Positions 1 to 64,000 of a stretch of 64,000 nt of DNA are shown here, piece after piece (within the stretch, counting starts at the first letter, position 1; each line of letters opens with the position of its first letter). The notes under the pieces were generated by a model, which had not been told where the DNA came from, did no database searches, and saw only the letters and a program-made list of their open reading frames with translations. A program made the position numbers and the translations under genes. Where the stretch lies: NCBI GenBank assembly GCA_051531975.1, contig JAOPTT010000004.1:96001-160000 (forward strand). The letters run 5' to 3'. The stretch is from Spirochaetaceae bacterium (GTDB lineage Bacteria; Spirochaetota; Spirochaetia; DSM-2461).

Positions 1-597
1 ATGTTTAGAGACCCAAGTTTTTTTAAAGAAATAATAGAAAAAGTATTTCCTTATATTCAAACGTATCCATTTGTAAAAATATGGCATGCAGGGTGTAGTT
101 CCGGTCAAGAAGTTTACTCTATGGCCATACTGCTAAAAGAAGCAAATCTGTATAATAAGACTCAAATATATGCTACTGATTTTAATATGGATATTTTAGA
201 TAGAGCTAAAGAGGCTATTTATCCTATAGACTATATCAAAACATATACAAATAATTACCAACAAGTTGGAGGTCACAACTCTTTTGTTGATTATTATACA
301 GCTGACTCTGATTCTGCTACAATTTCACCTTTACTAAAAGAGAATATACTTTTCTCTTTTCATAATTTGGTTACAGATGGAGTTTTTGGTGAAATGAATA
401 TAATTTCTTGTAGAAATGTGCTTATATATTTTGATCGAGATCTTCAGAATAGGGTATTAAAGCTATTTCATGAAAGTCTTGTTCCTGGTGGTTTTTTATG
501 TTTAGGATCAAAAGAATCCATAAGATATTCAGAGGTTGATAAGTTATTTGAAACTGTATCTTTAACCGAGAAAATATACCGAAAAAGAGTTATATAA
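1..597 (+). CDS. cheR: CheR-family protein-glutamate O-methyltransferase (probably 5'-partial at window edge)
   Basis: Motifs FRDP, KIWHAGCSSGQEVYS, IYATD, CRNVLIYF, GFLCLGSKES; shorter than a full CheR, so the start is likely upstream of the window. Confidence 0.9.
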   Translation: MFRDPSFFKEIIEKVFPYIQTYPFVKIWHAGCSSGQEVYSMAILLKEANLYNKTQIYATDFNMDILDRAKEAIYPIDYIKTYTNNYQQVGGHNSFVDYYTADSDSATISPLLKENILFSFHNLVTDGVFGEMNIISCRNVLIYFDRDLQNRVLKLFHESLVPGGFLCLGSKESIRYSEVDKLFETVSLTEKIYRKRVI

Positions 598-599
598 CT

Positions 600-1172
600 A
601 TGGATGATTTTGATATTGTTGTTATAGGAGCATCGGCAGGAGGTCTTTCTGCTTTAGAATCTATACTTATGAACATAAACCGTTATATAAAAGTCCCAAT
701 AGTTATAGTCCAGCACTTAAGCGCTAATAGTGGGGATTCTCTCGTTACCCTTTTAAAGAAATATTCTGTTATAGAACTATCAGAACCTATTGATAAAGAG
801 TTTATTATGGATAACCATGTTTATTTAGCCCCAGCAGATTATCATGTTATGATTGAGAAAGACAGATCAATAAGTCTTAGTTTGGATCCTAAGGTTAATT
901 ACTGTCGGCCAGCGATAGACGTTCTTTTCGAAACTGCAGCAGAGGTTTATTACGAAAAAACATTGGGGATTTTATTAACTGGGGCTAACTGCGATGGTAC
1001 CAATGGTTTTAAAGTTATAAAAAAGTTTAAAGGCACAACAATTGCACAAAATCCAGAAGAAGCACAGATAGCCACAATGCCAGAAAGTGCTATAAATGCA
1101 GGATATGTTGATTTTGTTTTGAATTTAAAAGAAATAAGTATTATGCTGAACAGAGTATTAAAGGAGATTTAA
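600..1172 (+). CDS. cheB: Stand-alone CheB-type methylesterase domain protein (no receiver domain)
   Basis: VVIGASAGG, IVIVQH, RPAIDVLFETAA, GILLTGANCDG motifs. Confidence 0.9.
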   Translation: MDDFDIVVIGASAGGLSALESILMNINRYIKVPIVIVQHLSANSGDSLVTLLKKYSVIELSEPIDKEFIMDNHVYLAPADYHVMIEKDRSISLSLDPKVNYCRPAIDVLFETAAEVYYEKTLGILLTGANCDGTNGFKVIKKFKGTTIAQNPEEAQIATMPESAINAGYVDFVLNLKEISIMLNRVLKEI

Positions 1173-2185
1173 TGAGTCAACTCAATATACTGGTCGTAGA
1201 CGATATACCAGAAAATCTATTTTCTATGAAACAATTATTAGAGTCTGAGGATTTGGATCTGAATGTAATAACGGCTGAATCTGGTCTAATAGCTCTTGAG
1301 ATGACTCTCATATACAATTTTTCCTTAATTTTACTAGATGTTCAAATGCCAGAAATGAACGGTTATGAAACTGCTGAACTTTTAAGAGGTAGTAAAAAAA
1401 CAAAGTTTATACCTATTATTTTTGTAACTGCAAATAATAGAGAAGATAATAACATTTTTAAAGGTTACGAAAGTGGCGCAGTTGACTATCTTTTTAAACC
1501 TGTTAACCCAATTATTCTGTTAAGTAAGATAAAAGTATTTTTAGATCTTGGAAGGCAAAAAATTGCTTTAGAGCATAAAAGTCGAGAATTAGATATTAAA
1601 GTCAAAGAACTAGAAACTTTAAAACACGAATTAGAACTTAATAATAAAGCATTAGAACAACTTACAATGGAAGATGGATTAACATCTTTAGGTAATAGAC
1701 GATGTTTTGATATAACCTTAGATTCTGAATGGCAACGAGGTCTAAGATTTAGACAACCATTGTCAGTTGTAATGATAGATATCGATCACTTTAAGCCATA
1801 CAATGACACATATGGACATCAAGAGGGGGACATCTGCCTTAAAAGGGTTGCTAGTTCACTTAATTCTACACTTAAAAGACAATGTGATATTGTTACAAGA
1901 TATGGAGGAGAGGAGTTTGTTGCAATACTACCAGATACAAACTCTGAGGGAGCAGTACAAGTTGCAGAACGTATGTTACATGCTATTGATATATTAGATA
2001 TTTCCCATAGTACTTCTTTAACCCTTGATCATGTTACAGTCAGTTTAGGAGTTGCTACAGTTATTCCTGCCCCTGGGTCTATTCCTGAGTTTTTAATCAA
2101 AGCTGTGGATGCTGCTTTATATGATGCAAAAGCTGGTGGTCGAAACCAACTGGTTGTTGCTAAATCTGTTTCTGTCTTAAAATAA
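1172..2185 (+). CDS. Response-regulator diguanylate cyclase (REC-coiled coil-GGDEF)
   Basis: N-terminal VVDD / LLDVQMP / KP receiver motifs; DGLT..NRR, IDIDHFK.YND.YGH, RQCD I-site, RYGGEEF. Confidence 0.92.
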   Translation: MSQLNILVVDDIPENLFSMKQLLESEDLDLNVITAESGLIALEMTLIYNFSLILLDVQMPEMNGYETAELLRGSKKTKFIPIIFVTANNREDNNIFKGYESGAVDYLFKPVNPIILLSKIKVFLDLGRQKIALEHKSRELDIKVKELETLKHELELNNKALEQLTMEDGLTSLGNRRCFDITLDSEWQRGLRFRQPLSVVMIDIDHFKPYNDTYGHQEGDICLKRVASSLNSTLKRQCDIVTRYGGEEFVAILPDTNSEGAVQVAERMLHAIDILDISHSTSLTLDHVTVSLGVATVIPAPGSIPEFLIKAVDAALYDAKAGGRNQLVVAKSVSVLK

Positions 2186-3023
2186 ATTTGTATACAGATT
2201 TTATAATTAAGGTTAAAAGATATGTAAATCCGGCCAAAATAATAATTACAGGTCCAGATGGAGTATCTGTTATATAGCTTATTGTAATACCACTTATCGA
2301 AAATATCATTGTTAGACAAATTGTAGTTAATATTATTGGTGAAAGCCTTCTAAAAAATAACCCACTAATTGCAGAGGGAATTGTTAATAGAGCTATTACC
2401 ATTACTATACCTATTATTGTTGTCATTAGAACCACAGTTATTGCAGTTAATATTAGAATCACAAAGTAGTAAAAATTTGGATTACCACCTCTTATTGCTG
2501 TATACTCAGGGTCGAAGCTAGATGCTTGTAGCTTATTAAAAAATAGTATTCCAACAGTTATTACTATAATATCTAAGATTGTAACTAAATAAAGGTCCGT
2601 ATTGGATACAATTAGTATATTCCCAAATAGATAACTCATTGGGTCTGTATATCCATTTGTTTTAGATATAAAAAGTAGACCTACAGCCATTCCAATTGCC
2701 CATATAGCTCCTATTACAGAGTCTTCTCTCTGATTTGCATACATTTTTACAAAACCTATAATTAGGGCTGATATTATAGCTGCAATAAAAGCTCCTAAAG
2801 TAGGATGAAACCATGTCCATCCATATGCCTCATTAGCATAAATTGCAAAACCAATACCTGCTAAAACCGAATGACTAATTGCCCCAGCTATATAGCTTAT
2901 CTTTCTAATAACTACAAAAGTTCCAATAACACCAAAAGATATACTAGAAAGTAATCCAATAATTAATGCATTTCTTAGAAAAGGAATAGCTGGATTTAAA
3001 ACCGCCCCAATAAACTCATTCAT
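2160..3023 (-). CDS. Zn/Mn ABC transporter permease (ZnuB/MntB family)
   Basis: ISHSVLAG, YLFGNIL, SFDPEY motifs; hydrophobic; coupled to adjacent ATPase. Confidence 0.88.
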   Translation of the reverse strand: MNEFIGAVLNPAIPFLRNALIIGLLSSISFGVIGTFVVIRKISYIAGAISHSVLAGIGFAIYANEAYGWTWFHPTLGAFIAAIISALIIGFVKMYANQREDSVIGAIWAIGMAVGLLFISKTNGYTDPMSYLFGNILIVSNTDLYLVTILDIIVITVGILFFNKLQASSFDPEYTAIRGGNPNFYYFVILILTAITVVLMTTIIGIVMVIALLTIPSAISGLFFRRLSPIILTTICLTMIFSISGITISYITDTPSGPVIIILAGFTYLLTLIIKSVYKFILRQKQI

Positions 3024-3771
3024 GTAGATCCTCCATTTTTGTCTGATGGTTAACTATTTTTACAGGTCTGCCAAAAAGTGTATCCATTGATTCTATTTCG
3101 ATTTTACCAGTAGGATGAATTTTAACCTCTTTATTAACGCATATAACCTTTTGCACATTTTCCGTTACAAATGTTAGGTCATGGCTTATTAGAATTATTG
3201 TCATTGATTCATTAAATCTAAAAAGTAACTCATATAATCTATTTTCTGTTATTTTATCTATATTGGATGTTGGCTCATCTAGAATTAAAACTTTTGGGTT
3301 AGAAACAACAGCTCTAGCTATTAAAACTCTCTGCCTCTGCCCTCCAGATAACTCTGAAAAGTGTCTTTTTTCAAATCCTACTAGATCTACATCCTTTAAG
3401 GCATTTAATGCAGCACTTTTATCCTTTGCTGTATAAAAAAGCCTACCTTTTTTTAAGCGACCCATTAATACAACATCCATAACGTTTATAGGGAAATCTA
3501 GATCAAAATTAGAGTACTGTGGAACATACCCTACATCACCTCTAGCTTTTAAAGGTGTCTGTCCAAATATCGTAATATATCCTTTTGATGGTTTTAATAA
3601 ACCTAGTATAAGTTTGGCTAAAGTTGACTTCCCACCACCATTTGGTCCAACAAAGCAGATAAAGCTACCTTTTTCTATGTGGAAATGTGCATTCTTTATT
3701 ACTAGATCATCTTTATATCTAAAGTTAACATTTTCAACTCTTATTTCATTTAACTCTGCAACAATACTCAA
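3016..3771 (-). CDS. Zn/Mn ABC transporter ATP-binding protein (ZnuC-like)
   Basis: GPNGGGKST, GYVPQ, LSGGQRQR, LDEPT, SHDL. Confidence 0.9.
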   Translation of the reverse strand: MSIVAELNEIRVENVNFRYKDDLVIKNAHFHIEKGSFICFVGPNGGGKSTLAKLILGLLKPSKGYITIFGQTPLKARGDVGYVPQYSNFDLDFPINVMDVVLMGRLKKGRLFYTAKDKSAALNALKDVDLVGFEKRHFSELSGGQRQRVLIARAVVSNPKVLILDEPTSNIDKITENRLYELLFRFNESMTIILISHDLTFVTENVQKVICVNKEVKIHPTGKIEIESMDTLFGRPVKIVNHQTKMEDLHE

Positions 3772-3815
3772 TTGATATTCCTTATTAGTTCAGTTTAAAT
3801 TATATATATATAAAA

Positions 3816-4553
3816 TTATATAAGTTTTTCTATACTTAGTGTTTTATAAATATAATCTGAAACTGTTTGTGGAGCACTTTTCCCTGGTAGTCCCCTTGCT
3901 TTAATAATATTGATATCTATTTTTTTTGCATATTTATAGTCTATACCACCATCATTACTAGCAACATCGATAATTAGAACACTTTTTTTACTGGTATCTA
4001 GGACTTTTTTGTCAATATTTAATTTAGGTATTGTATTGATAATAAAATCTGCTACCTTTAAGTCAGTAGTTATGTTACCACCTAATAACTTCAATAACTT
4101 TATTAAGTGTAAACTTATTCTACCAGAACCTATTATAGCAATATTTGCGTTGTTAATTGTTATATCACTTTTATCAATAATTATTTTTATTACCTCTTCA
4201 CATGCTGGAATTACTGTCATATCTGTAAAGGTTCTGTTTTTGGTTAAATCATATAATCTGTTATCATGGAAATTAAAAGGACCTCCAATTATTCTAGCAT
4301 CAGAATCAACTCTCTCTAACAGATGGTCTATGTGTATATTGTCGTAACTGTATGGTGAATATAGAGTGGAGTTGTCGATGGTAAAAGGGATAGGACATAT
4401 AACAGTGTTGTATCCCTTTAATTTGATGCTTTTTTTTGGGATTTTTTTAGTCAGATAGTCAAAACCTTCTAGTGTTACCTTGTGTTTATTCTCAAGCAGA
4501 GTTTTATATAGATAATAATTTGTTAAATCACCTGCAATAATTAATATTTTCAT
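3816..4553 (-). CDS. Dipicolinate synthase subunit A (DpaA/SpoVFA)-like Rossmann-fold protein
   Basis: IAGD..., VICPIPFT, IGSGRI, IINTIP, LIIDVAS..GGIDY, GLPGKSAPQT resemble the SpoVFA motif order. Confidence 0.72.
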   Translation of the reverse strand: MKILIIAGDLTNYYLYKTLLENKHKVTLEGFDYLTKKIPKKSIKLKGYNTVICPIPFTIDNSTLYSPYSYDNIHIDHLLERVDSDARIIGGPFNFHDNRLYDLTKNRTFTDMTVIPACEEVIKIIIDKSDITINNANIAIIGSGRISLHLIKLLKLLGGNITTDLKVADFIINTIPKLNIDKKVLDTSKKSVLIIDVASNDGGIDYKYAKKIDINIIKARGLPGKSAPQTVSDYIYKTLSIEKLI

Positions 4554-4562
4554 ATGAATATA

Positions 4563-5054
4563 TTAAACAAGTTTTGGGTCTAATGAAATATGAATATCTT
4601 TATTTGTATCAAGTTGTATGTATTTTACTCCTGAACTATCAAATAGGCGTCTAGAAACTTTAAATACATCCTGGTCTTTATATTTATCAGAAAGATAAAT
4701 TACCTTAGTTATACCACTTTGAATTATTGCTTTCGCACATTCGTTGCATGGAAATAGACCAACATAAAGTTCTGCATCAGATATATCACTATTATTTGAA
4801 TTCAATATTGCATTTAGTTCTGCATGTACTATATACGGGTATTTTGTATCCATGAACTCCCCAGTTTTACTCCATGGGTAATCGTCATCAGAGCAGCCTT
4901 TAGGCAGTCCATTATAACCTATACCTAGTATTTTATTATCTTTAACGATACATGCTCCTACTTGAGTATTTGGGTCTTTGCTTCGTTTTCCAGATAAGAT
5001 AGCAATACCCATAAAATATTCATCCCAGGATATGTATGATTCTCTTTTTTTCAT
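4563..5054 (-). CDS. dCMP deaminase family protein
   Basis: [31 protein letters not shown] zinc motif. Confidence 0.92.
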
Positions 5055-5728
5055 TGTTTAATAAACTCTCTCGCAGCATCAATCCATATTACTGGAATTT
5101 CATGTTCAGATTTGTATTTTTTTATTATACTGTTTGTTGGTAACTTTTCAACTAGCTCCTGAAAATCAGCCTCAGATGTTAGTTGATCATTTTCTCCTCT
5201 AATAACTAATATATTATTAGAGGAAGAGTTGTATTTTGTATTAAAAGGAGAGATTAGTATGGTTTTAAACTGGATATCTTTGAGATCTAATCCAAGTACG
5301 ACATTACAACCTATAGAAAATGCAGTTACTGATACTGGATTGTTTTCTAATTTATTATCCTTTAAAACAGTACCAATGGCCTCAGAAATTCCAATAATAG
5401 ATTTTTCTATAAGCAGTTGTTTATCGTGGTTAGTCAGATCAGCAGTATTAAAATGTTTGTCATTTATTTCCCAATCCCCATGACCATAGAGATCAAATGC
5501 TATAAAAGGAGAATTTGTTTTAATTGATTCCTTTAATAAATTACCTAATTTTAGTACTGAGTTAAAACATAACCAGTCCTCTTTATCATGACCCTCTCCA
5601 TGTATTGCTATATTCACACACTCATTGGAAATTTCTGGAGAATAAAATAGATAAGGTACATAACCTACACTAGTTTCTATTTCTCCCTTTTTAATCTCAA
5701 AACCATTCCATAATATACTTTGTTTCAT
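5051..5728 (-). CDS. Putative alpha/beta-hydrolase fold protein
   Basis: [11 protein letters not shown], nucleophile-elbow-like AFSIG, GEND, distal His (SEHEI). Confidence 0.6.
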
Positions 5729-5814
5729 CTATTTTTCCTAATAAAAGTCTATTAATAATTGTATGATTGATATATACTACGGTCAAACTATTTTATAATT
5801 TAAGGAGTATAATT

Positions 5815-6360
5815 ATGAGATTTTTAGTTATTTCTGATATTCATGGAAGTATTACGGCTTTTAAAAAAGTTTTAGCTATTTTTAATGGTGGTGATTTTGA
5901 TAAACTTCTTATATGTGGAGACCTATTATATCATGGTGCAAGAAACCCACTTCCTGAAGGTTATGATCCAAAAAATCTTAGTGACTTATTAAACAGCGTA
6001 AAAGAGAGCCTTATTGTTGTTAAAGGTAATTGTGAAAGTGAAGTTGATAGTATGGTATTAGAATTTCCCATATCTGGTGACTACTCCCATATTATCACAC
6101 CGAGTTTAGATGTTTTCTTGAGTCATGGACATATTTATAGCCCAGAAAACCTACCTGCATTAAAAGCCAATACCGTATTTATTTCTGGGCATACACATAT
6201 ACCTACTGCTGATAAAATTGGAGACACATATTGTTTCAATCCAGGATCTATTTCATTGCCAAAAGGTGGATTTGGTCCAAGTTATGGGTTATTGACGGAA
6301 AATATATGGGAAGTTCGGGATTTAAATGAAAATTTTGTAATAAAGTCGTGTAATTTATAG
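5815..6360 (+). CDS. yfcE: YfcE-type metallophosphoesterase
   Basis: SDIHG, GDLLYHGARN, GNC, SHGH, GHTHIP, NPGS; start re-assigned to ATG 5815 behind the AAGGAG RBS. Confidence 0.9.
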   Translation: MRFLVISDIHGSITAFKKVLAIFNGGDFDKLLICGDLLYHGARNPLPEGYDPKNLSDLLNSVKESLIVVKGNCESEVDSMVLEFPISGDYSHIITPSLDVFLSHGHIYSPENLPALKANTVFISGHTHIPTADKIGDTYCFNPGSISLPKGGFGPSYGLLTENIWEVRDLNENFVIKSCNL

Positions 6361-6456
6361 TCTAAAAACAGTTGTTTACTAGATTATTCTGACATTGACT
6401 GTTATTCTGTTAATAACAAATTTGTTTATATTGTCAAAATAACCTAGGAGAGTTTT

Positions 6457-7050
6457 ATGCCTAAAATTGTAGATCATGAAGAAAGAAAAAGAGACATTAT
6501 GGAGATGGCTCTTGCGATTTTTATTGAAGAAGGCTATACAAATACAAAATTAGCTAATATTGCAGATAAGTGCTGTATTGCTAGAACTACTCTGTACCAA
6601 TATTTTGGGAATAAGGATGAAATTTTTAAATATGCAATAAAAACATTTACAGACTCATTACAAGTTGATTATAAAACATTAGGTGGTAGATTAGATATTC
6701 AACCAGATGCAAAACTTGAAATGATTATTAGAGATATAATTGATGTTTGTTTTACTAGAAGAGAGTTACTATTCCTATTACTAGAATTTTTAATTCAGGT
6801 TAAAAGTGAAGGTCGTCGTTTTGCGAGAAGTCTAAACAGACGTACTATTAGGATACGAAAGCTATTTTCTAGAATTATTAGTGATGGTATAAAAATGGAG
6901 ATGTTTAAGGATCTACATGTACCAAGTATGACAGATATATTAGTTAGTCAGATAGAATCTATTGTTGTACAGTTATCACTGACAGAACAATCAACTAGAG
7001 ACGAGAACATTACTCGGATGATGTGCCTTTTAGACTGTTTTAAAAAATAA
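6457..7050 (+). CDS. TetR/AcrR family transcriptional regulator
   Basis: MPKIVDHEERK start, HTH IA..CIARTTLYQYFGNKDEI; AGGAG RBS. Confidence 0.9.
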   Translation: MPKIVDHEERKRDIMEMALAIFIEEGYTNTKLANIADKCCIARTTLYQYFGNKDEIFKYAIKTFTDSLQVDYKTLGGRLDIQPDAKLEMIIRDIIDVCFTRRELLFLLLEFLIQVKSEGRRFARSLNRRTIRIRKLFSRIISDGIKMEMFKDLHVPSMTDILVSQIESIVVQLSLTEQSTRDENITRMMCLLDCFKK

Positions 7051-7058
7051 GGGAATAT

Positions 7059-7649
7059 ATGGTAAATTTTAGACAAGCAAAGTTTGTAACTGCATTTAGT
7101 GCAAAATCAAAACCACCAGAAGATAGATTCATTGAAGTTGCTTTTGCAGGGCGTTCTAACGCTGGGAAATCAAGTTCTTTAAACGTATTAACCGATCAAA
7201 AAAAGCTAGCAAGAACCAGTAGTAAACCTGGGCGAACACAGCAGATAAACTTTTTTGGTTTAGATGATAAAAGATTTTTAGTTGACCTTCCAGGTTATGG
7301 ATATGCAGCTGTGTCTAAAACCTTGAAAGAAGAATGGCAAGGTCTAATGGAAGGTTTTCTCCGTAGTCGTCAGAGTCTAAAAGGTGTTGTTATTATTATG
7401 GATATTAGGCATCCGTTAAAAGAGAGTGACATTCAAATGATAGAGTGGTGCGATGAACGTGGTTTACCTATGCATCTTGTTTTAACAAAAGCTGACAAGA
7501 TTAAAAAGAATAAAATAAATCAGTCTCTGTTCTCTGTACAGAAAGCTATAAAAGATATTAAAACAGAAATATCATGCCAAGTCTTTTCCGCTGAAACTAA
7601 GCTTGGTCTATCTGAGCTAAAAGTTAAACTTAGAGGGTGGATGGAGTAA
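7059..7649 (+). CDS. engB: Ribosome biogenesis GTPase YihA/YsxC
   Basis: EVAFAGRSNAGKSS, SSKPGRTQ, DLPGYGY, TKADK. Confidence 0.95.
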   Translation: MVNFRQAKFVTAFSAKSKPPEDRFIEVAFAGRSNAGKSSSLNVLTDQKKLARTSSKPGRTQQINFFGLDDKRFLVDLPGYGYAAVSKTLKEEWQGLMEGFLRSRQSLKGVVIIMDIRHPLKESDIQMIEWCDERGLPMHLVLTKADKIKKNKINQSLFSVQKAIKDIKTEISCQVFSAETKLGLSELKVKLRGWME

Positions 7650-7652
7650 TAA

Positions 7653-8606
7653 TTGATAAAACCTATAGTTATCTTATTTGTATTGTTTTCTATTTTTAGT
7701 TGTTCACCACAATTAATTAAGGTTACAAACAAAAGTGAAGTAGGTTTTATAAACTCAAAATCCGAGGTCCTAATCGATTTTAAATATAAAAAAGCCTACA
7801 ACTTCTCGGATAAATATACTCCTGCTTCTTTAGATGGAAAGTTATGGGGGTATATTAATAAAAAGGGTAAACCAGTTATTGGTTTTGAATATGAAAGTAC
7901 AATCGGTTTTTCTGAAGATTATGCTGGAGTTAAACAAAATGGTAAGTGGGGTTTTATAAATAGAAGTGGAGATATTGTCATTCCTCTAATTTATCGAAAT
8001 GTATGTTCATATATCGATGGTATTGCAAGGGTTGAAAAAGATAATAGTACTTTCTATATAGATGAAAAGGGTGTAATCGTATTGAATCCAGCATATATTT
8101 ATTCTGGGGAGTTTCGTCAAGGTTATGCAGCTGTTCTTATTGAAAATAAATTTGGGTATATAGATCAAAAAGGTAAACTTTTAAGTGACAATACATATAC
8201 ATATGCCGGTGATTTCAATCAGGGTCTTGCCCCGGTATATCTTGATAATTATGCAGGATATATAGATCTAGAAGCCAATTTAGTATCAAAATTGAAGTAT
8301 ACCTATGTCTCGGAGTATTCTGAAGACTTAGCTTATGTTGAAACTACAACTTTTAAAGGTTATATAGATCTAGAAGGTGATAAAGCCTTTGCCACTAATT
8401 TCGATTATAGTCATAATTTTAATAGCGGATTAGCAAGAGTTGTCTTAAATGGTAAACAGGGTTTTATCAACAAAAGTGGAGAGATTATAATTCCATTGGA
8501 ATGGGACCTTGCTAAAGACTTTTCTAATAATTTTACAACTGTATACAGAGACTCAAAACTCTATGTTATCGATGTTAATAATAAGATTATATGGCCAAAT
8601 AATTAG
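7653..8606 (+). CDS. WG-repeat (KWG Leptospira-type) lipoprotein
   Basis: Lipobox-like FSC; repeated WGYI/WGFI..G...I...Y...FSEG-like units. Confidence 0.8.
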   Translation: MIKPIVILFVLFSIFSCSPQLIKVTNKSEVGFINSKSEVLIDFKYKKAYNFSDKYTPASLDGKLWGYINKKGKPVIGFEYESTIGFSEDYAGVKQNGKWGFINRSGDIVIPLIYRNVCSYIDGIARVEKDNSTFYIDEKGVIVLNPAYIYSGEFRQGYAAVLIENKFGYIDQKGKLLSDNTYTYAGDFNQGLAPVYLDNYAGYIDLEANLVSKLKYTYVSEYSEDLAYVETTTFKGYIDLEGDKAFATNFDYSHNFNSGLARVVLNGKQGFINKSGEIIIPLEWDLAKDFSNNFTTVYRDSKLYVIDVNNKIIWPNN

Positions 8607-8642
8607 TATAGACCCTACGTGTTAAGAGTTCTATAATAAGAT

Positions 8643-9632
8643 ATGAGAGAAATAACTATTATTAAACCAGACGATTTCCATATCCATCTAAGACAAGGTG
8701 AATCACTTAAAAATTACGCTAGGGATTCTGCAAGGCAGTTTAAACGTGGTATTATTATGCCAAATATAACTCCTCCAGTTACCTCAGTTTCAGATGTAAA
8801 CCGATATAGATCTTTAATTGAAGAAGCAGCACCAGGGTTTGAGGCATTAATGACATTTAAAATCCTACCAAAAACTAATCCAGAAGATATAATACATTTA
8901 CAAAAGGCTGGCGTATTAGCTGGGAAATATTACCCTGCAGGAGCTACTACAAACTCTGAAGATGGAATTGTCGACTGGACGATTATGATTCCTGTATTAA
9001 AAGAGATGGAAAGAGTAGGTATGGTTTTAAGTATTCATGGAGAGGTCCCTGAATCCTTTATATTAGATCGAGAGAAAGACTTTTTACCAATATTAAATGA
9101 TATACATACAACGTGCCCAAAACTTAAAATAATATTAGAACATGTTTCATCAAAAGATGCCGTTGATTTTATAAACAGTATGCCAGATAATGTTGTTGCA
9201 ACAGTTACTCTCCACCACCTTCTTTCGACAATTCAAGATGCTATTAACGATAGTAATAATAAATGTATGCCTATTCCTAAATTACCCATAGATAGGGAAG
9301 CTATTAAAAATGTTGTATTCTCTGGTAATAATAAATTCTTTTTTGGTTCTGATAGTGCTCCACATAAAATTGAAACTAAAAATTGTTTTCAGGCTAGTGC
9401 AGGTGTTTATACATCTCCTGTATTATTACCAAAACTTGTACAACTCTTTACTGAAAATGGTGTGATAGATAAACTTGAAAGTTTTACAAGCAAAATTGGG
9501 GCAGATTTTTATGGATTACCATATAATACTGAAACTATAACATTGATTAACAGGCCTATGGTTGTACCTACAGAGTTAAATGGAGTACGACCTTACTTAG
9601 CCGGAGAAACATTGGCTTGGAGTATTAAGTAG
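8643..9632 (+). CDS. pyrC: Dihydroorotase (homodimeric type)
   Basis: PDDFHIHLRQG, IIMPN, KYYPAGATTNS, HGE, LEH, GSDSAPH. Confidence 0.93.
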   Translation: MREITIIKPDDFHIHLRQGESLKNYARDSARQFKRGIIMPNITPPVTSVSDVNRYRSLIEEAAPGFEALMTFKILPKTNPEDIIHLQKAGVLAGKYYPAGATTNSEDGIVDWTIMIPVLKEMERVGMVLSIHGEVPESFILDREKDFLPILNDIHTTCPKLKIILEHVSSKDAVDFINSMPDNVVATVTLHHLLSTIQDAINDSNNKCMPIPKLPIDREAIKNVVFSGNNKFFFGSDSAPHKIETKNCFQASAGVYTSPVLLPKLVQLFTENGVIDKLESFTSKIGADFYGLPYNTETITLINRPMVVPTELNGVRPYLAGETLAWSIK

Positions 9633-10307
9633 GTGGAAAAAATAGATAAAATATTTACCATATTAGTTGAAGAGGTAAAAAAATATAAAGTTCCAGTTGT
9701 TGATTTAATAAAAGTTCAGACAGGATCAGCTTTTAAGATATTAATTGCCACTCTACTTTCAGCAAGATCAAATGATAGAACTACTGCTGAAGTATGTTCA
9801 AGACTTTTTAAAGAAGTTTCAAATGTAGATGACTTTGATAAATTTTCAGTCGATGAACTTGCAACATTGATCTTCCCTATCGGATTTTATAAAAACAAAG
9901 CAAACTTTTTAAAAAAAATGCCAAAAGTTCTAAATGAAAATTTTAACGGAATTATACCACATACAATTGATGAGCTAATAACTCTACCTGGTGTAGGTCG
10001 TAAAACAGCTAACTTAGTATTAGCTCAAGCATTTGAAATTCCAGCTATTTGTGTAGATGTGCACGTTCATAGAATTCTTAATCGTATAGATTATGTTAGA
10101 ACAAAAACACCATATGAAACAGAGATGAGACTTCGAAAGAAACTTCCAAAAAAGTACTGGTTAACAGTTAATACTATATTTGTAATGTTTGGGCAGTATC
10201 TTTGCCGACCTGTAAGTCCAAAATGCGAAATATGCCCTATTATTCATCTATGTAGTAGAAGACATCTAAAAAATAGATCTGATATAAAATCTATTCTCCA
10301 GTTTTAA
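9633..10307 (+). CDS. nth: Endonuclease III
   Basis: Hh[19 protein letters not shown]-x6-C-x2-C-x5-C 4Fe-4S motif. Confidence 0.95.
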
Positions 10308-12138
10308 ACTTATTAAGCTCTACATTTATCTCTCTACTAACAACTGCTACTTGGTCAGAAATAGATTTTAGACCATTTAAAGATTCTGTTACTTCATGAA
10401 ACCCTATATTTACTTCAGTCATAGCTTCTTTTACAGTAGTGGATATATCTGCAACTTCGTTAATACTTGAATTTACAGAATCTGCACTGCTTCTCATATG
10501 ATCCGATTTATTTTGTACATCAGATGATATTTCACTTAAACTATCCATCGCCTCTAATATCTGTTTCCCACCTAGGTTTAATTCTGAGGTACTTGAAGAT
10601 ACTGCAGTTAGTGACTCTGAAACACCTTTAATATTATCATAAATTTTACCAAATGCTTCTCTTGTATTTATACCTGATTCCGATGCTTTCTCAAATTTAG
10701 AAATTATATCTTTAAGATTAGCGCTTATATCTTTACTACTTAAGGCTGACGCTTCTGCAAGTTTCCTAATTTCATCTGCAACAACTGCAAATCCTTTTCC
10801 TGCATCACCAGCATGTGCAGCCTCAATTGCCGCATTCATTGCAAGTAGATTAGTCTGGTCCGATATATTTTGGATTACTTCAGCCATATCATTTATATTG
10901 TAGATCGATGAGTTAATATCTTCTATAATATCTGTGGTTTCTGTAATCTGCTGGTCTCCCTCTCTTGCAGTCTCCTGAAGATTATTCATAACAACCTGGT
11001 TTTTATCAGTTAATCTAGAAACACTGGAAATAGATGCAATCATCTGAGTTATAGATGCTGTAGACTCTTCAACCATAGCCATCTGATCTGATATATGATT
11101 TGATAACTCATTTGTAAAGGATGATATCTCAGCAACTTTTTTACTAGAATTGATAATATTGTTATTTAATGTACCCATCTGACTATCAACTGAGTTTATG
11201 TTAGCTGATATTTCAACAGACGCAGTGGAAGTTTCTGTTGCAGTTGTTATAAGGTTCTCTTTTACATCCTCATTCCTAACTGAGTATCTTTTAATTCTAT
11301 TTAACGAGTCATTTAATGACGTTTGAAAAACATTCATATCTTGACTTAATTTACCAATTTCATCGCTGGATTTGACATTTATATCATTACTTAAGTCTCC
11401 AGTTGCCATAATTGAGAGGCTAGAACCGATATCTCTAACTGACTTTGCAATTTTCCCTGCGGATATAGAGGCTATAATTATTGAAAATATCAAAAGAATA
11501 CCAAAAAGGCTAAGAGTAACAGTATTACCGACTCTTTCAAAATACGCAGTCTTCTGGGATATTATTCCATACTGTTCTCTTAATATATCAACAGATATTT
11601 GTAATCCTAACTCTAAATTGAATAACTCTTTTTTTGCTTTTTTTGAATAAAATCGTAGTTTTGAAAGTTGTTTAGTATCTAACCCTCCAGCAGATTCTAA
11701 ACTATTAATTACGAACCTTTTATTACTACCCATTACATCCTTAACTACATCTAGTAGAGAATCGATACTTAAATTGAACTTTGATAATGCTGCTTCTTCA
11801 TAACCTTCTAAGTTAGCTACGTTTTCTAAGGCTTTTTTAATCTCATTATCTAATGTAGGTAATAATTTTATTTTTTTTAGCTGGGCAAATGCCTCACGTT
11901 TTTCAATTAAAGCGTTATCAAATACATCCCTATGGGCAACAACTTCTGTTGTATCATATAAGTATTTAAGAAGTTCAATATGCTCTTTGTTAAGGGTATC
12001 TTTAAATAACTGTAAATATTCTTTTTCTTTTTCAATAGTTTTAATATTCGATTGGAAACCGATATAAACACCCATGGAGATTGCCATTAATCCAAGTGCT
12101 GAGATTGTTAATACAAGTATTTTTGCTTTTATTTTCAT
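10291..12138 (-). CDS. Methyl-accepting chemotaxis protein
   Basis: Two TM helices, HAMP (DEIGKL), [35 protein letters not shown]. Confidence 0.95.
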
Positions 12139-12400
12139 TATGACTCCTATCTATAAAAATCATGAGTTTTTATTTTATTAGTACATAATGTAACCTGAAT
12201 TTTGCTATAAATCAACTTTAATCGACGATACAATTGGTACATAAATTTTGTATTTATCTTTAGGATTCATTACTTGGTATAAATTTTCCAAAAAATAAGT
12301 CAAAATACATTGAATAAGATAGTTATGTCGTCTTGTAAAAATAAAGATGTAAATATAACATGTTAAAGGTTTTAACCAAATTTATAATGAAGGTCGGGGA

Positions 12401-13231
12401 ATGATCAAAGTAAACAATCAAGAGCTAAGTAAAAATGAGTATCAGGGAGCATGTTATAACTACATGGCTCATACTAAGAAGCAAGAATTAACAGCAGAAG
12501 ATAAATTAATAGTTGCAAATCAACTTGTAGATACAAACTTATTATTAACAGAGGGTAAAAAAGCTGGATATGATCCTACAGCAGAAGATATTGAAGCTAA
12601 TTTTGAAACATTAGTATCTCAATTTCCTTCTCAGGAACAATTTGACAAAACACTACAAGAGATGGGAGATTCTATCGAAGTAGTTAAGGGTCGTCTTAAA
12701 GATGATATAATTCTTAAAAACTTCATCGAGGGTGAATTTTATAGTAAAATTACTATTGAAGAAGACCAGGTAAAGACATTTTACACTGAAAATGAACCAC
12801 GATTTACTAAGCCGTCTGAAGTTAAAGCTTCTCATATTTTAGTTAAAGAAGAAGATAAAATTAACGAGTTAAATACTAAAATTAAAGCTGGTGAATCATT
12901 TGAAGAACTAGCAAAAGAGAACTCTGAATGTCCTAGTGGTCAAAATGGTGGAGATTTAGGTTTTTTTGGTAAAGGGAAAATGGTCCCTGAATTTGAGACA
13001 ACAGCATTTGCAATGGGAGTTGGAGAAGTATCTGATCCATTCAAAACTGATTTTGGATTTCATATTCTTAAAGTAACTGATAAAACTGAGGGTGGTCAAC
13101 AAACTTTTGAACAAGTTTCAGATAGTATTAAACGACACCTAGAGCAGGTTCAAGCACAGGACGTTATATCTAAGAAGGTTGCTGAGTTAAGAGCTGATGC
13201 AACTATAGAGATAGACGAAGCGTCTCTTTAA
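12401..13231 (+). CDS. Parvulin-type peptidyl-prolyl isomerase with SurA/PrsA-like N domain, no signal peptide
   Basis: KASHILV, FEELAKENSECPS..NGGDLG, MVPEFE, GFHIL. Confidence 0.88.
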   Translation: MIKVNNQELSKNEYQGACYNYMAHTKKQELTAEDKLIVANQLVDTNLLLTEGKKAGYDPTAEDIEANFETLVSQFPSQEQFDKTLQEMGDSIEVVKGRLKDDIILKNFIEGEFYSKITIEEDQVKTFYTENEPRFTKPSEVKASHILVKEEDKINELNTKIKAGESFEELAKENSECPSGQNGGDLGFFGKGKMVPEFETTAFAMGVGEVSDPFKTDFGFHILKVTDKTEGGQQTFEQVSDSIKRHLEQVQAQDVISKKVAELRADATIEIDEASL

Positions 13232-13232
13232 A

Positions 13233-14684
13233 TTAAATAAAGAAAATCATGCTTAGAAAAAGTAATCCTAGTAAGATTTTTATATAAAAAAGTCTGGTTT
13301 TAAACCATTCTGCAAGTTTTTGGTTTGTAGTCCCTTTGTACACTGTTAAAAAAACAATTAACAGAGGGATTATAAAGCCAACATTATAAAGTGTAAGATA
13401 AAAATATGATGATAAGTTTCCTTCTATTTTTATGATATAGGCAATTATAGGTAGATAAACTTGTCCAGTACACGTAAGTTCAAATATTGTAACCATAACT
13501 CCAATAATTATTGTACCAATTATTAAACCTCTAGTTCTTGTGTTTTCTCTAATGACGCTATGTATTCTCTTTTTTAAACTTCTGGGAAGTTGGAGCTTCA
13601 TTTCAGTACTAACACCTTTCTTTACTAAATAAGCGTCGTAAAAGCTCATAATACCTAGTATAGAAAGAGCTAAAATTAGGATGTATTTTATAATTTCAGA
13701 TACAATAGGGAAAAAGTTTGCAGTTCTAATGATATTTAAGAACCCAAGTCCTACTAAATAATATGAGAAAAATATAGTAGCTGAGAATATAATTCCAATT
13801 TGTAGAATCTCTTTTTTCCCCCGGCCAATATAAAAAAGTGATGATATTAAGAAAAGCAGAGTAGTGAATGCACAAGGGTTAATACCATCTAATAGTCCTG
13901 CTAGGAATATCGGAATAGGTTTTAGATAATCTATACCATCAACATACCCCTCTTTTTGTTCCAATGTATTGTCACCATTTATTATTTGGGTAAACTGATC
14001 ACCTGAAACATCTTCTCCCTGTAAAACGTGACTATTATAGATTAGAACTGGAAACCCAGAGAGTGGAACATCTAGCTCTTTTAATCGGCTTTCTAAGTTC
14101 TCTAATTCTGAAGATTCTAAAACATTGTGTTTATTCACTGTTATAGTTTTATTAAGGTCTTTTTCTAACATAGGAACTGTATTATCAATAAACTCTTCGC
14201 ATGTTGTACAACCTGGAGAGTAGTAGATGTCAGTAATTAGCCATGTATCCATTAGATGTGTTGCCGATTCCAAATCTGCAATCTCTTTTTCTTTTTTTGC
14301 ACACTCAGGGCAACCTCCTGTTAAGGGCTTCTCTGGTGGAGCTGGAAGTTTTGCATATATTTTTATCTTTGATTTTTCACCATTAATATCAATTAAGGCA
14401 TGACGACTAATTTCATCGTAGCCTTCAGGTGTTAGAGAAAATGTTATCTGTTTTGTTTCTCCGGGGTTAATCGTCGTAGATATGGGAGAAACCACTAAGC
14501 AGTCACATAATGAGTATAGTGTGATTAAGATCTCTTCATCTTTTTTGTTTGTAAGTTCAAGAACAGTACTAACCTTTTCTAGATTAGGTAGATCTCCTAG
14601 ATAAATCTCCTCTGGGACCTCTAGAGAAAATAGGTACCCAGGGAGAATTAGGAGTAAAATTATTAGTTTAAGTGTTTTATACAC
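13233..14684 (-). CDS. Multi-domain thiol-redox membrane protein (Ig-like/CxC + thioredoxin-like CxxC + CcdA/DsbD-like TM domain)
   Basis: Signal peptide, SLCDCL, GGCPEC, YYSPGCTTCEEF, then DGINPCAF and ELTCTG in a 6-TM region. Confidence 0.7.
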   Translation of the reverse strand: MYKTLKLIILLLILPGYLFSLEVPEEIYLGDLPNLEKVSTVLELTNKKDEEILITLYSLCDCLVVSPISTTINPGETKQITFSLTPEGYDEISRHALIDINGEKSKIKIYAKLPAPPEKPLTGGCPECAKKEKEIADLESATHLMDTWLITDIYYSPGCTTCEEFIDNTVPMLEKDLNKTITVNKHNVLESSELENLESRLKELDVPLSGFPVLIYNSHVLQGEDVSGDQFTQIINGDNTLEQKEGYVDGIDYLKPIPIFLAGLLDGINPCAFTTLLFLISSLFYIGRGKKEILQIGIIFSATIFFSYYLVGLGFLNIIRTANFFPIVSEIIKYILILALSILGIMSFYDAYLVKKGVSTEMKLQLPRSLKKRIHSVIRENTRTRGLIIGTIIIGVMVTIFELTCTGQVYLPIIAYIIKIEGNLSSYFYLTLYNVGFIIPLLIVFLTVYKGTTNQKLAEWFKTRLFYIKILLGLLFLSMIFFI

Positions 14685-15384
14685 CTAAGTAAGCTTTCCT
14701 TACATCGTCATTTTTAAGTAGGTTTTCACCTGTATCAGTTAGAGTTATCTTACCGTTAACAAGTACATAACCACGATCACAAATTTTAAGTGCTTGGTTT
14801 GCATTTTGTTCAACTAAGAAAACAGTAATATTATTTTCTTTGTTTACCTTTCTTATTATGTCAAAAATTTGCTTAACAATTAGTGGAGCTAAACCAAGTG
14901 AAGGTTCGTCTAACAATAGAAGTTTTGGCTCCATCATTAAAGCTCTAGATATTGTTAACATTTGTTGTTCACCACCAGATAAAGTACCACCTAGTTGGTG
15001 TCGTCTCTCTCCAAGTATTGGGAATAAGCTATACATAAATTCAATATCTTTTTTTATCTGCTTTTTATCTTTTCGTAAAAAAGCGCCTAGTTCTAGGTTT
15101 TCTAAAATAGTTAACCCAGGGAAAATTCTTCTTCCTTCTGGAGCTTGAGTTATTCCTAAGCTAACAATTTTATCTGGACTCATAGTTGTAAGTTCCTGAC
15201 CATCTAATGTTATTGAGCCTGATCTAGGTTTCTCTAATCCAGATATTGATAACAATGTTGTTGACTTCCCAGCTCCATTAGCTCCAATTAAAGAGATGAT
15301 CTCCCCTTGTTGTACCTCTAATGAGATTCCTTTTAGTGCATGGATATTTCCATAATAGGTGTTTATATTATCTATTTTTAACAT
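14677..15384 (-). CDS. livF: Branched-chain amino acid ABC transporter ATP-binding protein
   Basis: GANGAGKST, PEGRRIF, LSGGEQQM, LDEPSLGLAP, VEQNA. Confidence 0.95.
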   Translation of the reverse strand: MLKIDNINTYYGNIHALKGISLEVQQGEIISLIGANGAGKSTTLLSISGLEKPRSGSITLDGQELTTMSPDKIVSLGITQAPEGRRIFPGLTILENLELGAFLRKDKKQIKKDIEFMYSLFPILGERRHQLGGTLSGGEQQMLTISRALMMEPKLLLLDEPSLGLAPLIVKQIFDIIRKVNKENNITVFLVEQNANQALKICDRGYVLVNGKITLTDTGENLLKNDDVRKAYLGV

Positions 15385-16169
15385 TAAAATTCCTCTCCTA
15401 GGTATGCTTTAATAACAGTTGGGTTATTCGCAGTCTCTTCCGGTGTTCCCTTAGCTATTAATTTTCCGTAGTCCATAACATAACACATATCAGATAGATT
15501 CATAACTAAATGCATATCGTGCTCAATAAGTAATACAGACAGATCATGTTCATGTTTTAATTTCTCAATAGTTCCAATTAAAGCGTGCGTTTCTTGTGGG
15601 TTCATTCCTGCAGCAGGCTCATCTAATAACAATAAGAATGGATCAGTTGCGAGTGCTCTTGCAATTTCTAATAGTCTTTGAGCTCCATAAGGTAGGTTGC
15701 AAGCAAACTCATTTGCAAACTGAGCTAAATCCATCTTTTTTAAGATTTCATAACTATCATGGATAATTCTCTGCTCTTCTTCTCTGGTTTTTTTGTTATT
15801 AAATAGTGCACCAAAAATACCAGCTTTTGTTACTGGATGTCGGCCGATCATAACATTTTCTAAAACTGTCATATTTTGAAATAACCGTATATTTTGGAAT
15901 GTTCTAGCTAATCCAAGTTCAGTTACTTTATTTGGTTTAAAACCATTAGCTCGAATTGTTTTTTTACCCGGAGGCATAATATTAATATCACCTGCTGTAG
16001 GTTCGTATACACCAGTTAAGCAGTTGAAAAAAGTTGTTTTACCTGCACCATTTGGCCCAATTAAAGCGGTGATTTCAGACTTATTTATTTCTAGGGATAC
16101 GTCATTTACAGCTTTTAAACCACCAAACTGCATTAGTAAGTTATTTATTTCTAATACTTTATTGCTCAC
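15384..16169 (-). CDS. livG: Branched-chain amino acid ABC transporter ATP-binding protein
   Basis: FGGLKAV, GPNGAGKTT, RTFQNIRLF, LDEPAAG, IEHDM, AYLG. Confidence 0.95.
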   Translation of the reverse strand: MSNKVLEINNLLMQFGGLKAVNDVSLEINKSEITALIGPNGAGKTTFFNCLTGVYEPTAGDINIMPPGKKTIRANGFKPNKVTELGLARTFQNIRLFQNMTVLENVMIGRHPVTKAGIFGALFNNKKTREEEQRIIHDSYEILKKMDLAQFANEFACNLPYGAQRLLEIARALATDPFLLLLDEPAAGMNPQETHALIGTIEKLKHEHDLSVLLIEHDMHLVMNLSDMCYVMDYGKLIAKGTPEETANNPTVIKAYLGEEF

Positions 16170-17376
16170 CGTCAGTATCTCCTTTTATTGTATATACTTT
16201 TCTAACATTTTGAATGATTCCACCTGGTCTAAATACCATCATGATTACTAAAAGGAAACCAAAAATTAACATTCTGTATTGTTGGAACTCTCTAAGGTAC
16301 TCAGGTAGTAAATTTAAAATTAAAGCTCCTAAAATAACACCTCTAACAGAACCTTTTCCACCTAATACAACAATACATAAAATCATAATTGAATGCATTA
16401 GTGTAAATGACTTAGGATCAATAAAACCAGTTTGAGATGCAAACAATACACCAGCTAACCCTGCAATAGAGGCGCTAATAATAAAAAGTGCCATTTTTGC
16501 TTTAGTCAGATCTATACCCATTGATTCTGAGGCTATATCATCTTCTCTCATTGCAACCCATGATCTACCCATTCTTGAGTTCTCGAGTCTCCAAACAACA
16601 AAAATAATAATTAATACTAACACTACAGCAATTAGATAAACATATCGAGTAGACCCAAAATAACCAAATGTATGTCCAAAAAGGGATGGTTTAGGAATAT
16701 TTGCAATTCCAGATGGGCCATTAGTTAACCAACCAAGGTTTTCTGTTAATATTCTTATTATTTCACCAAAACCTAACGTTACAATTGCTAAATAATCACC
16801 ATTTAATCTCAGTACTGGAAGTCCAATTAATGCACCAAACAGAGCACTAGCTAAACCACCTAATGGTAGAGCAATCCAAAATCCGACACCAAAATTCATG
16901 TTTAAAATAGCAAACGTATATGCGCCAACTCCAAAAAATGCTGCATAACCAAGGTTTAATAAACCACCTAAACCAACTACAATATTTAATCCAAGACCTA
17001 AAACAATGAATATTAGGGCCTTTGTAAAAATACGAGTTGTATATGGATCACTAATAAAAGGTATGATTATTATCATAATTAAGACTACAATTGGTAATCC
17101 TTTTGAAAAAAGTGGTTGTTTTTTTAAGTTAATATATTTTATACCTAACTTACTCTGATCAAATTTAAATGTAGTTCCAGCTCTTTGTCTCTCTTGTTGT
17201 AAAATCCATAAATAACTAATTCCAGCTATTACAGCTCCAACAACTAACATTAAAAGCCATCGCCAGGTAATTATTTTATCAATTGTATTTACTTTTAATA
17301 CTACAATAGGAAATGTTAATAACATTCCAAGAACAGCATTTATAAGTGATTTTTTTAATATTTCTAATTTACTCAT
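16159..17376 (-). CDS. livM: Branched-chain amino acid ABC transporter permease
   Basis: GLNIVVG..GLLNLGYAAF, LRLNGDYLAIVTLGFGEI, GRSWVAMRED. Confidence 0.93.
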   Translation of the reverse strand: MSKLEILKKSLINAVLGMLLTFPIVVLKVNTIDKIITWRWLLMLVVGAVIAGISYLWILQQERQRAGTTFKFDQSKLGIKYINLKKQPLFSKGLPIVVLIMIIIIPFISDPYTTRIFTKALIFIVLGLGLNIVVGLGGLLNLGYAAFFGVGAYTFAILNMNFGVGFWIALPLGGLASALFGALIGLPVLRLNGDYLAIVTLGFGEIIRILTENLGWLTNGPSGIANIPKPSLFGHTFGYFGSTRYVYLIAVVLVLIIIFVVWRLENSRMGRSWVAMREDDIASESMGIDLTKAKMALFIISASIAGLAGVLFASQTGFIDPKSFTLMHSIMILCIVVLGGKGSVRGVILGALILNLLPEYLREFQQYRMLIFGFLLVIMMVFRPGGIIQNVRKVYTIKGDTDGEQ

Positions 17377-17377
17377 A

Positions 17378-18286
17378 TTACACCTTCTGCCTTTGTGATT
17401 TCCCTAAAAGACCAGCAGGTTTTAGAGTTAATATCAATATTAAAATTAAAAATGCAAACAGATCTTCGTAGTCACTAGAGATATAACCTGTACCAAAACT
17501 CTCAACTAATCCTAATACAAAAGCTCCTAGTACTGCACCTGCAATACTTCCAATACCACCTAATACAGCAGCAACAAATGCTTTTATACCAACTATAAAA
17601 CCTATATAGAAGTTTATTTGACCCATTTGAGAACTAATTAATACTCCACCAATTGCAGCTGCCGCTGAACCGATTAGGAATGTAATACTAATAACTTTAT
17701 TAATATCTATTCCTAAAAGCTGAGCCATCTTACTATCCTGAGAGGTTGCTCTCATGGCTTTTCCTGTTTTTGTAAATTTAACTAGAATTGTAAAACCTAT
17801 TAAAAATAGTGCGGTACATATATATATTAATACCTGAGCAGAACTCAGATAGTTTTCTACTGGTTTTAAAAATGCAAAATCTGGGATTAGATTTGGGAAT
17901 GATAAAAAATCTGATGTTTGAAATAGTAATACAAAGTTTTGTAAAAACATTGAAACACCAATTGCACTAATAAGTGCTGAAAGTCTCTGAGTTTTTCTTA
18001 AAGGTTTGTATGCGATTTTCTCTATTGTTACACCATATGCTGCTGAATAAATTATAGCAACTAAAGTTGCAACAACTAATGATAGGACAGGGTTAATACC
18101 AGCATAGCTCATTAAGCTTGCTACAATAAGACCTGTAAATGCTCCGAGCATGTAAAACTCGCCGTGTGCAAAGTTTATCAGTTTAATAATACCGTAAACC
18201 ATTGTGTATCCAAGGGCTATAAGTGCATATATACTACCCCTTGTTAAACCACTTAAAAGTAGCTTGAAAAAATATCCAATGTCCAT
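17378..18286 (-). CDS. livH: Branched-chain amino acid ABC transporter permease
   Basis: GSIYALIALGYTMVYGII.LINFAHG, KAFVAAVLGGIG. Confidence 0.95.
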   Translation of the reverse strand: MDIGYFFKLLLSGLTRGSIYALIALGYTMVYGIIKLINFAHGEFYMLGAFTGLIVASLMSYAGINPVLSLVVATLVAIIYSAAYGVTIEKIAYKPLRKTQRLSALISAIGVSMFLQNFVLLFQTSDFLSFPNLIPDFAFLKPVENYLSSAQVLIYICTALFLIGFTILVKFTKTGKAMRATSQDSKMAQLLGIDINKVISITFLIGSAAAAIGGVLISSQMGQINFYIGFIVGIKAFVAAVLGGIGSIAGAVLGAFVLGLVESFGTGYISSDYEDLFAFLILILILTLKPAGLLGKSQRQKV

Positions 18287-18306
18287 TAGGACTCCTTTAT
18301 AAAAAG

Positions 18307-18332
18307 AAATCGGGGTTTATTAACCCCGATTT
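18307..18332 (-). terminator. Hairpin/terminator between livK and livH
   Basis: Perfect 11-bp inverted repeat AAATCGGGGTT-tatt-AACCCCGATTT followed by a T-run on the minus strand. Confidence 0.75.
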
Positions 18333-18337
18333 AGTTA

Positions 18338-19453
18338 TTATTTAACTTCTACATAAGCTCCGTTAACAACTTGGAAAGCGCTGAAACCAACACCTTCTGG
18401 GTTACCATTATCAGCAAAACTGATGTTACCTAAAGTAGTTTCAACAGTCATGTCTAACATTGCAGCTCTAACAGCTTCGTAGTCAGTAGTTCCAGCTTTT
18501 TCGATAGCTTTTAATAAAGACTCTATTGCAGCAGATGCATTTAAGAAGAATGTACCTGGTTGCTCACCATACTTAGCAACATGAGCAGTAATAGCTTCTT
18601 GAGCTAAAGCACTAGATGATGTATCTACAGGACCTGTAGCATAAACACCTTCAGCAAACTCACCAGCAACTTTGATAAATGTATTATCTTTTACACCATC
18701 ATCAGATAAGAAAGGCATATCCATGTTAGATTTTTTCATTTGAGTAACAAGCTTAGAAGCCTCTGGGTGATAACCACCCCAAATTACAGCGTCTGCATTT
18801 GTGCTACTAACTTTGTTTAATATAGCAGAATAATCTACAGCACCAGGAGTAATCCCTTCAAATAGTAGAACTTCAACTTTACCTTCAGCTTCTAGTAAAT
18901 CTTTTACAAATGTAGCAAAACCTTTACCGTAATCACCTTTATCGTGAAGTATAGCAACAGTTTTTAAACCTAATTTATTTATTAAATCAACTTCTACAGC
19001 AGCCTGTGCATCATCTGGTGCAATAGCTCTAAAGAAGTTAGGATACTCTCCATTAGTTAAATCTGGGTTAGTCGCAGATGGACTTATAGTAAGAATATTT
19101 GAATCTCGGTAGATACCTAAAGCAGCTTTTGTTGCACCACTACAGATATGACCAATAACACCAACAACTTTCTTACCTGTTAATTTAGCAGCAACATCAG
19201 CAGCAATACCTGCATCACATGCTTCATCTTCAACAAGGATTTCGATCTGTCGACCTAAAACTCCACCATTAGCATTCCATCTTTCAACAGCTATCTCTAC
19301 AGCTTTAACAGTTGGAAGTCCATAGGGTGCAAGGTCACCAGTGTGCGCTCCAGCTACACCAATAACGATAGAATCACTTTCAGAATTTGAACCAGCGCTC
19401 ATGTTAAATGCTACTAAAGCAAATAATAAAGCTAACAAACTTTTGATTTTCAT
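18338..19453 (-). CDS. livK: Branched-chain amino acid ABC transporter substrate-binding protein
   Basis: NANGGVLG, VIGHICSG, ISPSATNP, HDKGDYGKG, GGYHPE; heads the liv operon. Confidence 0.9.
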   Translation of the reverse strand: MKIKSLLALLFALVAFNMSAGSNSESDSIVIGVAGAHTGDLAPYGLPTVKAVEIAVERWNANGGVLGRQIEILVEDEACDAGIAADVAAKLTGKKVVGVIGHICSGATKAALGIYRDSNILTISPSATNPDLTNGEYPNFFRAIAPDDAQAAVEVDLINKLGLKTVAILHDKGDYGKGFATFVKDLLEAEGKVEVLLFEGITPGAVDYSAILNKVSSTNADAVIWGGYHPEASKLVTQMKKSNMDMPFLSDDGVKDNTFIKVAGEFAEGVYATGPVDTSSSALAQEAITAHVAKYGEQPGTFFLNASAAIESLLKAIEKAGTTDYEAVRAAMLDMTVETTLGNISFADNGNPEGVGFSAFQVVNGAYVEVK

Positions 19454-19815
19454 ATTTTTCTCCTTAATAAATGCGTAAAAAAGGGCATTCAGAAGTATTT
19501 GGTACGATATACGTAATATCCTACTAAATTACTCTTAAAATCCTTAATCAATATTTAATTATTATATATTTTGATGTGAACTTTGAAAAGGAAAAAGTAT
19601 AAAAATGTCAAATCTGATTTGCTTGTTAACTAATATTGGCAGAACTATATTTGGAATTGCGTTGTTTTTGGCATAGTTAATTATGTTGTTTTAACTGATG
19701 TTACAATTAAAATGTGTAGGACTCTGGTTGGATTGAAATTAAATTTTGTTTTGGATCGGGTGTTAAGGGGGTTCGATATGCGTAATTGTTGTGACCTTGT
19801 TTTTTATTAGGGAAA

Positions 19816-19855
19816 GGCCTTATTTCAACTTATAATATACAGTTAAAATAAGGCT
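19816..19855 (-). terminator. Probable stem-loop downstream of trxB
   Basis: GCCTTATTT ... AAATAAGGC inverted repeat immediately after the trxB stop. Confidence 0.5.
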
Positions 19856-19861
19856 TAACTG

Positions 19862-20806
19862 TTATTCTTGTTCTGCTAACCACCGTTCTGTGTCAATAGC
19901 TGCCATACAACCTGTACCAGCTGCAGTTACTGCTTGACGATATTTACTATCCATTACATCACCACAAGCAAAAACACCTTCAATATTAGTTCTTGTTGTT
20001 CCAGGAGGTGTTATTAAGTATCCATTTTCATCTGTATCTAAGGAATCTTTAAATATCTCTGTATTTGGTTTATGCCCTACTGCTATAAAAAGTCCTTTAA
20101 CTCCAATTTCACTTTTCTCACCAGTTTTATTGTTAAGAACTCGAACGTCAACTAGTGGTCCTGTGTCTCCACCTAAAACCTCATCTAGTTCTGTATTCCA
20201 TAACATCTCAATTTTTGGATTATCGAAAGCTCTTTTTTGCATTGCTTTACTAGCTCTTAGTTCATCTCTTCGGTGCATTAGGTATACTTTAGAACAGAAG
20301 TTTGTTAGGTAGATAGCTTCTTCTACTGCAGTGTCTCCACCACCAATAACTGCAACATCTTTCTCTTTAAAGAAAAAACCATCACATGTTGCACATGCTG
20401 ATACACCTCGACCTTTAAACTTAGATTCACTTTCTAAACCTAGGTATTTAGCCGTTGCTCCTGTAGATATTATTAAAGAGTCACAGCTATACTGCTTTCC
20501 ATATGTATCTAATATAAAGGGTCTTTTAGAAAGATCAGCTTTTGTAACTTCATCTTCAATAATGATAGTATTAAATCTTAGAGCTTGTTTCTCCATATCC
20601 ATCATTAATTCATTACCATCGCGACCGTCAGGGAATCCAGGGAAGTTATCAATTTCTGTAGTTGTAGTTAACTGTCCACCTTTTTGAAATCCCGAGATCA
20701 TAACTGGGTTTAAGTTAGCTCTAGCTGCATAAATTGCAGCTGTATATCCTGCTGGGCCTGAGCCTATAATTATTACTTTATGGTGTTCCATACTGTTTTC
20801 TGACAT
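19862..20806 (-). CDS. trxB: Thioredoxin-disulfide reductase
   Basis: GSGPAGYTAA, GVSACATCDGFF, GGGDTAVEEA, RQAVTAAGTG. Confidence 0.96.
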   Translation of the reverse strand: MSENSMEHHKVIIIGSGPAGYTAAIYAARANLNPVMISGFQKGGQLTTTTEIDNFPGFPDGRDGNELMMDMEKQALRFNTIIIEDEVTKADLSKRPFILDTYGKQYSCDSLIISTGATAKYLGLESESKFKGRGVSACATCDGFFFKEKDVAVIGGGDTAVEEAIYLTNFCSKVYLMHRRDELRASKAMQKRAFDNPKIEMLWNTELDEVLGGDTGPLVDVRVLNNKTGEKSEIGVKGLFIAVGHKPNTEIFKDSLDTDENGYLITPPGTTRTNIEGVFACGDVMDSKYRQAVTAAGTGCMAAIDTERWLAEQE

Positions 20807-20817
20807 TTTTTGTTCTC

Positions 20818-21633
20818 CTATAAATTACTGCTACTTTTAATATAACGCTTTTTTTCAATATAATGAATAATAATTACTGATAAGCCGGTAAAAACTAGAA
20901 TATTTATTAATGATTCAATAGGGTTTATATCTTCTCTTAATAAAAAAACTGGAGCGGATGTAATTGGGGAATTAGGATAATTAAGAAAATTTATTGTAAA
21001 AAAGTTATTAGCAAAATGTATTCCTACTGAATATTCCAATCCTTTATATTTTATTCTTAGATAAGACAAGAGCATTGCCATTATTATATATGATGCAAAA
21101 AACAGTAATTTTTGATCTTTTACCTCTGGATTAGCTAAGTGGGGTAGTGCAAATAGTATTGATGAAGCTAATATTAAAAATAACATGTTATTTTTAATAG
21201 ACTTTAGAAAGTCAATTAAATAGCCCCTAAAAAGTAGCTCTTCAGCTGTTATCTGAATTGGAGTTAATATCATTGATAATAAAAGAAAATAGAGGGACTT
21301 TTTAAAGTCAAAAGTTAAAATTAACGATTCTGGATTGTAGATGTATATAATAAACAGTGAACTCAAGTTTAGACAAAACCACAAAATAAATCCTATAGCT
21401 ACCTGCTTAAAATTAATTTTTATATTTTCTAACCTATGATAAAATTTATATATAATAACTATCGCTATAGTTAAAGGCATAAAAGATAAATTTAGACCTA
21501 TAAAATAATCTATTTTGTCTCCAGATGTTAATAGTTTCGTTATTAAAGGACCTAAAATAAAACTAAGAAGTGATGTTAATAGAAGTATTAATAATCCTCC
21601 TATAATAAAATTATACCATCGGTAATTTTTCAT
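20818..21633 (-). CDS. CPBP-family (CAAX/Abi) intramembrane metalloprotease
   Basis: EELLFRG, FALPH, HFANN motifs. Confidence 0.88.
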   Translation of the reverse strand: MKNYRWYNFIIGGLLILLLTSLLSFILGPLITKLLTSGDKIDYFIGLNLSFMPLTIAIVIIYKFYHRLENIKINFKQVAIGFILWFCLNLSSLFIIYIYNPESLILTFDFKKSLYFLLLSMILTPIQITAEELLFRGYLIDFLKSIKNNMLFLILASSILFALPHLANPEVKDQKLLFFASYIIMAMLLSYLRIKYKGLEYSVGIHFANNFFTINFLNYPNSPITSAPVFLLREDINPIESLINILVFTGLSVIIIHYIEKKRYIKSSSNL

Positions 21634-21677
21634 TTCTAAATATTAACATAATATTATATAAAATATACACTGTTTTT

Positions 21678-22232
21678 ATGGATGAAAATTTAGAAAAACT
21701 ATTGAGAGAAAACAGAGTTTTAAAATCAGATAGAATTACACTTAGACCCTTTACTATAGAGGATGTAGAAGACTTTTTCGAAGTCAGCTCAGATGTCAAA
21801 GTAAGTGAGTATTTAACTTGGGGTCCCCATACACATATTGATCAAGCAAAAGACTCTATCGAAAATAGATTTTGTAATAACATTGGGGTTTATGCCATAG
21901 AGTTAAAACCGGGAAACAAGTGTTTAGGGTGTATTGATCTAAGGGTCGAAGAAGATCATAAGAAGGCCAGCTTTGGTTTTATGTTAAATAAAAACTACTG
22001 GGGACACGGGTATATGACAGAAACTCTTTTATTGGTGCTAAAGTTATGTTTCGGGACTCTTAAACTAAATAGAGTAGAAAGTTCTTGTTACAAGGGGAAT
22101 GAAGGTTCTGGTAGAGTTATGGAGAAATGTGGCATGAAGCTTGAAGGGTTTTTTAAGCAGGAGTTAATAGTTAAAGAAAGATTAGTAGATGTTTATCATT
22201 ATGGTATATTAGCCGAGGATTTTAAAAACTAG
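21678..22232 (+). CDS. GNAT N-acetyltransferase (RimJ/RimL family)
   Basis: RITLRP, YWGHGYMTE, NEGSGRVMEKCGMKLEG. Confidence 0.88.
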   Translation: MDENLEKLLRENRVLKSDRITLRPFTIEDVEDFFEVSSDVKVSEYLTWGPHTHIDQAKDSIENRFCNNIGVYAIELKPGNKCLGCIDLRVEEDHKKASFGFMLNKNYWGHGYMTETLLLVLKLCFGTLKLNRVESSCYKGNEGSGRVMEKCGMKLEGFFKQELIVKERLVDVYHYGILAEDFKN

Positions 22233-22257
22233 ATGGGACATAAGTCCCTTCTAGTTT
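22226..22257. terminator. Hairpin between convergent GNAT and PrsA-like genes
   Basis: AAACTAGATGGGAC-ataa-GTCCCTTCTAGTTT (one mismatch). Confidence 0.65.
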
Positions 22258-22265
22258 ATTAATAT

Positions 22266-23207
22266 TTACTCTTTAATTTCAGCCCAATCTGGCTTCTTAA
22301 TCTTTGCATCTTCTTCTACTTTAGTAAAAAATCGTTCTCTTTTAAGTTGACTTGTAATAAAAGTTACAGTCTCTTCGAATGGTGCAATCTCTGCATCAGA
22401 TCTAGATTCTACTTTTATAATGTGGTAACCAAATTGAGTTAAAACTGGCTGGCTAACTTCATTTATAGCAATGTTGAATGCTACATCTTCAAATTCTTTA
22501 ACCATTTGACCTTTTTGGAATTGACCTAGCTGCCCACCATTTGTATTAGACGGACCTTGAGAATATTTTGCTGCTGCTTCACCAAAGTCTAAACCAGACA
22601 TGATCTCTTCTCTGATAGCTGTTGCTTCAACTAATGCTTTTGCAGTATCCCCTTCTTCAGGAACTATTAAAATATGTCTACAAGAGTTAATAGTTGGTTG
22701 CTTAGTAAATATTCTCTCTTTGTTCTCTTCATAATATGTATTTAAGTCTTCGTCTGATAATGTGATCTCATCTGTTTCTGATGCGTATTCACTTAAATCC
22801 TGAAGTCTGAACTGGTAAGTAAACTCTTTTTTTAGTTCATCTATAGTAAAACCCTGTGCTTCTATTTCCTGGATCATCTTTTCTTCAGAACCGTATTGAG
22901 TTATCATCTGCTGTAATTGATCTTCAACTGATTGTGGGTCTGCCTCTATACCTAATTCATCTAGTTTTTTTGTAAAAACTCTTTTCTGAATCATAGAATT
23001 AAGAATCTGAGACTCAAACTGTGCATTCTCTTCTTCTGACATTTCATAGTCTGCAGGAATAATTCCTTGGAACTTCTTTAATTCTGCATCAAACTCACCC
23101 TGAGTTATTTTCTCTTTTCCAATAGACGCAATTGCTTTATCTTCTGGAGCCGTATTGCAGCTAAATAACAGTGTAATTAGTGTTATACCTAATAATAATT
23201 TCTTCAT
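22266..23207 (-). CDS. PrsA-like lipoprotein foldase (parvulin PPIase)
   Basis: Lipobox LFSC; RHILI, FGEAAAKYS, GGQLG, MVKEFE, FGYHII. Confidence 0.88.
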   Translation of the reverse strand: MKKLLLGITLITLLFSCNTAPEDKAIASIGKEKITQGEFDAELKKFQGIIPADYEMSEEENAQFESQILNSMIQKRVFTKKLDELGIEADPQSVEDQLQQMITQYGSEEKMIQEIEAQGFTIDELKKEFTYQFRLQDLSEYASETDEITLSDEDLNTYYEENKERIFTKQPTINSCRHILIVPEEGDTAKALVEATAIREEIMSGLDFGEAAAKYSQGPSNTNGGQLGQFQKGQMVKEFEDVAFNIAINEVSQPVLTQFGYHIIKVESRSDAEIAPFEETVTFITSQLKRERFFTKVEEDAKIKKPDWAEIKE

Positions 23208-23241
23208 GTAAACCTCATATATCTTTTAATTTAATTTCTGT

Positions 23242-24153
23242 TTAATACATCTCTTTGCCAAATGCATGGCAAAGTAGTTCAACAGCTAACTCTGCTGTTT
23301 GGTTATATATATCTAAAGCAGGATTAACTTCAACTAGTTCAAAACTTGATACTTTATTGCATTTAGATATTGCTTCTAATAATAGTGCAACTTCACGGAA
23401 GTGTAGGCCTCCAGGAACTCTAGTTCCCGTCCCCGGTGCTTCTTTAGGGTCAAGTGAGTCTACATCAAAAGAGACATGAACATGATCCACATCTTTTGTT
23501 GCAATTTTTATTGCTTCCTCAGTTATCTCCGTTATTCCCCGTTTCATAATATCCATCATTGTAAATACTGTAACATTTGTACTTTTTAGAAGTTTTGCTT
23601 CATTTGAGTCAATCTCTCTAGCTGCTATAATTACACAGTTCTCCTCAATTGCAGTAGGAGAAGGTCCAAGACTTAAAAGATCTTTATTACCCCGACCTGT
23701 AGCAATTGCCAGTGGCATCCCATGTATATTCCCTGTAGGAGAGGTCTCTGGTAAGTTGAAATCTCCATGAGCATCAATCCAAATTACTCCAGTATTACCG
23801 CCATGTATTTTTTTTAATCCAGCCATTGATCCAATAGATATGCTATGATCTCCACCAAGAATCAGAGGCATATATCCTGAATCAATAATTAACTCTACTC
23901 TTGTTTTTAGAAGAGTACATGTATCCATAATAATGTCTAAATAGTTAAGCCCTATGTTGTCTGGATCAATTGAATCAAACTGATCTACAGTATAACAATC
24001 GACGGTTCCAAAATCCTTTACTTCGTGGCCAAGTCCCCGGAGTCTAGAAATTAAACCTGCAACTCTAATGGCTCCAGGACCCATGTCTACACCTTTTTTA
24101 GATGCACCAACATCTTGGGGGACTCCAATAAGTCCAATTTTCTTGAATTTCAT
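23242..24153 (-). CDS. rocF: Arginase
   Basis: GVDMGP, GGDHS, WIDAHGDFN, GNIHGMP, SFDVDSLDP, EVNP. Confidence 0.93.
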   Translation of the reverse strand: MKFKKIGLIGVPQDVGASKKGVDMGPGAIRVAGLISRLRGLGHEVKDFGTVDCYTVDQFDSIDPDNIGLNYLDIIMDTCTLLKTRVELIIDSGYMPLILGGDHSISIGSMAGLKKIHGGNTGVIWIDAHGDFNLPETSPTGNIHGMPLAIATGRGNKDLLSLGPSPTAIEENCVIIAAREIDSNEAKLLKSTNVTVFTMMDIMKRGITEITEEAIKIATKDVDHVHVSFDVDSLDPKEAPGTGTRVPGGLHFREVALLLEAISKCNKVSSFELVEVNPALDIYNQTAELAVELLCHAFGKEMY

Positions 24154-24230
24154 GAAAAATATAATAACATAACAACAATAAAAGTAGAACTAATAACTGA
24201 AAAATGTTAAATTTGTAATGGAGTGTTTTA

Positions 24231-24455
24231 ATGAGAAGATTTTTAGAATATGGGGCTCTTTCTGCTGCCTTATTTACCCTTTGTTATATAGGAATAACAT
24301 TCTTTACTAGTGTGACAATAAACTTAACTTCAATTGCTCTATGTATTTGTGGTGGTCTAGTTGCCGGAATAGTCGTTTCTGCTCTGTTTTATTTCTTCTC
24401 TCCTGGAGATTTTATCCCTGAAGGTGAAGAGGATAAGTATATTAATAAACCTTAA
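24231..24455 (+). CDS. Small two-TM hypothetical membrane protein
   Basis: 74 aa, two hydrophobic segments, GGAG RBS upstream. Confidence 0.6.
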   Translation: MRRFLEYGALSAALFTLCYIGITFFTSVTINLTSIALCICGGLVAGIVVSALFYFFSPGDFIPEGEEDKYINKP

Positions 24456-25549
24456 AGCCTCATTGTAATTTTTTTAAAAAAATCTATTTCTTTAGTAATG
24501 TTTTTATCTGAAAGAAGTGCCCATGATGCATAATCCATAGCTTTAGAAGATGCTAAGGCATTTAGTTCTATATAGTTAAGATGGTCAGTTTCTATCGATT
24601 TTTTATCTGCAGTTATATCATTCAATGCAATAGCTGCTGCTGCAATAACTTGTTTTGGGGTTCCTCCCATAATTTGAGTGGCTGCTGCACTTGCCATAGA
24701 TGTTGCTATTGTTATATCGGATATGATAGAACCTTCTTGTATATCTTTATAGAGTAATTTCCCTATCATCCCTGCTGTAATTAAACCTCTAATGATTCTT
24801 GTTTCAGATACTTTGTATGTTTCCATTAATTCATAGAGAACCCCAGGGATTACACCACAACTTTTTGCTGTAGGTGCTGCTACAATAGATTTTGCAGATG
24901 CATTTTCTTCTATAACTGCTAATGAATATGATAATGTTTTACTGATTTGCTGTATAAAGTCTCTGTTGTGTATCGATCTAGATAAAAATAGTGAAGCTCT
25001 TCTGGTTCCTAAATCAGGATTAGGTAATCCACCTTCTACTTCAAGGCCTTTAGCTATAGATTTTTTCATTAGACTCCATTTAAGACTTATATACTCTTCT
25101 AAATTTGAAGAATCACATTTAAGAGCAAATTCCCAAACTGTTCGACCATTGTCATATGCCCAATCAATTAAATCCTGAGCTGTAACCTCGGGGATATTAG
25201 GATCTTCTATTTCTGAAACTTCCCCAAGTTTAGTTATGTGATGTAGTTCTTCCCTTAATAATACCTTGTTTTTACCAAAAGATTGGAATTTAAGGGCTAT
25301 AACATCATCTGGTAGATCTGATTCATCATCGGTAATTATTCGAGCAACATATGGAGATATGGCATTTTTTAATGCTTGGACTGTAAAGTTTTCATCAGCA
25401 TTATCTTTTAACTTCCCATAAAGAGTTACCTTGATTGTTGTTGCATCTTTACATTCATCTTTAAATTCTATTGCTAAACGGTATGGATGAATTGAGTAAG
25501 TACTACTTGGTCCTGGACCATGTCTAAAAAGGTTTTTTATCGATATCAT
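24452..25549 (-). CDS. L-serine dehydratase (SdaA)-like protein with degenerate catalytic and Fe-S motifs
   Basis: GPGPSS, VTLYG, EENA..IVAAPT..SCGVIPGVL, SMASAAA..MGGTP; canonical Cys motifs absent. Confidence 0.75.
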   Translation of the reverse strand: MISIKNLFRHGPGPSSTYSIHPYRLAIEFKDECKDATTIKVTLYGKLKDNADENFTVQALKNAISPYVARIITDDESDLPDDVIALKFQSFGKNKVLLREELHHITKLGEVSEIEDPNIPEVTAQDLIDWAYDNGRTVWEFALKCDSSNLEEYISLKWSLMKKSIAKGLEVEGGLPNPDLGTRRASLFLSRSIHNRDFIQQISKTLSYSLAVIEENASAKSIVAAPTAKSCGVIPGVLYELMETYKVSETRIIRGLITAGMIGKLLYKDIQEGSIISDITIATSMASAAATQIMGGTPKQVIAAAAIALNDITADKKSIETDHLNYIELNALASSKAMDYASWALLSDKNITKEIDFFKKITMRL

Positions 25550-25663
25550 TATTCCGCCCTGTTCGTAATAGATTAATAGCGTTTGTATTTAATTACAAAT
25601 ATTTTTTTATATTCTTTGAATTTTCTTTCAAAGATGGTCATTTAACTATATATTATTGAAGTA

Positions 25664-26746
25664 ATGTGGCGGTTTATTAATATTTGTATACTTTCATTAA
25701 TCTCATTTTCACTATTTAGCCAAGAAATTGTAAAATTAACTTTCGCTGGTGATTTAATGGCTCATGATGTTAATTATAAAACAGAACCACTTTCAGATAT
25801 ATACAAAGGTGTTACAAAAGAGTTATTAGCTGACGATCTTAGTTTTGTAAATATGGAATTTCCTATTGATGAAGATAGAGTACAATCTTCATATCCATCA
25901 TTTAATATCCATCCTAAATTTATACAAGAAGCTATCACAAGCGGATTTGATGTATTTTCATTAGGTAATAATCATACAAATGATTTTGGTTATGGTAGTT
26001 TAATGAAAACTATTAAAAATATGGATGATTTTAAGAATAGAGAAGCAATTATATATTCTGGAGTATACGGTAAGGTTCCAGATTTACTGGAAATAGAAAG
26101 CATTCAAATTGGAGAATTGCATATTGGGTTTATAGCAATTACCCAATTTAGTAATAATTTTTGGAATAAAGAAGGTGCAGCTAAAATTTACACTGTTGAT
26201 TATGATGATGATAAAGAAGCTAACAATTTAAAGACATTTATAAAATCCCAAGAAGATAAATATGACTGCCTTATTTTATCTTACCATGGTGGAAAAGAGT
26301 ACGCTAAATATCCTTCTGATAAAAGAAAAACATTCTTTCTAGATCTTGTAGACTCTGGTGTTGATATACTATGGGGGCATCATCCCCATGTTTTACAACC
26401 ATGGATTCATAAATCTACAGATGGTGGAGATAAACTTATAATGTTTTCTATGGGTAATTTTATATCGGGACAGTTAGCAATTGTTGAACCTTGGGAACAT
26501 AATAAAAACTTTTCAGCCTCCGGGGTTTCCGCACTATTTAGGGCTGGACTTTATATGGAAGATGGGAAACTTAGAATGGACAATGTCGGGCCTAAGATTA
26601 CTGTGAATGTAAGAAATGAAAATAACTCATTTGTTACTGTATATAAAGATGATTTTTTAACTTATCCGATGAGTGAAAATTGGAAAGATTTTTATACTAA
26701 GATATTCCCAATTGCAGAACATAGGATAAGAAAAGAGGATCTATAA
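25664..26746 (+). CDS. CapA-family metallophosphatase domain protein
   Basis: FAGDLM, NME, SLGNNHTND, SYHGGKEY, GHHPHVLQ, SMGNF. Confidence 0.88.
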   Translation: MWRFINICILSLISFSLFSQEIVKLTFAGDLMAHDVNYKTEPLSDIYKGVTKELLADDLSFVNMEFPIDEDRVQSSYPSFNIHPKFIQEAITSGFDVFSLGNNHTNDFGYGSLMKTIKNMDDFKNREAIIYSGVYGKVPDLLEIESIQIGELHIGFIAITQFSNNFWNKEGAAKIYTVDYDDDKEANNLKTFIKSQEDKYDCLILSYHGGKEYAKYPSDKRKTFFLDLVDSGVDILWGHHPHVLQPWIHKSTDGGDKLIMFSMGNFISGQLAIVEPWEHNKNFSASGVSALFRAGLYMEDGKLRMDNVGPKITVNVRNENNSFVTVYKDDFLTYPMSENWKDFYTKIFPIAEHRIRKEDL

Positions 26747-27351
26747 TGAACCTTAAAGTACTGTTTTTAATTTTTGTTTTCTTTTTGTCATTAGGAATTA
26801 ATAGCTTAGAAGTTGGAATTGAAGGTGGATATTCTTACTTCGAATATGCTGAAGTTGGACCTAATAATAAAGATGACTTGTACTCTATAAAATCTGGTTT
26901 AGTTGGACTTTTTATTAAAAAAGATATATTTGATTTAGAATTAATAACTTCTATTAAAGCTCAGTTACCATTCGATCTTATTTTTACTGATGCTTTAGGT
27001 ACTGATGAGACAAACTATTTAGACTCTCTATATTATTATGGGCTAAATGCCCAACTTGGGTTTTTATGCCCAATAAAATTAAACAATCTAATAATTTCTC
27101 CTGGGATTCTATTAAATTATGACTATTTCTATTTTAAAGAATCTTTATCTGAACCATATACCGAGTACAGTTTTTCTATATTAGGTATAGGTGGAGAGTT
27201 AAATTTATATCTGCCTTTAGAACAAAACATATATTTAGGAATAAAAAGTTCTGGAGTATTAAATCTCTTACCTTTAAATGAAAGAAGCGGGGATCTATTA
27301 TGGTCTTACAATATTCTTACAACCTTATTCATATCTTTTATATTGCAATAA
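26746..27351 (+). CDS. Exported hypothetical protein, possible outer-membrane beta-barrel
   Basis: Signal peptide; alternating aromatic/Gly beta-strand patterns. Confidence 0.5.
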   Translation: MNLKVLFLIFVFFLSLGINSLEVGIEGGYSYFEYAEVGPNNKDDLYSIKSGLVGLFIKKDIFDLELITSIKAQLPFDLIFTDALGTDETNYLDSLYYYGLNAQLGFLCPIKLNNLIISPGILLNYDYFYFKESLSEPYTEYSFSILGIGGELNLYLPLEQNIYLGIKSSGVLNLLPLNERSGDLLWSYNILTTLFISFILQ

Positions 27352-27400
27352 AAACTATATGTACTATATTTATAAATAGAACACTTAATTAGGATGTATT

Positions 27401-27775
27401 ATGAGTTTTAATGTATTGATAGTAGATGATTCACAGTTTGTACGCAAAATTTTATTAAAATCTTTATCTGAGATTTTTTCTGACAAAAATCCTGTTTTTA
27501 AAGATGCTAATAATGGAGAAGTTGCTTTAGAATTAATACAGAAGAATAGTTTCGATTTAGCTTTCTTTGATTTAACAATGCCTATAATGGATGGATTTCA
27601 ACTTTTAAAAGAGTTAAAAAAACAAAAGATAAAACTTCCAGTAATAGTATTGTCTGCAGATGTTCAAGAGTTTACTGCTGATATGGTAAATGAACTTGGT
27701 GTCTTAGGTTTTATGAATAAGCCATTTAATTATAAAAAAGCTGTAGAACTATTAACGGAGTTAAAAATACTATGA
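27401..27775 (+). CDS. Single-domain response regulator (CheY-like)
   Basis: LIVDDS, FFDLTMP, LSAD, KP. Confidence 0.9.
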   Translation: MSFNVLIVDDSQFVRKILLKSLSEIFSDKNPVFKDANNGEVALELIQKNSFDLAFFDLTMPIMDGFQLLKELKKQKIKLPVIVLSADVQEFTADMVNELGVLGFMNKPFNYKKAVELLTELKIL

Positions 27776-28419
27776 GTAAAATTGAATTTTCTGAAGATGA
27801 ATATGATCTTTTTACAGAATTAATAAATGTTTCTATGGGTCTTTCTGCTGCTGAGTTAGCAAAACTTTTTAATCATTATGTTGAGTTGAAAGTTCCAACC
27901 GTAGTTATTGAATCTTCTGAGTCGATCCCAGAGACAATTGTTAAAAGTAGTCTCTTTTCTGAGACTGAAAATGTTACTATTATTAAACAAAGATTTGATA
28001 ATAGTAGTTCTCTTAAAGGTGAAGGGGCTATAATTCTAAATCAGAAAACCAAAGAAGCGATTTTACCCTTGTTAGGTCTATCAACTGAAGATCTTGGTTC
28101 AGATAGTAGTAATGATTTTTTACTAGAACTTTCAAGTCAATTAGTAGGGTCATGTCTTTCTAAACTTTTTAATCAGTTTTTTGATTCTCCAATAATATTT
28201 GAATCACCACAAATTGTTGCTGAGGATGAAATGTTAAGAAAGGTTGCATACCAAGCTTTTGAGCAGGATCAGCATCAATTTGGGGATATTTTATGTTCAA
28301 AAATAAACTTTGTAATTAATAAGTTTAACTTTCAGTGTGACTTATTCTTTTTTGTTGATACAGATTCCCTTACTCATTTACAGTCGGCATTACAAAAGAT
28401 ATTAAAAGAGAGTTTTTAA
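27772..28419 (+). CDS. CheC-like phosphatase-family protein
   Basis: D...ELINVSMG.SA..LA, LKVP.V; second ExxN motif degenerate (ELSSQLVG). Confidence 0.75.
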   Translation: MSKIEFSEDEYDLFTELINVSMGLSAAELAKLFNHYVELKVPTVVIESSESIPETIVKSSLFSETENVTIIKQRFDNSSSLKGEGAIILNQKTKEAILPLLGLSTEDLGSDSSNDFLLELSSQLVGSCLSKLFNQFFDSPIIFESPQIVAEDEMLRKVAYQAFEQDQHQFGDILCSKINFVINKFNFQCDLFFFVDTDSLTHLQSALQKILKESF

Positions 28420-29349
28420 ATGTCTGTTTTTGGTTTAGAACTCTTAAGTGAGATTAATAATAATATTGAACTAGGTCTGATTGTTATCGATTCAGATGAT
28501 AATATATGTCTGTGGAATTCTTTTATGGTAAATCATTCTACAATTAAAACTGTTGATGTAATGGGGAAGGAGCTTTTTGATGTCTTTCCAGCTCTACCAA
28601 AAATCTGGTTAAAACTTAAACTTAAGGGTGTAAGACAATTAAAAAATATTTCAAAAGTATCATGGGAGCAGAGACCAATTCTCTTTGAGTTTAAATACGG
28701 AGGAACTATGTTGCAAAATTGTTCTTTTATCCCTATTTCTGATCCAGTAACAGGTGATGATTATGTATGTATAACAATACAAAATGTTTCGGATTTTGCT
28801 AAAGATAAACTTGATTTAAATGAGATGATACAGATAAATAGAAGTCTTGAGGAAATATCTAGTATTGATTTTTTAACTGAAATTTATAATAGACGTTACA
28901 TATTAGAACAATTAGAAAGTAAAATTACTAATAGAGATAAAGCTAAAGATAATTTGACTCTTGTTATGTTCGATTTAGACCATTTTAAATCTGTAAATGA
29001 TAATTATGGCCATATAGCTGGGGATAGAGTGTTAAAATATGTGTCTAAAACTGTATCTGATTCACTACTACCTAACTCTCTGTTTGGTCGTTATGGTGGG
29101 GAAGAATTTCTTTTAATCTTTTGTGGAAATGATTTAGCTGAGATAAGTGCATGGGTAGAGCAAATAAGGATAAAAATTCATAAAGGTTCTGTTCCCACGA
29201 ATGAGAATGAGATAAAAGTTACTGCAAGCTTCGGAATAGCTGAATTTACAGCAGAATCAAAAGATTATTTTGAGACCCTTCATAGGGCAGATGTTGCTAT
29301 GTACCGATCAAAAAACAGTGGTAGAAACAGAGTTACTTTATATTCATAG
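28420..29349 (+). CDS. PAS-GGDEF diguanylate cyclase
   Basis: GLIVID..LWN.FM PAS-like N-terminus; DFLT..NRR, DLDHFK.VND.YGH, RYGGEEF; no RxxD I-site. Confidence 0.9.
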   Translation: MSVFGLELLSEINNNIELGLIVIDSDDNICLWNSFMVNHSTIKTVDVMGKELFDVFPALPKIWLKLKLKGVRQLKNISKVSWEQRPILFEFKYGGTMLQNCSFIPISDPVTGDDYVCITIQNVSDFAKDKLDLNEMIQINRSLEEISSIDFLTEIYNRRYILEQLESKITNRDKAKDNLTLVMFDLDHFKSVNDNYGHIAGDRVLKYVSKTVSDSLLPNSLFGRYGGEEFLLIFCGNDLAEISAWVEQIRIKIHKGSVPTNENEIKVTASFGIAEFTAESKDYFETLHRADVAMYRSKNSGRNRVTLYS

Positions 29350-31137
29350 TTTTTCTGAATAACTTCCTCTAATTTCATTCATAAAAAGGTCTCCATATGT
29401 TTCAAGCTTCTTTTGCCCAACTCCATTAACTAATAGAAAGTCATCTGAAGTCTCAGGTTTAAGAGAACTCATATCTGCTAATGTTTTGTCTGAAAAAACA
29501 ACATACGGTGGAACATTTTTCTCCTTAGCAATTTTAAACCTTAATACCCTAAGTTTTTCAAACAACTCTTGATCAGCGGTCAAAGGTTCTGATGATCTTT
29601 TAGGTTTTGTTTTAGGTTCAACTCTCTTAACCATTTCTAGTGATTCTCTACCAAGTAAAACTTCTCTTCCCTTCATTGTTAATACAAGAGCATTAAATCG
29701 TTCTGAGTCTTGTATTAGACACTCTTGTCCTAATAACTCATCGATAACCGAATGCCAGAAGTCTTTGGTTTGATCTTTACCTATTCCATAGGTTTTTATT
29801 TTATCATGTCCAAATTTAAGAACTTTTGCATTATTAGAACCTCGAATAACATCAACGTTATGAACAATACCAAATCTCTCTCCTGTTCGTACTATAGCTG
29901 AGAGTATTTTCTGAGAATCTACTGAGATATCAACCATCTCGTTTTCGTTATTACAGACATCACAATTACCACAATTACCAGGATGTTCTTCTTGGAAATA
30001 GGCTAAAAGTTGTTTACGTCTACAAACATTTCTAGATGCATAACTTACCATCTTATTTAGGTTGTTTCTTGCTTTTGTCTGTTCTTGTTGTTCTGGCATC
30101 TGTTCGATAAAATAATTTATTTTTGCACTATCCCCTCGACTAAATAGAAGGATACACTCTGAAGCTGAACCGTCACGTCCCGCTCTACCTGTTTCTTGAT
30201 AATAACCCTCTACATTTTTAGGTAGATCCCCATGAATAACGAAACTAATATTACTTTTATCAATACCCATCCCAAAAGCGATTGTAGCAACAACAATATC
30301 AACTTCATCTTTGTTAAATCTATCCTGATTTGTAGCTCTATCCTTGTCAGATAATCCTGCATGATAAGGAATTGCCTTTATTCCATTTTGAGATAGGTGA
30401 GTAGCTGTTTTTTCTACATCTTTTCTAGACGTTCTGTAAATTATTCCAGACTTTCCTGTTCTATCTTTTGTGAGTTTTAGAAGTTGGGTTTTAACATCTA
30501 GTTTCTTTATTATTCTGTATGTTATTTCTGGCCTATCGAAGGATGCCCTTGTTATATATGGGAGATTAAGTTGTAATTTATCTATAATATCTGTCTGTAC
30601 TTGTTGTGTTGCTGTCGCTGTAAATGCTGCGACAATAGCTTTTGGAAAAGTGACTTTAATTTTTGAAAGAGATAAATAGTCTGGTCTAAAGTCGTGTCCC
30701 CATTCTGATAGACAGTGGGCTTCATCTACTGCGAAGAGGCTAATATCAAGTTCTTTTAATGTATCAACAAATGTTGGCAGTGCAAATCTTTCAGGAGATA
30801 TATATAATAATTTAATATTTTTTGCATGGAGTTTAGCATATACTTCTAAAGCTTCTTGGCTACTTAGAGAGCTATTAATATATGCTGCGGAGATACCACT
30901 ATCTACAGCTGAATCAACTTGGTCTTTCATTAAGGCAATAAGTGGACTTATAACAATAGTAAGACCAGGTAGAAGTAGAGCTGGAAGCTGGTAACATAAA
31001 GACTTTCCACCTCCTGTAGGCATCGCTGCAAATATATCTCTTCCCTCTAAAATTGAGGTAACAATATCTTCTTGATTCTTTTTAAAACCAGAAAACCCAA
31101 ATACTGACTGTAATGTTTTTTTAATATTCTTTTCCAT
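29344..31137 (-). CDS. recQ: ATP-dependent DNA helicase RecQ
   Basis: MPTGGGKSLCYQ, DEAHC.SEWGHDFRP, QETGRAGRDG, Zn CRR/CGNCDVC, HRDC domain; start set at ATG 31137. Confidence 0.96.
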   Translation of the reverse strand: MEKNIKKTLQSVFGFSGFKKNQEDIVTSILEGRDIFAAMPTGGGKSLCYQLPALLLPGLTIVISPLIALMKDQVDSAVDSGISAAYINSSLSSQEALEVYAKLHAKNIKLLYISPERFALPTFVDTLKELDISLFAVDEAHCLSEWGHDFRPDYLSLSKIKVTFPKAIVAAFTATATQQVQTDIIDKLQLNLPYITRASFDRPEITYRIIKKLDVKTQLLKLTKDRTGKSGIIYRTSRKDVEKTATHLSQNGIKAIPYHAGLSDKDRATNQDRFNKDEVDIVVATIAFGMGIDKSNISFVIHGDLPKNVEGYYQETGRAGRDGSASECILLFSRGDSAKINYFIEQMPEQQEQTKARNNLNKMVSYASRNVCRRKQLLAYFQEEHPGNCGNCDVCNNENEMVDISVDSQKILSAIVRTGERFGIVHNVDVIRGSNNAKVLKFGHDKIKTYGIGKDQTKDFWHSVIDELLGQECLIQDSERFNALVLTMKGREVLLGRESLEMVKRVEPKTKPKRSSEPLTADQELFEKLRVLRFKIAKEKNVPPYVVFSDKTLADMSSLKPETSDDFLLVNGVGQKKLETYGDLFMNEIRGSYSEKL

Positions 31138-31222
31138 CACCGCTATAATATCATCTAATATTTCTTTTTCATATGACTTCACAAGTAATCTATATATGGA
31201 ATTTCAGTAAAAATTCAAAAAG

Positions 31223-31792
31223 TTAAAGATGCCTCAATAAGAATGTTTTAAAACCATCTGCCATATCCTTGTGTCTATTGTCTCTAATGTTGTAGGACAA
31301 TGAATCTAAAGGGAATCCTTTATGGCGGAAGTTTTTAGGAGTATCTGAGATATAAAACTTTTCTGTAGAAATATCTTCACCTTGGTGTGAGTAAATTTCA
31401 TCATCATTAATAATTAAACATATTGCATTCTGATAATATGCGATTATTTTTCCTCCGTATTGTTTTGCAAGTTTAGAATAGTACTCTATCATCTGCTCAT
31501 CAGTTAACTCTTTTCCGTTCACTCTACGAACATAGGTTCCAGGTTGATGTTCTGGTTTTACATTTTCAAAATAAAGTGCTGAATCACATGCAAAAACTGG
31601 AGTTTTAATAGCTTTATAATAAGCTTTTGCCTTAATTATTGCATTTTCTCGTGGAGTTAGCCCATTCTCTATGATTTTAATATGTGTTGTATCTAAACCA
31701 TTTAATGTGACAATTTTTATACCAGATCCGTCTAACATCTGTTTCATGTGGTCAATTTTTGAGATATTTGTTGTTCCGTATAATACTTCCAT
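31223..31792 (-). CDS. Ham1/ITPase-like non-canonical purine NTP pyrophosphatase family protein
   Basis: GTTNISK, ENG.TPRENAIIKA, CDSAL, PG..VRR; start set at ATG 31792. Confidence 0.75.
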   Translation of the reverse strand: MEVLYGTTNISKIDHMKQMLDGSGIKIVTLNGLDTTHIKIIENGLTPRENAIIKAKAYYKAIKTPVFACDSALYFENVKPEHQPGTYVRRVNGKELTDEQMIEYYSKLAKQYGGKIIAYYQNAICLIINDDEIYSHQGEDISTEKFYISDTPKNFRHKGFPLDSLSYNIRDNRHKDMADGFKTFLLRHL

Positions 31793-31938
31793 ATCCACAA
31801 TTATATATATTAAAAAGTTAATAATACAGCTCAAACTTTTCTTACAATTATGTTATTGCAAATGAGTTCTCTTACATAAATGTTCTATTAAGTAATCAAA
31901 AAGATGCTCTAAGTACATTATTCACCCCTTAAAATATG

Positions 31939-31956
31939 TTGGCATGACTTTTGCAA
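31939..31956 (+). promoter_or_regulatory. sigma54 (-24/-12) promoter of aapJQMP
   Basis: TTGGCATGACTTTTGCAA = GG-N10-GC, matching TGGCAC-N5-TTGCA, 36 nt upstream of the aapJ start. Confidence 0.8.
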
Positions 31957-31991
31957 TATGAGTTGTATACAAACAAAAACTGGAGAAATTT

Positions 31992-33086
31992 ATGTTACGA
32001 GAAAAATTAATGAAATCATTAGTTAAGCTAGTTAGTGTTACAACATTAACATTAGTTTTATTTACATCATGTAGTGGAAAAACTACAGAGGTTACAACTA
32101 CAGAAGCATCTGCACCAGTAATTGAAAAAGAAAAATCAACTCTAGAAATGGTTAAAGAACGTGGGAAAGTTATAGTAGGTGTTACTGCTGGTGTTCCAGG
32201 TTATTCTGCTCCTGATAGTGATGGTAAATGGCAAGGATTTGATGTCGATTTAGCAAAAGCAATTGCAGCGGCTGTATTAGGTGATGCTGAAGCTATTGAG
32301 TGTAGACCATTAAGTGCAAAAGAGAGATTTACAGCACTTCAGTCAGGTGAAATTGATGTTCTAAGTCGTGTAACAACATGGACAGCTTCAAGAGATGCCG
32401 GTTTGGGGCTTAATTTTGCAGGGGTTAACTACTACGATGGTCAAGGTTTTATGGTTTCAAAAGAGTCAGGGATTACATCTTTGGCTGAGTTAGATGGTGC
32501 AACAATTGCAGTTCAAGCTGGAACTACTACTGAACTAAACTTATCAGACTACTTCAGAAAAGAAGGTTTGGACTTTGAGTTAATTGCATTTGAGAAAAAT
32601 GACCAAGCTACTGCTGCATTAGAGGCAGGTAGAGCAGATGCTGTAACTAGTGATCAATCACAGTTGTACGCATTAAGAACTAAATTTAAAAACCCAGATG
32701 ACTTTATTATGTTATCAGAAGTTATATCTAAAGAGCCACTAGGTCCTGTTGTAAGACAAGGGGATGATGAGTGGTTCGATATTGTTAAATGGTCTCTGAT
32801 TGTTATGGTAAATGCAGAAGAGTATGGAGTTACATCAGCTAATGTTGATGAAATGAAAGCATCTAGTACTAACCCAAATGTTAAGAGAATGTTAAGTGTC
32901 GAAGGTAAATTATATGAAGGTTTTGGTTTAGAAGCAGACTGGGCTTATGACATTATTAAGCAAGTTGGTAACTACGGAGAAAGTTTTGATAGAAACCTTG
33001 GAATGGGTTCTCCTCTTAAAATTGATAGAGGTTACAACGCACAATGGAATGAAGGTGGATTACACTACGGAATCCCTTTAAGATAG
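31992..33086 (+). CDS. aapJ: General L-amino acid ABC transporter substrate-binding lipoprotein (AapJ/BztA)
   Basis: GFDVD, RFTALQSGEIDVLSR, YYDGQGF, GTTTELN, ISKEPLGP, VGNYGE. Confidence 0.92.
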   Translation: MLREKLMKSLVKLVSVTTLTLVLFTSCSGKTTEVTTTEASAPVIEKEKSTLEMVKERGKVIVGVTAGVPGYSAPDSDGKWQGFDVDLAKAIAAAVLGDAEAIECRPLSAKERFTALQSGEIDVLSRVTTWTASRDAGLGLNFAGVNYYDGQGFMVSKESGITSLAELDGATIAVQAGTTTELNLSDYFRKEGLDFELIAFEKNDQATAALEAGRADAVTSDQSQLYALRTKFKNPDDFIMLSEVISKEPLGPVVRQGDDEWFDIVKWSLIVMVNAEEYGVTSANVDEMKASSTNPNVKRMLSVEGKLYEGFGLEADWAYDIIKQVGNYGESFDRNLGMGSPLKIDRGYNAQWNEGGLHYGIPLR

Positions 33087-33101
33087 TTTCTTATTTAGTA
33101 G

Positions 33102-33132
33102 ACACCTTTAATCCAGGTTAAAGGTGTTTTTT
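33102..33132 (+). terminator. Intercistronic terminator-like hairpin after aapJ
   Basis: ACACCTTTAA-N6-TTAAAGGTGT followed by a T-run. Confidence 0.7.
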
Positions 33133-33157
33133 ATTACAAAACAGGAGTTCTACTTAC

Positions 33158-34327
33158 ATGAAGAAATTTAATATAAAGAATATATCAATACAGACTGGGA
33201 TAATTATATTCTTGGTTGTACTTTTTATTTTCTTCGCAAATACCTATGCCTATAATATCAATAAAAGAAACATTGGAATCGGGTTTGGATTTCTAGACGA
33301 TACCGCTGGTTTCTCTATCAGTCAGACATTAATAGATTACGATGAGTCTGATACTTTTGGTAGAACATTTTTAGTTGGCCTATTAAATACACTACTTGCA
33401 TCATTTATAGCTATAATTTTAGCTACAATTCTAGGTTTTTTTGTTGGACTTCTTAGAATGTCCAAAAACAAACTTTTAAGCAATATCGCAAAAGGCTATG
33501 TTGAGCTTTTAAGAAACATACCCCCACTTCTGCATGTACTTTTTTGGTACCAGGTTGTGTTTCTAAATATTTTACCTCCATTTAAACAGTCATTTAATCT
33601 TAATAATTGGTTATATATAAATGTTCGAGGGATTACAATTCCTTCCTTCCTTCCAGGGATAAATGCTCCAACTTTTAATATTTTAGTATTTGTTTCTATA
33701 GCAGCTCTGATATATATTTCTAATGTCAAAAAAATTCAGGTTCTTCGAGGTGTTCATAAGGTTTTATGGCCATGGAGAATTATTGTTATTTTAATTCCAG
33801 TAATATTTGCACTTGTTGCGCTGCCATACGAAATACTTTTACCAGAAATGGCAAAATTCAAGTTTAAAAATGGTATGACATTAAGACCTGAGATGTTCTC
33901 TGTTGTAGTAGCTCTTAGTACTTATACATCTACTTACATCTCTGAAATTGTTAGAAGTTCAATAGCCGCAGTTCCAAAAGGGCAGATGGAAGCAGCCAAG
34001 AGTTTAGGATTTAATAACTGGGATAGACTTCGGCTTATTATAGTACCGCAGGCAATGAGAACGATGATACCGCCTGTTACTAATCAGTATTTAAATATTA
34101 TTAAGAATACATCTTTAGGTATGGCTGTTGCTTATCCTGATTTAACTTCGGTATTTGCTGGGACTACTTTAAACCAGACTGGGCGAGCTTTAGAGGTTAT
34201 GTCGTTAGTTATGATTACATATTTAGGAATAAGTCTTTTCACCTCTTTAATAATGAATTGGTATAACAAGTCAATTATTAATAAAAAAGGAGAAATGTTA
34301 AGCAAGGAGGATATTCCCTATGAGTAA
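33158..34327 (+). CDS. aapQ: General L-amino acid ABC transporter permease
   Basis: GFGFL...AGF, GLLNTL, YVELLRNIP, EIVR...V.KGQ.EAA, NQYLN..KNTSL. Confidence 0.9.
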   Translation: MKKFNIKNISIQTGIIIFLVVLFIFFANTYAYNINKRNIGIGFGFLDDTAGFSISQTLIDYDESDTFGRTFLVGLLNTLLASFIAIILATILGFFVGLLRMSKNKLLSNIAKGYVELLRNIPPLLHVLFWYQVVFLNILPPFKQSFNLNNWLYINVRGITIPSFLPGINAPTFNILVFVSIAALIYISNVKKIQVLRGVHKVLWPWRIIVILIPVIFALVALPYEILLPEMAKFKFKNGMTLRPEMFSVVVALSTYTSTYISEIVRSSIAAVPKGQMEAAKSLGFNNWDRLRLIIVPQAMRTMIPPVTNQYLNIIKNTSLGMAVAYPDLTSVFAGTTLNQTGRALEVMSLVMITYLGISLFTSLIMNWYNKSIINKKGEMLSKEDIPYE

Positions 34328-35384
34328 AAATCTTAAAAAGATTAAAACAGATTATTTTAATACTCCAATAAATGGATTTTTCTCCATAGTTGCACTATTT
34401 ATAATTGTGAAATTTGGAATTTGGTTTGTTAACTGGGCTATTTTAGATGCAGTATGGTTTGGGGAAACTCGGGATGTTGCAAATAAAGATGGTGCTACAT
34501 GGGCATTTATTATTAATAAAATAAGATTTTTCATGTTTGGTTTTTTTCCAAAAGAAGAGATCTGGAGGATAATTGTAGCGGGTATACTTATAGTTCTAAG
34601 TTTTATTCCATATTTTATGAAAAGAATTAAACATAAGCTATTTGTATTTGCTGGTCATATGGTTATATGGCCAATAATTATATTGATTTTTCTCTCTGGA
34701 GGTGGAATCTTTTCCGATGTTTCTACAAATGATTGGGGAGGTTTAACCCTTACTTGTATATTGTCATTGTTAGGACTACTTTATTCATTTCCAATTGGTG
34801 TAGGTTTAGCCCTTGCTAGACGAAGTGAACTTCCAGTAATTAGAGGTTTATCAATTGTTTATATTGAGTTTTTTAGGGGTATACCTCTAATAACTATACT
34901 TTTTATGTCTTCAGTTGTTGTTCCATTCTTTTTACCCGATGGTGTTTCGTTGGATAAAATTGTAAGAGTTGTAATTGGGATGACATTTTTTCAATCAGCT
35001 TATTTAGCAGAGGTTATTCGTGGAGGTTTACAAGCTATTCCAAAAGGACAATATGAGGCTGCAGAATCTTTAGGCTTTAAGTTTGGATTTCAATCTTATC
35101 TAATAATATTACCCCAGGTTATAAAAGTTACAATGTCAAATATAGGTGGAATATCAATCTCATTTATTAAAGATACAACACTTGTTTTAATTATTGGAAT
35201 GTTTGATCTATTAGGTATAGTGAATCCATTAGCTAGTGATAGTAATTGGTTAGGAATGGAACCTGAAGGTCTGGTTTTTGCTGGATTTGTTTATTGGGTT
35301 ATATGTTTTATTACATCAAAGATTACTGACAAAGCAGAATACAGATTAAATACAATACCTGAAGTTAGTGGAGAGATTAAATGA
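34320..35384 (+). CDS. aapM: General L-amino acid ABC transporter permease
   Basis: [48 protein letters not shown]. Confidence 0.9.
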
Positions 35385-36142
35385 GTGAAGTTTTAAAAGA
35401 AGACGATAGTATAATTACAATAAATAAATTAAATAAATGGTATGGTGATTTTCATGTTTTAAAGGATGTTGACTTAAAAGTCTCTCCAGGAGAAAAAATT
35501 GTTGTTTGTGGACCTTCTGGTTCTGGGAAATCTACATTAATTAGATGTATTAATCATTTGGAGAAACACCAAAAGGGTTCAATTAATGTTATGGGTCATG
35601 AATTAACTCATGACATTAAAGACATTTCATTAATACGTCAGGAAGTTGGAATGTGTTTCCAAAGTTTTAATCTTTTTCCACATCTTTCTATTCTTGATAA
35701 TTTAACTTTAGCACCTATATGGGTTAGGAAGATTTCAAAAAAAGAAGCAGAAAAAATTGCTTGGAAATATTTAAAACGTGTAAATATTGCTGAGCATGCC
35801 TTAAAATTTCCATCTCAATTATCTGGAGGACAGCAACAGAGAGCTGCTATAGCCAGAAGTTTATGCATGCAACCTGAAATTATGCTATTTGATGAACCTA
35901 CATCTGCATTAGATCCGGAAATGGTAAATGAAGTATTAGATGTAATGGTATCCTTAGCAGAAGAGGGTATGACAATGATTGTTGTTACCCATGAGATGGG
36001 TTTTGCCCGGAGAGTTGCAGACCATGTCATCTTTATGGATGAGGGTAGAATAGTTGAGAGACAAGTACCTGAAAAGTTCTTCAAAAATCCTGAAAATGAG
36101 AGAACTATAGAATTTCTAAAGCAGATACACGCAATTTCATAA
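35381..36142 (+). CDS. aapP: Amino acid ABC transporter ATP-binding protein
   Basis: [38 protein letters not shown]. Confidence 0.93.
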
Positions 36143-36183
36143 TAGTTAAGGCTAAATCTTCTAATGGATTTAGCCTTAACTAT
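36142..36183 (+). terminator. Long hairpin after aapP
   Basis: Perfect 17-bp inverted repeat ATAGTTAAGGCTAAATC-N8-GATTTAGCCTTAACTAT. Confidence 0.75.
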
Positions 36184-36199
36184 GTGGTAAAATGCTATT

Positions 36200-36376
36200 A
36201 TGAATGAAAAAATTGGACAATCTTTAATTCGATTAGATCTTTTATCTTTTGACCAAGCTGAAGAAGTTCTTAGAGTTCAACAGGAAGAACCCCATAGAAT
36301 ATTTGGTGATATCGCAATGTCTCTTGGGTATATTAGCAGTGATGATTTAGACGGTTTTATCGATAATAGTAAGTAA
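36200..36376 (+). CDS. 58-aa stand-alone MshEN-like (putative c-di-GMP-binding) microprotein; absent from the ORF track
   Basis: Own translation MNEKIGQSLIRLDLLSFDQAEEVLRVQQEEPHRIFGDIAMSLGYISSDDLDGFIDNSK; TGG-TAAAAT -10 box 6 nt before ATG. Confidence 0.72.
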   Translation: MNEKIGQSLIRLDLLSFDQAEEVLRVQQEEPHRIFGDIAMSLGYISSDDLDGFIDNSK

Positions 36377-36418
36377 TATTGTTAGCCATGTATTATACTA
36401 CTATTAAGAGGTTTAAAA

Positions 36419-36652
36419 ATGAAAAGATTTACATGTAAAGAGATCATGAATGGTGAAGGTGGCTGCGATAAAGTATTTGAAGCAGAAACAGCTATGGACA
36501 TATCAAAAATAAGTTCTGGCCACTTTATGGAAACTACAGATGAAGCCCATAAACCTATGAGGGATATGATGACCACCGGGCATAGTAAAGAAGAGGCGGA
36601 CAAATGGTGGGCATGGTTTAGTGCCGAGTGGGATAAAAAAGAACTTAGTTAA
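36419..36652 (+). CDS. Small DUF1059-like protein
   Basis: MK.FTCKE..GGCD..FEAET...H pattern; AAGAGG RBS. Confidence 0.65.
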   Translation: MKRFTCKEIMNGEGGCDKVFEAETAMDISKISSGHFMETTDEAHKPMRDMMTTGHSKEEADKWWAWFSAEWDKKELS

Positions 36653-37862
36653 GTTTATCTACTATTAACTTTGATGTGGAGAATGCTGCCTGGATGTTAT
36701 AACCTCCAGTATCTCCATCTATATCCATAATTTCTCCAGCTAAAAAAAGACCAGGTAAAATTTTAGATTCCATAGTTTTTCTATCAATCTCAGTTATATC
36801 TACTCCACCTGCAGTAACCATTGAAGCGTTAAATCCTAGTTTTGATGATACTTTAAATGGGAAGCTTAATAGATGGTTCACAAGTTTACTTTTAACCTTC
36901 TTATTTAACTCTTTTCCAGTTGAAGTTGAAGGGATATCTAGATAACTACACAAACTTTCTACCATAGATGCTGTTAACCCCAACTCTTTTAGAATTTTTT
37001 TAATAGTAATCTTTGATGCACTGTTTAGGATTTGCATTATTTCAGTTCTTTTTTCTTCTTTATTATTGCAACTGATTATAGATACAGCTAAAAGATCGGC
37101 TTTATCTATAAATCTAGAGTTATTTAATATACCTGGACCTGAAAGACCATGATGGGTAAATAGAACATCTCCGGTTTTTTGTAGATATCTTTTAGTTTCC
37201 GAATTTCTAAAAAATTCTATATTTGATCCCTTTACAGAACTACCAGATAGATTTTTAAATGGATAGTTTTCAACTTTTATACCAACTAATGCTTGGGTTG
37301 GATCTATGATTTTATGACCTAGGGATTTTGCTAAAATATAACCTGAGCCATCTGAACCAGTTTCAGGATATGACTTACCTCCGGTTGCTAATACAATATT
37401 TTTTGCTTTATAATTATCAGTACCACAGTTTACAATAAAACAGTCTGATTGCTTTTGTATAGAAAGAACTTTACTGTTATATTTGATTAAAGTACCATTT
37501 TTACTAATTTCTCGTTGTAAAAAATCAATTACAGTTTGGGCTTTTAATGTCTCCGGGAAAACTTTACCATCATCTCTGATTTCTAGCCCTAATCCAATTG
37601 ATTTTAACCAATCTCTATTAGCCTTAGTTGGGAAATTTAGCAGTGCCGCTTTTAAAAAATTACTTTTCTTTTTATCTCCAAACCGGGTTAAAAAGTCCTC
37701 TGTAGAGTCCATGTTTGTTATATTACACATGCCTCCACCAGTTATTAGAATCTTTTGCCCTAGACGTTTCCCACCTTCAATAAGTAGGTTTTTTCCACTA
37801 GTTAAGTTCGCCGCAGTAAAAAGTCCTGCAGCACCACCACCAATTATTATCGTTTTATACAA
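36645..37862 (-). CDS. HI0933/YhiN (BaiN-like) family flavoprotein
   Basis: GGGAAG, GQKILITGGGMCNITN, GKVFP, ATGGKSYP.TGSDGSGY, FTH.GLSGP, TGGYNIQ. Confidence 0.92.
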   Translation of the reverse strand: MYKTIIIGGGAAGLFTAANLTSGKNLLIEGGKRLGQKILITGGGMCNITNMDSTEDFLTRFGDKKKSNFLKAALLNFPTKANRDWLKSIGLGLEIRDDGKVFPETLKAQTVIDFLQREISKNGTLIKYNSKVLSIQKQSDCFIVNCGTDNYKAKNIVLATGGKSYPETGSDGSGYILAKSLGHKIIDPTQALVGIKVENYPFKNLSGSSVKGSNIEFFRNSETKRYLQKTGDVLFTHHGLSGPGILNNSRFIDKADLLAVSIISCNNKEEKRTEIMQILNSASKITIKKILKELGLTASMVESLCSYLDIPSTSTGKELNKKVKSKLVNHLLSFPFKVSSKLGFNASMVTAGGVDITEIDRKTMESKILPGLFLAGEIMDIDGDTGGYNIQAAFSTSKLIVDKLN

Positions 37863-37864
37863 AA

Positions 37865-39118
37865 TTAGACCCTTTTAATGTAAATTCTAGAGTTTCTCTC
37901 AGAGTTATAAATATCCTGTTTCCACTCTGGTAGATCCTCTATTGTTCCTTTTTGGAAACCAATAGACTCAAACCAGTCAGAGGTTCTTGTTGTTAATACA
38001 AAAAACGTTTTGATACCTGTTTCTGTACCTTTTGTTATTAGGTATTCAACAATGGCTTTACCTGTACCCATCTTATTAGAGGAAGATGCTGTTGCAAGAC
38101 CTGCAATTTCACCTATATCACCATCTTTTAAGTGAAGTGCACCACAAGCATGTATTTTTTTATCAATTTCATAAACAACATAGTCATCCAATGTGTCTTT
38201 AAACTGATCAACTGTTCTTTTAACAAGTATTCCTTCATTTACAAAAGGCTTCATTAGATTCATCACATCGGTTATATCTTTAGACATCATTGGTCTAATC
38301 TGCTCATATTCGTTGGCATGAATCATTGTTCCAACACCGGTATTAGAAAATATCTCTTTTAAGATTACACCCTCTATTCTGCCATCAACTATATGAACTC
38401 TTTTTACACCATTGTTACAAGCTTCAACACCATAATCTACTAGAGACTTTGTTTCACCTTGATATAATTCAGCTTCATTTAAGTCCATTCTGCTAAGACC
38501 ATTTAATCTTTCGTGTTCTCCTATAAAAAACAACTTACTAGACTTTAGGGTTAAACTAATCGCTGTTGCAAGTTCAGTACTACTTATATTGTATGGTTTA
38601 CCTATTGAGTTCCAGCCTATACATGGAAAAATTGGTACAAGATCATCACCAATAATTTTAAGTAGTGACTCTTTAGAAATCTTATCTACAACTCCTGTTT
38701 CCTGATAATCTACACCATCTAAAACACCCTTTCCTCTAGCATGTACCCAGTTCCCAATAACTGCAGGTATCTTAGATCTGGTTAAAGAAGTCATTACTCT
38801 ATTTGCAACATCAAATGCTGCCATTTTAATAAATGGGATAGTCTCATGGGTTGAGATTCTAATACCATTGTTCATAGTTGTTTTTACATTATATTGCTTT
38901 AAAATTCTATCTATATGATTATGGGCACCAGGGACAATTACAATGTTAATACCAGCATCTTTTAACATTGCTAAATCTTTAATTAATCCATGAAAGTTAT
39001 CACTTTCTAAAATACTATTCTCTATCTGAAAAACAAAAGTTTGTTCCTTAAATCTTCTAGTATAATAAAATACCTCTCTAATTAGATCTACACTCTCTTT
39101 TAATTTATCTCGTTTCAT
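37865..39118 (-). CDS. argA: Amino-acid N-acetyltransferase (AAK + GNAT domains)
   Basis: GVDYQETG, GVKRVHIVDG, EIFSN.GVGTMI, GILVKR, FVLTTRTSDWF. Confidence 0.88.
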   Translation of the reverse strand: MKRDKLKESVDLIREVFYYTRRFKEQTFVFQIENSILESDNFHGLIKDLAMLKDAGINIVIVPGAHNHIDRILKQYNVKTTMNNGIRISTHETIPFIKMAAFDVANRVMTSLTRSKIPAVIGNWVHARGKGVLDGVDYQETGVVDKISKESLLKIIGDDLVPIFPCIGWNSIGKPYNISSTELATAISLTLKSSKLFFIGEHERLNGLSRMDLNEAELYQGETKSLVDYGVEACNNGVKRVHIVDGRIEGVILKEIFSNTGVGTMIHANEYEQIRPMMSKDITDVMNLMKPFVNEGILVKRTVDQFKDTLDDYVVYEIDKKIHACGALHLKDGDIGEIAGLATASSSNKMGTGKAIVEYLITKGTETGIKTFFVLTTRTSDWFESIGFQKGTIEDLPEWKQDIYNSERNSRIYIKRV

Positions 39119-40365
39119 AGGTTTCCTTTTTTTAAGAAGTAGCTGTCCAGCATATCCTGTTCAAATTCTTCATTTGAGCTATATTCTCTATTAAATACAT
39201 CCATCCAGAGTTTTTTATCCTCCATACACATGTAAAAAAATACATCCCTATGCCATTTATCGAAGGAATTGTATAAAAAGCTGAACATTTTATTCTTAAT
39301 ATCGTAGGTATATGACTGTTTCCCCTCTGCATCGGCTAAAGGAATCTGTAAAATCTTGGATTTGAAGTTTCTACTTCTAATCTGTTTAATAACTGGCTTT
39401 ATAAAAGTTAAAGTACCAATGGATATTAAAGCTACCATTTGGGAGTTAAAATTATCCATTATCTTTGTGGCTATTTCCTTGTATTCATTTTCCCATCCAG
39501 TGTAATAAACCATAGGGTGAAAGTGGAAGCCAACTAATATTCCCTTATCATGTATCTGCTTTGCTGCTTCTAATCTTTCAGATAATGATGATGTTAAATG
39601 TTCCTCGTTATCTATAACTGTTTGCGTATTTAACGACCATGTACAAATTATATTTTTAGGAACCTGACACTCTAGTAGATACTTTATGTTGTTCGACTTA
39701 GTTTTAAGTTCCAATATTACATTAGGGTTCTCTCTGGCAAAGTTAAATAGGTGCTTTAAATTATCTTCTCTATTACCCCACATCAGAGAGTCGGAAGATT
39801 GCCCTGTACCAATATGATACCTTTTATTAGAGTCTAGTTCTAAATTATCTAACTTCAATTTAAGGTTCTTTTCAAAGAGGATTTTTCCACCTTTATAAAA
39901 AGACTGGATTGTACAATAACTACAGTCATAACCACAGTTAATAACAGAATCTAATGTTTTTAAATTACAACACCTTGTTTTATCCGATGCTACCGGACAG
40001 TCTCCTAAAATGGTTCTATCCTCTTTAATATCTACAAACTTAATATCATCTTTTTTATAATCCGATAGGGGAGTGAATCCCTGGTAATCTGTGGGTTCAT
40101 TCTTTAGTTTTAACCAGGTCTCTTTTACAATCCCAGTCATGTAAGCATTCAGAGCTTTATCTTTTAATTCTGACTCTGCTTTTGGCCAGTAAAACTCTAA
40201 AGCTTCCTCATCCCAGGACTCTAGGTCTATAGATATATCTATTAATTGTTTAATATCCTGATACGATAATCTAAACTCGCTAGCAACATTAGTGATAAAT
40301 AATCTGTTAATTCCCCCTAGCCTTAGCCAGGGTTTTGTATCAAAAAACTGGGATATTTTACTCAT
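39115..40365 (-). CDS. Spore photoproduct lyase-like radical SAM protein
   Basis: CGYDCSYC radical-SAM motif, GTGQSSDSL, LELKTKS, WSLN, GFHFHP, CME. Confidence 0.78.
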   Translation of the reverse strand: MSKISQFFDTKPWLRLGGINRLFITNVASEFRLSYQDIKQLIDISIDLESWDEEALEFYWPKAESELKDKALNAYMTGIVKETWLKLKNEPTDYQGFTPLSDYKKDDIKFVDIKEDRTILGDCPVASDKTRCCNLKTLDSVINCGYDCSYCTIQSFYKGGKILFEKNLKLKLDNLELDSNKRYHIGTGQSSDSLMWGNREDNLKHLFNFARENPNVILELKTKSNNIKYLLECQVPKNIICTWSLNTQTVIDNEEHLTSSLSERLEAAKQIHDKGILVGFHFHPMVYYTGWENEYKEIATKIMDNFNSQMVALISIGTLTFIKPVIKQIRSRNFKSKILQIPLADAEGKQSYTYDIKNKMFSFLYNSFDKWHRDVFFYMCMEDKKLWMDVFNREYSSNEEFEQDMLDSYFLKKGNL

Positions 40366-40607
40366 TAGCCAATTTTAAACTGTTTTAGATTTCTATGCTA
40401 TATCAGGATATTTAAAACATACTAATATTCTGTATTCAGTTTTTTAAAAACACCTTACTTGGATATAACATATAAGAAGTCATATCGTTGTAAAGTTTAT
40501 TCATATATCGGGTATAAGTATGATTTACTGTTAAAGTTATAGTACTTTCGGCTGATATTGTTCAATTAAAACTTTATATGTGTATTTAGGGTAACTATAT
40601 ATAAGTC

Positions 40608-40675
40608 ATAGGGAAAATCCCTATATGAAATGAAGAGTCTGCCTCATATACGGATAAACTATCGGATGGTATATT
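40608..40675 (+). promoter_or_regulatory. Copy 1 promoter: palindrome box 1 (40608-40624), box 2 ATGA-N10-TCAT (40630-40647), extended -10 TGg-TATATT (40670-40675)
   Basis: Read directly; spacing identical in all three copies. Confidence 0.75.
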
Positions 40676-40681
40676 TAGAAC

Positions 40682-40818
40682 ATATTAAAAAGTAATAAAA
40701 ATAAAGTTAATTAAAAAAAGGTTTTTGTTTTTATTTAAAAAAGTAAGATTAAAGTGAATTGAAAAAAGTAAAAGTTTATTTAAAAGTTGAGGGTTTGTAA
40801 TGGTACAAACCCTTTTTT
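40682..40818 (+). ncRNA. Putative small RNA, copy 1 (~137 nt; 7 AAAGU motifs; no C in the body upstream of the terminator)
   Basis: Lies between the -10 box and an intrinsic terminator; no RBS-led ORF; TSS inferred. Confidence 0.65.
40790..40818 (+). terminator. Intrinsic terminator, copy 1
   Basis: AGGGTTTGTA-atgg-TACAAACCCT + T-run. Confidence 0.85.
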
Positions 40819-40826
40819 ATTTATAA

Positions 40827-41420
40827 TTAGCCTCTATAATTTAGAGCAGATTTAAAATTATGTTTGTTAGTTATGAATATTTGTTTTTTGAATGATATAA
40901 AGTCAATATCCCCATCTAGTTTAAAAACTTCTTTTTCATCAAGATCTACTAACATATTATCAGTTAAAACAGTGTTTGCAAATTGTCTAACTTTTTTTGT
41001 ATTCCAAGCGGCTGAAACTTTTCTAACTGAGTATAATTCCTGATCATCAAATATTAATCTTGCTACATAAAACCAAGATCCTAATAGTTCATCAGGCGTT
41101 ATTGCTAGTTCGGGTTTAGGTGTTGAATTTATAGTCTGAAGAATTTCATCAAAGTCAGTTTCACTATTTTCTATAACTAGGGCGTTATTTGGTTCTTCGT
41201 TATTTTCTTTTTTTAGATCTGTAATACTTTTTATATAATAAATTTTATTTGTAGTTATTCCTTTTAGCTTAAAATGTAGATCACGTTCTAATTTTAGTTC
41301 TTTAATACTGTATTTTGCTTTTTTATCTCTAAGGGTTCGTTTGACTATAAAAAAGGTTAATTTTGCATCATGCCAGTTTACCTCTTTTAGATTGTCTAAT
41401 ACTTGATCCATTTCTTGCAC
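40827..41420 (-). CDS. Kiwa KwaB-like (DUF4868) protein, C-terminally short, no kwaA partner
   Basis: FFIVKR...AKYS, ETDF..I, ELLGSWFYV, VRK.S..W.TKK, LVDL...VFKLDG.IDF, K.NF.SALNYR match my recollection of DUF4868 proteins; start re-assigned to GTG 41420, 6 nt from a GGAG RBS. Confidence 0.62.
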   Translation of the reverse strand: MQEMDQVLDNLKEVNWHDAKLTFFIVKRTLRDKKAKYSIKELKLERDLHFKLKGITTNKIYYIKSITDLKKENNEEPNNALVIENSETDFDEILQTINSTPKPELAITPDELLGSWFYVARLIFDDQELYSVRKVSAAWNTKKVRQFANTVLTDNMLVDLDEKEVFKLDGDIDFISFKKQIFITNKHNFKSALNYRG

Positions 41421-41461
41421 TTTTTTCTCCAAACTTTTTTTATATACTAATAACCCTTACT

Positions 41462-41488
41462 ATATCGGCATAAATACTTATAACTAAA
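41462..41488 (-). promoter_or_regulatory. Possible sigma28 (FliA) promoter for the KwaB-like gene
   Basis: Minus strand TTTAGTTA-N11-GCCGATAT vs consensus TAAAGTTT-N11-GCCGATAA. Confidence 0.5.
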
Positions 41489-41713
41489 TAGGGAAAATCC
41501 CTATGTAAAATGAATAAATGACCTCATATACGGATATCAGATGTGATGTTATATTTAAATCATATTAAAAAGTTAAATAAATAAAGTTGATTAAAAGAAA
41601 GTATTAAGAAAAAAGTTTAAGTTTTATTTAAAAAAAGTAAGAGCAATGTTTATTTCAAAAAGTATTTTTTAATTAGTATTCTAAGGGAATGTAATGGTGC
41701 AGTCCCTTTTTTT
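41488..41713 (+). repeat. Dispersed intergenic element, copy 2
   Basis: Box 1 41488-41504, box 2 41510-41527, TATATT 41550-41555, terminator 41683-41713. Confidence 0.93.
41562..41713 (+). ncRNA. Putative small RNA, copy 2 (~152 nt; 6 AAAGU motifs)
   Basis: Same architecture as copy 1; terminator AAGGGAaTGTA-atgg-TGCAgTCCCTT + T-run. Confidence 0.62.
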
Positions 41714-41831
41714 ATGCCCTTTTTCTATAATTAATCACACTGACAAATTAAACTTATTCGGTTGTCTATAACATTTACAAAAGCCTTAAAGAAATTACTT
41801 ATTCAAATCTCCTATTAGTGGTTGTTTTTTG

Positions 41832-41860
41832 TTGACAGCGAGCAATTGCTCACTTAGTAT
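41832..41860 (+). promoter_or_regulatory. sigma70 promoter with a palindromic operator in the spacer
   Basis: TTGACA-17-TAGTAT; spacer contains GAGCAATTGCTC (41840-41851). Confidence 0.75.
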
Positions 41861-41914
41861 ATTGTAGAGCTCTATCTCTACAAGGTATAAAACCAATATT
41901 AGGAGAAACATAAA

Positions 41915-43921
41915 ATGAAAAAATCTACAAAAAGAGGATTAATTATCCTTGGAGTGATTATCTTATTAATAACATATGTTGGAGTAACTGTTTCAGTAGA
42001 TCTAAAAAATAACAATGCTATTGTAAAGATTCCACGTGATAAACCTGAAAGTGGTGAAGGGAGAGGTAGTGTTGGTGATGTCCTTGGTCAGATTATTAGG
42101 GACGGAGAGTACACCTCTAGTATGATTAGAACCATTGATTATTTAAATGGTCGACATGACTGTGCTGATTTCCGACTTCCTGTAGCTATGCACCTATTAT
42201 ATGAATTCCCTGATAAACTAACAAATGAAGATCTTACTGATTTAAAACAGGCAGTTTTAAACTTTAAATATTGGATGGAAGACCCAGGTTATGACAGTAT
42301 GTGTCACTGGAGTGAAAATCATCAGATTCTTTTTGCAACAGGAGAATATTTAGCCGGTCAGTTATATCCTGATACAGTTTTTACTAATACAGGAGAGAAG
42401 GGGTCATGGCATAAAGAAAGAGGTAAGTCCCGGGTTTTAGCATGGCTTGAACAACGTTGGAACCATGGGTACATAGAGTGGAATTCCAATACATATTATA
42501 AAGAGGACATCGCACCACTTGCAGCACTAATTGAGTTTTCTGGGGATGATGAGGTACTAATAAAAGCACAGATGGTTATGGATCTTATGATGTACGATAT
42601 GGCAAGCCAATCCTTTAAAGGGGCATTTGTTTCAACTAGTGGACGATCCTATGAAACTAAAAAAATGGCTGGTCATCAATCATCCATGAAACGTTATACT
42701 GAGATTTTAAGTGGATATGACGTAGATTCTAATTTTCCAGAAGACATTTATGGTGGTAACATGGATATAACCTTCATGACTTCTAAGCGATATGAAATTC
42801 CTAGTGTTTTCAAAAAAATAGCCAGAGATGATAAAGATACTAGAATTATTAAAGCATCTACAGGTTTAGATTTAACAGAGCTTAAAGGATATGATCTGAT
42901 AGGACAGGAACCACACCAGATTTTAATGCAGTGGGGAATGGAAGCCTTTAGTAATCCTGAGATTGTTAATAACTCTATTAAATATATTGAAGATAATGAA
43001 ATGTTTAAAAACTCAGACCTTTATGCCTTTAAGGACTTTAACTTCAAGATACTTAAAAGATTAAACTTAATACCAACTATAAGTAAGCTGATAAATCCTC
43101 AATCAAACGGTGTTGCAATCCAGAGAGCTAACCAGTATCTATATAAAACCCCCTATTATAGTATCTATACTGCTCAGGCATATCACCCAGGTTTTTATGG
43201 AGATCAACAACATATTGCAGGTGTTACATTATCTAATGATCTTAGTGTTTTTAATGCACACCCAGCAGTTGATGAGGGTGATCGTGGACCTAATGGCAAC
43301 TCGCCTAAATACTGGGTTGGCCAAGGTCACTTTCCTCATACTGTTCAACATGAGAATGTTAACCTATCTATCTACCGGACTCCTAAAAAGAAAGGTATGA
43401 TGGAGGCAAAGCTTCTTGATTATACCCATGGATATTTTCCAGAGATACAATTTGATGAATCCTCCATCGAGGGCAACTTAGCTTTTGGTAAGTTAGGAGA
43501 TGCTTATATCGCTTTTATAACGACCAACGATCTTAGTTACAAAAAGTATGAAGAGATTACTCGGGATTGGCAGGGTGAGAATTATGATCTAATCCAACCA
43601 GGGAAAGAGGTTTACTGGATTACGGAAGCATCTGATGTAACTGTTGATGGTTCATTTAGTACTTTTAAATCTAGAATTAAAGAACAAGCAAAAACTATAA
43701 CCTACGATGGTAAAAAAATCTCTTATACCTCTATGGGTAGAGAGTTAAACCTAGAGTTTAAAGGTGACTTTAAGGTAAACGGCGAGGTTATGGATCTTAA
43801 TTACGATCGTTTTGATTCTCCATATATTCAGGCTAACCGAACACCAACTGAGATGACGTTTAAGTTAGGTGATAAAGAGTTATACCTAAACTTTAAGAAG
43901 ATGATTCGAGAATATAACTAG
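41915..43921 (+). CDS. Membrane-anchored conserved hypothetical protein (possible polysaccharide lyase/heparinase-like fold)
   Basis: 668 aa, N-terminal TM anchor, R.DCADF, WSENHQI, EWNSNTY, GDQQH motifs; AGGAG RBS; fold is inference. Confidence 0.6.
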   Translation: MKKSTKRGLIILGVIILLITYVGVTVSVDLKNNNAIVKIPRDKPESGEGRGSVGDVLGQIIRDGEYTSSMIRTIDYLNGRHDCADFRLPVAMHLLYEFPDKLTNEDLTDLKQAVLNFKYWMEDPGYDSMCHWSENHQILFATGEYLAGQLYPDTVFTNTGEKGSWHKERGKSRVLAWLEQRWNHGYIEWNSNTYYKEDIAPLAALIEFSGDDEVLIKAQMVMDLMMYDMASQSFKGAFVSTSGRSYETKKMAGHQSSMKRYTEILSGYDVDSNFPEDIYGGNMDITFMTSKRYEIPSVFKKIARDDKDTRIIKASTGLDLTELKGYDLIGQEPHQILMQWGMEAFSNPEIVNNSIKYIEDNEMFKNSDLYAFKDFNFKILKRLNLIPTISKLINPQSNGVAIQRANQYLYKTPYYSIYTAQAYHPGFYGDQQHIAGVTLSNDLSVFNAHPAVDEGDRGPNGNSPKYWVGQGHFPHTVQHENVNLSIYRTPKKKGMMEAKLLDYTHGYFPEIQFDESSIEGNLAFGKLGDAYIAFITTNDLSYKKYEEITRDWQGENYDLIQPGKEVYWITEASDVTVDGSFSTFKSRIKEQAKTITYDGKKISYTSMGRELNLEFKGDFKVNGEVMDLNYDRFDSPYIQANRTPTEMTFKLGDKELYLNFKKMIREYN

Positions 43922-43940
43922 ATATATCAATTGTTGATAT

Positions 43941-43963
43941 AAGGAGCCCCTTGGGCTCCTTTT
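43941..43963 (+). terminator. Intrinsic terminator
   Basis: AAGGAGCCC-ctt-GGGCTCCTT + TT. Confidence 0.75.
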
Positions 43964-44022
43964 AAATATAGAATAATAAATTTTCTAGACGGAACTTGTA
44001 TTACGAAAGTAGTGTAGATTTA

Positions 44023-46200
44023 TCACTCAACATCAAAATAAGATATTTCAGATATAATACTAGACACCATCTCTTTATTGGTTAAACTAACGTTCATTAT
44101 ATCATCTACAGCAGTTTTTATTTCAGAAGTACTCGATGTAATTTCATCTATTTGAATAGTGCTGTCCTCTGCCATCTCTTTAAGTTTTATCACTTCGGAT
44201 AGTACAAGAGAGCTTCCAGCTTGGATCTCAGAGGCTCCGCCTTTAACAGTGATTGCAATCTGGCTCATATGATCCAAAGATTCTAGAATCTGCTCGCTGC
44301 CCTGCTTCTGTTCAATAACTGCCATTCTAACTTCTTCACTTCTTCCATTAACTGTTGATATCATAGTTTGAATATTTGTAAAACTATCTACAGTATCTTT
44401 TGAACTTATAACTATATCATTAATCAATATATCAATGTTTTTTAGAATATCTGAAACTCCACGACTCTGTTGAGTTGTAGACTCTGCTAATTTTCTAATT
44501 TCGTCAGCAACAACACTAAAACCTTTTCCTGCTTCTCCAGCATGAGCAGCTTCTATTGCTGCATTCATTGCTAATAGATTTGTTTGACTTGCTATATTGT
44601 TAATGATCTGGTTCGTCTGCATTAGTTTTTTTGACTCCTCAGCTATAGTTTTTATCTGATTACTACTAGTGTCTACTTTTTGCTGACCCAATTTACTTGC
44701 TTCTGTTAAATCCACAGTTGATTGATAAACCCTGTCCATATTTTCTGAAACACTAACTATTGATCCAACCATCTCTTCTATTGAGCTTGAGGATTCTGTA
44801 ATTTGATTATTTTGTTTGTTAATAGATTCATTTAAAGATTCAATATTACTGGAAATTTCTGTTACAGCAGCAGTTACCTCCTCAACACTATCTAGTTGTG
44901 ATCTGAAATGACCATTTATTGAGGTTATATTTGATGATACTAAAGATATTGAGGCACTAGATTCTTCAGAACTTGAAGACAGAGTGTCGCCAACTTCTCC
45001 TAATGATATACAACTACTTTTATTTTTTCCTATAATTTGAATTAACTTTTTAACCATTCCCATAAATGATATTGAGAGATCGCCAAGTTCATCATTCTTA
45101 AAAAGAGGTTTAGCTCCATGTTCCGTATCAAAATCTACTTTTAGATCACCATTAGCTACTTTTGTTACTACATTTTTGATAGCTAATATAGGTCTATAAA
45201 TATCCCTAATAATATAAATGCTAAAAAGTACTAAGCAAGTAAGTATAATTGTAATAGAGATGATATATAACCACATAGATCTTTTTGCCAATGATTTAAA
45301 GCTAGTTATAGTTAAATAGAAGTCTTCAATTAGTTGCAGTTCTACATCAAGCATAAGATTAATCTTTTTTGACATAAGATCGTACCAATGAGTTGGATCA
45401 ATTTTACCAAGTGTATCAGAACCCGCTTTTTCAAAGGCTATATCTCTTAGCCTCTGTACTTCTATTACAACATCTCCACTTAATGATTCATTATATATTT
45501 TTTGTTGGTGTGGTTCAGCGTCCGAGAGAAAAACATTAATAAAAACATCTTGACTTACTACGAGATTATTAAAGGTTTTGAAACCTTCAAAATCCAAACG
45601 GTCTGCGGCAAAGGCACTACTTAGAACAGCTCTCTCAATTCCTGCCCTCTCTTTTCCCATAAGAAAATTACTATATGCATTTAAACTTTTTCTAATTTCA
45701 ACAGTAGGAGTATTATATCCAATATAACGGATCAGATCTAAAATCATTTTATGCAAGTCTGTATACCATTTGATTCCTACGTCTATGCTTAAGTTATCTT
45801 TATTGATACTTTTTCTATGACTAATTAATCCTTTAGTTTCAGCTATAAAATTATTTACTTTCGTATTAAATTCTGACCCAAATGATTCCGTGTCAATTTC
45901 TGATAAATAAGTTATTAATTCATTAAGCTTTTTATCAGTGAGAAGTCTCTGTTGTGGTAGTTCTGATGTAAACTTAAGCCCAGCGCTACCTATAAATCCG
46001 GCAGTCATACCACGTTCTTTCTGAGATTCATGTACAAAAGCGCTCATTTTTACAGATATTGTAGTTAATATTTCCGAGTTATTAACATCCCTTAAGTGAG
46101 TTGTTAGATTAGTTATAGTGATAGCTGAAAAAAATAGAATTATTATCATTGGTAATATTGTAAGTAAAGATATTTTGGATTTGATTGTAAACCGTTTCAT
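44023..46200 (-). CDS. Methyl-accepting chemotaxis protein with NIT (nitrate/nitrite-sensing) domain
   Basis: VHESQKERG...GF and [12 protein letters not shown] motifs; [21 protein letters not shown]. Confidence 0.9.
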
Positions 46201-46277
46201 ATGGATTTCCTTGTAATAACCTCTTATGATATTGGTTATTATTACTATTATAAGCTAAATAATAGGTTGTTACAAAT

Positions 46278-46901
46278 CTAATGAGCTTTTTTCATTTTAT
46301 TATTCTTATAAGTCTGTTGAAGTTTTACCATTTGTCTGAATATTGATATTAACCCATCGGGGTTGATATCCTTATTACATACTCCAGATTCCTGTAGCTC
46401 TTTAATTAAGAAATAAGTTGACTCAATTGTTGAAAGGCAAAAATTTGCAGGCTGTTTTTTTATTTCAAAAGCCGATCGATACTCTTTTTTAAATGATAAT
46501 TTGGGCAGATTCAGAAGTGATGGGCTTCTTGTTATCATTTTTTTTGCAAATGACCATGTTGCATCAATTAAAAAAATCAATAATTCCCTATCTTCCCCAT
46601 ATTTCTTAAAATCAAATGTTTGAGCAAAATGTGCATCTTCATCGGGGTAGAGAACCATAGGAAAATATTCGGGACTGTTTATTAGTTCTTGTACTCTTAT
46701 GTTATTATCAAATGTTTCATCTATAATTATTTCTGAATTAACTATTGTTAAACTTGCTAACCGACCAGTACCTGTTTTTTGTTTATAAGCTTCTTTGGGA
46801 TGCATTAAAAATACAAACTTAATATTAGGCTCAAAAGGTTCTATATATTTGCAATAACAAGTTTTAATGGGCCTATAACATTTGTAACACTTCGTAATCA
46901 T
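46278..46901 (-). CDS. DTW-domain tRNA-uridine aminocarboxypropyltransferase (TapT/YfiP family)
   Basis: CxxC...CxC, MHPKE, TGRL, LYP, IDATW, LSTIES. Confidence 0.88.
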   Translation of the reverse strand: MITKCYKCYRPIKTCYCKYIEPFEPNIKFVFLMHPKEAYKQKTGTGRLASLTIVNSEIIIDETFDNNIRVQELINSPEYFPMVLYPDEDAHFAQTFDFKKYGEDRELLIFLIDATWSFAKKMITRSPSLLNLPKLSFKKEYRSAFEIKKQPANFCLSTIESTYFLIKELQESGVCNKDINPDGLISIFRQMVKLQQTYKNNKMKKAH

Positions 46902-46934
46902 TTAAGCAGTCTACCATAATTTCCCTATTTATAA

Positions 46935-47159
46935 ATAGGGAAAATCCCTATATAAAATGAAGAGTATGCCTCATGTCCTAAATTAGAATGTGGGTGTATA
47001 TTTAGAACATATTAAAAAGTTATATAAATAAAGTTAATTAGAAAAAAGTTTTAAGAAAAAAGTTACTTATTTATTTAAAAATGTAAGAGCAAAGTTTATT
47101 GAAAAAAGTAAAAATTTATTTTGAAATCTAAGGGTCGTAACAGTACGATCCTTTTTTTT
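46935..47159 (+). repeat. Dispersed intergenic element, copy 3
   Basis: Box 1 46935-46951, box 2 46957-46974, TATATT 46997-47002, terminator 47130-47159. Confidence 0.93.
47009..47159 (+). ncRNA. Putative small RNA, copy 3 (~151 nt; 6 AAAGU motifs)
   Basis: Flanked by two minus-strand genes, so the + strand promoter and terminator serve no CDS; terminator AAGGGTCGTA-acag-TACGATCCTT + T-run. Confidence 0.68.
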
Positions 47160-47166
47160 GTCCATT

Positions 47167-48027
47167 TTATTTTGTTACTCTAAAATGATATGGCGAAATC
47201 CCAGTATTCTTTTTAAATTGAGATGAAAATTCATATTGTGATTTGTAACCAAGTTCATCTGCTATCTGTTTTATTGATCTATCCAGGGATATTAACATCT
47301 GACAAGCCATATCAATTCTTCTTCTAACTATATACTTCCCAGGAGATACTCCAATACTCTCTTTAAATACTTTTCTAAATGATTCATAACCTAAGCCATT
47401 ATTATTACAATACTCTATTAGATTTATACGCTGGCTTAAATCTTTAGTTAAATCAGAACAGCTTTTATCTACCACTTTCTTAGGGATATCTCTTTGATCT
47501 TTAAGTTTACACTGGTTAAATATGCTTTGTAAAAGAGTTATACTTTTGATTAACAGGTCAGGTAGTTCAGATTCGGCGCAGTTTTCTAGTTTTATCATAC
47601 AGTCAAAAATGCTATCTTCTATAGTTTTATTAGGTGCCAGTTTATATACAGGGATTGTTCTATTTATGATTCTCATAGATACCAAAAAGTTAAATATTTC
47701 TGTACCAAAATCCATATAACACTCAGACCACTTACTGTCAGGATCTAATATTGTAGTATGAGTTTCTCCTGGGAATCTTTGGAAAATTGATCCAGATTTT
47801 AATTTGTATTGATTCCCTTCTGAATCAATATATAAACCAGAACCTCTAATTACATATATTATAGAATAGTAGTAGAATTTAGAGTCTTTTTCATCAATCT
47901 TCTTACCAAATTTATGTAAAAAACCAAAACCTAATTGCCCTCCAGCTTCATTTATACTAACCGACCGTATTACTTTGTTGTCTAGTGTATTATCTATTCC
48001 TTTATAACTCATAATACAAAATACCAT
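47167..48027 (-). CDS. AraC-family transcriptional regulator (divergent from beta-galactosidase)
   Basis: Cupin-like N domain; FRKVFK...GVSP, IADELGY.SQY.FS..FKK.TGISP; exact start uncertain. Confidence 0.9.
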   Translation of the reverse strand: MVFCIMSYKGIDNTLDNKVIRSVSINEAGGQLGFGFLHKFGKKIDEKDSKFYYYSIIYVIRGSGLYIDSEGNQYKLKSGSIFQRFPGETHTTILDPDSKWSECYMDFGTEIFNFLVSMRIINRTIPVYKLAPNKTIEDSIFDCMIKLENCAESELPDLLIKSITLLQSIFNQCKLKDQRDIPKKVVDKSCSDLTKDLSQRINLIEYCNNNGLGYESFRKVFKESIGVSPGKYIVRRRIDMACQMLISLDRSIKQIADELGYKSQYEFSSQFKKNTGISPYHFRVTK

Positions 48028-48087
48028 TTAACACATCTTTTATACCAGACAATATATTTCTTTTTCCTGGTTATGGCTTATTATTAA

Positions 48088-51210
<3,123 letters not shown>

Positions 51211-51215
51211 AAAAG

Positions 51216-51245
51216 TGTGAGTCTTTGTATATACAAGGACTCACA
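51216..51245. terminator. Hairpin between convergent lacZ and sugar operon
   Basis: TGTGAGTCTTTGTA-ta-TACAAGGACTCACA. Confidence 0.7.
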
Positions 51246-51258
51246 TTGAATTCAGGGG

Positions 51259-51828
51259 TTATATTTCTCTAGAAACTTTGTTGATCTTTTTTATATAATC
51301 TATGGCATTTTCAATTTCTTTGTCAAAATTCTTTCCAGTATTAAAATAGGGCATATCCAGTTTTATACATTGTTCATACATCTTTTTACTTTCAGATAAA
51401 AATAGTTTTAAGATTTTTCCCATTTCAATATCATCAGTCTCGTTTGTCCAATCTTTCTCTCTTTGATGGCTTCTTAATTCTTTTAGTTTTTCATTTACTG
51501 TTAATTGATGATAGCCAAGGTATATAATTGGGATACCTAATTTTTCTACATATTTTTTATAGTCATTTGGAAATAATTGATATAAATCTATAACAACATC
51601 AATATCTTCATAATTCACATGAGAAATAAACTCAGCCACAAATTTCGCCAATATTGGACTAAACTCAATATTATTATCTTGATGTTTCATTCCTGTGTCA
51701 GGATATAATCTCTCTAAAGTAGAGATGATACTATCAAAAGGTATATAATTCATGTTGAGTTCTGTACAAATACGCTTGCAGACTGTAGTTTTTCCAGATC
51801 TGGAAGCACCAGCAATTATAACAATCAT
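51259..51828 (-). CDS. P-loop NTPase / small kinase-like protein
   Basis: IIAGASRSGKTT Walker A; overlaps the GH15 stop codon (ATGA). Confidence 0.7.
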   Translation of the reverse strand: MIVIIAGASRSGKTTVCKRICTELNMNYIPFDSIISTLERLYPDTGMKHQDNNIEFSPILAKFVAEFISHVNYEDIDVVIDLYQLFPNDYKKYVEKLGIPIIYLGYHQLTVNEKLKELRSHQREKDWTNETDDIEMGKILKLFLSESKKMYEQCIKLDMPYFNTGKNFDKEIENAIDYIKKINKVSREI

Positions 51829-52886
51829 TTTATTTCCTCTAATTTTTTAAATAAAATTATATACATTGCATGGGACCATAAAAGAGGTTTAGCAGATTTT
51901 CCCCATTTGTTATTCCAAAAGGGTAAATAAGAATCGTCGTTTAATGAATCAATATGTTGCTCACCTAAATATCCATTATCATCTGCTTTGCTTACAATCC
52001 AATTAAGGATATCAGCTGCATCATTCACTTTGTTTCCATTTACCAGAGTTATTCCAAGCCACGCAGTTAATAGAATCCAAATACCTCCACCATAATAAGT
52101 ATCTAATTTATACCTATGAAGGCCTCCTTCCCTAAAAAGATCACTTCTTATTTTATCTATTGTTTTAGACATTATCGGATTCTTAAAATCTAGTAAATCT
52201 GTAGGAAAACAAACACCAAGCAGGCTTGAATCAACTGCAATAGTCCCTTCGAATTTAGTTAAATATCCATCATATGTGCCTTTTGATAAAATTCTATCTT
52301 TAATCTGACCACATATGTGAGAGTATGATACTCTTGTTATCTGCTCTGTAGCTTGTAACCCACCATAAATTGTAGCCATTGTATAAATATGTCTTTTATC
52401 ACAATTTTCTTCCCAGCAGTCATAACATGGCCTGTCCCATAGTTTTACTAAATATTTTGAAACCAAACCGATAGCTTTAGACATCAAAGTAGTTAACTCA
52501 TTTCCAGACAAACTTAGGTGTTCACTAAGACTCCATAGCCAAATACCAAAACTATCTAATTGGAAATTTTCCCAATCATCTGATCCATCTTCACCGGTTA
52601 GTGTATAACGGGTGTGTAGTATTTCAGAATAAGTATCATTTTTACCTAGAAAAAAATCATTTAATTCACTTTCCCTAGCAACTATATTTTTTGCAGCCCA
52701 ATTATGAAACTGTGCTGAACTTTCATGTTCAAGCACAAGGTCCATTGAATATGCGATATAAGCACTGTCTCTAAACCAGCAATAATTATATGTGGGATAG
52801 GTAGGGCAAGCGACATATCCTCCAGATTGATGCTGTCCATTTTTTATGAGTTTTATACTTATTTTGTACAGCTCTTCCTTTGTCAT
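51825..52886 (-). CDS. GH15 glycoside hydrolase (isomaltose glucohydrolase-like)
   Basis: YNYCWFRD, HTRYTL.G...W.NFQLD, DCWEE, VDSSLL, YYGGG.W, EQ, PLLWSHAM. Confidence 0.85.
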   Translation of the reverse strand: MTKEELYKISIKLIKNGQHQSGGYVACPTYPTYNYCWFRDSAYIAYSMDLVLEHESSAQFHNWAAKNIVARESELNDFFLGKNDTYSEILHTRYTLTGEDGSDDWENFQLDSFGIWLWSLSEHLSLSGNELTTLMSKAIGLVSKYLVKLWDRPCYDCWEENCDKRHIYTMATIYGGLQATEQITRVSYSHICGQIKDRILSKGTYDGYLTKFEGTIAVDSSLLGVCFPTDLLDFKNPIMSKTIDKIRSDLFREGGLHRYKLDTYYGGGIWILLTAWLGITLVNGNKVNDAADILNWIVSKADDNGYLGEQHIDSLNDDSYLPFWNNKWGKSAKPLLWSHAMYIILFKKLEEIK

Positions 52887-55288
52887 TTTTTTACCTCATT
52901 TGGTAGAATAATCCGGTTCAATAGTGGGTTTTTTTTCTTGAAAACAGGAATTTTATCGATAGGAGTTTTAATTGTATATGTATTATTACCTTTATAGGAT
53001 TTCCCTGTAAAAAAATCAAACCAATCTCCTGCAGGAAGGTATATTTCTCTTTCTGTTTGCCCAGCATATAGAATTGGACACACTATTAAATCTCTACCAA
53101 ACAGATACTGATCTTCTAATTCCCAGCATTTTGGATCTTCAGGAAAGTCAATAAATAGAAATTTCATTAGAGGTGATGCTGTTTTTTTACAAAATTCTGC
53201 TTCTTCTAATATGTATGGAATTAGTTCCATCCTTAATTTTGCATAATATCTATAAATATCTATAACTTCAGGGCTATCTGTTCTTTTTGCAATATTCCAT
53301 GGTGTCCGGTCTACATGGTTCTCTTCGTGGTTAAAAAATTCAGAATGGTACTGCATAATAGAACCAAAACAGGCAAAAGAAGTCGATCTTAAATATAATT
53401 CAGCTGTTGGGATTTCACCACTAAAACCACCGATATCCCAACCCATAAACGGAACACCTGATATTCCTGTATTTAAAACAGCATTTAATACAGATCTATG
53501 TGCATCCCATGTCGAATCCTGATCTCCAGCCCAATGAACAGGTGAGTTTTGTACTCCCATAAATCCAGATCTACTAAATGTAATTCCACCATTTTTTTCA
53601 TTAATAAACTTATAATAGCTATTAATATAATGGTTTGGATACTCATTCCATAATTCAGATCCAGTTCTTCCATCAGAAAATTTTAATTCTGTGCCCCAAA
53701 GATGTTCTCCTCCATCAGTTTTAAATCCATCGATACCTAAATCATCGATTAAATATTCTCTTTTTTTCATCCACCATTCAGTCGCTTCCTCACTTGTAAA
53801 ATCAACAACAAGACTGTCGGTAAACCACCACGGTTTTACAAGGTATGGGGAACCATCTTCATTTTTTACACAATAACCTTTATCAATCATATACTGTTTA
53901 TCTTTTGCATTTTGTTCACAGGTCACACCAGGTTCTAATTTTTTAGATACAGGTATCTGCCATAAAATAAGTTTTGTTCCATCACTATGAATATCATCAA
54001 TCATTGATTTTGGGTTTGGCCATAATCCTTCTTCAGGAAATGTAAAATCTTCATATTTAAAGAATTCTGAAGGCTCCTTTATTTCATGTTTAGCATCATT
54101 CCAAATATAAAAGTTTTTTTCATCACTCCACGCCTCAATAACTAATACAGTAGCTGGGATGTCTAACTCTCTACTTTTATGAATTTCGTTTAATACTCTT
54201 TCTTGACTATTCCATTCATTACTACTCATCCATGGACCAAATGCCCACTCTGGAGGTAATACAGGGAAACCTGTAATTTCTGCCTGAGAAGTTAGGATCT
54301 CTGTAGGTTCGCCTATATGATAAAAGCATTCAAGATCAAAATTTTCTAATTCTACCTCAAAGTTCCAGGAGTTTGTTTCAACAAGATCATAAGTAACTTT
54401 ACGAGATGAATTTACACAATGTCCCCAATTCCCAGATGATAGAAAAAAAGGTATAGGTAGGTAGGTTCGACTTCCTTCTCCCTGTGATTTATACTCTTCG
54501 TAAACTCTTACATCTAGATTTTTACCACGCTGATTAAATCCGTTAAATCTCTCACCAAAACCAAAAAACTTCTCAGTAGTTTGGGCATATATTGTTGTTT
54601 TTTGACTTACAGGTTTACCTGCAGAATCAAATCTAAATTCAATAGCTTCGGTTTCTGAATATAAAACTTTGTTATTTTCATTAATAGTTACTTTTCCTGT
54701 TGTTGAATCTATAGAAACCTTATAGTTATTAATATTAACAGTAATATGCTCTGAATTTAATTTCACTATTTCTGATTTGTCATATATTTTTGTATTAATT
54801 AAAGACCCTTGATGTAGTGCAATTCTATTTTTCTCTGAAAAATCTAGAGATCTTTTAAAAACAAAATTATTAATAGATAATTCAATAAATATAATATCTT
54901 CACTTTTTCTAATAGATTTAACTTCTGATACAGAATTAAACCCTTCAAGAATATAAGTAAAATCCTCAGTCACTTTTTCTTCGTTTAATAGAAAACTATA
55001 TGTAAATTTTTCATATGCTTCACCTTTAGGCATAGCTATTTTCCATTCACTTGAAGAATCAGTATCTTTTATCCATTCAGCGTTTATCTGTTTTTCAATA
55101 CCACTATTACTGAAAATTGAGGCTTTTAAGTCTACATTTTTATCTGCCGGTTCAGTTACGACTCCAACAATAACATTATCCTTAAAAGAAGGTATTCTTG
55201 GTATTCTTTCTTCTGGTCCTGAAACGTAAGGATTCCCAACCCCAGTTGGATTATGATTTATATTTATTATCAATTTAAGTATCTCCAT
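52883..55288 (-). CDS. GH31 alpha-glucosidase (cycloalternan/alpha-1,3-isomaltosidase-like)
   Basis: GFGERFN, WAFGPWMSSNEW, DGFKTDGGE nucleophile motif, HWAGD, WDIGGF, MQYHSE. Confidence 0.88.
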   Translation of the reverse strand: MEILKLIININHNPTGVGNPYVSGPEERIPRIPSFKDNVIVGVVTEPADKNVDLKASIFSNSGIEKQINAEWIKDTDSSSEWKIAMPKGEAYEKFTYSFLLNEEKVTEDFTYILEGFNSVSEVKSIRKSEDIIFIELSINNFVFKRSLDFSEKNRIALHQGSLINTKIYDKSEIVKLNSEHITVNINNYKVSIDSTTGKVTINENNKVLYSETEAIEFRFDSAGKPVSQKTTIYAQTTEKFFGFGERFNGFNQRGKNLDVRVYEEYKSQGEGSRTYLPIPFFLSSGNWGHCVNSSRKVTYDLVETNSWNFEVELENFDLECFYHIGEPTEILTSQAEITGFPVLPPEWAFGPWMSSNEWNSQERVLNEIHKSRELDIPATVLVIEAWSDEKNFYIWNDAKHEIKEPSEFFKYEDFTFPEEGLWPNPKSMIDDIHSDGTKLILWQIPVSKKLEPGVTCEQNAKDKQYMIDKGYCVKNEDGSPYLVKPWWFTDSLVVDFTSEEATEWWMKKREYLIDDLGIDGFKTDGGEHLWGTELKFSDGRTGSELWNEYPNHYINSYYKFINEKNGGITFSRSGFMGVQNSPVHWAGDQDSTWDAHRSVLNAVLNTGISGVPFMGWDIGGFSGEIPTAELYLRSTSFACFGSIMQYHSEFFNHEENHVDRTPWNIAKRTDSPEVIDIYRYYAKLRMELIPYILEEAEFCKKTASPLMKFLFIDFPEDPKCWELEDQYLFGRDLIVCPILYAGQTEREIYLPAGDWFDFFTGKSYKGNNTYTIKTPIDKIPVFKKKNPLLNRIILPNEVKK

Positions 55289-55304
55289 AATTTTATTTTG
55301 TAAA

Positions 55305-55335
55305 GTGACCCTAAATACTATTTAATTAGGGTCAC
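55305..55335 (-). terminator. Intercistronic hairpin after the SBP gene
   Basis: GTGACCCTAA-N11-TTAGGGTCAC. Confidence 0.6.
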
Positions 55336-55344
55336 AATATTATT

Positions 55345-56604
55345 TTATCTAAGTGTTTCGATTAGTTTTGCACTATTTTCCAATGCTTCTTCTGCAGAGA
55401 TAAGTCCAAGGTTTGCTTCAGCTAAGAAAGCCCCGATACCATCTTGTAGTTCGTTCTGCTTTTCAATAACTGGTGGAACAATAGAGTATTTTAATGAATT
55501 AAATACAGCCTCTCTATTCGCTGGACTTCCCATTCCTATATAAGAAGCAACAATACTTTCATCTTTTATAGTTGGTAACTCCCAGCCAGTTCTAATTCTC
55601 ATATCAGCAGATTCTTTGCTTGAAGAGAAAAATTTTGCCCATTTCCATGCAGCTTCAGATTTTTTGGTACTGCCACTAATTGCTAAAGTATTTGCAAAAA
55701 AGTGTGTAGCTTTCTCACTCATTCCTGGCTCTACTTCTATGTCCCAATCAAATTCTGCTGCACCAAATGCATCAAACATCCAGATACCACTTACAAGCAT
55801 TCCAAGTTTCCCAGATATAAACAGATCTCCGTCAGATACTCCTGCCATCTCTGTTTCTGTTGGCATAATTCCTAAATCATTTTGAATCGCAAGCATCTTT
55901 TTAAAAGCTTCAACATTCTGTGGAGAATCAATTACGACTTTTCCGTTTGCATCAAAAACTGATCCACCATTTTGTGCCATTTTTTTATAGAATTCCCAGA
56001 ATTGGATTCCAGAATATAATCCCCAAACATCATTCTCAACATCTCTTATTTTAAGAGCTGCTTTAATTGCATCGTCCCATGTCCAGTCTTCTGTAGGAGC
56101 AGAAAGCCCTGCGGTCGAAAATAGGTCCTTATTATAGTAGAGAACTACAGTTGAAAATGTTTCAGGAAGCCCATATTGTACCCCTTTATAGTTAAAGGAA
56201 TCATATGATCTTGGGTAAAAAATATCTTTTGAAAAATCACTATCAGCTGCTGCAAGTTTATCCATATCATATAAAATACCTTTTGCTGCATATGTTACAA
56301 AGTTCTCGTAGTTTAGTTCAAAAACATCTGGAAGCATTCCAGCTGCAGCGTTTACCTGTAATTTATTAAAGTAGTCATTCCAGCCTGCTGTTTCAACTTT
56401 AACTGTGATATCCTTGTTTTTCTCTTCAAAAATGGATATCATTTCGTTTAGATGATCTAAATGATCTGGGGCTGCTGAGAAGGTAAAATAAGTTATTTCT
56501 GTTTTTTCCGAACCTGAGTTAACTTGTTTTTCCTGCTGCCCACTTGCACTGATTGTCGTAATTAGAATAATCATCAATGTGATTAAACATAATTTTTTCT
56601 TCAT
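55345..56604 (-). CDS. Sugar ABC transporter substrate-binding protein
   Basis: Signal peptide ..SASGQQE; PDVFELNYENF, YGLP, LYYNKDLF, GIWMF. Confidence 0.9.
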   Translation of the reverse strand: MKKKLCLITLMIILITTISASGQQEKQVNSGSEKTEITYFTFSAAPDHLDHLNEMISIFEEKNKDITVKVETAGWNDYFNKLQVNAAAGMLPDVFELNYENFVTYAAKGILYDMDKLAAADSDFSKDIFYPRSYDSFNYKGVQYGLPETFSTVVLYYNKDLFSTAGLSAPTEDWTWDDAIKAALKIRDVENDVWGLYSGIQFWEFYKKMAQNGGSVFDANGKVVIDSPQNVEAFKKMLAIQNDLGIMPTETEMAGVSDGDLFISGKLGMLVSGIWMFDAFGAAEFDWDIEVEPGMSEKATHFFANTLAISGSTKKSEAAWKWAKFFSSSKESADMRIRTGWELPTIKDESIVASYIGMGSPANREAVFNSLKYSIVPPVIEKQNELQDGIGAFLAEANLGLISAEEALENSAKLIETLR

Positions 56605-56650
56605 TTCTATTCTCCTTTTATCTATTAAGATACAACGTATCTTTAAATTA

Positions 56651-57481
56651 CTAATCTTTTATTCCTGAATGACTTATACCTTGAATAAAATGTCTCTGGT
56701 TAAACATAAAAACTATTACAATTGGAACAATTGATATAACACCACCAGCCATTACCATGTTCCATTTAGTAGCATACCGACCATGTAAAAATGATAGCCC
56801 AACTGGAAGTGTCATCATTGTTTCACTTTTGGATACAATAAGAGGCCATAAAAATGAATTCCACGATCCCATAAAAGATAAAACACATAGTGTTGCAATT
56901 GCCGGTTTAACTAATGGTACAATTATTTTTGAAAAGACTATAAAGTGATTTGCTCCGTCCATAAAAGCAGATTCTTCCAACTCTTTTGGTATTTGTAATA
57001 AAGACTGTTTTAGATGAAATACTCCAAATGCAGAATGAAGTGCTGGAACAATTAATGCTAAATATGTATCTATCCAACCAAATAATTTCATTGTTGCAAA
57101 TAGGGGAGTTAATGTTACCTGGAAAGGTACCATCATAGTTCCAATAAAAACCATAAATAAAATCTCTTTCCCTCTGAAGTTCATTCTTGCAAAAGCATAA
57201 GCAGCCATTATACTGGTCAGAATTTGTCCAGATGTTACTAATGTCGCTACAAGAACGCTATTTATCAACATTCTAAACATAGGAAACAGTTTAAAAAGTT
57301 CCCTATAACTATCCAATGTTGCATTTTCAGGGAAAAACCGAGGAGGCATTTCTAAAATATACTGGTTAGACTTTACAGAAGTTGAAATCATCCAGAGTAG
57401 GGGTATTATCATTGTTAATGCAGCCAATATTATAAGAACATATAAGATTATTTGTTTTTTATGTACAATTTTATTAGTCAT
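56651..57481 (-). CDS. Carbohydrate ABC transporter permease (MalG-like)
   Basis: AAYAFARM.F, IPKELEESAFMDGA, WNSFLWP. Confidence 0.92.
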   Translation of the reverse strand: MTNKIVHKKQIILYVLIILAALTMIIPLLWMISTSVKSNQYILEMPPRFFPENATLDSYRELFKLFPMFRMLINSVLVATLVTSGQILTSIMAAYAFARMNFRGKEILFMVFIGTMMVPFQVTLTPLFATMKLFGWIDTYLALIVPALHSAFGVFHLKQSLLQIPKELEESAFMDGANHFIVFSKIIVPLVKPAIATLCVLSFMGSWNSFLWPLIVSKSETMMTLPVGLSFLHGRYATKWNMVMAGGVISIVPIVIVFMFNQRHFIQGISHSGIKD

Positions 57482-58355
57482 AATGTACCCACCTTTTTTG
57501 TCCTTTAACCTGCAATACTGTTATCAATAAAATAATTATGAATAAGGCGAATGCTATTGTTGATGCATAACCCATGTTGTAATACCTAAATGCATGTTTA
57601 TAAACTTGTTCCACTAAGACACTTGTAGAGCCAACAGGACCACCCTCTGTCATTACCCAAACCTGATCAAATACCTGGAATGAATTAATCAGAGATATTA
57701 TTAAAACAAAAAATGTTGTTGGTGATAATAATGGTATTGTTATTTTGAAGAAACATCTAACTTTTCCAGCACCGTCAATAGATGCAGCTTCGATTAAACT
57801 TTTGGGTATTGCCTGTAGCCCGGATAAAAATAACATCATTACAAATCCTGTATCTTTCCATACACTTGTTATTATTATTGCGATCATAGCCCACTGGGGA
57901 TCATATAACCACGCCGGACCTGTTTGGCCTAAAAGGGATATAACATAGTTAATTAGCCCATATTTAGGATTAAACAACCATGTCCATAACAATGCTACAG
58001 CGATCCAGGAAGAGACAACGGGAATAAAAAAAGCCGTTCTAAATATACCCTTCCCCTTAATATTACTATTCATTAAAACAGCAACAAAAAGACCTGATAT
58101 CATTACTAATGGAATATATCCAATAACAAATGTTATTGTATGTAATAATGAATCACTGAATTTTTCATCAGTAAAAAGTTTTGCAAAATTCTGAAGACCT
58201 ACAAATTTCATATCACTAATTAGATCCCACCTAAAACCTGTTAGTAGAAAGGATAATATTATCGGTATAACTGTGAACAATACCAAACCTGTTATTGCTG
58301 GTAAAATAAAAAACAATACCCAAAGGTTTTTTTTAGTTCTGTTTTCTCCTACCAT
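57474..58355 (-). CDS. Carbohydrate ABC transporter permease (MalF-like)
   Basis: FVGLQNF, GLQAIP..LIEAASIDGA, ITIPLLSPT, FQVFD. Confidence 0.92.
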   Translation of the reverse strand: MVGENRTKKNLWVLFFILPAITGLVLFTVIPIILSFLLTGFRWDLISDMKFVGLQNFAKLFTDEKFSDSLLHTITFVIGYIPLVMISGLFVAVLMNSNIKGKGIFRTAFFIPVVSSWIAVALLWTWLFNPKYGLINYVISLLGQTGPAWLYDPQWAMIAIIITSVWKDTGFVMMLFLSGLQAIPKSLIEAASIDGAGKVRCFFKITIPLLSPTTFFVLIISLINSFQVFDQVWVMTEGGPVGSTSVLVEQVYKHAFRYYNMGYASTIAFALFIIILLITVLQVKGQKRWVHYD

Positions 58356-58371
58356 CTGTTACTCTTTTTAA

Positions 58372-59541
58372 TCAAATTTCTCTCCTGAAAACTTCTTTAA
58401 TTACTAGGGTTGCGACCCCTCTTATCCATAAATTATCATTGTATGTAACAGACTTTATCTCAATTTCATCTGATAGACCGTATACTACATTTTCTTTTAA
58501 AGAGCTCTGAACTGCTTCTTTCATGTAGTCGTAATATACAGCTCCTTCACCACTTACAATAATTGTCTCAGGATCAAATAAGTTCATTAAAGTTGACATT
58601 CCTATTCCAAGGTATGTACCTGCAGTAACAAATGCTTTCAAGGCACTTTCATCGCTTTTTTCTGCAAGGGAAATTAGATCATCTATAGTTACATCACAAC
58701 CTGTAAATTCTTTGTAATAACCCAATATTGCACTGTTAGAAGCATATGCTTCTAGACAACCACTTTGTCCACAATTACATTTATGAATATTTGTTGCGTC
58801 GGATATTTTCATATGGCCAAACTCACATGCTAAATGATGACTTCCTCTATATAAATCATCTGCAATTATAACTCCAGCACCGATTCCTCTACCTAATGAA
58901 ACACAGAGGAAATTGCTAAATTCCTGACCAACTCCAAAATACTTTTCACCAAGGGTAAATGCATTTACATCATTTTCTAAAAAAAGTGGAATTCCAGTTT
59001 GCTTTTCGATAAGAGAAGCTATAGGAACATTTTTTAGTTTCAAAATTGAGCTTTCAATAAGTATTCCTTCCTCGAAGTTTATCTTGCCACCAAGTCCAAC
59101 ACCTATACCAAATATTTTTCCATTATTGTTATTTTTTTCATATTTTATTAAGGATTTTACTATGTCCAACAGTACTTCCACTAATTCTGCTTCTGTAAAA
59201 TCATGGCTAAACTCTTTTGATGATGTTTTAATAATTTTACTACTTAAATCAACTAACGCTCCAACTATTCTATTCTGCATCAGTTTTATTCCGATTGCTC
59301 GTCCACCTTCATAATTCACTCTTAGAAGTATGGCTTTTCTACCTCCTGAAGATAGATCTTTCCCAGTTTCACAAACTAACCCCTCTGAGATTAGTTGATC
59401 AACTAAATTTGAGCATGTAGAACGACTTAAGCCAGTGGATTTTGATAGTGATGCTCTGGATATGGGCCCATCAAGTCTAATTTTCTCTAGAACAACAGTT
59501 ATATTCATATTTTTAATATAATCTTGATCTCCAATTTTCAA
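58372..59541 (-). CDS. ROK-family transcriptional repressor
   Basis: HTH ISRA.LS..TGLS, SSGGRK, ENDVNA, GIGAG, EFGH, CNCGQSGCLEAY. Confidence 0.92.
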   Translation of the reverse strand: MKIGDQDYIKNMNITVVLEKIRLDGPISRASLSKSTGLSRSTCSNLVDQLISEGLVCETGKDLSSGGRKAILLRVNYEGGRAIGIKLMQNRIVGALVDLSSKIIKTSSKEFSHDFTEAELVEVLLDIVKSLIKYEKNNNNGKIFGIGVGLGGKINFEEGILIESSILKLKNVPIASLIEKQTGIPLFLENDVNAFTLGEKYFGVGQEFSNFLCVSLGRGIGAGVIIADDLYRGSHHLACEFGHMKISDATNIHKCNCGQSGCLEAYASNSAILGYYKEFTGCDVTIDDLISLAEKSDESALKAFVTAGTYLGIGMSTLMNLFDPETIIVSGEGAVYYDYMKEAVQSSLKENVVYGLSDEIEIKSVTYNDNLWIRGVATLVIKEVFRREI

Positions 59542-59567
59542 TTTATAGTACCTACCTCTCCAAATCG

Positions 59568-59620
59568 TTTGTTTGTTCGATGGATAAACAAAGTATAGGG
59601 TCAGATTTATTTTCTGTCAA
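59568..59620 (-). promoter_or_regulatory. sigma70 promoter and ROK-type operator of the sugar operon
   Basis: Minus strand TTGACA(59620-59615)-17-TATACT(59597-59592); palindrome TTTGTTT-N11-AAACAAA (59568-59592) covers the TSS and resembles XylR/ROK operators. Confidence 0.8.
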
Positions 59621-59735
59621 TAAAAGATATTGGTTAAATAAAAAAAATGTATACTTGTCTAAGGTTGTTGAGAATATATAACATGTTCTTGTTAGATTTT
59701 TTAGTGTATATCTTAACAAGGTAAAAGGTTAAGCT

Positions 59736-60257
59736 ATGTTCATGAGTTGGATATATAAAAACAGTTTAGACAATAGACAAAGGTATGTACTTGGAGAGGA
59801 AGGGAGTAAAATCCTTGTCTGTATTGGTATAAATCCCAGTACTGCTGAGCCAAATAACCTAGACAATACTTTAATCAGGGTTAAAAATAGAGCTCTGTCC
59901 TTAGGTTATGACTCTTGGATCATGATAAATGTATATCCACAGAGAGCAACTAACCCGGATAAATTACACAAAAATTTACACCTCGATATCCATAAAAAAA
60001 ACATACTTGAGATTTCCGAAACCCTTAAGGGAAGAAATTTTGATGTATGGGCAGCATGGGGGACTCTACTTACAAAACGTAAATATTTAAAAAGATGTCT
60101 TAGTGATATTGTGGATGTTTTAGGAGATGGTTTCGATTGGTTTACAATTGGAAAAAGATCGGTAGATGGGCATCCACATCACCCTCTGTATCTTACAAAT
60201 GGTCTGCCATTAGATTCATTTAGTATTTCTAGTTATATTAAATTATTAAGTAAATAG
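59736..60257 (+). CDS. DUF1643 family protein
   Basis: RYVL, IGINPSTA, D.T, N.YPQRATNP, AAWG, GHPHHPLY; true start may be ATG 59742. Confidence 0.82.
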   Translation: MFMSWIYKNSLDNRQRYVLGEEGSKILVCIGINPSTAEPNNLDNTLIRVKNRALSLGYDSWIMINVYPQRATNPDKLHKNLHLDIHKKNILEISETLKGRNFDVWAAWGTLLTKRKYLKRCLSDIVDVLGDGFDWFTIGKRSVDGHPHHPLYLTNGLPLDSFSISSYIKLLSK

Positions 60258-60833
60258 AAAGTTTTTAATACCTGTGAATATCATCTGTGCTGCAAGGGCT
60301 GCTAATATTAGACCTGTTAACTTACTTACAATTATTATCCCTCTCTTCTTAATAGCCCTTTCAATATAAGCTGAAACAACTAATACCATACCAACTGATA
60401 GAGCTGCTACAATAACAGCTAAAGATCCGGTTATTCTAGAATCTGAAGTAGTGAACTCCGTACCCATAATCATAATAGCACCAATAGTCGCAGGACCTAC
60501 AATTGTAGGAATTGCTAATGGAACAACTGTAAAGTCATCATCTGGATTTATATTTTTTGTTTTATTTCCTTTAATTAGGGATACCGCAGATAGGAAAAGT
60601 AGAGCACCTGCGCCAATTCTAAACGCATCTACTGTAATACCAAAAACATTAAATATCTGGTTTCCAAAAAAGAGTAAAACAAGGCTAATTACTAGTACTG
60701 AGAAGGTAGTTTTTGCAGCAAGCCCAATTCTCTCCTTCTCTGTTGCATGGTCAGTCATGGCTAAAAACATTGAGAGGGCAAAAAATGGGGTATATAGGAA
60801 AAACATCTTAATCCAGATTGATATAAAATTCAT
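60246..60833 (-). CDS. MarC family membrane protein
   Basis: FGITVDAFRIGAG, VPLAIP..VGPATI, KLTGLIL. Confidence 0.92.
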   Translation of the reverse strand: MNFISIWIKMFFLYTPFFALSMFLAMTDHATEKERIGLAAKTTFSVLVISLVLLFFGNQIFNVFGITVDAFRIGAGALLFLSAVSLIKGNKTKNINPDDDFTVVPLAIPTIVGPATIGAIMIMGTEFTTSDSRITGSLAVIVAALSVGMVLVVSAYIERAIKKRGIIIVSKLTGLILAALAAQMIFTGIKNFLFT

Positions 60834-60895
60834 AAATATTTATATATCATTTAGATCTGTATGTATCAACATGAATTGACGAAAAAAGTAAAAAA

Positions 60896-62467
60896 CTACC
60901 TCTTTTTTGCCAGTTTTAGCAATCTTTTAAGTGTTTTATCCTTAAAAATGAAAAGTAATGCAAAATATATTATGAAGAATAGTAATGCAGATAAAATAAA
61001 AGGAACTCCTATTCTTAGTATTTCACCCTGGTTTGGTAGTAAATTAAGTAAAAATGATTTTGTTTTAATTAATGGATAAATAGATATTGTTGTTGCAATA
61101 ACTATCTTTAAAACTGTTGGTATCAAAGTTTTTATTGTTCTTTTAAAATTTATATTATCTTTTTTATTTAAGAAGATAAAAGATAAAAGCATCTGTATAA
61201 AAGATGATATTATAACTGCTAAGGCTATACCGTTTCCTCCCATTATAGGTGCTAAAGTAAACATTAAAATTGTACCAATTAACAGAGATATAATTCCAAG
61301 TTTTGCTGGTGTTCTTGAGTCTTCCATAGCGAAGAAAGCGGGATTTGTAATTCTAGTAACAGCAATAAAAAATAGCCCAGAGATATGATACCTAAATACT
61401 CCGGCTGTCATCTCTAACTCTTTAAGACCAAACTTTCCTCTAAAATATATTAATTCCACTATTTCATATGAGTATATAAAAGCAAATATGGATATTGGAA
61501 TTGTTATAAGTGTTATAGCTCCAAGGCTAAGTTCTAAGCTACTAGAAAAACTATCCCAGTTAAGATCCTTAGCATCTTTAGAAAGTGTAGAAATTAGAAT
61601 AGTTCCAATTGATACAACAAATATCCCTAGAACTAACTCTTGTAGTCTAAGGGAGTATATTAGGGCTGAATTAACACCTTCCCCTGTTGCTAGTGATACA
61701 AAGTTTGCAACTAAAGTACTTAGCTGGTAGGCACCCATACTTAGTAGGGTTGGTGCAATTAATCTTCCAACATTTTTTGTACCACTATTTTTAAAGGCAT
61801 TTCTTAATTTAACAAATTTGAAGCTAAATCCATTTTTAAGAACAAATGGCAGCTGATAAACCATCTGTATTAAACCACCAACTGTTACCCCAATAGCCAT
61901 AGCTCTAGCAGGATTCCCAGCAACTTTAGATAGTAAAAGTGTGGTTGTTATTACAATAACATTCCAAAGGATTGGTACAAAACCACCAGGAGCAAAGATA
62001 TTTAAACTATTTAAAACACCTTGTAGAAGTGCCGCTATTGATACAAAAGCGAGATAAGGAAACATTATCCTAGTTAGAAATACTAATTCTGTAATATCAG
62101 CATTTTTAGTATCAACAAATTTATAAATAAGTGGGGTTATTATTATTCCGATAATTACTGTTAAAGTTACTAAAAATGTTAAAATTGTAAATATAGAATT
62201 TAAAAAGTCTTTTGTATTTTTACTGTTATCTGATTTAAGTAGACCCTTAAAGGTAGGGATAAAAGCTGCAGTCATAGAGGCCTCAGCAAATAGGCGTCTT
62301 AAAACATTAGGAATTGCAAATGCAACATTAAATGCATCGTTTAATATGCTTCCTCCTATAAATCTAGCTTTCATAATCTCTCTAACTAAGCCTAGAATCC
62401 TAGAACCAAATGTTAAAAAAATAAGTGAAAGGATTGCTGACTTTTTAAGCTTCTTCTCTTTTGACAT
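60896..62467 (-). CDS. murJ: Lipid II flippase MurJ (MviN)
   Basis: SRILGLVRE, AF.IPN.LRRLFAE, AFIP, RIMFPY, RGKF, F.AMEDSRTP. Confidence 0.93.
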   Translation of the reverse strand: MSKEKKLKKSAILSLIFLTFGSRILGLVREIMKARFIGGSILNDAFNVAFAIPNVLRRLFAEASMTAAFIPTFKGLLKSDNSKNTKDFLNSIFTILTFLVTLTVIIGIIITPLIYKFVDTKNADITELVFLTRIMFPYLAFVSIAALLQGVLNSLNIFAPGGFVPILWNVIVITTTLLLSKVAGNPARAMAIGVTVGGLIQMVYQLPFVLKNGFSFKFVKLRNAFKNSGTKNVGRLIAPTLLSMGAYQLSTLVANFVSLATGEGVNSALIYSLRLQELVLGIFVVSIGTILISTLSKDAKDLNWDSFSSSLELSLGAITLITIPISIFAFIYSYEIVELIYFRGKFGLKELEMTAGVFRYHISGLFFIAVTRITNPAFFAMEDSRTPAKLGIISLLIGTILMFTLAPIMGGNGIALAVIISSFIQMLLSFIFLNKKDNINFKRTIKTLIPTVLKIVIATTISIYPLIKTKSFLLNLLPNQGEILRIGVPFILSALLFFIIYFALLFIFKDKTLKRLLKLAKKR

Positions 62468-62534
62468 TATTACTCCTAAAAGTGATTATATCAGGTTCGT
62501 AGATTAATTAAAGATGTTTCTTTACACTGTAGCC

Positions 62535-63509
62535 ATGAACTGTTTCCAAGACTTAACTCCAGATAAAATTATACGATGTGCAGAAGAGAGCCTAGATAGA
62601 AAATTTTCTGGTTATCTACATCCATTGCCAAGTTATATTAATAGAGTTTATGAATTAGAGGATTCAGCTGGTGAGCGGTTTATTATTAAATTCTATCGAC
62701 CTGATAGATGGAAATTAGATGCATTAATGGATGAACATGATTTTATCGCCGATTGTTTTGAAGATGAAATACCAGTTGTACCACCTTTAGTACTAAATGG
62801 AGATGGTACATTATCCGATGATGATGGTATCTTTTATGCTATTTTTAATAAAAAATCAGGACGATTAATAGAACTTAATACCGATGACGATTGGATTCGT
62901 TTAGGTGCCATAATTGGCAGGATGCATAGAGCTGGTTACCAGTACGAGGCTCATAATAGAGTAATTCTTCATCCTGAAAAAACAACAAAAGATGATATTG
63001 ATTTTTTATTAGATGAGAATCTAATTCCAGAACCATATAGAAGTGAATTTATTAGATTAACTGATGTACTACTAGAATTGATTATTCCACTTTTTAAGGA
63101 TGTTCCACTACAAAGAATTCATGGAGACTGTCATTGTGGAAATATTTTAGATAGGGATAAAGAGGGGTTAATGTTAATCGATTTTGATGACATGGCAACT
63201 GGGCCAGCTGTTCATGACTTATGGTTATTACTACCTGGTTATTATGCAGATTGTATAACCCAGATGGATCTACTCCTAGAGGGTTATTCTCAGTTCTCTC
63301 ATTTTAATCCAAAACATCTGAAATTGATCGAGCCATTAAGAGCTATGCGTATGATCTATTTTACATCTTGGTGTGGGACCCAGATCGATGATTATAAATT
63401 TATGTTAAATTTTCCTGACTGGGGCTCTGTAGGCTTTTGGGAAAAGGAAATTACAGACTTAGAAGTTCAGCTATCTGTTATTATCGAGGATTTAAAGGAA
63501 AAGGACTAA
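62535..63509 (+). CDS. srkA: Stress response Ser/Thr kinase SrkA (RdoA/YihE)
   Basis: SYINRVY, KFYRPDRW, EH.F, RIHGDCH.GN, DFDD, GPAVHDLW, IEPLRAMR; start set at ATG 62535. Confidence 0.9.
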   Translation: MNCFQDLTPDKIIRCAEESLDRKFSGYLHPLPSYINRVYELEDSAGERFIIKFYRPDRWKLDALMDEHDFIADCFEDEIPVVPPLVLNGDGTLSDDDGIFYAIFNKKSGRLIELNTDDDWIRLGAIIGRMHRAGYQYEAHNRVILHPEKTTKDDIDFLLDENLIPEPYRSEFIRLTDVLLELIIPLFKDVPLQRIHGDCHCGNILDRDKEGLMLIDFDDMATGPAVHDLWLLLPGYYADCITQMDLLLEGYSQFSHFNPKHLKLIEPLRAMRMIYFTSWCGTQIDDYKFMLNFPDWGSVGFWEKEITDLEVQLSVIIEDLKEKD

Positions 63510-64000
63510 TCTATTGGATAGAATGTATATGCTATCCCACCCTTATTAAACCATGCTTTAGATAGGTCTGTTTTATCAAACTTATAAAAATACCCATCTT
63601 CTTTTGCAGAGTCATGAACTAAAGGGTTTCCACTCTTATCAAATCCTGCAAGCATCATTAGATGACCTTTGTATAATGGTGGACCTACTGATATTCCTAT
63701 TCTTCCACCTTTTGCTAAGACTTCCCTAGTATCAGACCAGTTTCTATATCTTGAAACATAACCTTTCAATCCTACTTGGGACGCATTTTGAACTGATCTT
63801 GGCCATACACCATAAATTCCCCAATAGGGATCTTTATTATTTTCAGAAAACAGTAGGGGATCAACTTTTACATCATAACTTTCTAAAATCATTGTTGACA
63901 TTACAGGGGAGCATATGGTTCCTCCGATTTTTGAATCAAGTTTATACTGATTTTTAAAAGAAGTTTCTATATTTATTGGTGCTGGATTATCAATTAATAC
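63506..64000 (-). CDS. C39-like cysteine peptidase domain protein (5'-partial; frame open to window edge)
   Basis: Reading upstream of the track ORF gives ...NQY...GGTICSPVM; downstream GHLMMLAGFD...VHDSA gives a Cys-His-Asp triad. Confidence 0.72.
   Translation of the reverse strand, partial: VLIDNPAPINIETSFKNQYKLDSKIGGTICSPVMSTMILESYDVKVDPLLFSENNKDPYWGIYGVWPRSVQNASQVGLKGYVSRYRNWSDTREVLAKGGRIGISVGPPLYKGHLMMLAGFDKSGNPLVHDSAKEDGYFYKFDKTDLSKAWFNKGGIAYTFYPID

Follow-up and report, generated by a model that had tools for sequence, protein, structure and literature searches.

The 64,000-nucleotide window analysed here, from the 5.46-Mb genome of a Spirochaetaceae bacterium, contains three paralogous intergenic units that most likely represent a regulatory sRNA family not described so far, limited to one genus among the genomes searched. 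Each unit has its own -10 box and upstream sites, its own terminator, a single strand and no conserved ORF, i.e., the features of a stand-alone sRNA gene. Judging from these sequence features, each is probably a transcribed non-coding RNA gene. Almost nothing is known of RNA-based regulation in free-living spirochaetes (a full-text literature search returned only work on Borrelia and unrelated papers). The family is a candidate for Rfam and a concrete entry point to this subject, with a sharply defined putative regulator site unique to four to eight sRNA promoters per genome. Its reach is limited to one poorly studied genus.

Identification of the units

The three copies lie in direct orientation on the plus strand, at 40608-40818 (unit 1), 41488-41713 (unit 2), and 46935-47159 (unit 3), with the coordinates and motifs described in the initial annotation. 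They score 150.4, 131, and 147.9 bits, respectively, with covariance model R1. Their overall identity as direct repeats is 70-79%, and the mean column identity in their three-way alignment (A1) is 83%. The search for direct repeats in three copies gave two families that jointly cover the whole unit, one on the promoter side (40605-40754, 41485-41634, and 46932-47081; 69-79% identity) and one on the terminator side (40711-40818, 41605-41712, and 47051-47158; 70-75%). This similarity is far above chance: when unit 3 was compared with the whole genome using blastn, the other two copies had E-values of 1e-43 and 3e-42, and the next match was a 31-nt A-rich stretch (E 0.002). The count of three copies is right for the window, but the genome has four, the last being a more diverged copy on another contig (G000:C3:232861-233048, minus strand; nhmmer E 3.5e-17). 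Homology between copies begins at or just before the first palindrome and ends at the T-run, in line with the earlier description of the units as self-contained.

All three units of the window are intergenic. Their flanking genes are at 39115-40365 (-), 40827-41432 (-), 41915-43921 (+), 46278-46901 (-), and 47167-48027 (-), which places units 1 and 3 between minus-strand genes, as first reported. The units of the family often fill almost the entire intergenic gap.

Upstream sites and promoter

Every copy begins with two rigidly spaced palindromes, followed by a TAnnnT -10 box without a -35. The anatomy initially proposed was recovered in each of the three window copies: ATAGGGAAAATCCCTAT, 5 nt, ATGA(N10)TCAT, 22 nt, and TATATT, and then a GC hairpin with a T-run. 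In unit 1, palindrome 1 (ATAGGGAAAATCCCTAT, 40608-40624, centred at about -66) is a putative protein-binding DNA site, and palindrome 2 (ATGAAG-N6-CCTCAT, 40630-40647, centred at about -43), which has a fixed spacing to the -10, is a putative activator site. The -10 box (TATATT, 40670-40675, plus strand) has no -35 box 16-18 nt upstream. The same three elements are at 41488-41504, 41510-41527, and 41550-41555 in unit 2 and at 46935-46951, 46957-46974, and 46997-47002 in unit 3. By eye and unscored, we also see an extra TTTCCCTAT half-site at 46920-46928, which precedes the TCCCTAT of unit 3 by 23 bp; about half of the 23 units have a comparable half-site with CCC, equally unscored, at a distance of 21-23 bp upstream.

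The best-conserved stretch of the unit, TCCCTAT-N2-AAAWTGAG, is within these upstream sites, and the most informative columns of the alignment are TCCCTAT, AAaTTGAg, CTtAT, TAttaT, and cAT. The promoter module (78 columns) is nearly free of indels, and the body is rich in them. An HMM of this module matched only the four units in the genome (E ≤ 1.1e-10; next match at E 1.4). Across 23 copies, the left half of palindrome 1 varies without compensation and its right half, TCCCTAT, is near-invariant. In alignment A4, 73% of the cells of palindrome 1 are paired and two of its seven pairs are compensatory; the values for palindrome 2 are 77% and none out of five. Given this lack of covariation, the palindromes are putative DNA sites rather than RNA helices. 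The unit promoters were not called by a scan for the sigma-70 consensus because they lack a -35. A -10 box of this kind suggests that a transcription factor at the two upstream sites is probably needed, i.e., that the promoter probably depends on the conserved upstream DNA sites.

Terminator and body of the predicted RNA

The predicted plus-strand RNAs span 40682-40818 in unit 1 (about 137 nt), about 41562-41713 in unit 2, and about 47009-47159 in unit 3, with start sites assumed from the position of the -10 box (7 nt past it in unit 1). In the one metatranscriptome run available for the locus, no contig falls on the units. The intrinsic terminator of unit 1 (40789-40818, plus strand) has an 11-bp stem with compensatory changes, an ATGG loop, and a T-run; those of units 2 and 3 are at 41683-41713 and 47130-47159. 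The three stem sequences had been quoted correctly. In the MAFFT alignment A3, 97.8% of the hairpin cells are paired and 7 out of 10 pairs are compensatory, a result reached by none of 500 shuffles. Alignment A4, whose fit to the covariance model favours the terminator pairing counts, gives 96.6% and 8 out of 10. A T-run of at least five follows the hairpin in 21 of the 23 copies. The initial claim of selection on RNA structure thus stands for the terminator hairpin and not beyond it: covariation is found nowhere else, and the body has no conserved fold. What this pattern indicates is selection for the termination of a plus-strand transcript; it does not point to a functional RNA with a fold of its own. 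Many of the terminators can also serve the opposite strand, owing to the A-rich stretch that immediately precedes the hairpin. At units 1, 3, and L045a, the convergent gene has its stop codon only 8-10 nt from the hairpin, which may therefore be selected in part through this neighbour.

The body is A-rich (52% A, 4.5% C) and unstructured, the terminator being the only consistent folding along the predicted RNA. It is built of degenerate 14-nt AAAAGTTAATTA-like modules, and TRF also finds a period of 14. Each of 23 bodies has one to seven AAAGT motifs (median 3), for a total of 72 against 28.5 expected (z 11), and AAAAGTT occurs 39 times against 7.6 expected, counts that come from homologous copies and are hence not independent. 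Of 49 intervals between successive AAAGT motifs, 21 measure 14 nt and 8 measure 15 nt. The weaker copies (L055, L056, L059, L060) have one or two such modules left, a pattern equally compatible with a single conserved 5' seed and with a decoy. No ORF is common to the copies, and 3 of the 22 units compared lack any ORF of at least eight codons on either strand, in agreement with the non-coding nature first proposed.

Distribution of the family

A scan of the genome and its relatives, a check suggested in the initial annotation, revealed a conserved family with a covarying terminator. The covariance model identified 24 copies in the four genomes of the marine spirochaete genus (4, 5, 7, and 8 per genome, 20 of them outside the genome studied here), a sample in which three genomes are in 29-280 contigs. 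It found none in 34 genomes from five sister genera, nor in 149 other genomes of the class. The copies occupy unrelated loci across the four genomes, and their neighbours are not conserved. Pairwise identity averages 0.57-0.72, according to which part of the unit is compared, and three pairs are tandem or near-tandem (units 1/2, L039 a/b, and L045 a/b). In the tree of the copies (support values not printed), those of genomes G001-G003 intermix, suggesting that several paralogues are older than these species, and the four copies of G000 form one clade. At gathering thresholds, Rfam 15 has no match in the whole 64-kb window, as expected from the view that the units belong to no described RNA family; at E ≤ 10, region 40300-47500 shows only noise. 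The sole match touching a unit is sau-19, on the terminator of unit 3, with 21.6 bits where its gathering score is 80.

Comparison with known sRNA systems

Several sets of sRNAs, such as Qrr1-5, LhrC1-5, PrrF1/2, and OmrA/B, are multicopy, partly tandem, and lineage-restricted; within a set, the genes share a regulator site and each has its own terminator. The units resemble these sets in all these respects, their shared regulator site being putative. They are not homologous to them (no Rfam match). Seeds in those sets are C/U-rich or defined, their partners have been established, and we know of none among them with an A-rich 14-nt repeat body. A further example is provided by the csRNAs, CiaR-dependent sibling sRNAs of Streptococcus, of which a published description reports two to six paralogous intergenic genes per genome, RNAs of 51-202 nt with an intrinsic terminator, and a promoter with a transcription-factor site at a fixed distance from the -10 and no -35; they were predicted as regulator site, -10, and terminator, with a start assumed 7 nt past the -10 (PMC3091779). 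On these points the units are alike, being intergenic paralogues with fixed upstream sites, a -10 without a -35, and an intrinsic terminator, identified by the same logic. However, the csRNA site described there is a direct repeat (NTTAAG-N5-TTTAAG) 10 bp from the -10 (PMC3091779), whereas the units have two palindromes (TAGGGA-N5-TCCCTA and AAWTGAG-N8-CTYAT). Also unlike the csRNAs as described there, the body has a 14-nt repeat array in place of an anti-SD/anti-AUG stretch and has no 5' stem-loop. The csRNAs are from an unrelated phylum and show no sequence similarity to the units. We rejected an identity with csRNAs: the CiaR direct repeat is absent upstream of the -10 in all copies, and anti-SD-like 4-mers occur in only 1 of 23 bodies.

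The RNAs CsrB, RsmY, and RsmZ titrate an RNA-binding protein via short single-stranded motifs that are repeated a different number of times in different homologues; their promoters are activator-dependent. A CsrA sponge of the CsrB/RsmZ type was discarded, since the CsrA motif GGA occurs in only 6 of the 23 bodies (8 in total) and in none of the three window units. In Pseudomonas, CrcZ and CrcY are A-rich decoys of Hfq; CrcZ, with six (A-R-N)n stretches, is 407 nt long and depends on sigma-54/CbrB and Hfq (PMC4063720). Like CrcZ and CsrB/RsmZ, the predicted RNA of the units has a variable number of reiterated short single-stranded motifs, and, as for those RNAs, the promoter is probably activator-dependent. 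Runs of at least four (ARN) are found in only 13 of the 23 bodies (16 stretches). In contrast with CrcZ, the predicted RNA is 110-150 nt long, we see no -24/-12 element of sigma-54, and Hfq went undetected. The motif itself, AAAGUU(A/G)AUU with a 14-nt period, is not the GGA or AANAANAA of decoys of the CsrB/CrcZ type.

Possible modes of action

We tentatively favour, short of an even chance for the statement as a whole, that the units are stand-alone, activator-dependent non-coding RNA genes acting as multivalent protein decoys. Each would encode one plus-strand RNA of about 110-150 nt, started about 7 nt past the TAnnnT box, when a factor binds TAGGGA-N5-TCCCTA near -66 and AAWTGAG-N8-CTYAT near -43, a class-II-like position, and ended at the strong intrinsic terminator. 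Ahead of the terminator hairpin, the A/U-rich, mostly single-stranded RNA would carry degenerate 14-nt AAAAGUUAAUUA-like modules, variable in number. It would act in trans, as do CsrB/RsmZ or CrcZ, by titrating a single-stranded-RNA-binding protein that recognises AAAGUU(A/G)AUU, and the dose would be set by the four to eight siblings of each genome, all answering to one regulator.

The same genes could instead act by base-pairing, with the 5'-proximal AUUAAAAAGUUAAUUA-N3-AAAAGUUAAUU as a seed, possibly reiterated, on U-rich AACUUU sites of mRNAs and with siblings that are redundant or additive, like those of Qrr, csRNA, and LhrC, which we regard as somewhat unlikely. The best-conserved segment of the body is indeed at the 5' end of the predicted RNA, the usual place of many seeds, and the weak copies retain it with few other modules. 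Furthermore, sibling sRNAs under one shared regulator usually act by base-pairing (PMC3091779). We nevertheless favour decoys because the bodies lack anti-SD or anti-start complementarity and because pairing at gene starts is at the level of the control: when the initial 40 nt of each G000 copy (four in all) were paired with positions -40 to +20 of 4452 ORF starts, taken from a crude ORF-based gene call, the first percentile was -10.7 to -12.5 kcal/mol, compared with -10.3 to -12.2 for reversed controls. The top duplexes are pairings of A-runs with U-runs, and AACTTT and TAACTTTT are not enriched just upstream of starts, but if anything depleted. Pfam profiles of Hfq and ProQ, moreover, had no match in this 98.5%-complete genome, although a divergent Hfq would be missed.

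Two further explanations dispense with an RNA acting in trans. It is improbable that the units are DNA-level elements with RNA as a by-product, either dispersed binding-site cassettes (palindromes plus 14-bp iterons like the direct repeats of response regulators) or small non-autonomous mobile or duplicating elements. Such elements would account for the upstream sites being the best-conserved part, for the sharp 14-bp period of an iteron-like array, for units that nearly fill gaps at unrelated loci with no conserved neighbour, and for the tandem pairs. Yet a -10 at constant spacing and, in the correct orientation, a covarying hairpin with its T-run persist in 21 of the 23 copies and would be superfluous in a pure array of sites, the 14-bp period is out of phase with the DNA helix, and the paralogue lineages are old. 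A MITE or other small mobile element was rejected because the flanks of the 23 units show, by eye, neither terminal inverted repeats nor target-site duplications, copies are only four to eight per genome, and they are diverged. Finally, it is very improbable that the units are cis-acting leaders or attenuators of the downstream gene, or very small peptide genes. The downstream gene is on the same strand at 8 of the 23 units, 33-211 nt past the terminator, and a repeat array before a terminator recalls TRAP-type attenuation. However, this gene is convergent at the other 15, so the units are not leaders, and the initial statement that none serves a coding sequence holds. There is also no conserved alternative antiterminator fold, and, as first noted, the gene at 41915 after unit 2 has a promoter-like site of its own (TTGACA-17-TAGTAT, 41832-41860). 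A peptide is at odds with the ORF comparison above.

The unusual architecture of the predicted RNA, a 14-nt repeat array without anti-SD, is suggestive of a protein partner, in a lineage where neither Hfq nor ProQ was detected. The decoy might even be of a new type, in which the AAAAGUUAAUUA array soaks up a global ssRNA-binding protein and a dedicated transcription factor, whose only strong genomic sites would be these sRNA promoters, switches the RNAs on. We hold this more specific version to be rather doubtful; if true, it would amount to a novel master-switch circuit at the post-transcriptional level, comparable to Csr/Rsm or Crc. The titrated protein could be SpoVG-, RRM-, or KH-like. Among candidate partners, the genome encodes SpoVG, one RRM protein, and CsrA, and the SpoVG of S. 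aureus has a preference for TAATT(T/A) DNA (PMC3688583).

A genus-restricted family of candidate small-RNA genes

The initial annotation had described three direct repeats on the + strand of the window, and re-reading the sequence gave the same placement and layout for unit 1 (40608-40818), unit 2 (41488-41713), and unit 3 (46935-47159). Each has two upstream palindromes, a -10 box, an A-rich body, and a terminator hairpin with a T-run. Two three-copy direct-repeat families found by a repeat search of the window (69-79% and 70-75% identity) jointly span the full unit, and the mean column identity of the three-way alignment is 83%. When copy 3 was compared with the whole genome (G000; 5.46 Mb in 29 contigs, 31.5% G+C, 98.5% complete), blastn retrieved the other two copies (E 1e-43 and 3e-42), the next-best match being an A-rich stretch of 31 nt (E 0.002). 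With a profile of the three copies, we identified a fourth on another contig (G000:C3:232861-233048, - strand, E 3.5e-17), which is more diverged.

Relatives were detected by blastn in all three other genomes of the genus (G001, G002, and G003) and in none of 37 genomes that belong to other genera and families. We aligned nine copies with MAFFT and built on this alignment a covariance model of 191 positions, with the terminator helix as its sole structure. The model matched 24 units in the GTDB family (38 genomes): 4 in G000, 5 in G001, 7 in G002, and 8 in G003. The family's five other genera, with 34 genomes, gave no match, and the scan of the GTDB order covered the identical set of 38 genomes. 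Of 151 genomes sampled evenly across the class and scanned with stricter filters, only G000 and G001 matched, and the other 149 did not. The proposal of a family thus stands, with 24 units in four genomes of the genus, and the count of three copies has to be corrected because G000 has four.

An exact-pattern scan for TCCCTATNNAAATTGAG-N8-CTYAT in about 186,000 species genomes returned seven loci. The covariance model confirmed six of them, from two Spirochaetales MAGs. The seventh, in a deltaproteobacterial MAG, was discarded as a chance match (20 bits, over the motif only). A relaxed pattern gave 20 loci in metagenome contigs, none of them a real unit; two of these matched the model weakly (23-31 bits), and one of the two, L074, resembles coding sequence.

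A FastTree phylogeny of the 22 full units groups the four G000 copies in a single clade and intermixes those of G001, G002, and G003. This suggests that several paralogue lineages predate the G001-G003 species and that G000 has had a private expansion. Compared pairwise across genomes, promoter modules and bodies alike average an identity of 0.57, and terminators one of 0.69.

The element had not been recognised as any described RNA, and Rfam 15 gave no match at gathering thresholds over the whole window, with only noise at E <= 10. The spirochaete small-RNA literature that we found consists of transcriptome and RNA-binding protein work in Borrelia, with none on free-living spirochaetes, and a text search cannot match a sequence motif. 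We call the units undescribed on the basis of the Rfam result and of this literature. They are a real, conserved, genus-restricted, and uncatalogued family of candidate sRNA genes.

A conserved upstream module with two palindromes

The unit starts with palindrome 1, TAGGGA-N5-TCCCTA, whose right half (TCCCTAT) is near-invariant and whose left half drifts. Palindrome 2, AAAWTGAG-N8-CTYAT, follows 2-3 nt further on. About 22 nt past it lies a TAnnnT -10 box, which reads TATATT in the window and TATTAT, TATAAT, or TAATAT elsewhere, and a conserved cAT stands at the expected start, just before the body. The 78-column promoter module is almost indel-free; the body is full of indels.

No -35 box was found 16-18 nt upstream of the -10 box, and scanning with the sigma-70 consensus leaves these promoters uncalled. 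The motif TTGAGT was rejected as a -35 box, as it lies 34 nt from the -10 box. Sigma-54 (-24/-12) and sigma-28 promoters were rejected by eye against their consensus sequences. A simple scan flags palindrome 1 of units 1 and 2 as a minus-strand terminator, a candidate that we dismissed because no T-run follows. Counted from an assumed transcription start 7 nt past the -10 box, the centres of palindromes 1 and 2 fall near -66 and -43. Since it lacks a -35 box and has a site at a class-II-like position, the promoter would need an activator.

A profile HMM of the promoter module matched only the four units in G000 (E <= 1.1e-10; next match E 1.4), which implies that the genome offers the presumed regulator no further strong site of this composite kind. 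The HMM revealed no further regulon sites there, and regular-expression matches outside the units are isolated and partial. In about half of 23 units, we noticed by eye an additional half-site resembling TTCCC(T/C)A that precedes TCCCTAT by 21-23 bp (two helical turns); that of unit 3 is at 46920-46928. Judging by this position, the presumed regulator may make a third contact there.

Terminator and body

Units end with a G+C-containing hairpin of 10-11 bp, and 21 out of 23 copies have a T-run of at least 5. The initial annotation took the preserved pairing of divergent stems as a sign of selection, and the nine-copy alignment bears this out: 97.8% of the helix cells are paired and 7 out of 10 pairs changed on both sides, a statistic reached by none of 500 column shuffles, with slid controls being 31-57% paired. 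A second alignment has 25 rows, among them two partial ones and one terminator in reverse reading. Here 8 out of 10 terminator pairs are compensatory and 96.6% of its cells paired, values that reflect an alignment fitted to the model. On the same alignment, palindrome 1 is 73% paired with 2 compensatory pairs out of 7, and palindrome 2 is 77% paired with none out of 5. By this contrast, the palindromes have the pattern of protein-binding DNA, and the hairpin that of a terminator under selection. When eight predicted RNAs were folded, the terminator was the sole consistent structure and the bodies gave weak, non-homologous A-U hairpins (fold z-scores of -0.4 to -3.5).

Many of the hairpins are potential bidirectional terminators because the A-rich body lies just upstream of them. 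A G003 terminator also scores on the opposite strand, with 33 bits (L055:1448-1536 on the + strand versus L055:1501-1690 on the - strand), and at units 1 and 3 the hairpin is separated by 8 nt from the convergent gene's stop codon.

The bodies are composed of 52% A, 32% T, 11% G, and 4.5% C. They had been described as non-coding, and ORFs of at least 20 codons do indeed differ among the three window copies; no peptide is common to the 22 full units, 3 of which lack any ORF of at least 8 codons on either strand. In the bodies, AAAGT is found 72 times and AAAAGTT 39 times, where first-order shuffles predict 28.5 (z 11) and 7.6; since the copies are homologous, the counts are not independent of one another. 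A body has 1-7 AAAGT, with a median of 3, and the window copies have 6-7. Successive motifs are spaced by 14 nt in 21 out of 49 intervals and by 15 nt in 8. Tandem Repeats Finder reports arrays of period 14 in units 1 and 3. From this spacing and this period, the body is a tandem array of degenerate 14-nt AAAAGTTAATTA-like modules in variable number. Runs of at least four ARN triplets are present in 13 of 23 bodies, GGA in 6, and 4-mers resembling an anti-Shine-Dalgarno (anti-SD) sequence in 1.

Genomic context

Gene calls and domain searches agreed with the earlier account of the neighbourhood. Unit 1 is preceded by a gene for an SPL-like radical-SAM protein (39115-40365, - strand). Unit 2 is followed by one whose 668-aa product has a membrane or signal segment at its N terminus and no Pfam family at E <= 0.001 (41915-43921, + strand); as claimed, this gene has its own promoter-like site, TTGACA-17-TAGTAT, at 41832-41860. 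Then come, on the - strand, genes for a NIT-MCP chemoreceptor (44023-46200) and a DTW-domain protein (46278-46901). Unit 3 is followed by genes for an AraC-type regulator (47167-48027, - strand) and a LacZ-like protein (48091-51210, + strand).

An ORF for a 201-aa partial KwaB-like protein (40827-41432, - strand; PF16162, profile positions 3-84 of 186) sits exactly between units 1 and 2, direct repeats 880 bp apart. No adjoining KwaA-like partner was seen. The ORF may be what remains of a Kiwa defence gene; alternatively, units 1 and 2 may stem from a duplication that took it in.

Comparison of neighbouring domains across units showed no recurrent flanking gene family or regulator. The AraC-type gene was rejected as a conserved partner: such genes flank only 3 of 24 units, G000 has 111 HTH_18 matches, and the two AraC-type neighbours that we compared have only the HTH in common (34% identity over 67 aa). 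Among the 23 units with a downstream ORF, this gene is convergent at 15 and on the same strand at 8. Inspection of the flanks by eye revealed neither terminal inverted repeats nor target-site duplications. The unit is thus shown to be a conserved, oriented, non-coding cassette running from -10 box to terminator, with conserved upstream DNA sites, in varying contexts.

Possible modes of action

Transcription of the + strand would yield an RNA of about 110-150 nt. A search for RNA sequencing runs covering 40400-47400 turned up just one small metatranscriptome from the same sample, which contained hardly any of the sampled sequence words. It gave one 138-nt contig piece, within the MCP gene (45601-45738), and none on the units, which is uninformative on unit expression.

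The family belongs to a well-known kind, that of sibling sRNA genes, and is closest in kind to sibling sRNA families with a common regulator site. The csRNA genes of streptococci number 2-6 per genome and combine a terminator with a CiaR repeat that lies 10 bp from a -10 box lacking a -35 box (PMC3091779). Our units resemble them in this layout, and csRNAs were predicted in the same way (PMC3091779). The units differ in lacking the features that define csRNAs, namely the TTTAAG repeat and the stretch complementary to the SD sequence and start codon.

Two modes of action can be weighed for the predicted RNAs. We tentatively favour stand-alone, activator-dependent sibling sRNA genes whose transcripts would act as protein decoys, which is possible rather than probable. 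That they regulate genes by base-pairing seems to us somewhat less likely. We scanned the first 40 nt of the four predicted G000 RNAs for duplexes with 4452 ORF starts (-40 to +20, from a crude ORF call). Pairing at gene starts did not stand out: the first percentile of the duplex energies lay at -10.7 to -12.5 kcal/mol with the real sequences and at -10.3 to -12.2 with reversed-sequence controls, and the best duplexes were A-run/U-run. Near G000 ORF starts, the module's complement shows no enrichment. The variable number of short single-stranded modules, the lack of an anti-SD sequence, and the lack of outstanding targets make a protein decoy suit the data better than a seed-pairing RNA, by a small margin. 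We also observe that AAAGTT and AAAAGT are themselves enriched in the first 25 nt of G000 ORFs (197 and 237 per 25-nt bin versus about 120 and 135), which reflects MKKV-type N-termini; the module thus resembles many coding starts and is not complementary to them.

CsrB and RsmZ are RNAs that act as protein decoys and offer a comparison for the unit body. The decoy reading can also be likened to CrcZ, in which six A-rich stretches titrate Hfq (PMC4063720). The unusual architecture of the body justifies the search for a protein partner. The Pfam families of Hfq and ProQ were not found in the 98.5%-complete G000, which encodes as candidates one SpoVG (C6:344739-344978), one RRM_1 protein (C6:270788-270997), and one CsrA (C16:84763-84918). 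The SpoVG of S. aureus prefers TAATT(T/A) DNA, its homologues bind different sequences (PMC3688583), and that of Borrelia binds RNA (PMC11086051). The TAATTA within the module is, as a link to SpoVG, only a lead.

Follow-up and report, generated by a model that had tools for sequence, protein, structure and literature searches.

Background

To our knowledge, only a few codes of bacterial protein-sponge RNAs are known, namely GGA for CsrA, A-rich sequence for Hfq/Crc and hairpins for ANTAR proteins. The second of these is used by CrcZ and CrcY, A-rich RNAs which titrate Hfq-Crc, carry the motif AAnAAnAA and are expressed from two-component-induced sigma-54 promoters, and the third by RNAs with tandem hexaloop hairpins in hosts that encode an ANTAR protein. 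Type III antitoxin RNAs (ToxI-like) consist of structured repeats directly upstream of the cognate toxin gene, and the csRNAs and Qrr are regulator-driven paralogous sRNAs that act by base-pairing. In the Gac/Rsm system, as set out in PMC11611043, GacA activates sponge sRNAs via a palindromic upstream box. In a spirochaete, BpuR-type PUR-domain proteins bind RNA rich in purines and thereby or otherwise alter protein levels (PMC6736767). The FopS RNAs of Bacteroides had been invoked in a first-pass annotation of the present locus as a sponge precedent, which was mistaken: PMC11697453 describes them as repressing translation by base-pairing, with RbpB antagonising FopS.

A family of promoter-to-terminator cassettes in one spirochaete genus

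We recovered 23 complete promoter-to-terminator cassettes from four genomes of one marine spirochaete genus, namely G000, from which the window studied here (the whole stretch of 64,000 nucleotides) is taken, and its three genus relatives G001-G003. Each genome carries 4-8 scattered copies; G000 has 4, three of them in the window. Their features are as follows, the start of each RNA being a candidate position inferred 7 nt after the -10 box.

40608..40624, + strand: copy 1 activator site 1, palindrome ATAGGG-AAAAT-CCCTAT (sequence; conservation of the right half)
40630..40647, + strand: copy 1 activator site 2, WTGAR-N8-CTYAT, abutting the inferred -35 position (sequence, conservation)
40670..40675, + strand: copy 1 -10 box TATATT (column conservation)
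about 40682..40788, + strand: copy 1 body with 7 AAAGU and no C, from the inferred start
40790..40818, + strand: copy 1 intrinsic terminator, hairpin and U tract (covariation in 20 homologues)
40827..41432, - strand: truncated kwaB-like ORF between copies 1 and 2, given as context and outside the RNA gene
41488..41527, + strand: copy 2 activator sites 1 (41488-41504) and 2 (41510-41527) (sequence)
41550..41555, + strand: copy 2 -10 box TATATT (column conservation, sequence)
about 41562..41682, + strand: copy 2 body with 6 AAAGU and 3 C (counts, shuffles)
41683..41713, + strand: copy 2 terminator, hairpin and U tract (covariation)
46935..46974, + strand: copy 3 activator sites 1 (46935-46951) and 2 (46957-46974) (promoter matrix, sequence)
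46997..47002, + strand: copy 3 -10 box TATATT (column conservation, sequence)
about 47009..47129, + strand: copy 3 body with 6 AAAGU and 3 C (counts, shuffles)
47130..47160, + strand: copy 3 terminator, hairpin and U tract (covariation)

Copy 3 has an extra CCCTAT half-site 23 bp upstream of its first site. The ORF at 40827..41432 matches PADLOC KwaB with E 5.8e-43 over model positions 3-198 of 312, and no further kwaB pieces were found elsewhere in G000.

The promoter pattern occurs in 4 of 38 family genomes, apart from a single match within a gene that is put down to chance, and the cassette was not found in the 34 other genomes of the family. Among 141 class genomes the model R1 gave strong matches only in G000 and G001; three weak matches proved on inspection not to be cassettes. 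In a species collection the promoter pattern recovered 16 stretches, of which the 9 in Spirochaetales-titled records are all cassettes and the other 7 are without the repeat body; none of 9 stretches from metagenomes had the repeat body, and the strict pattern found nothing in viral contigs. A pattern of motif pair plus terminator matched 7 of 401 phylum genomes, about the control level, but as it also missed true G000 copies it is a weak test. The loci that harbour cassettes are unrelated and variable, with little synteny between genomes and no downstream gene in common, though two cassette pairs flank a cargo gene; in a tree the four G000 copies cluster together with two others (96/97). Rfam has no match near the gathering score in the window region and none in 18 homologous loci. 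The mostly open-access literature covered yielded no description of the family, and the abstracts found there on sponge RNAs in spirochaetes describe no such system. One small metatranscriptome of the same sample contained no contig covering the cassettes, which speaks neither for nor against transcription. The cassettes are a real, undescribed family and likely encode small RNAs.

Architecture of the predicted RNA gene

The earlier description of a multicopy element with an activator-type promoter and a reiterated motif was borne out in all four genomes, where the motifs are evenly spaced and accompanied by neither a conserved fold nor an ORF. The low C content it reported (0, 3 and 3 C in the bodies of copies 1, 2 and 3), its AAAGT counts (7, 6 and 6), the placement of the copy 3 motif G at 47019, 47033, 47048, 47062, 47094 and 47108, and the shortening of copy 1 by about one unit, which appears as a 14-nt gap against copies 2 and 3, all hold. 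The 19 AAAGT of the three bodies compare with 1.9 in mononucleotide and 7.8 in dinucleotide shuffles (0/1000 shuffles with as many), and 75 across 22 homologous bodies with 33.8 (dinucleotide; 0/1000). With both strands of G000 scanned, at least five AAAGT per 110 nt are found in only 4 places, the three window copies and one tandem repeat on contig C2, and only 14 of 9210 intergenic 110-nt windows contain 3 or fewer C. The absence of GGA, to which the first-pass annotation had given weight, is correct for all three bodies but at chance level (0.24 expected; 756/1000 dinucleotide shuffles without any), and the 22 homologous bodies contain 3 GGA between them.

The repeated unit is A4-GU-W, present in up to seven copies per cassette, mostly 14-15 nt apart: AAGT intervals are 14 nt in 22 of 57 cases and 14-15 nt in 31 of 57, a 14-nt period that is off the DNA helical period. 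Runs of at least four A are followed by GT in 60 of 98 cases in the bodies versus 310 of 3900 in the intergenic background. Unit number varies from 0 to 7, with the motif nearly lost in copy G3_c, while both ends stay fixed: in 15 of 21 copies the first motif G lies at +11, and in 12 of 21 the last one precedes the terminator by 21-23 nt. Within the body the alignment is best over the 5' 20 nt, and the linkers differ from each other, unlike those of a fresh tandem repeat. The bodies are 63% purine, ACTTT is found 0 times on the sense strand of the 22 bodies, and no conserved or common small ORF was detected in the cassettes.

The statement that stable pairing is scarcely possible needs amending, in that A-U/G-U helices of about -9 kcal/mol can form; such pairing is nevertheless not conserved. 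Predicted folds differ from copy to copy, folding is no better than that of shuffles (mean MFE z +0.3 over 22 bodies), and no conserved body fold was found, the best pair covariation reaching z 2.5 among many pairs tried. A mini-hairpin model (X-AUU...AGU-Y) with pairing at position -11/+2 (z 2.5; 41 vs 33 of 57 units) was rejected as not significant after many comparisons. The terminator, in contrast to the body, is conserved as RNA structure: in an alignment of 20 homologues 97% of cells are paired, and compensatory changes on both sides affect 7 of 10 pairs (0/500 shuffles as high).

Promoter and candidate regulator

Upstream of every body lies a conserved two-site activator promoter with a -10 box, the latter with the consensus TAWWAT at offset 58-63 by column conservation. 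Across 21 copies the promoter boxes are 94%, 82%, 84% and 75% identical versus 32-43% in the spacers, the 94% box being the right half of activator site 1. A promoter matrix singles out the four cassettes of G000, at 37.7-42.3 bits with the next match at 17.6; the high scores are partly circular since the matrix was trained on cassettes. The sites resemble what we take to be the NreC box.

The candidate regulator, G000:C3:28315-28989, combines Response_reg and GerE domains (NarL/FixJ type) and is paired with a HisKA_3 kinase. Its orthologues (78-83%) occur in exactly G001-G003, the best other match among 41 genomes being 34%; the pair is present in 4 of 38 family genomes, the same distribution as the cassette, and the recognition helix is invariant. 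A record titled Ignavibacteriae (L135/L156) also has this promoter pattern, immediately behind a kinase-NarL pair that is unrelated. An alternative activator, C6:256366, was set aside, being present in 6 cassette-less genomes of other genera and not found in G002 or G003. From these sequence comparisons the cassettes are probably switched on by one two-component regulator, although this link rests on co-occurrence within a single clade, a pattern to be expected of any gene confined to the genus.

Comparison with described systems

The closest parallel is Gac/Rsm (BarA-UvrY/CsrB; RsmX/Y/Z), in which a response regulator activates, through a palindromic upstream box, several paralogous sRNA genes with reiterated protein-binding motifs and an intrinsic terminator (PMC11611043). 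The cassettes likewise have paralogous copies, reiterated motifs and a terminator, and their conserved palindromic sites would be bound by the candidate regulator. In Gac/Rsm the regulator's direct output is largely sRNAs, just as the promoter matrix here matches only the four G000 cassettes. The differences are that GGA in stem-loops is replaced by AAAAGU at a 14-nt period with no conserved body fold, that two phased sites adjoin the -35 position in the cassette promoter, and that mRNA leaders showed no conserved counterpart of the motif; CsrA is encoded, but in the flagellar fliW operon. With CrcZ/CrcY the cassettes share an A-rich, weakly structured RNA, a reiterated motif and a predicted two-component induction, but their predicted RNA is far shorter and carries A4GU instead of AAnAAnAA, their promoter is of a sigma-70/NarL-like and not a sigma-54 type, and Hfq was not found. 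Likeness to the ANTAR-binding motif is confined to the terminator loop, the ANTAR protein search and its controls both being blank. Unlike ToxI-like loci the cassettes share no downstream gene; a ToxN search gave no matches, but neither did its controls. FopS (PMC11697453) likewise comprises dispersed paralogous sRNA genes in one lineage that has an RRM protein, but works through a seed and mRNA pairing, where the cassettes repeat a short unit for which conserved sites of complementarity were not found.

Search for a partner and targets

The proteins proposed earlier as partners did not fare well: RRM, cold-shock and SpoVG proteins, as well as KhpA, PUR and CsrA, are present but none tracks the cassette. 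PUR occurs in 41/41 genomes, RRM in 37/41 and cold-shock proteins in 16/41, so that PUR, being in all relatives, does not follow the cassette; the available text on BpuR states no AAAAGU specificity (PMC6736767). In G000 the possible partner of the PUR type is a DUF3276 protein encoded at C10:4336-4788. Hfq was not found in the four genus genomes (0/5 searched, 5 controls positive; G002 81% and G003 71% complete). The csp, rrm, csrA, PUR, khpA and spoVG leaders showed no autoregulatory motif arrays. A partner shared with a TTAG array on C2 was discarded, as the G001 homologue of that array is without repeats.

The motif is not conserved in 5' leaders: across 377 orthologous G000/G001 leaders (66% of G001 covered) AAAAGT ranks 619/650 among hexamers for conservation and AAAGT 311/489 among pentamers, AGGAG and TTGACA ranking first. 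In G000 leaders the motif does not peak at any position and shows no clear preference for one strand (593 vs 544), and an 11-nt composite motif (2/15 vs a mean of 0.09) is no better conserved than permuted controls. The lack of conservation of AAAAGU in leaders argues against a CsrA-style leader-binding target. In coding sequence the motif is neither depleted nor enriched.

Proposed mechanism and alternatives

Like protein-titrating sRNAs, the cassettes are stand-alone non-coding genes with a motif reiterated above background, and their best explanation overall, to which we give an even chance, is that they are regulator-driven non-coding RNAs titrating a single-strand RNA-binding protein. The original sponge proposal is sustained as regards the anatomy, which is that of a titration RNA, but no named partner is supported. 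The cassettes are very likely transcribed as non-coding RNAs of 85-175 nt. It is fairly probable that the G000:C3:28315-28989 regulator with its HisKA_3 kinase is the activator; its phosphorylated form would attach to phased CYYAT half-sites, spaced by 22-23 bp, and so turn on a sigma-70 promoter whose -35 is weak. The weakest step is that each 14-nt unit may be one footprint of a protein recognising A4-GU-(U/A), in which case the product of copies and units per copy would determine how much protein can be titrated. The scarcity of C would leave the RNA with little folding and may in addition help it to escape Rho, a protein that all four genus genomes encode. As partner, a chaperone or decay factor of general action is more likely than a repressor that acts on particular leaders.

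Alternatively, these could be regulator-driven paralogous sRNAs whose 5' end, AUAUUAAAAAGUUAAUU, pairs with U-rich mRNA sites or another sRNA. The first unit fixed at +11 and the alignment of the 5' 20 nt favour such a seed, and FopS (PMC11697453) is a precedent for multicopy sRNAs acting by pairing; yet a seed lacking C and having a single G would pair weakly, its complement is not conserved in leaders (ACTTTT rank 498/650; composite complement 0/14), the negative Hfq search speaks against it, and ACUUU-rich intergenic RNAs are only the antisense of the cassettes and two 4-motif stretches, which together make pairing unlikely. The very regular spacing would also suit decoys or substrates of a ribonuclease that cuts or stalls at A-tract-GU, shielding other RNAs or yielding 14-nt pieces. 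An RNase II-family gene does lie directly downstream of the candidate kinase-regulator pair in 4/4 genomes, but it is family-wide and follows other kinase genes in 3/5 other genera, and the motif is not depleted in coding sequence; we hold this, too, to be improbable.

A-tracts and AT-rich DNA bind nucleoid, repressor and recombination-type proteins, and the repeats might act as a protein-binding or bending DNA array (a repressor road-block, a nucleoid-protein site or a recombination site) with incidental transcription, as the unrelated, variable loci and the two pairs flanking a cargo gene would allow. This is quite unlikely given that the 14-nt period is out of helical phase, that the repeats lie always exactly between promoter and terminator with conserved RNA pairing, and that ACTTT is absent from the sense strand. 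A mobile or duplicating promoter-terminator cassette, its AT-rich filling nearly neutral and derived from slippage, would fit the scant synteny, the grouping of the G000 copies in the tree, the abutment of copy 1 on the truncated kwaB and the presence in G000 of another C-free repeat expansion that its relative lacks. However, four species in which the promoter spacers have diverged to background have all retained the motif, its period and the distances from it to both ends, and the linkers vary as those of a fresh tandem repeat would not, so there is little probability in this reading.

Implications

Under the preferred reading of protein titration, the cassettes might constitute an independent Gac/Rsm-like cascade built from new parts, a possibility that we advance tentatively, at somewhat less than even chances: a genus-specific NarL-type system whose whole output would be 4-8 AAAAGU-repeat RNAs titrating a nuclease or RNA-binding protein for which no sponge is known (PUR, KhpA/B, cold-shock, RRM, SpoVG or an unnamed protein). 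If so, they would define a new sponge code with a 14-nt footprint, and point to convergent evolution of the layout of kinase, regulator and many sponge RNAs. The family, with its 23 variants, sharply defined motif, constant period and candidate regulator upstream, is a natural bait, and naming its partner could assign a sequence specificity to one of the poorly understood RNA-binding proteins of spirochaetes.

A family of AAAAGU-repeat cassettes in one spirochaete genus

The three C-poor repeat tracts of the window are copies of one cassette (mutual identity 72-78% over about 230 nt), in which a promoter precedes an AAAAGU-repeat body and an intrinsic terminator. The region contains:

40682-40788, +, body of copy 1
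40827-41432, -, kwaB-like (Kiwa defence) ORF, ending at about position 200 of the 312 in the model
41562-41682, +, body of copy 2
41915-43921, +, 668-aa protein with a hydrophobic segment at its N-terminus, unmatched in Pfam and PADLOC
47009-47129, +, body of copy 3

The counts in the first-pass annotation are exact (C, 0/3/3; AAAGT, 7/6/6; GGA, none in copies 1/2/3), and a recount agrees with its motif-G positions in copy 3 (47019, 47033, 47048, 47062, 47094 and 47108). The AAAGT enrichment is borne out by dinucleotide-preserving shuffling, with 19 motifs observed against 7.8 expected and none of 1000 shuffles scoring as high. At least five AAAGT per 110 nt occur at only four places in the 5.46-Mb genome (G000), three of them copies 1-3, and the low C content is unusual, just 14 of 9210 intergenic windows having three C or fewer. 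The absence of GGA, true as a count, is at chance level, as 756 of 1000 shuffles also lacked it. Stable pairing had been thought scarcely possible, but the bodies fold on paper at about -9 kcal/mol; this energy is no better than that of shuffles and the predicted fold differs in each copy.

G000 also has a shorter, fourth copy on contig C3, and a search of relatives recovered five, six (besides one truncated at a contig end) and eight complete cassettes in the other three genomes of the genus (G001, G002 and G003, respectively), making 23 in the four genomes. The statistics refer to the 22 copies found first (alignment A2) and leave out a divergent G001 copy (L107) found later. The records concerned are titled Spirochaetales, and we take the genus, as a guess, to be Thiospirochaeta. 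Scanning 34 other family genomes did not turn up the promoter pattern in cassette form, and a profile search of 141 genomes of the class gave strong matches in G000 and G001 only.

In the 22 bodies (1764 nt; A 917, T 597, G 193, C 57) AAAGT occurs 75 times against 33.8 expected, within a unit A(3-8)-G-U-W-D-A-U-U present from zero times (a single decayed copy) to seven per cassette. Of 57 intervals between successive AAGT words, 22 measure 14 nt and nine 15 nt. In 15 of 21 copies the first motif G falls at +11, and in 12 of 21 a distance of 21-23 nt separates the last one from the terminator. The terminator sequence is conserved in its own right and had no counterpart in a set of 176 predicted G000 gene terminators; in an alignment of 20 copies, excluding two that align poorly, 97% of cells are paired and seven of ten pairs show double changes. 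No ORF is common to the copies, and comparison with Rfam gave no match. We infer from sequence that the cassettes are transcribed.

Promoter architecture and a candidate activator

With position 0 at the second G of GGAAAATCCC, the promoter comprises:

-4 to 12, site 1, predicted activator site (A)TAGG-N7-CCTAT
between sites 1 and 2, conserved linker AAAW
18-35, site 2, predicted activator site WTGAR-N8-CTYAT
-35 element, weak
58-63, -10 box, TAWWAT
70, putative start, A

Across 21 ungapped copies the conserved blocks show pairwise identities of 94% (right half of site 1), 82%, 84% and 75% (-10); the spacers reach 32% and 43% and the flank 35%. Some 23 bp further upstream is a third, degenerate half-site (16 of 22 copies have C at -14), so that CYYAT-like half-sites repeat every two helical turns.

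A matrix trained on the cassettes themselves retrieved from G000 only the four cassettes (37.7-42.3 bits; next score 17.6), and in the 66% of G001 covered its hits were three training copies, the divergent one (19.6) and a site at an ABC-exporter operon (38.8). At that operon, the complete promoter with both sites, but no repeat body (L092:9589-9750; G001:C1:288588-288749, -), precedes genes for an adaptor, an ATPase, two permeases and an outer-membrane factor. Because the orthologous G000 operon (C3:115835) lacks the two-site promoter, having three TTTACA repeats 11 bp apart, the G001 site may be a co-opted promoter. The TAGG-N7-CCTAT / TGAG-N8-CTYAT layout also stands before protein genes in unrelated records titled Ignavibacteriae and Bacteroidetes and in metagenome contigs (L135/L156, L124, L139, L140), and is possibly a widespread NarL-subfamily promoter type.

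When 18 GerE-bearing G000 proteins were compared with 18 loci of relatives, only the NarL/FixJ-type regulator at C3:28315-28989 was closely matched in G001-G003. Direct search of 41 genomes gave orthologues of 83% (G001), 83% (G003) and 78% (G002), and outside the genus one 34% match in a distant genome and nothing else; the regulator is present in four of 38 family genomes. In the protein collection its clade is compact (68-89%), the next best matches standing at about 40%, and its DNA-binding domain is 91-97% identical among the four genus genomes. It is encoded between a membrane HisKA_3 kinase and an RNase II-family gene, a row (G000:C3:26496-30196; L180) kept in all four genomes; in three of five other genera a different, hybrid kinase precedes the RNase II-family gene. 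We infer that this regulator activates the cassettes, their co-occurrence, confined to one clade, being weak evidence. Independent support for the regulator type comes from L135/L156, where a kinase-NarL pair is immediately followed by the two-site pattern, with a receiver gene next; the recognition helix there is SKTVENH, against SKTVDNH in the genus. A second NarL-like regulator was rejected as activator, its distribution not tracking the cassette.

Possible functions of the predicted cassette RNAs

The copies had been proposed to be protein-sponge RNAs using AAAGU instead of GGA. We give titration of a protein about an even chance; it fits the repeated motif, fixed period, variable unit number, several paralogues, apparently dedicated regulator and lack of a conserved fold or ORF. 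Among 377 orthologous G000/G001 leaders, in a test that picked up Shine-Dalgarno, -35 and -10 words, AAAAGT ranked 619th of 650 in conservation and its complement 498th. The motif has no positional peak in G000 leaders, an 11-nt composite motif showed no conservation excess across 826 orthologous transcripts, and coding sequences showed no codon-independent bias. It is therefore unlikely that the RNAs would titrate a CsrA-like repressor acting at conserved leader sites; their partner may be a general chaperone or decay factor. G000 encodes CsrA (flagellar operon), one RRM protein, two cold-shock proteins, SpoVG, KhpA, a PUR/DUF3276 protein and Rho. The PUR protein of Borrelia, BpuR, binds purine-rich RNA (PMC6736767), and its G000 counterpart would on that ground be a reasonable first candidate, but it occurs in 41 of 41 relatives.

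Set against titration, action by base-pairing appears improbable, and a nuclease decoy or substrate slightly more so; we are more doubtful still that the repeats work at the DNA level as an array, and just as doubtful that the cassette is neutral.

Two other repeat-bearing leaders were seen in G000. A nearly C-free stretch with AAGTTAG/TTAG repeats (C2 ~653470-653200, -), in a small-gene leader, has the core AAGUUA in common with the cassettes, and its G001 homologue lacks repeats. AAGT(T/A)A occurs four times in the short, C-poor leader of a small, possibly PspC-like membrane-protein gene (C10:55877-56239, -), the most cassette-like mRNA leader seen.

Relationship to known systems and evolution

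The layout resembles that of Gac/Rsm, in which a palindromic box mediates the activation by GacA of RsmY/Z, RNAs that present GGA motifs (PMC11611043). However, the cassettes are not members of the CsrB family, tests for GGA, stem-loop display and an Rfam match all being negative, and they are unlike CrcZ, Hfq not having been found in G000. FopS, earlier invoked as a titration precedent, was misplaced as such, since these RNAs act by pairing (PMC11697453); the cassettes are not FopS-like. The literature covered, namely articles outside subscription and without supplements, yielded no description of an AAAAGU-repeat cassette family.

Copies 1 and 2 form direct repeats on both sides of the kwaB-like ORF, which stops exactly at the copy 1 terminator and has no further pieces in G000; a G003 pair likewise brackets a 245-aa gene. 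As cassette pairs thus flank cargo, they may be recombination or insertion points. A stand-alone Cas2-like protein (L222:197-487; G000:C18:35694-35984) is 83% conserved between two genomes. A variant of 40723-40788, on a low-depth contig of run X1 (7x vs 40x), joins copy-2-like and copy-1-like parts and probably comes from a related strain.

Flanking genes mostly differ from copy to copy and genome to genome; two cross-genome pairs are apparently syntenic (G1_e/G2_f; and G2_a/b and G3_d, which follow xylose isomerase homologues). Most forks of the cassette tree are unresolved, but the four G000 copies cluster together, which points to a compact cassette with birth-and-death turnover.
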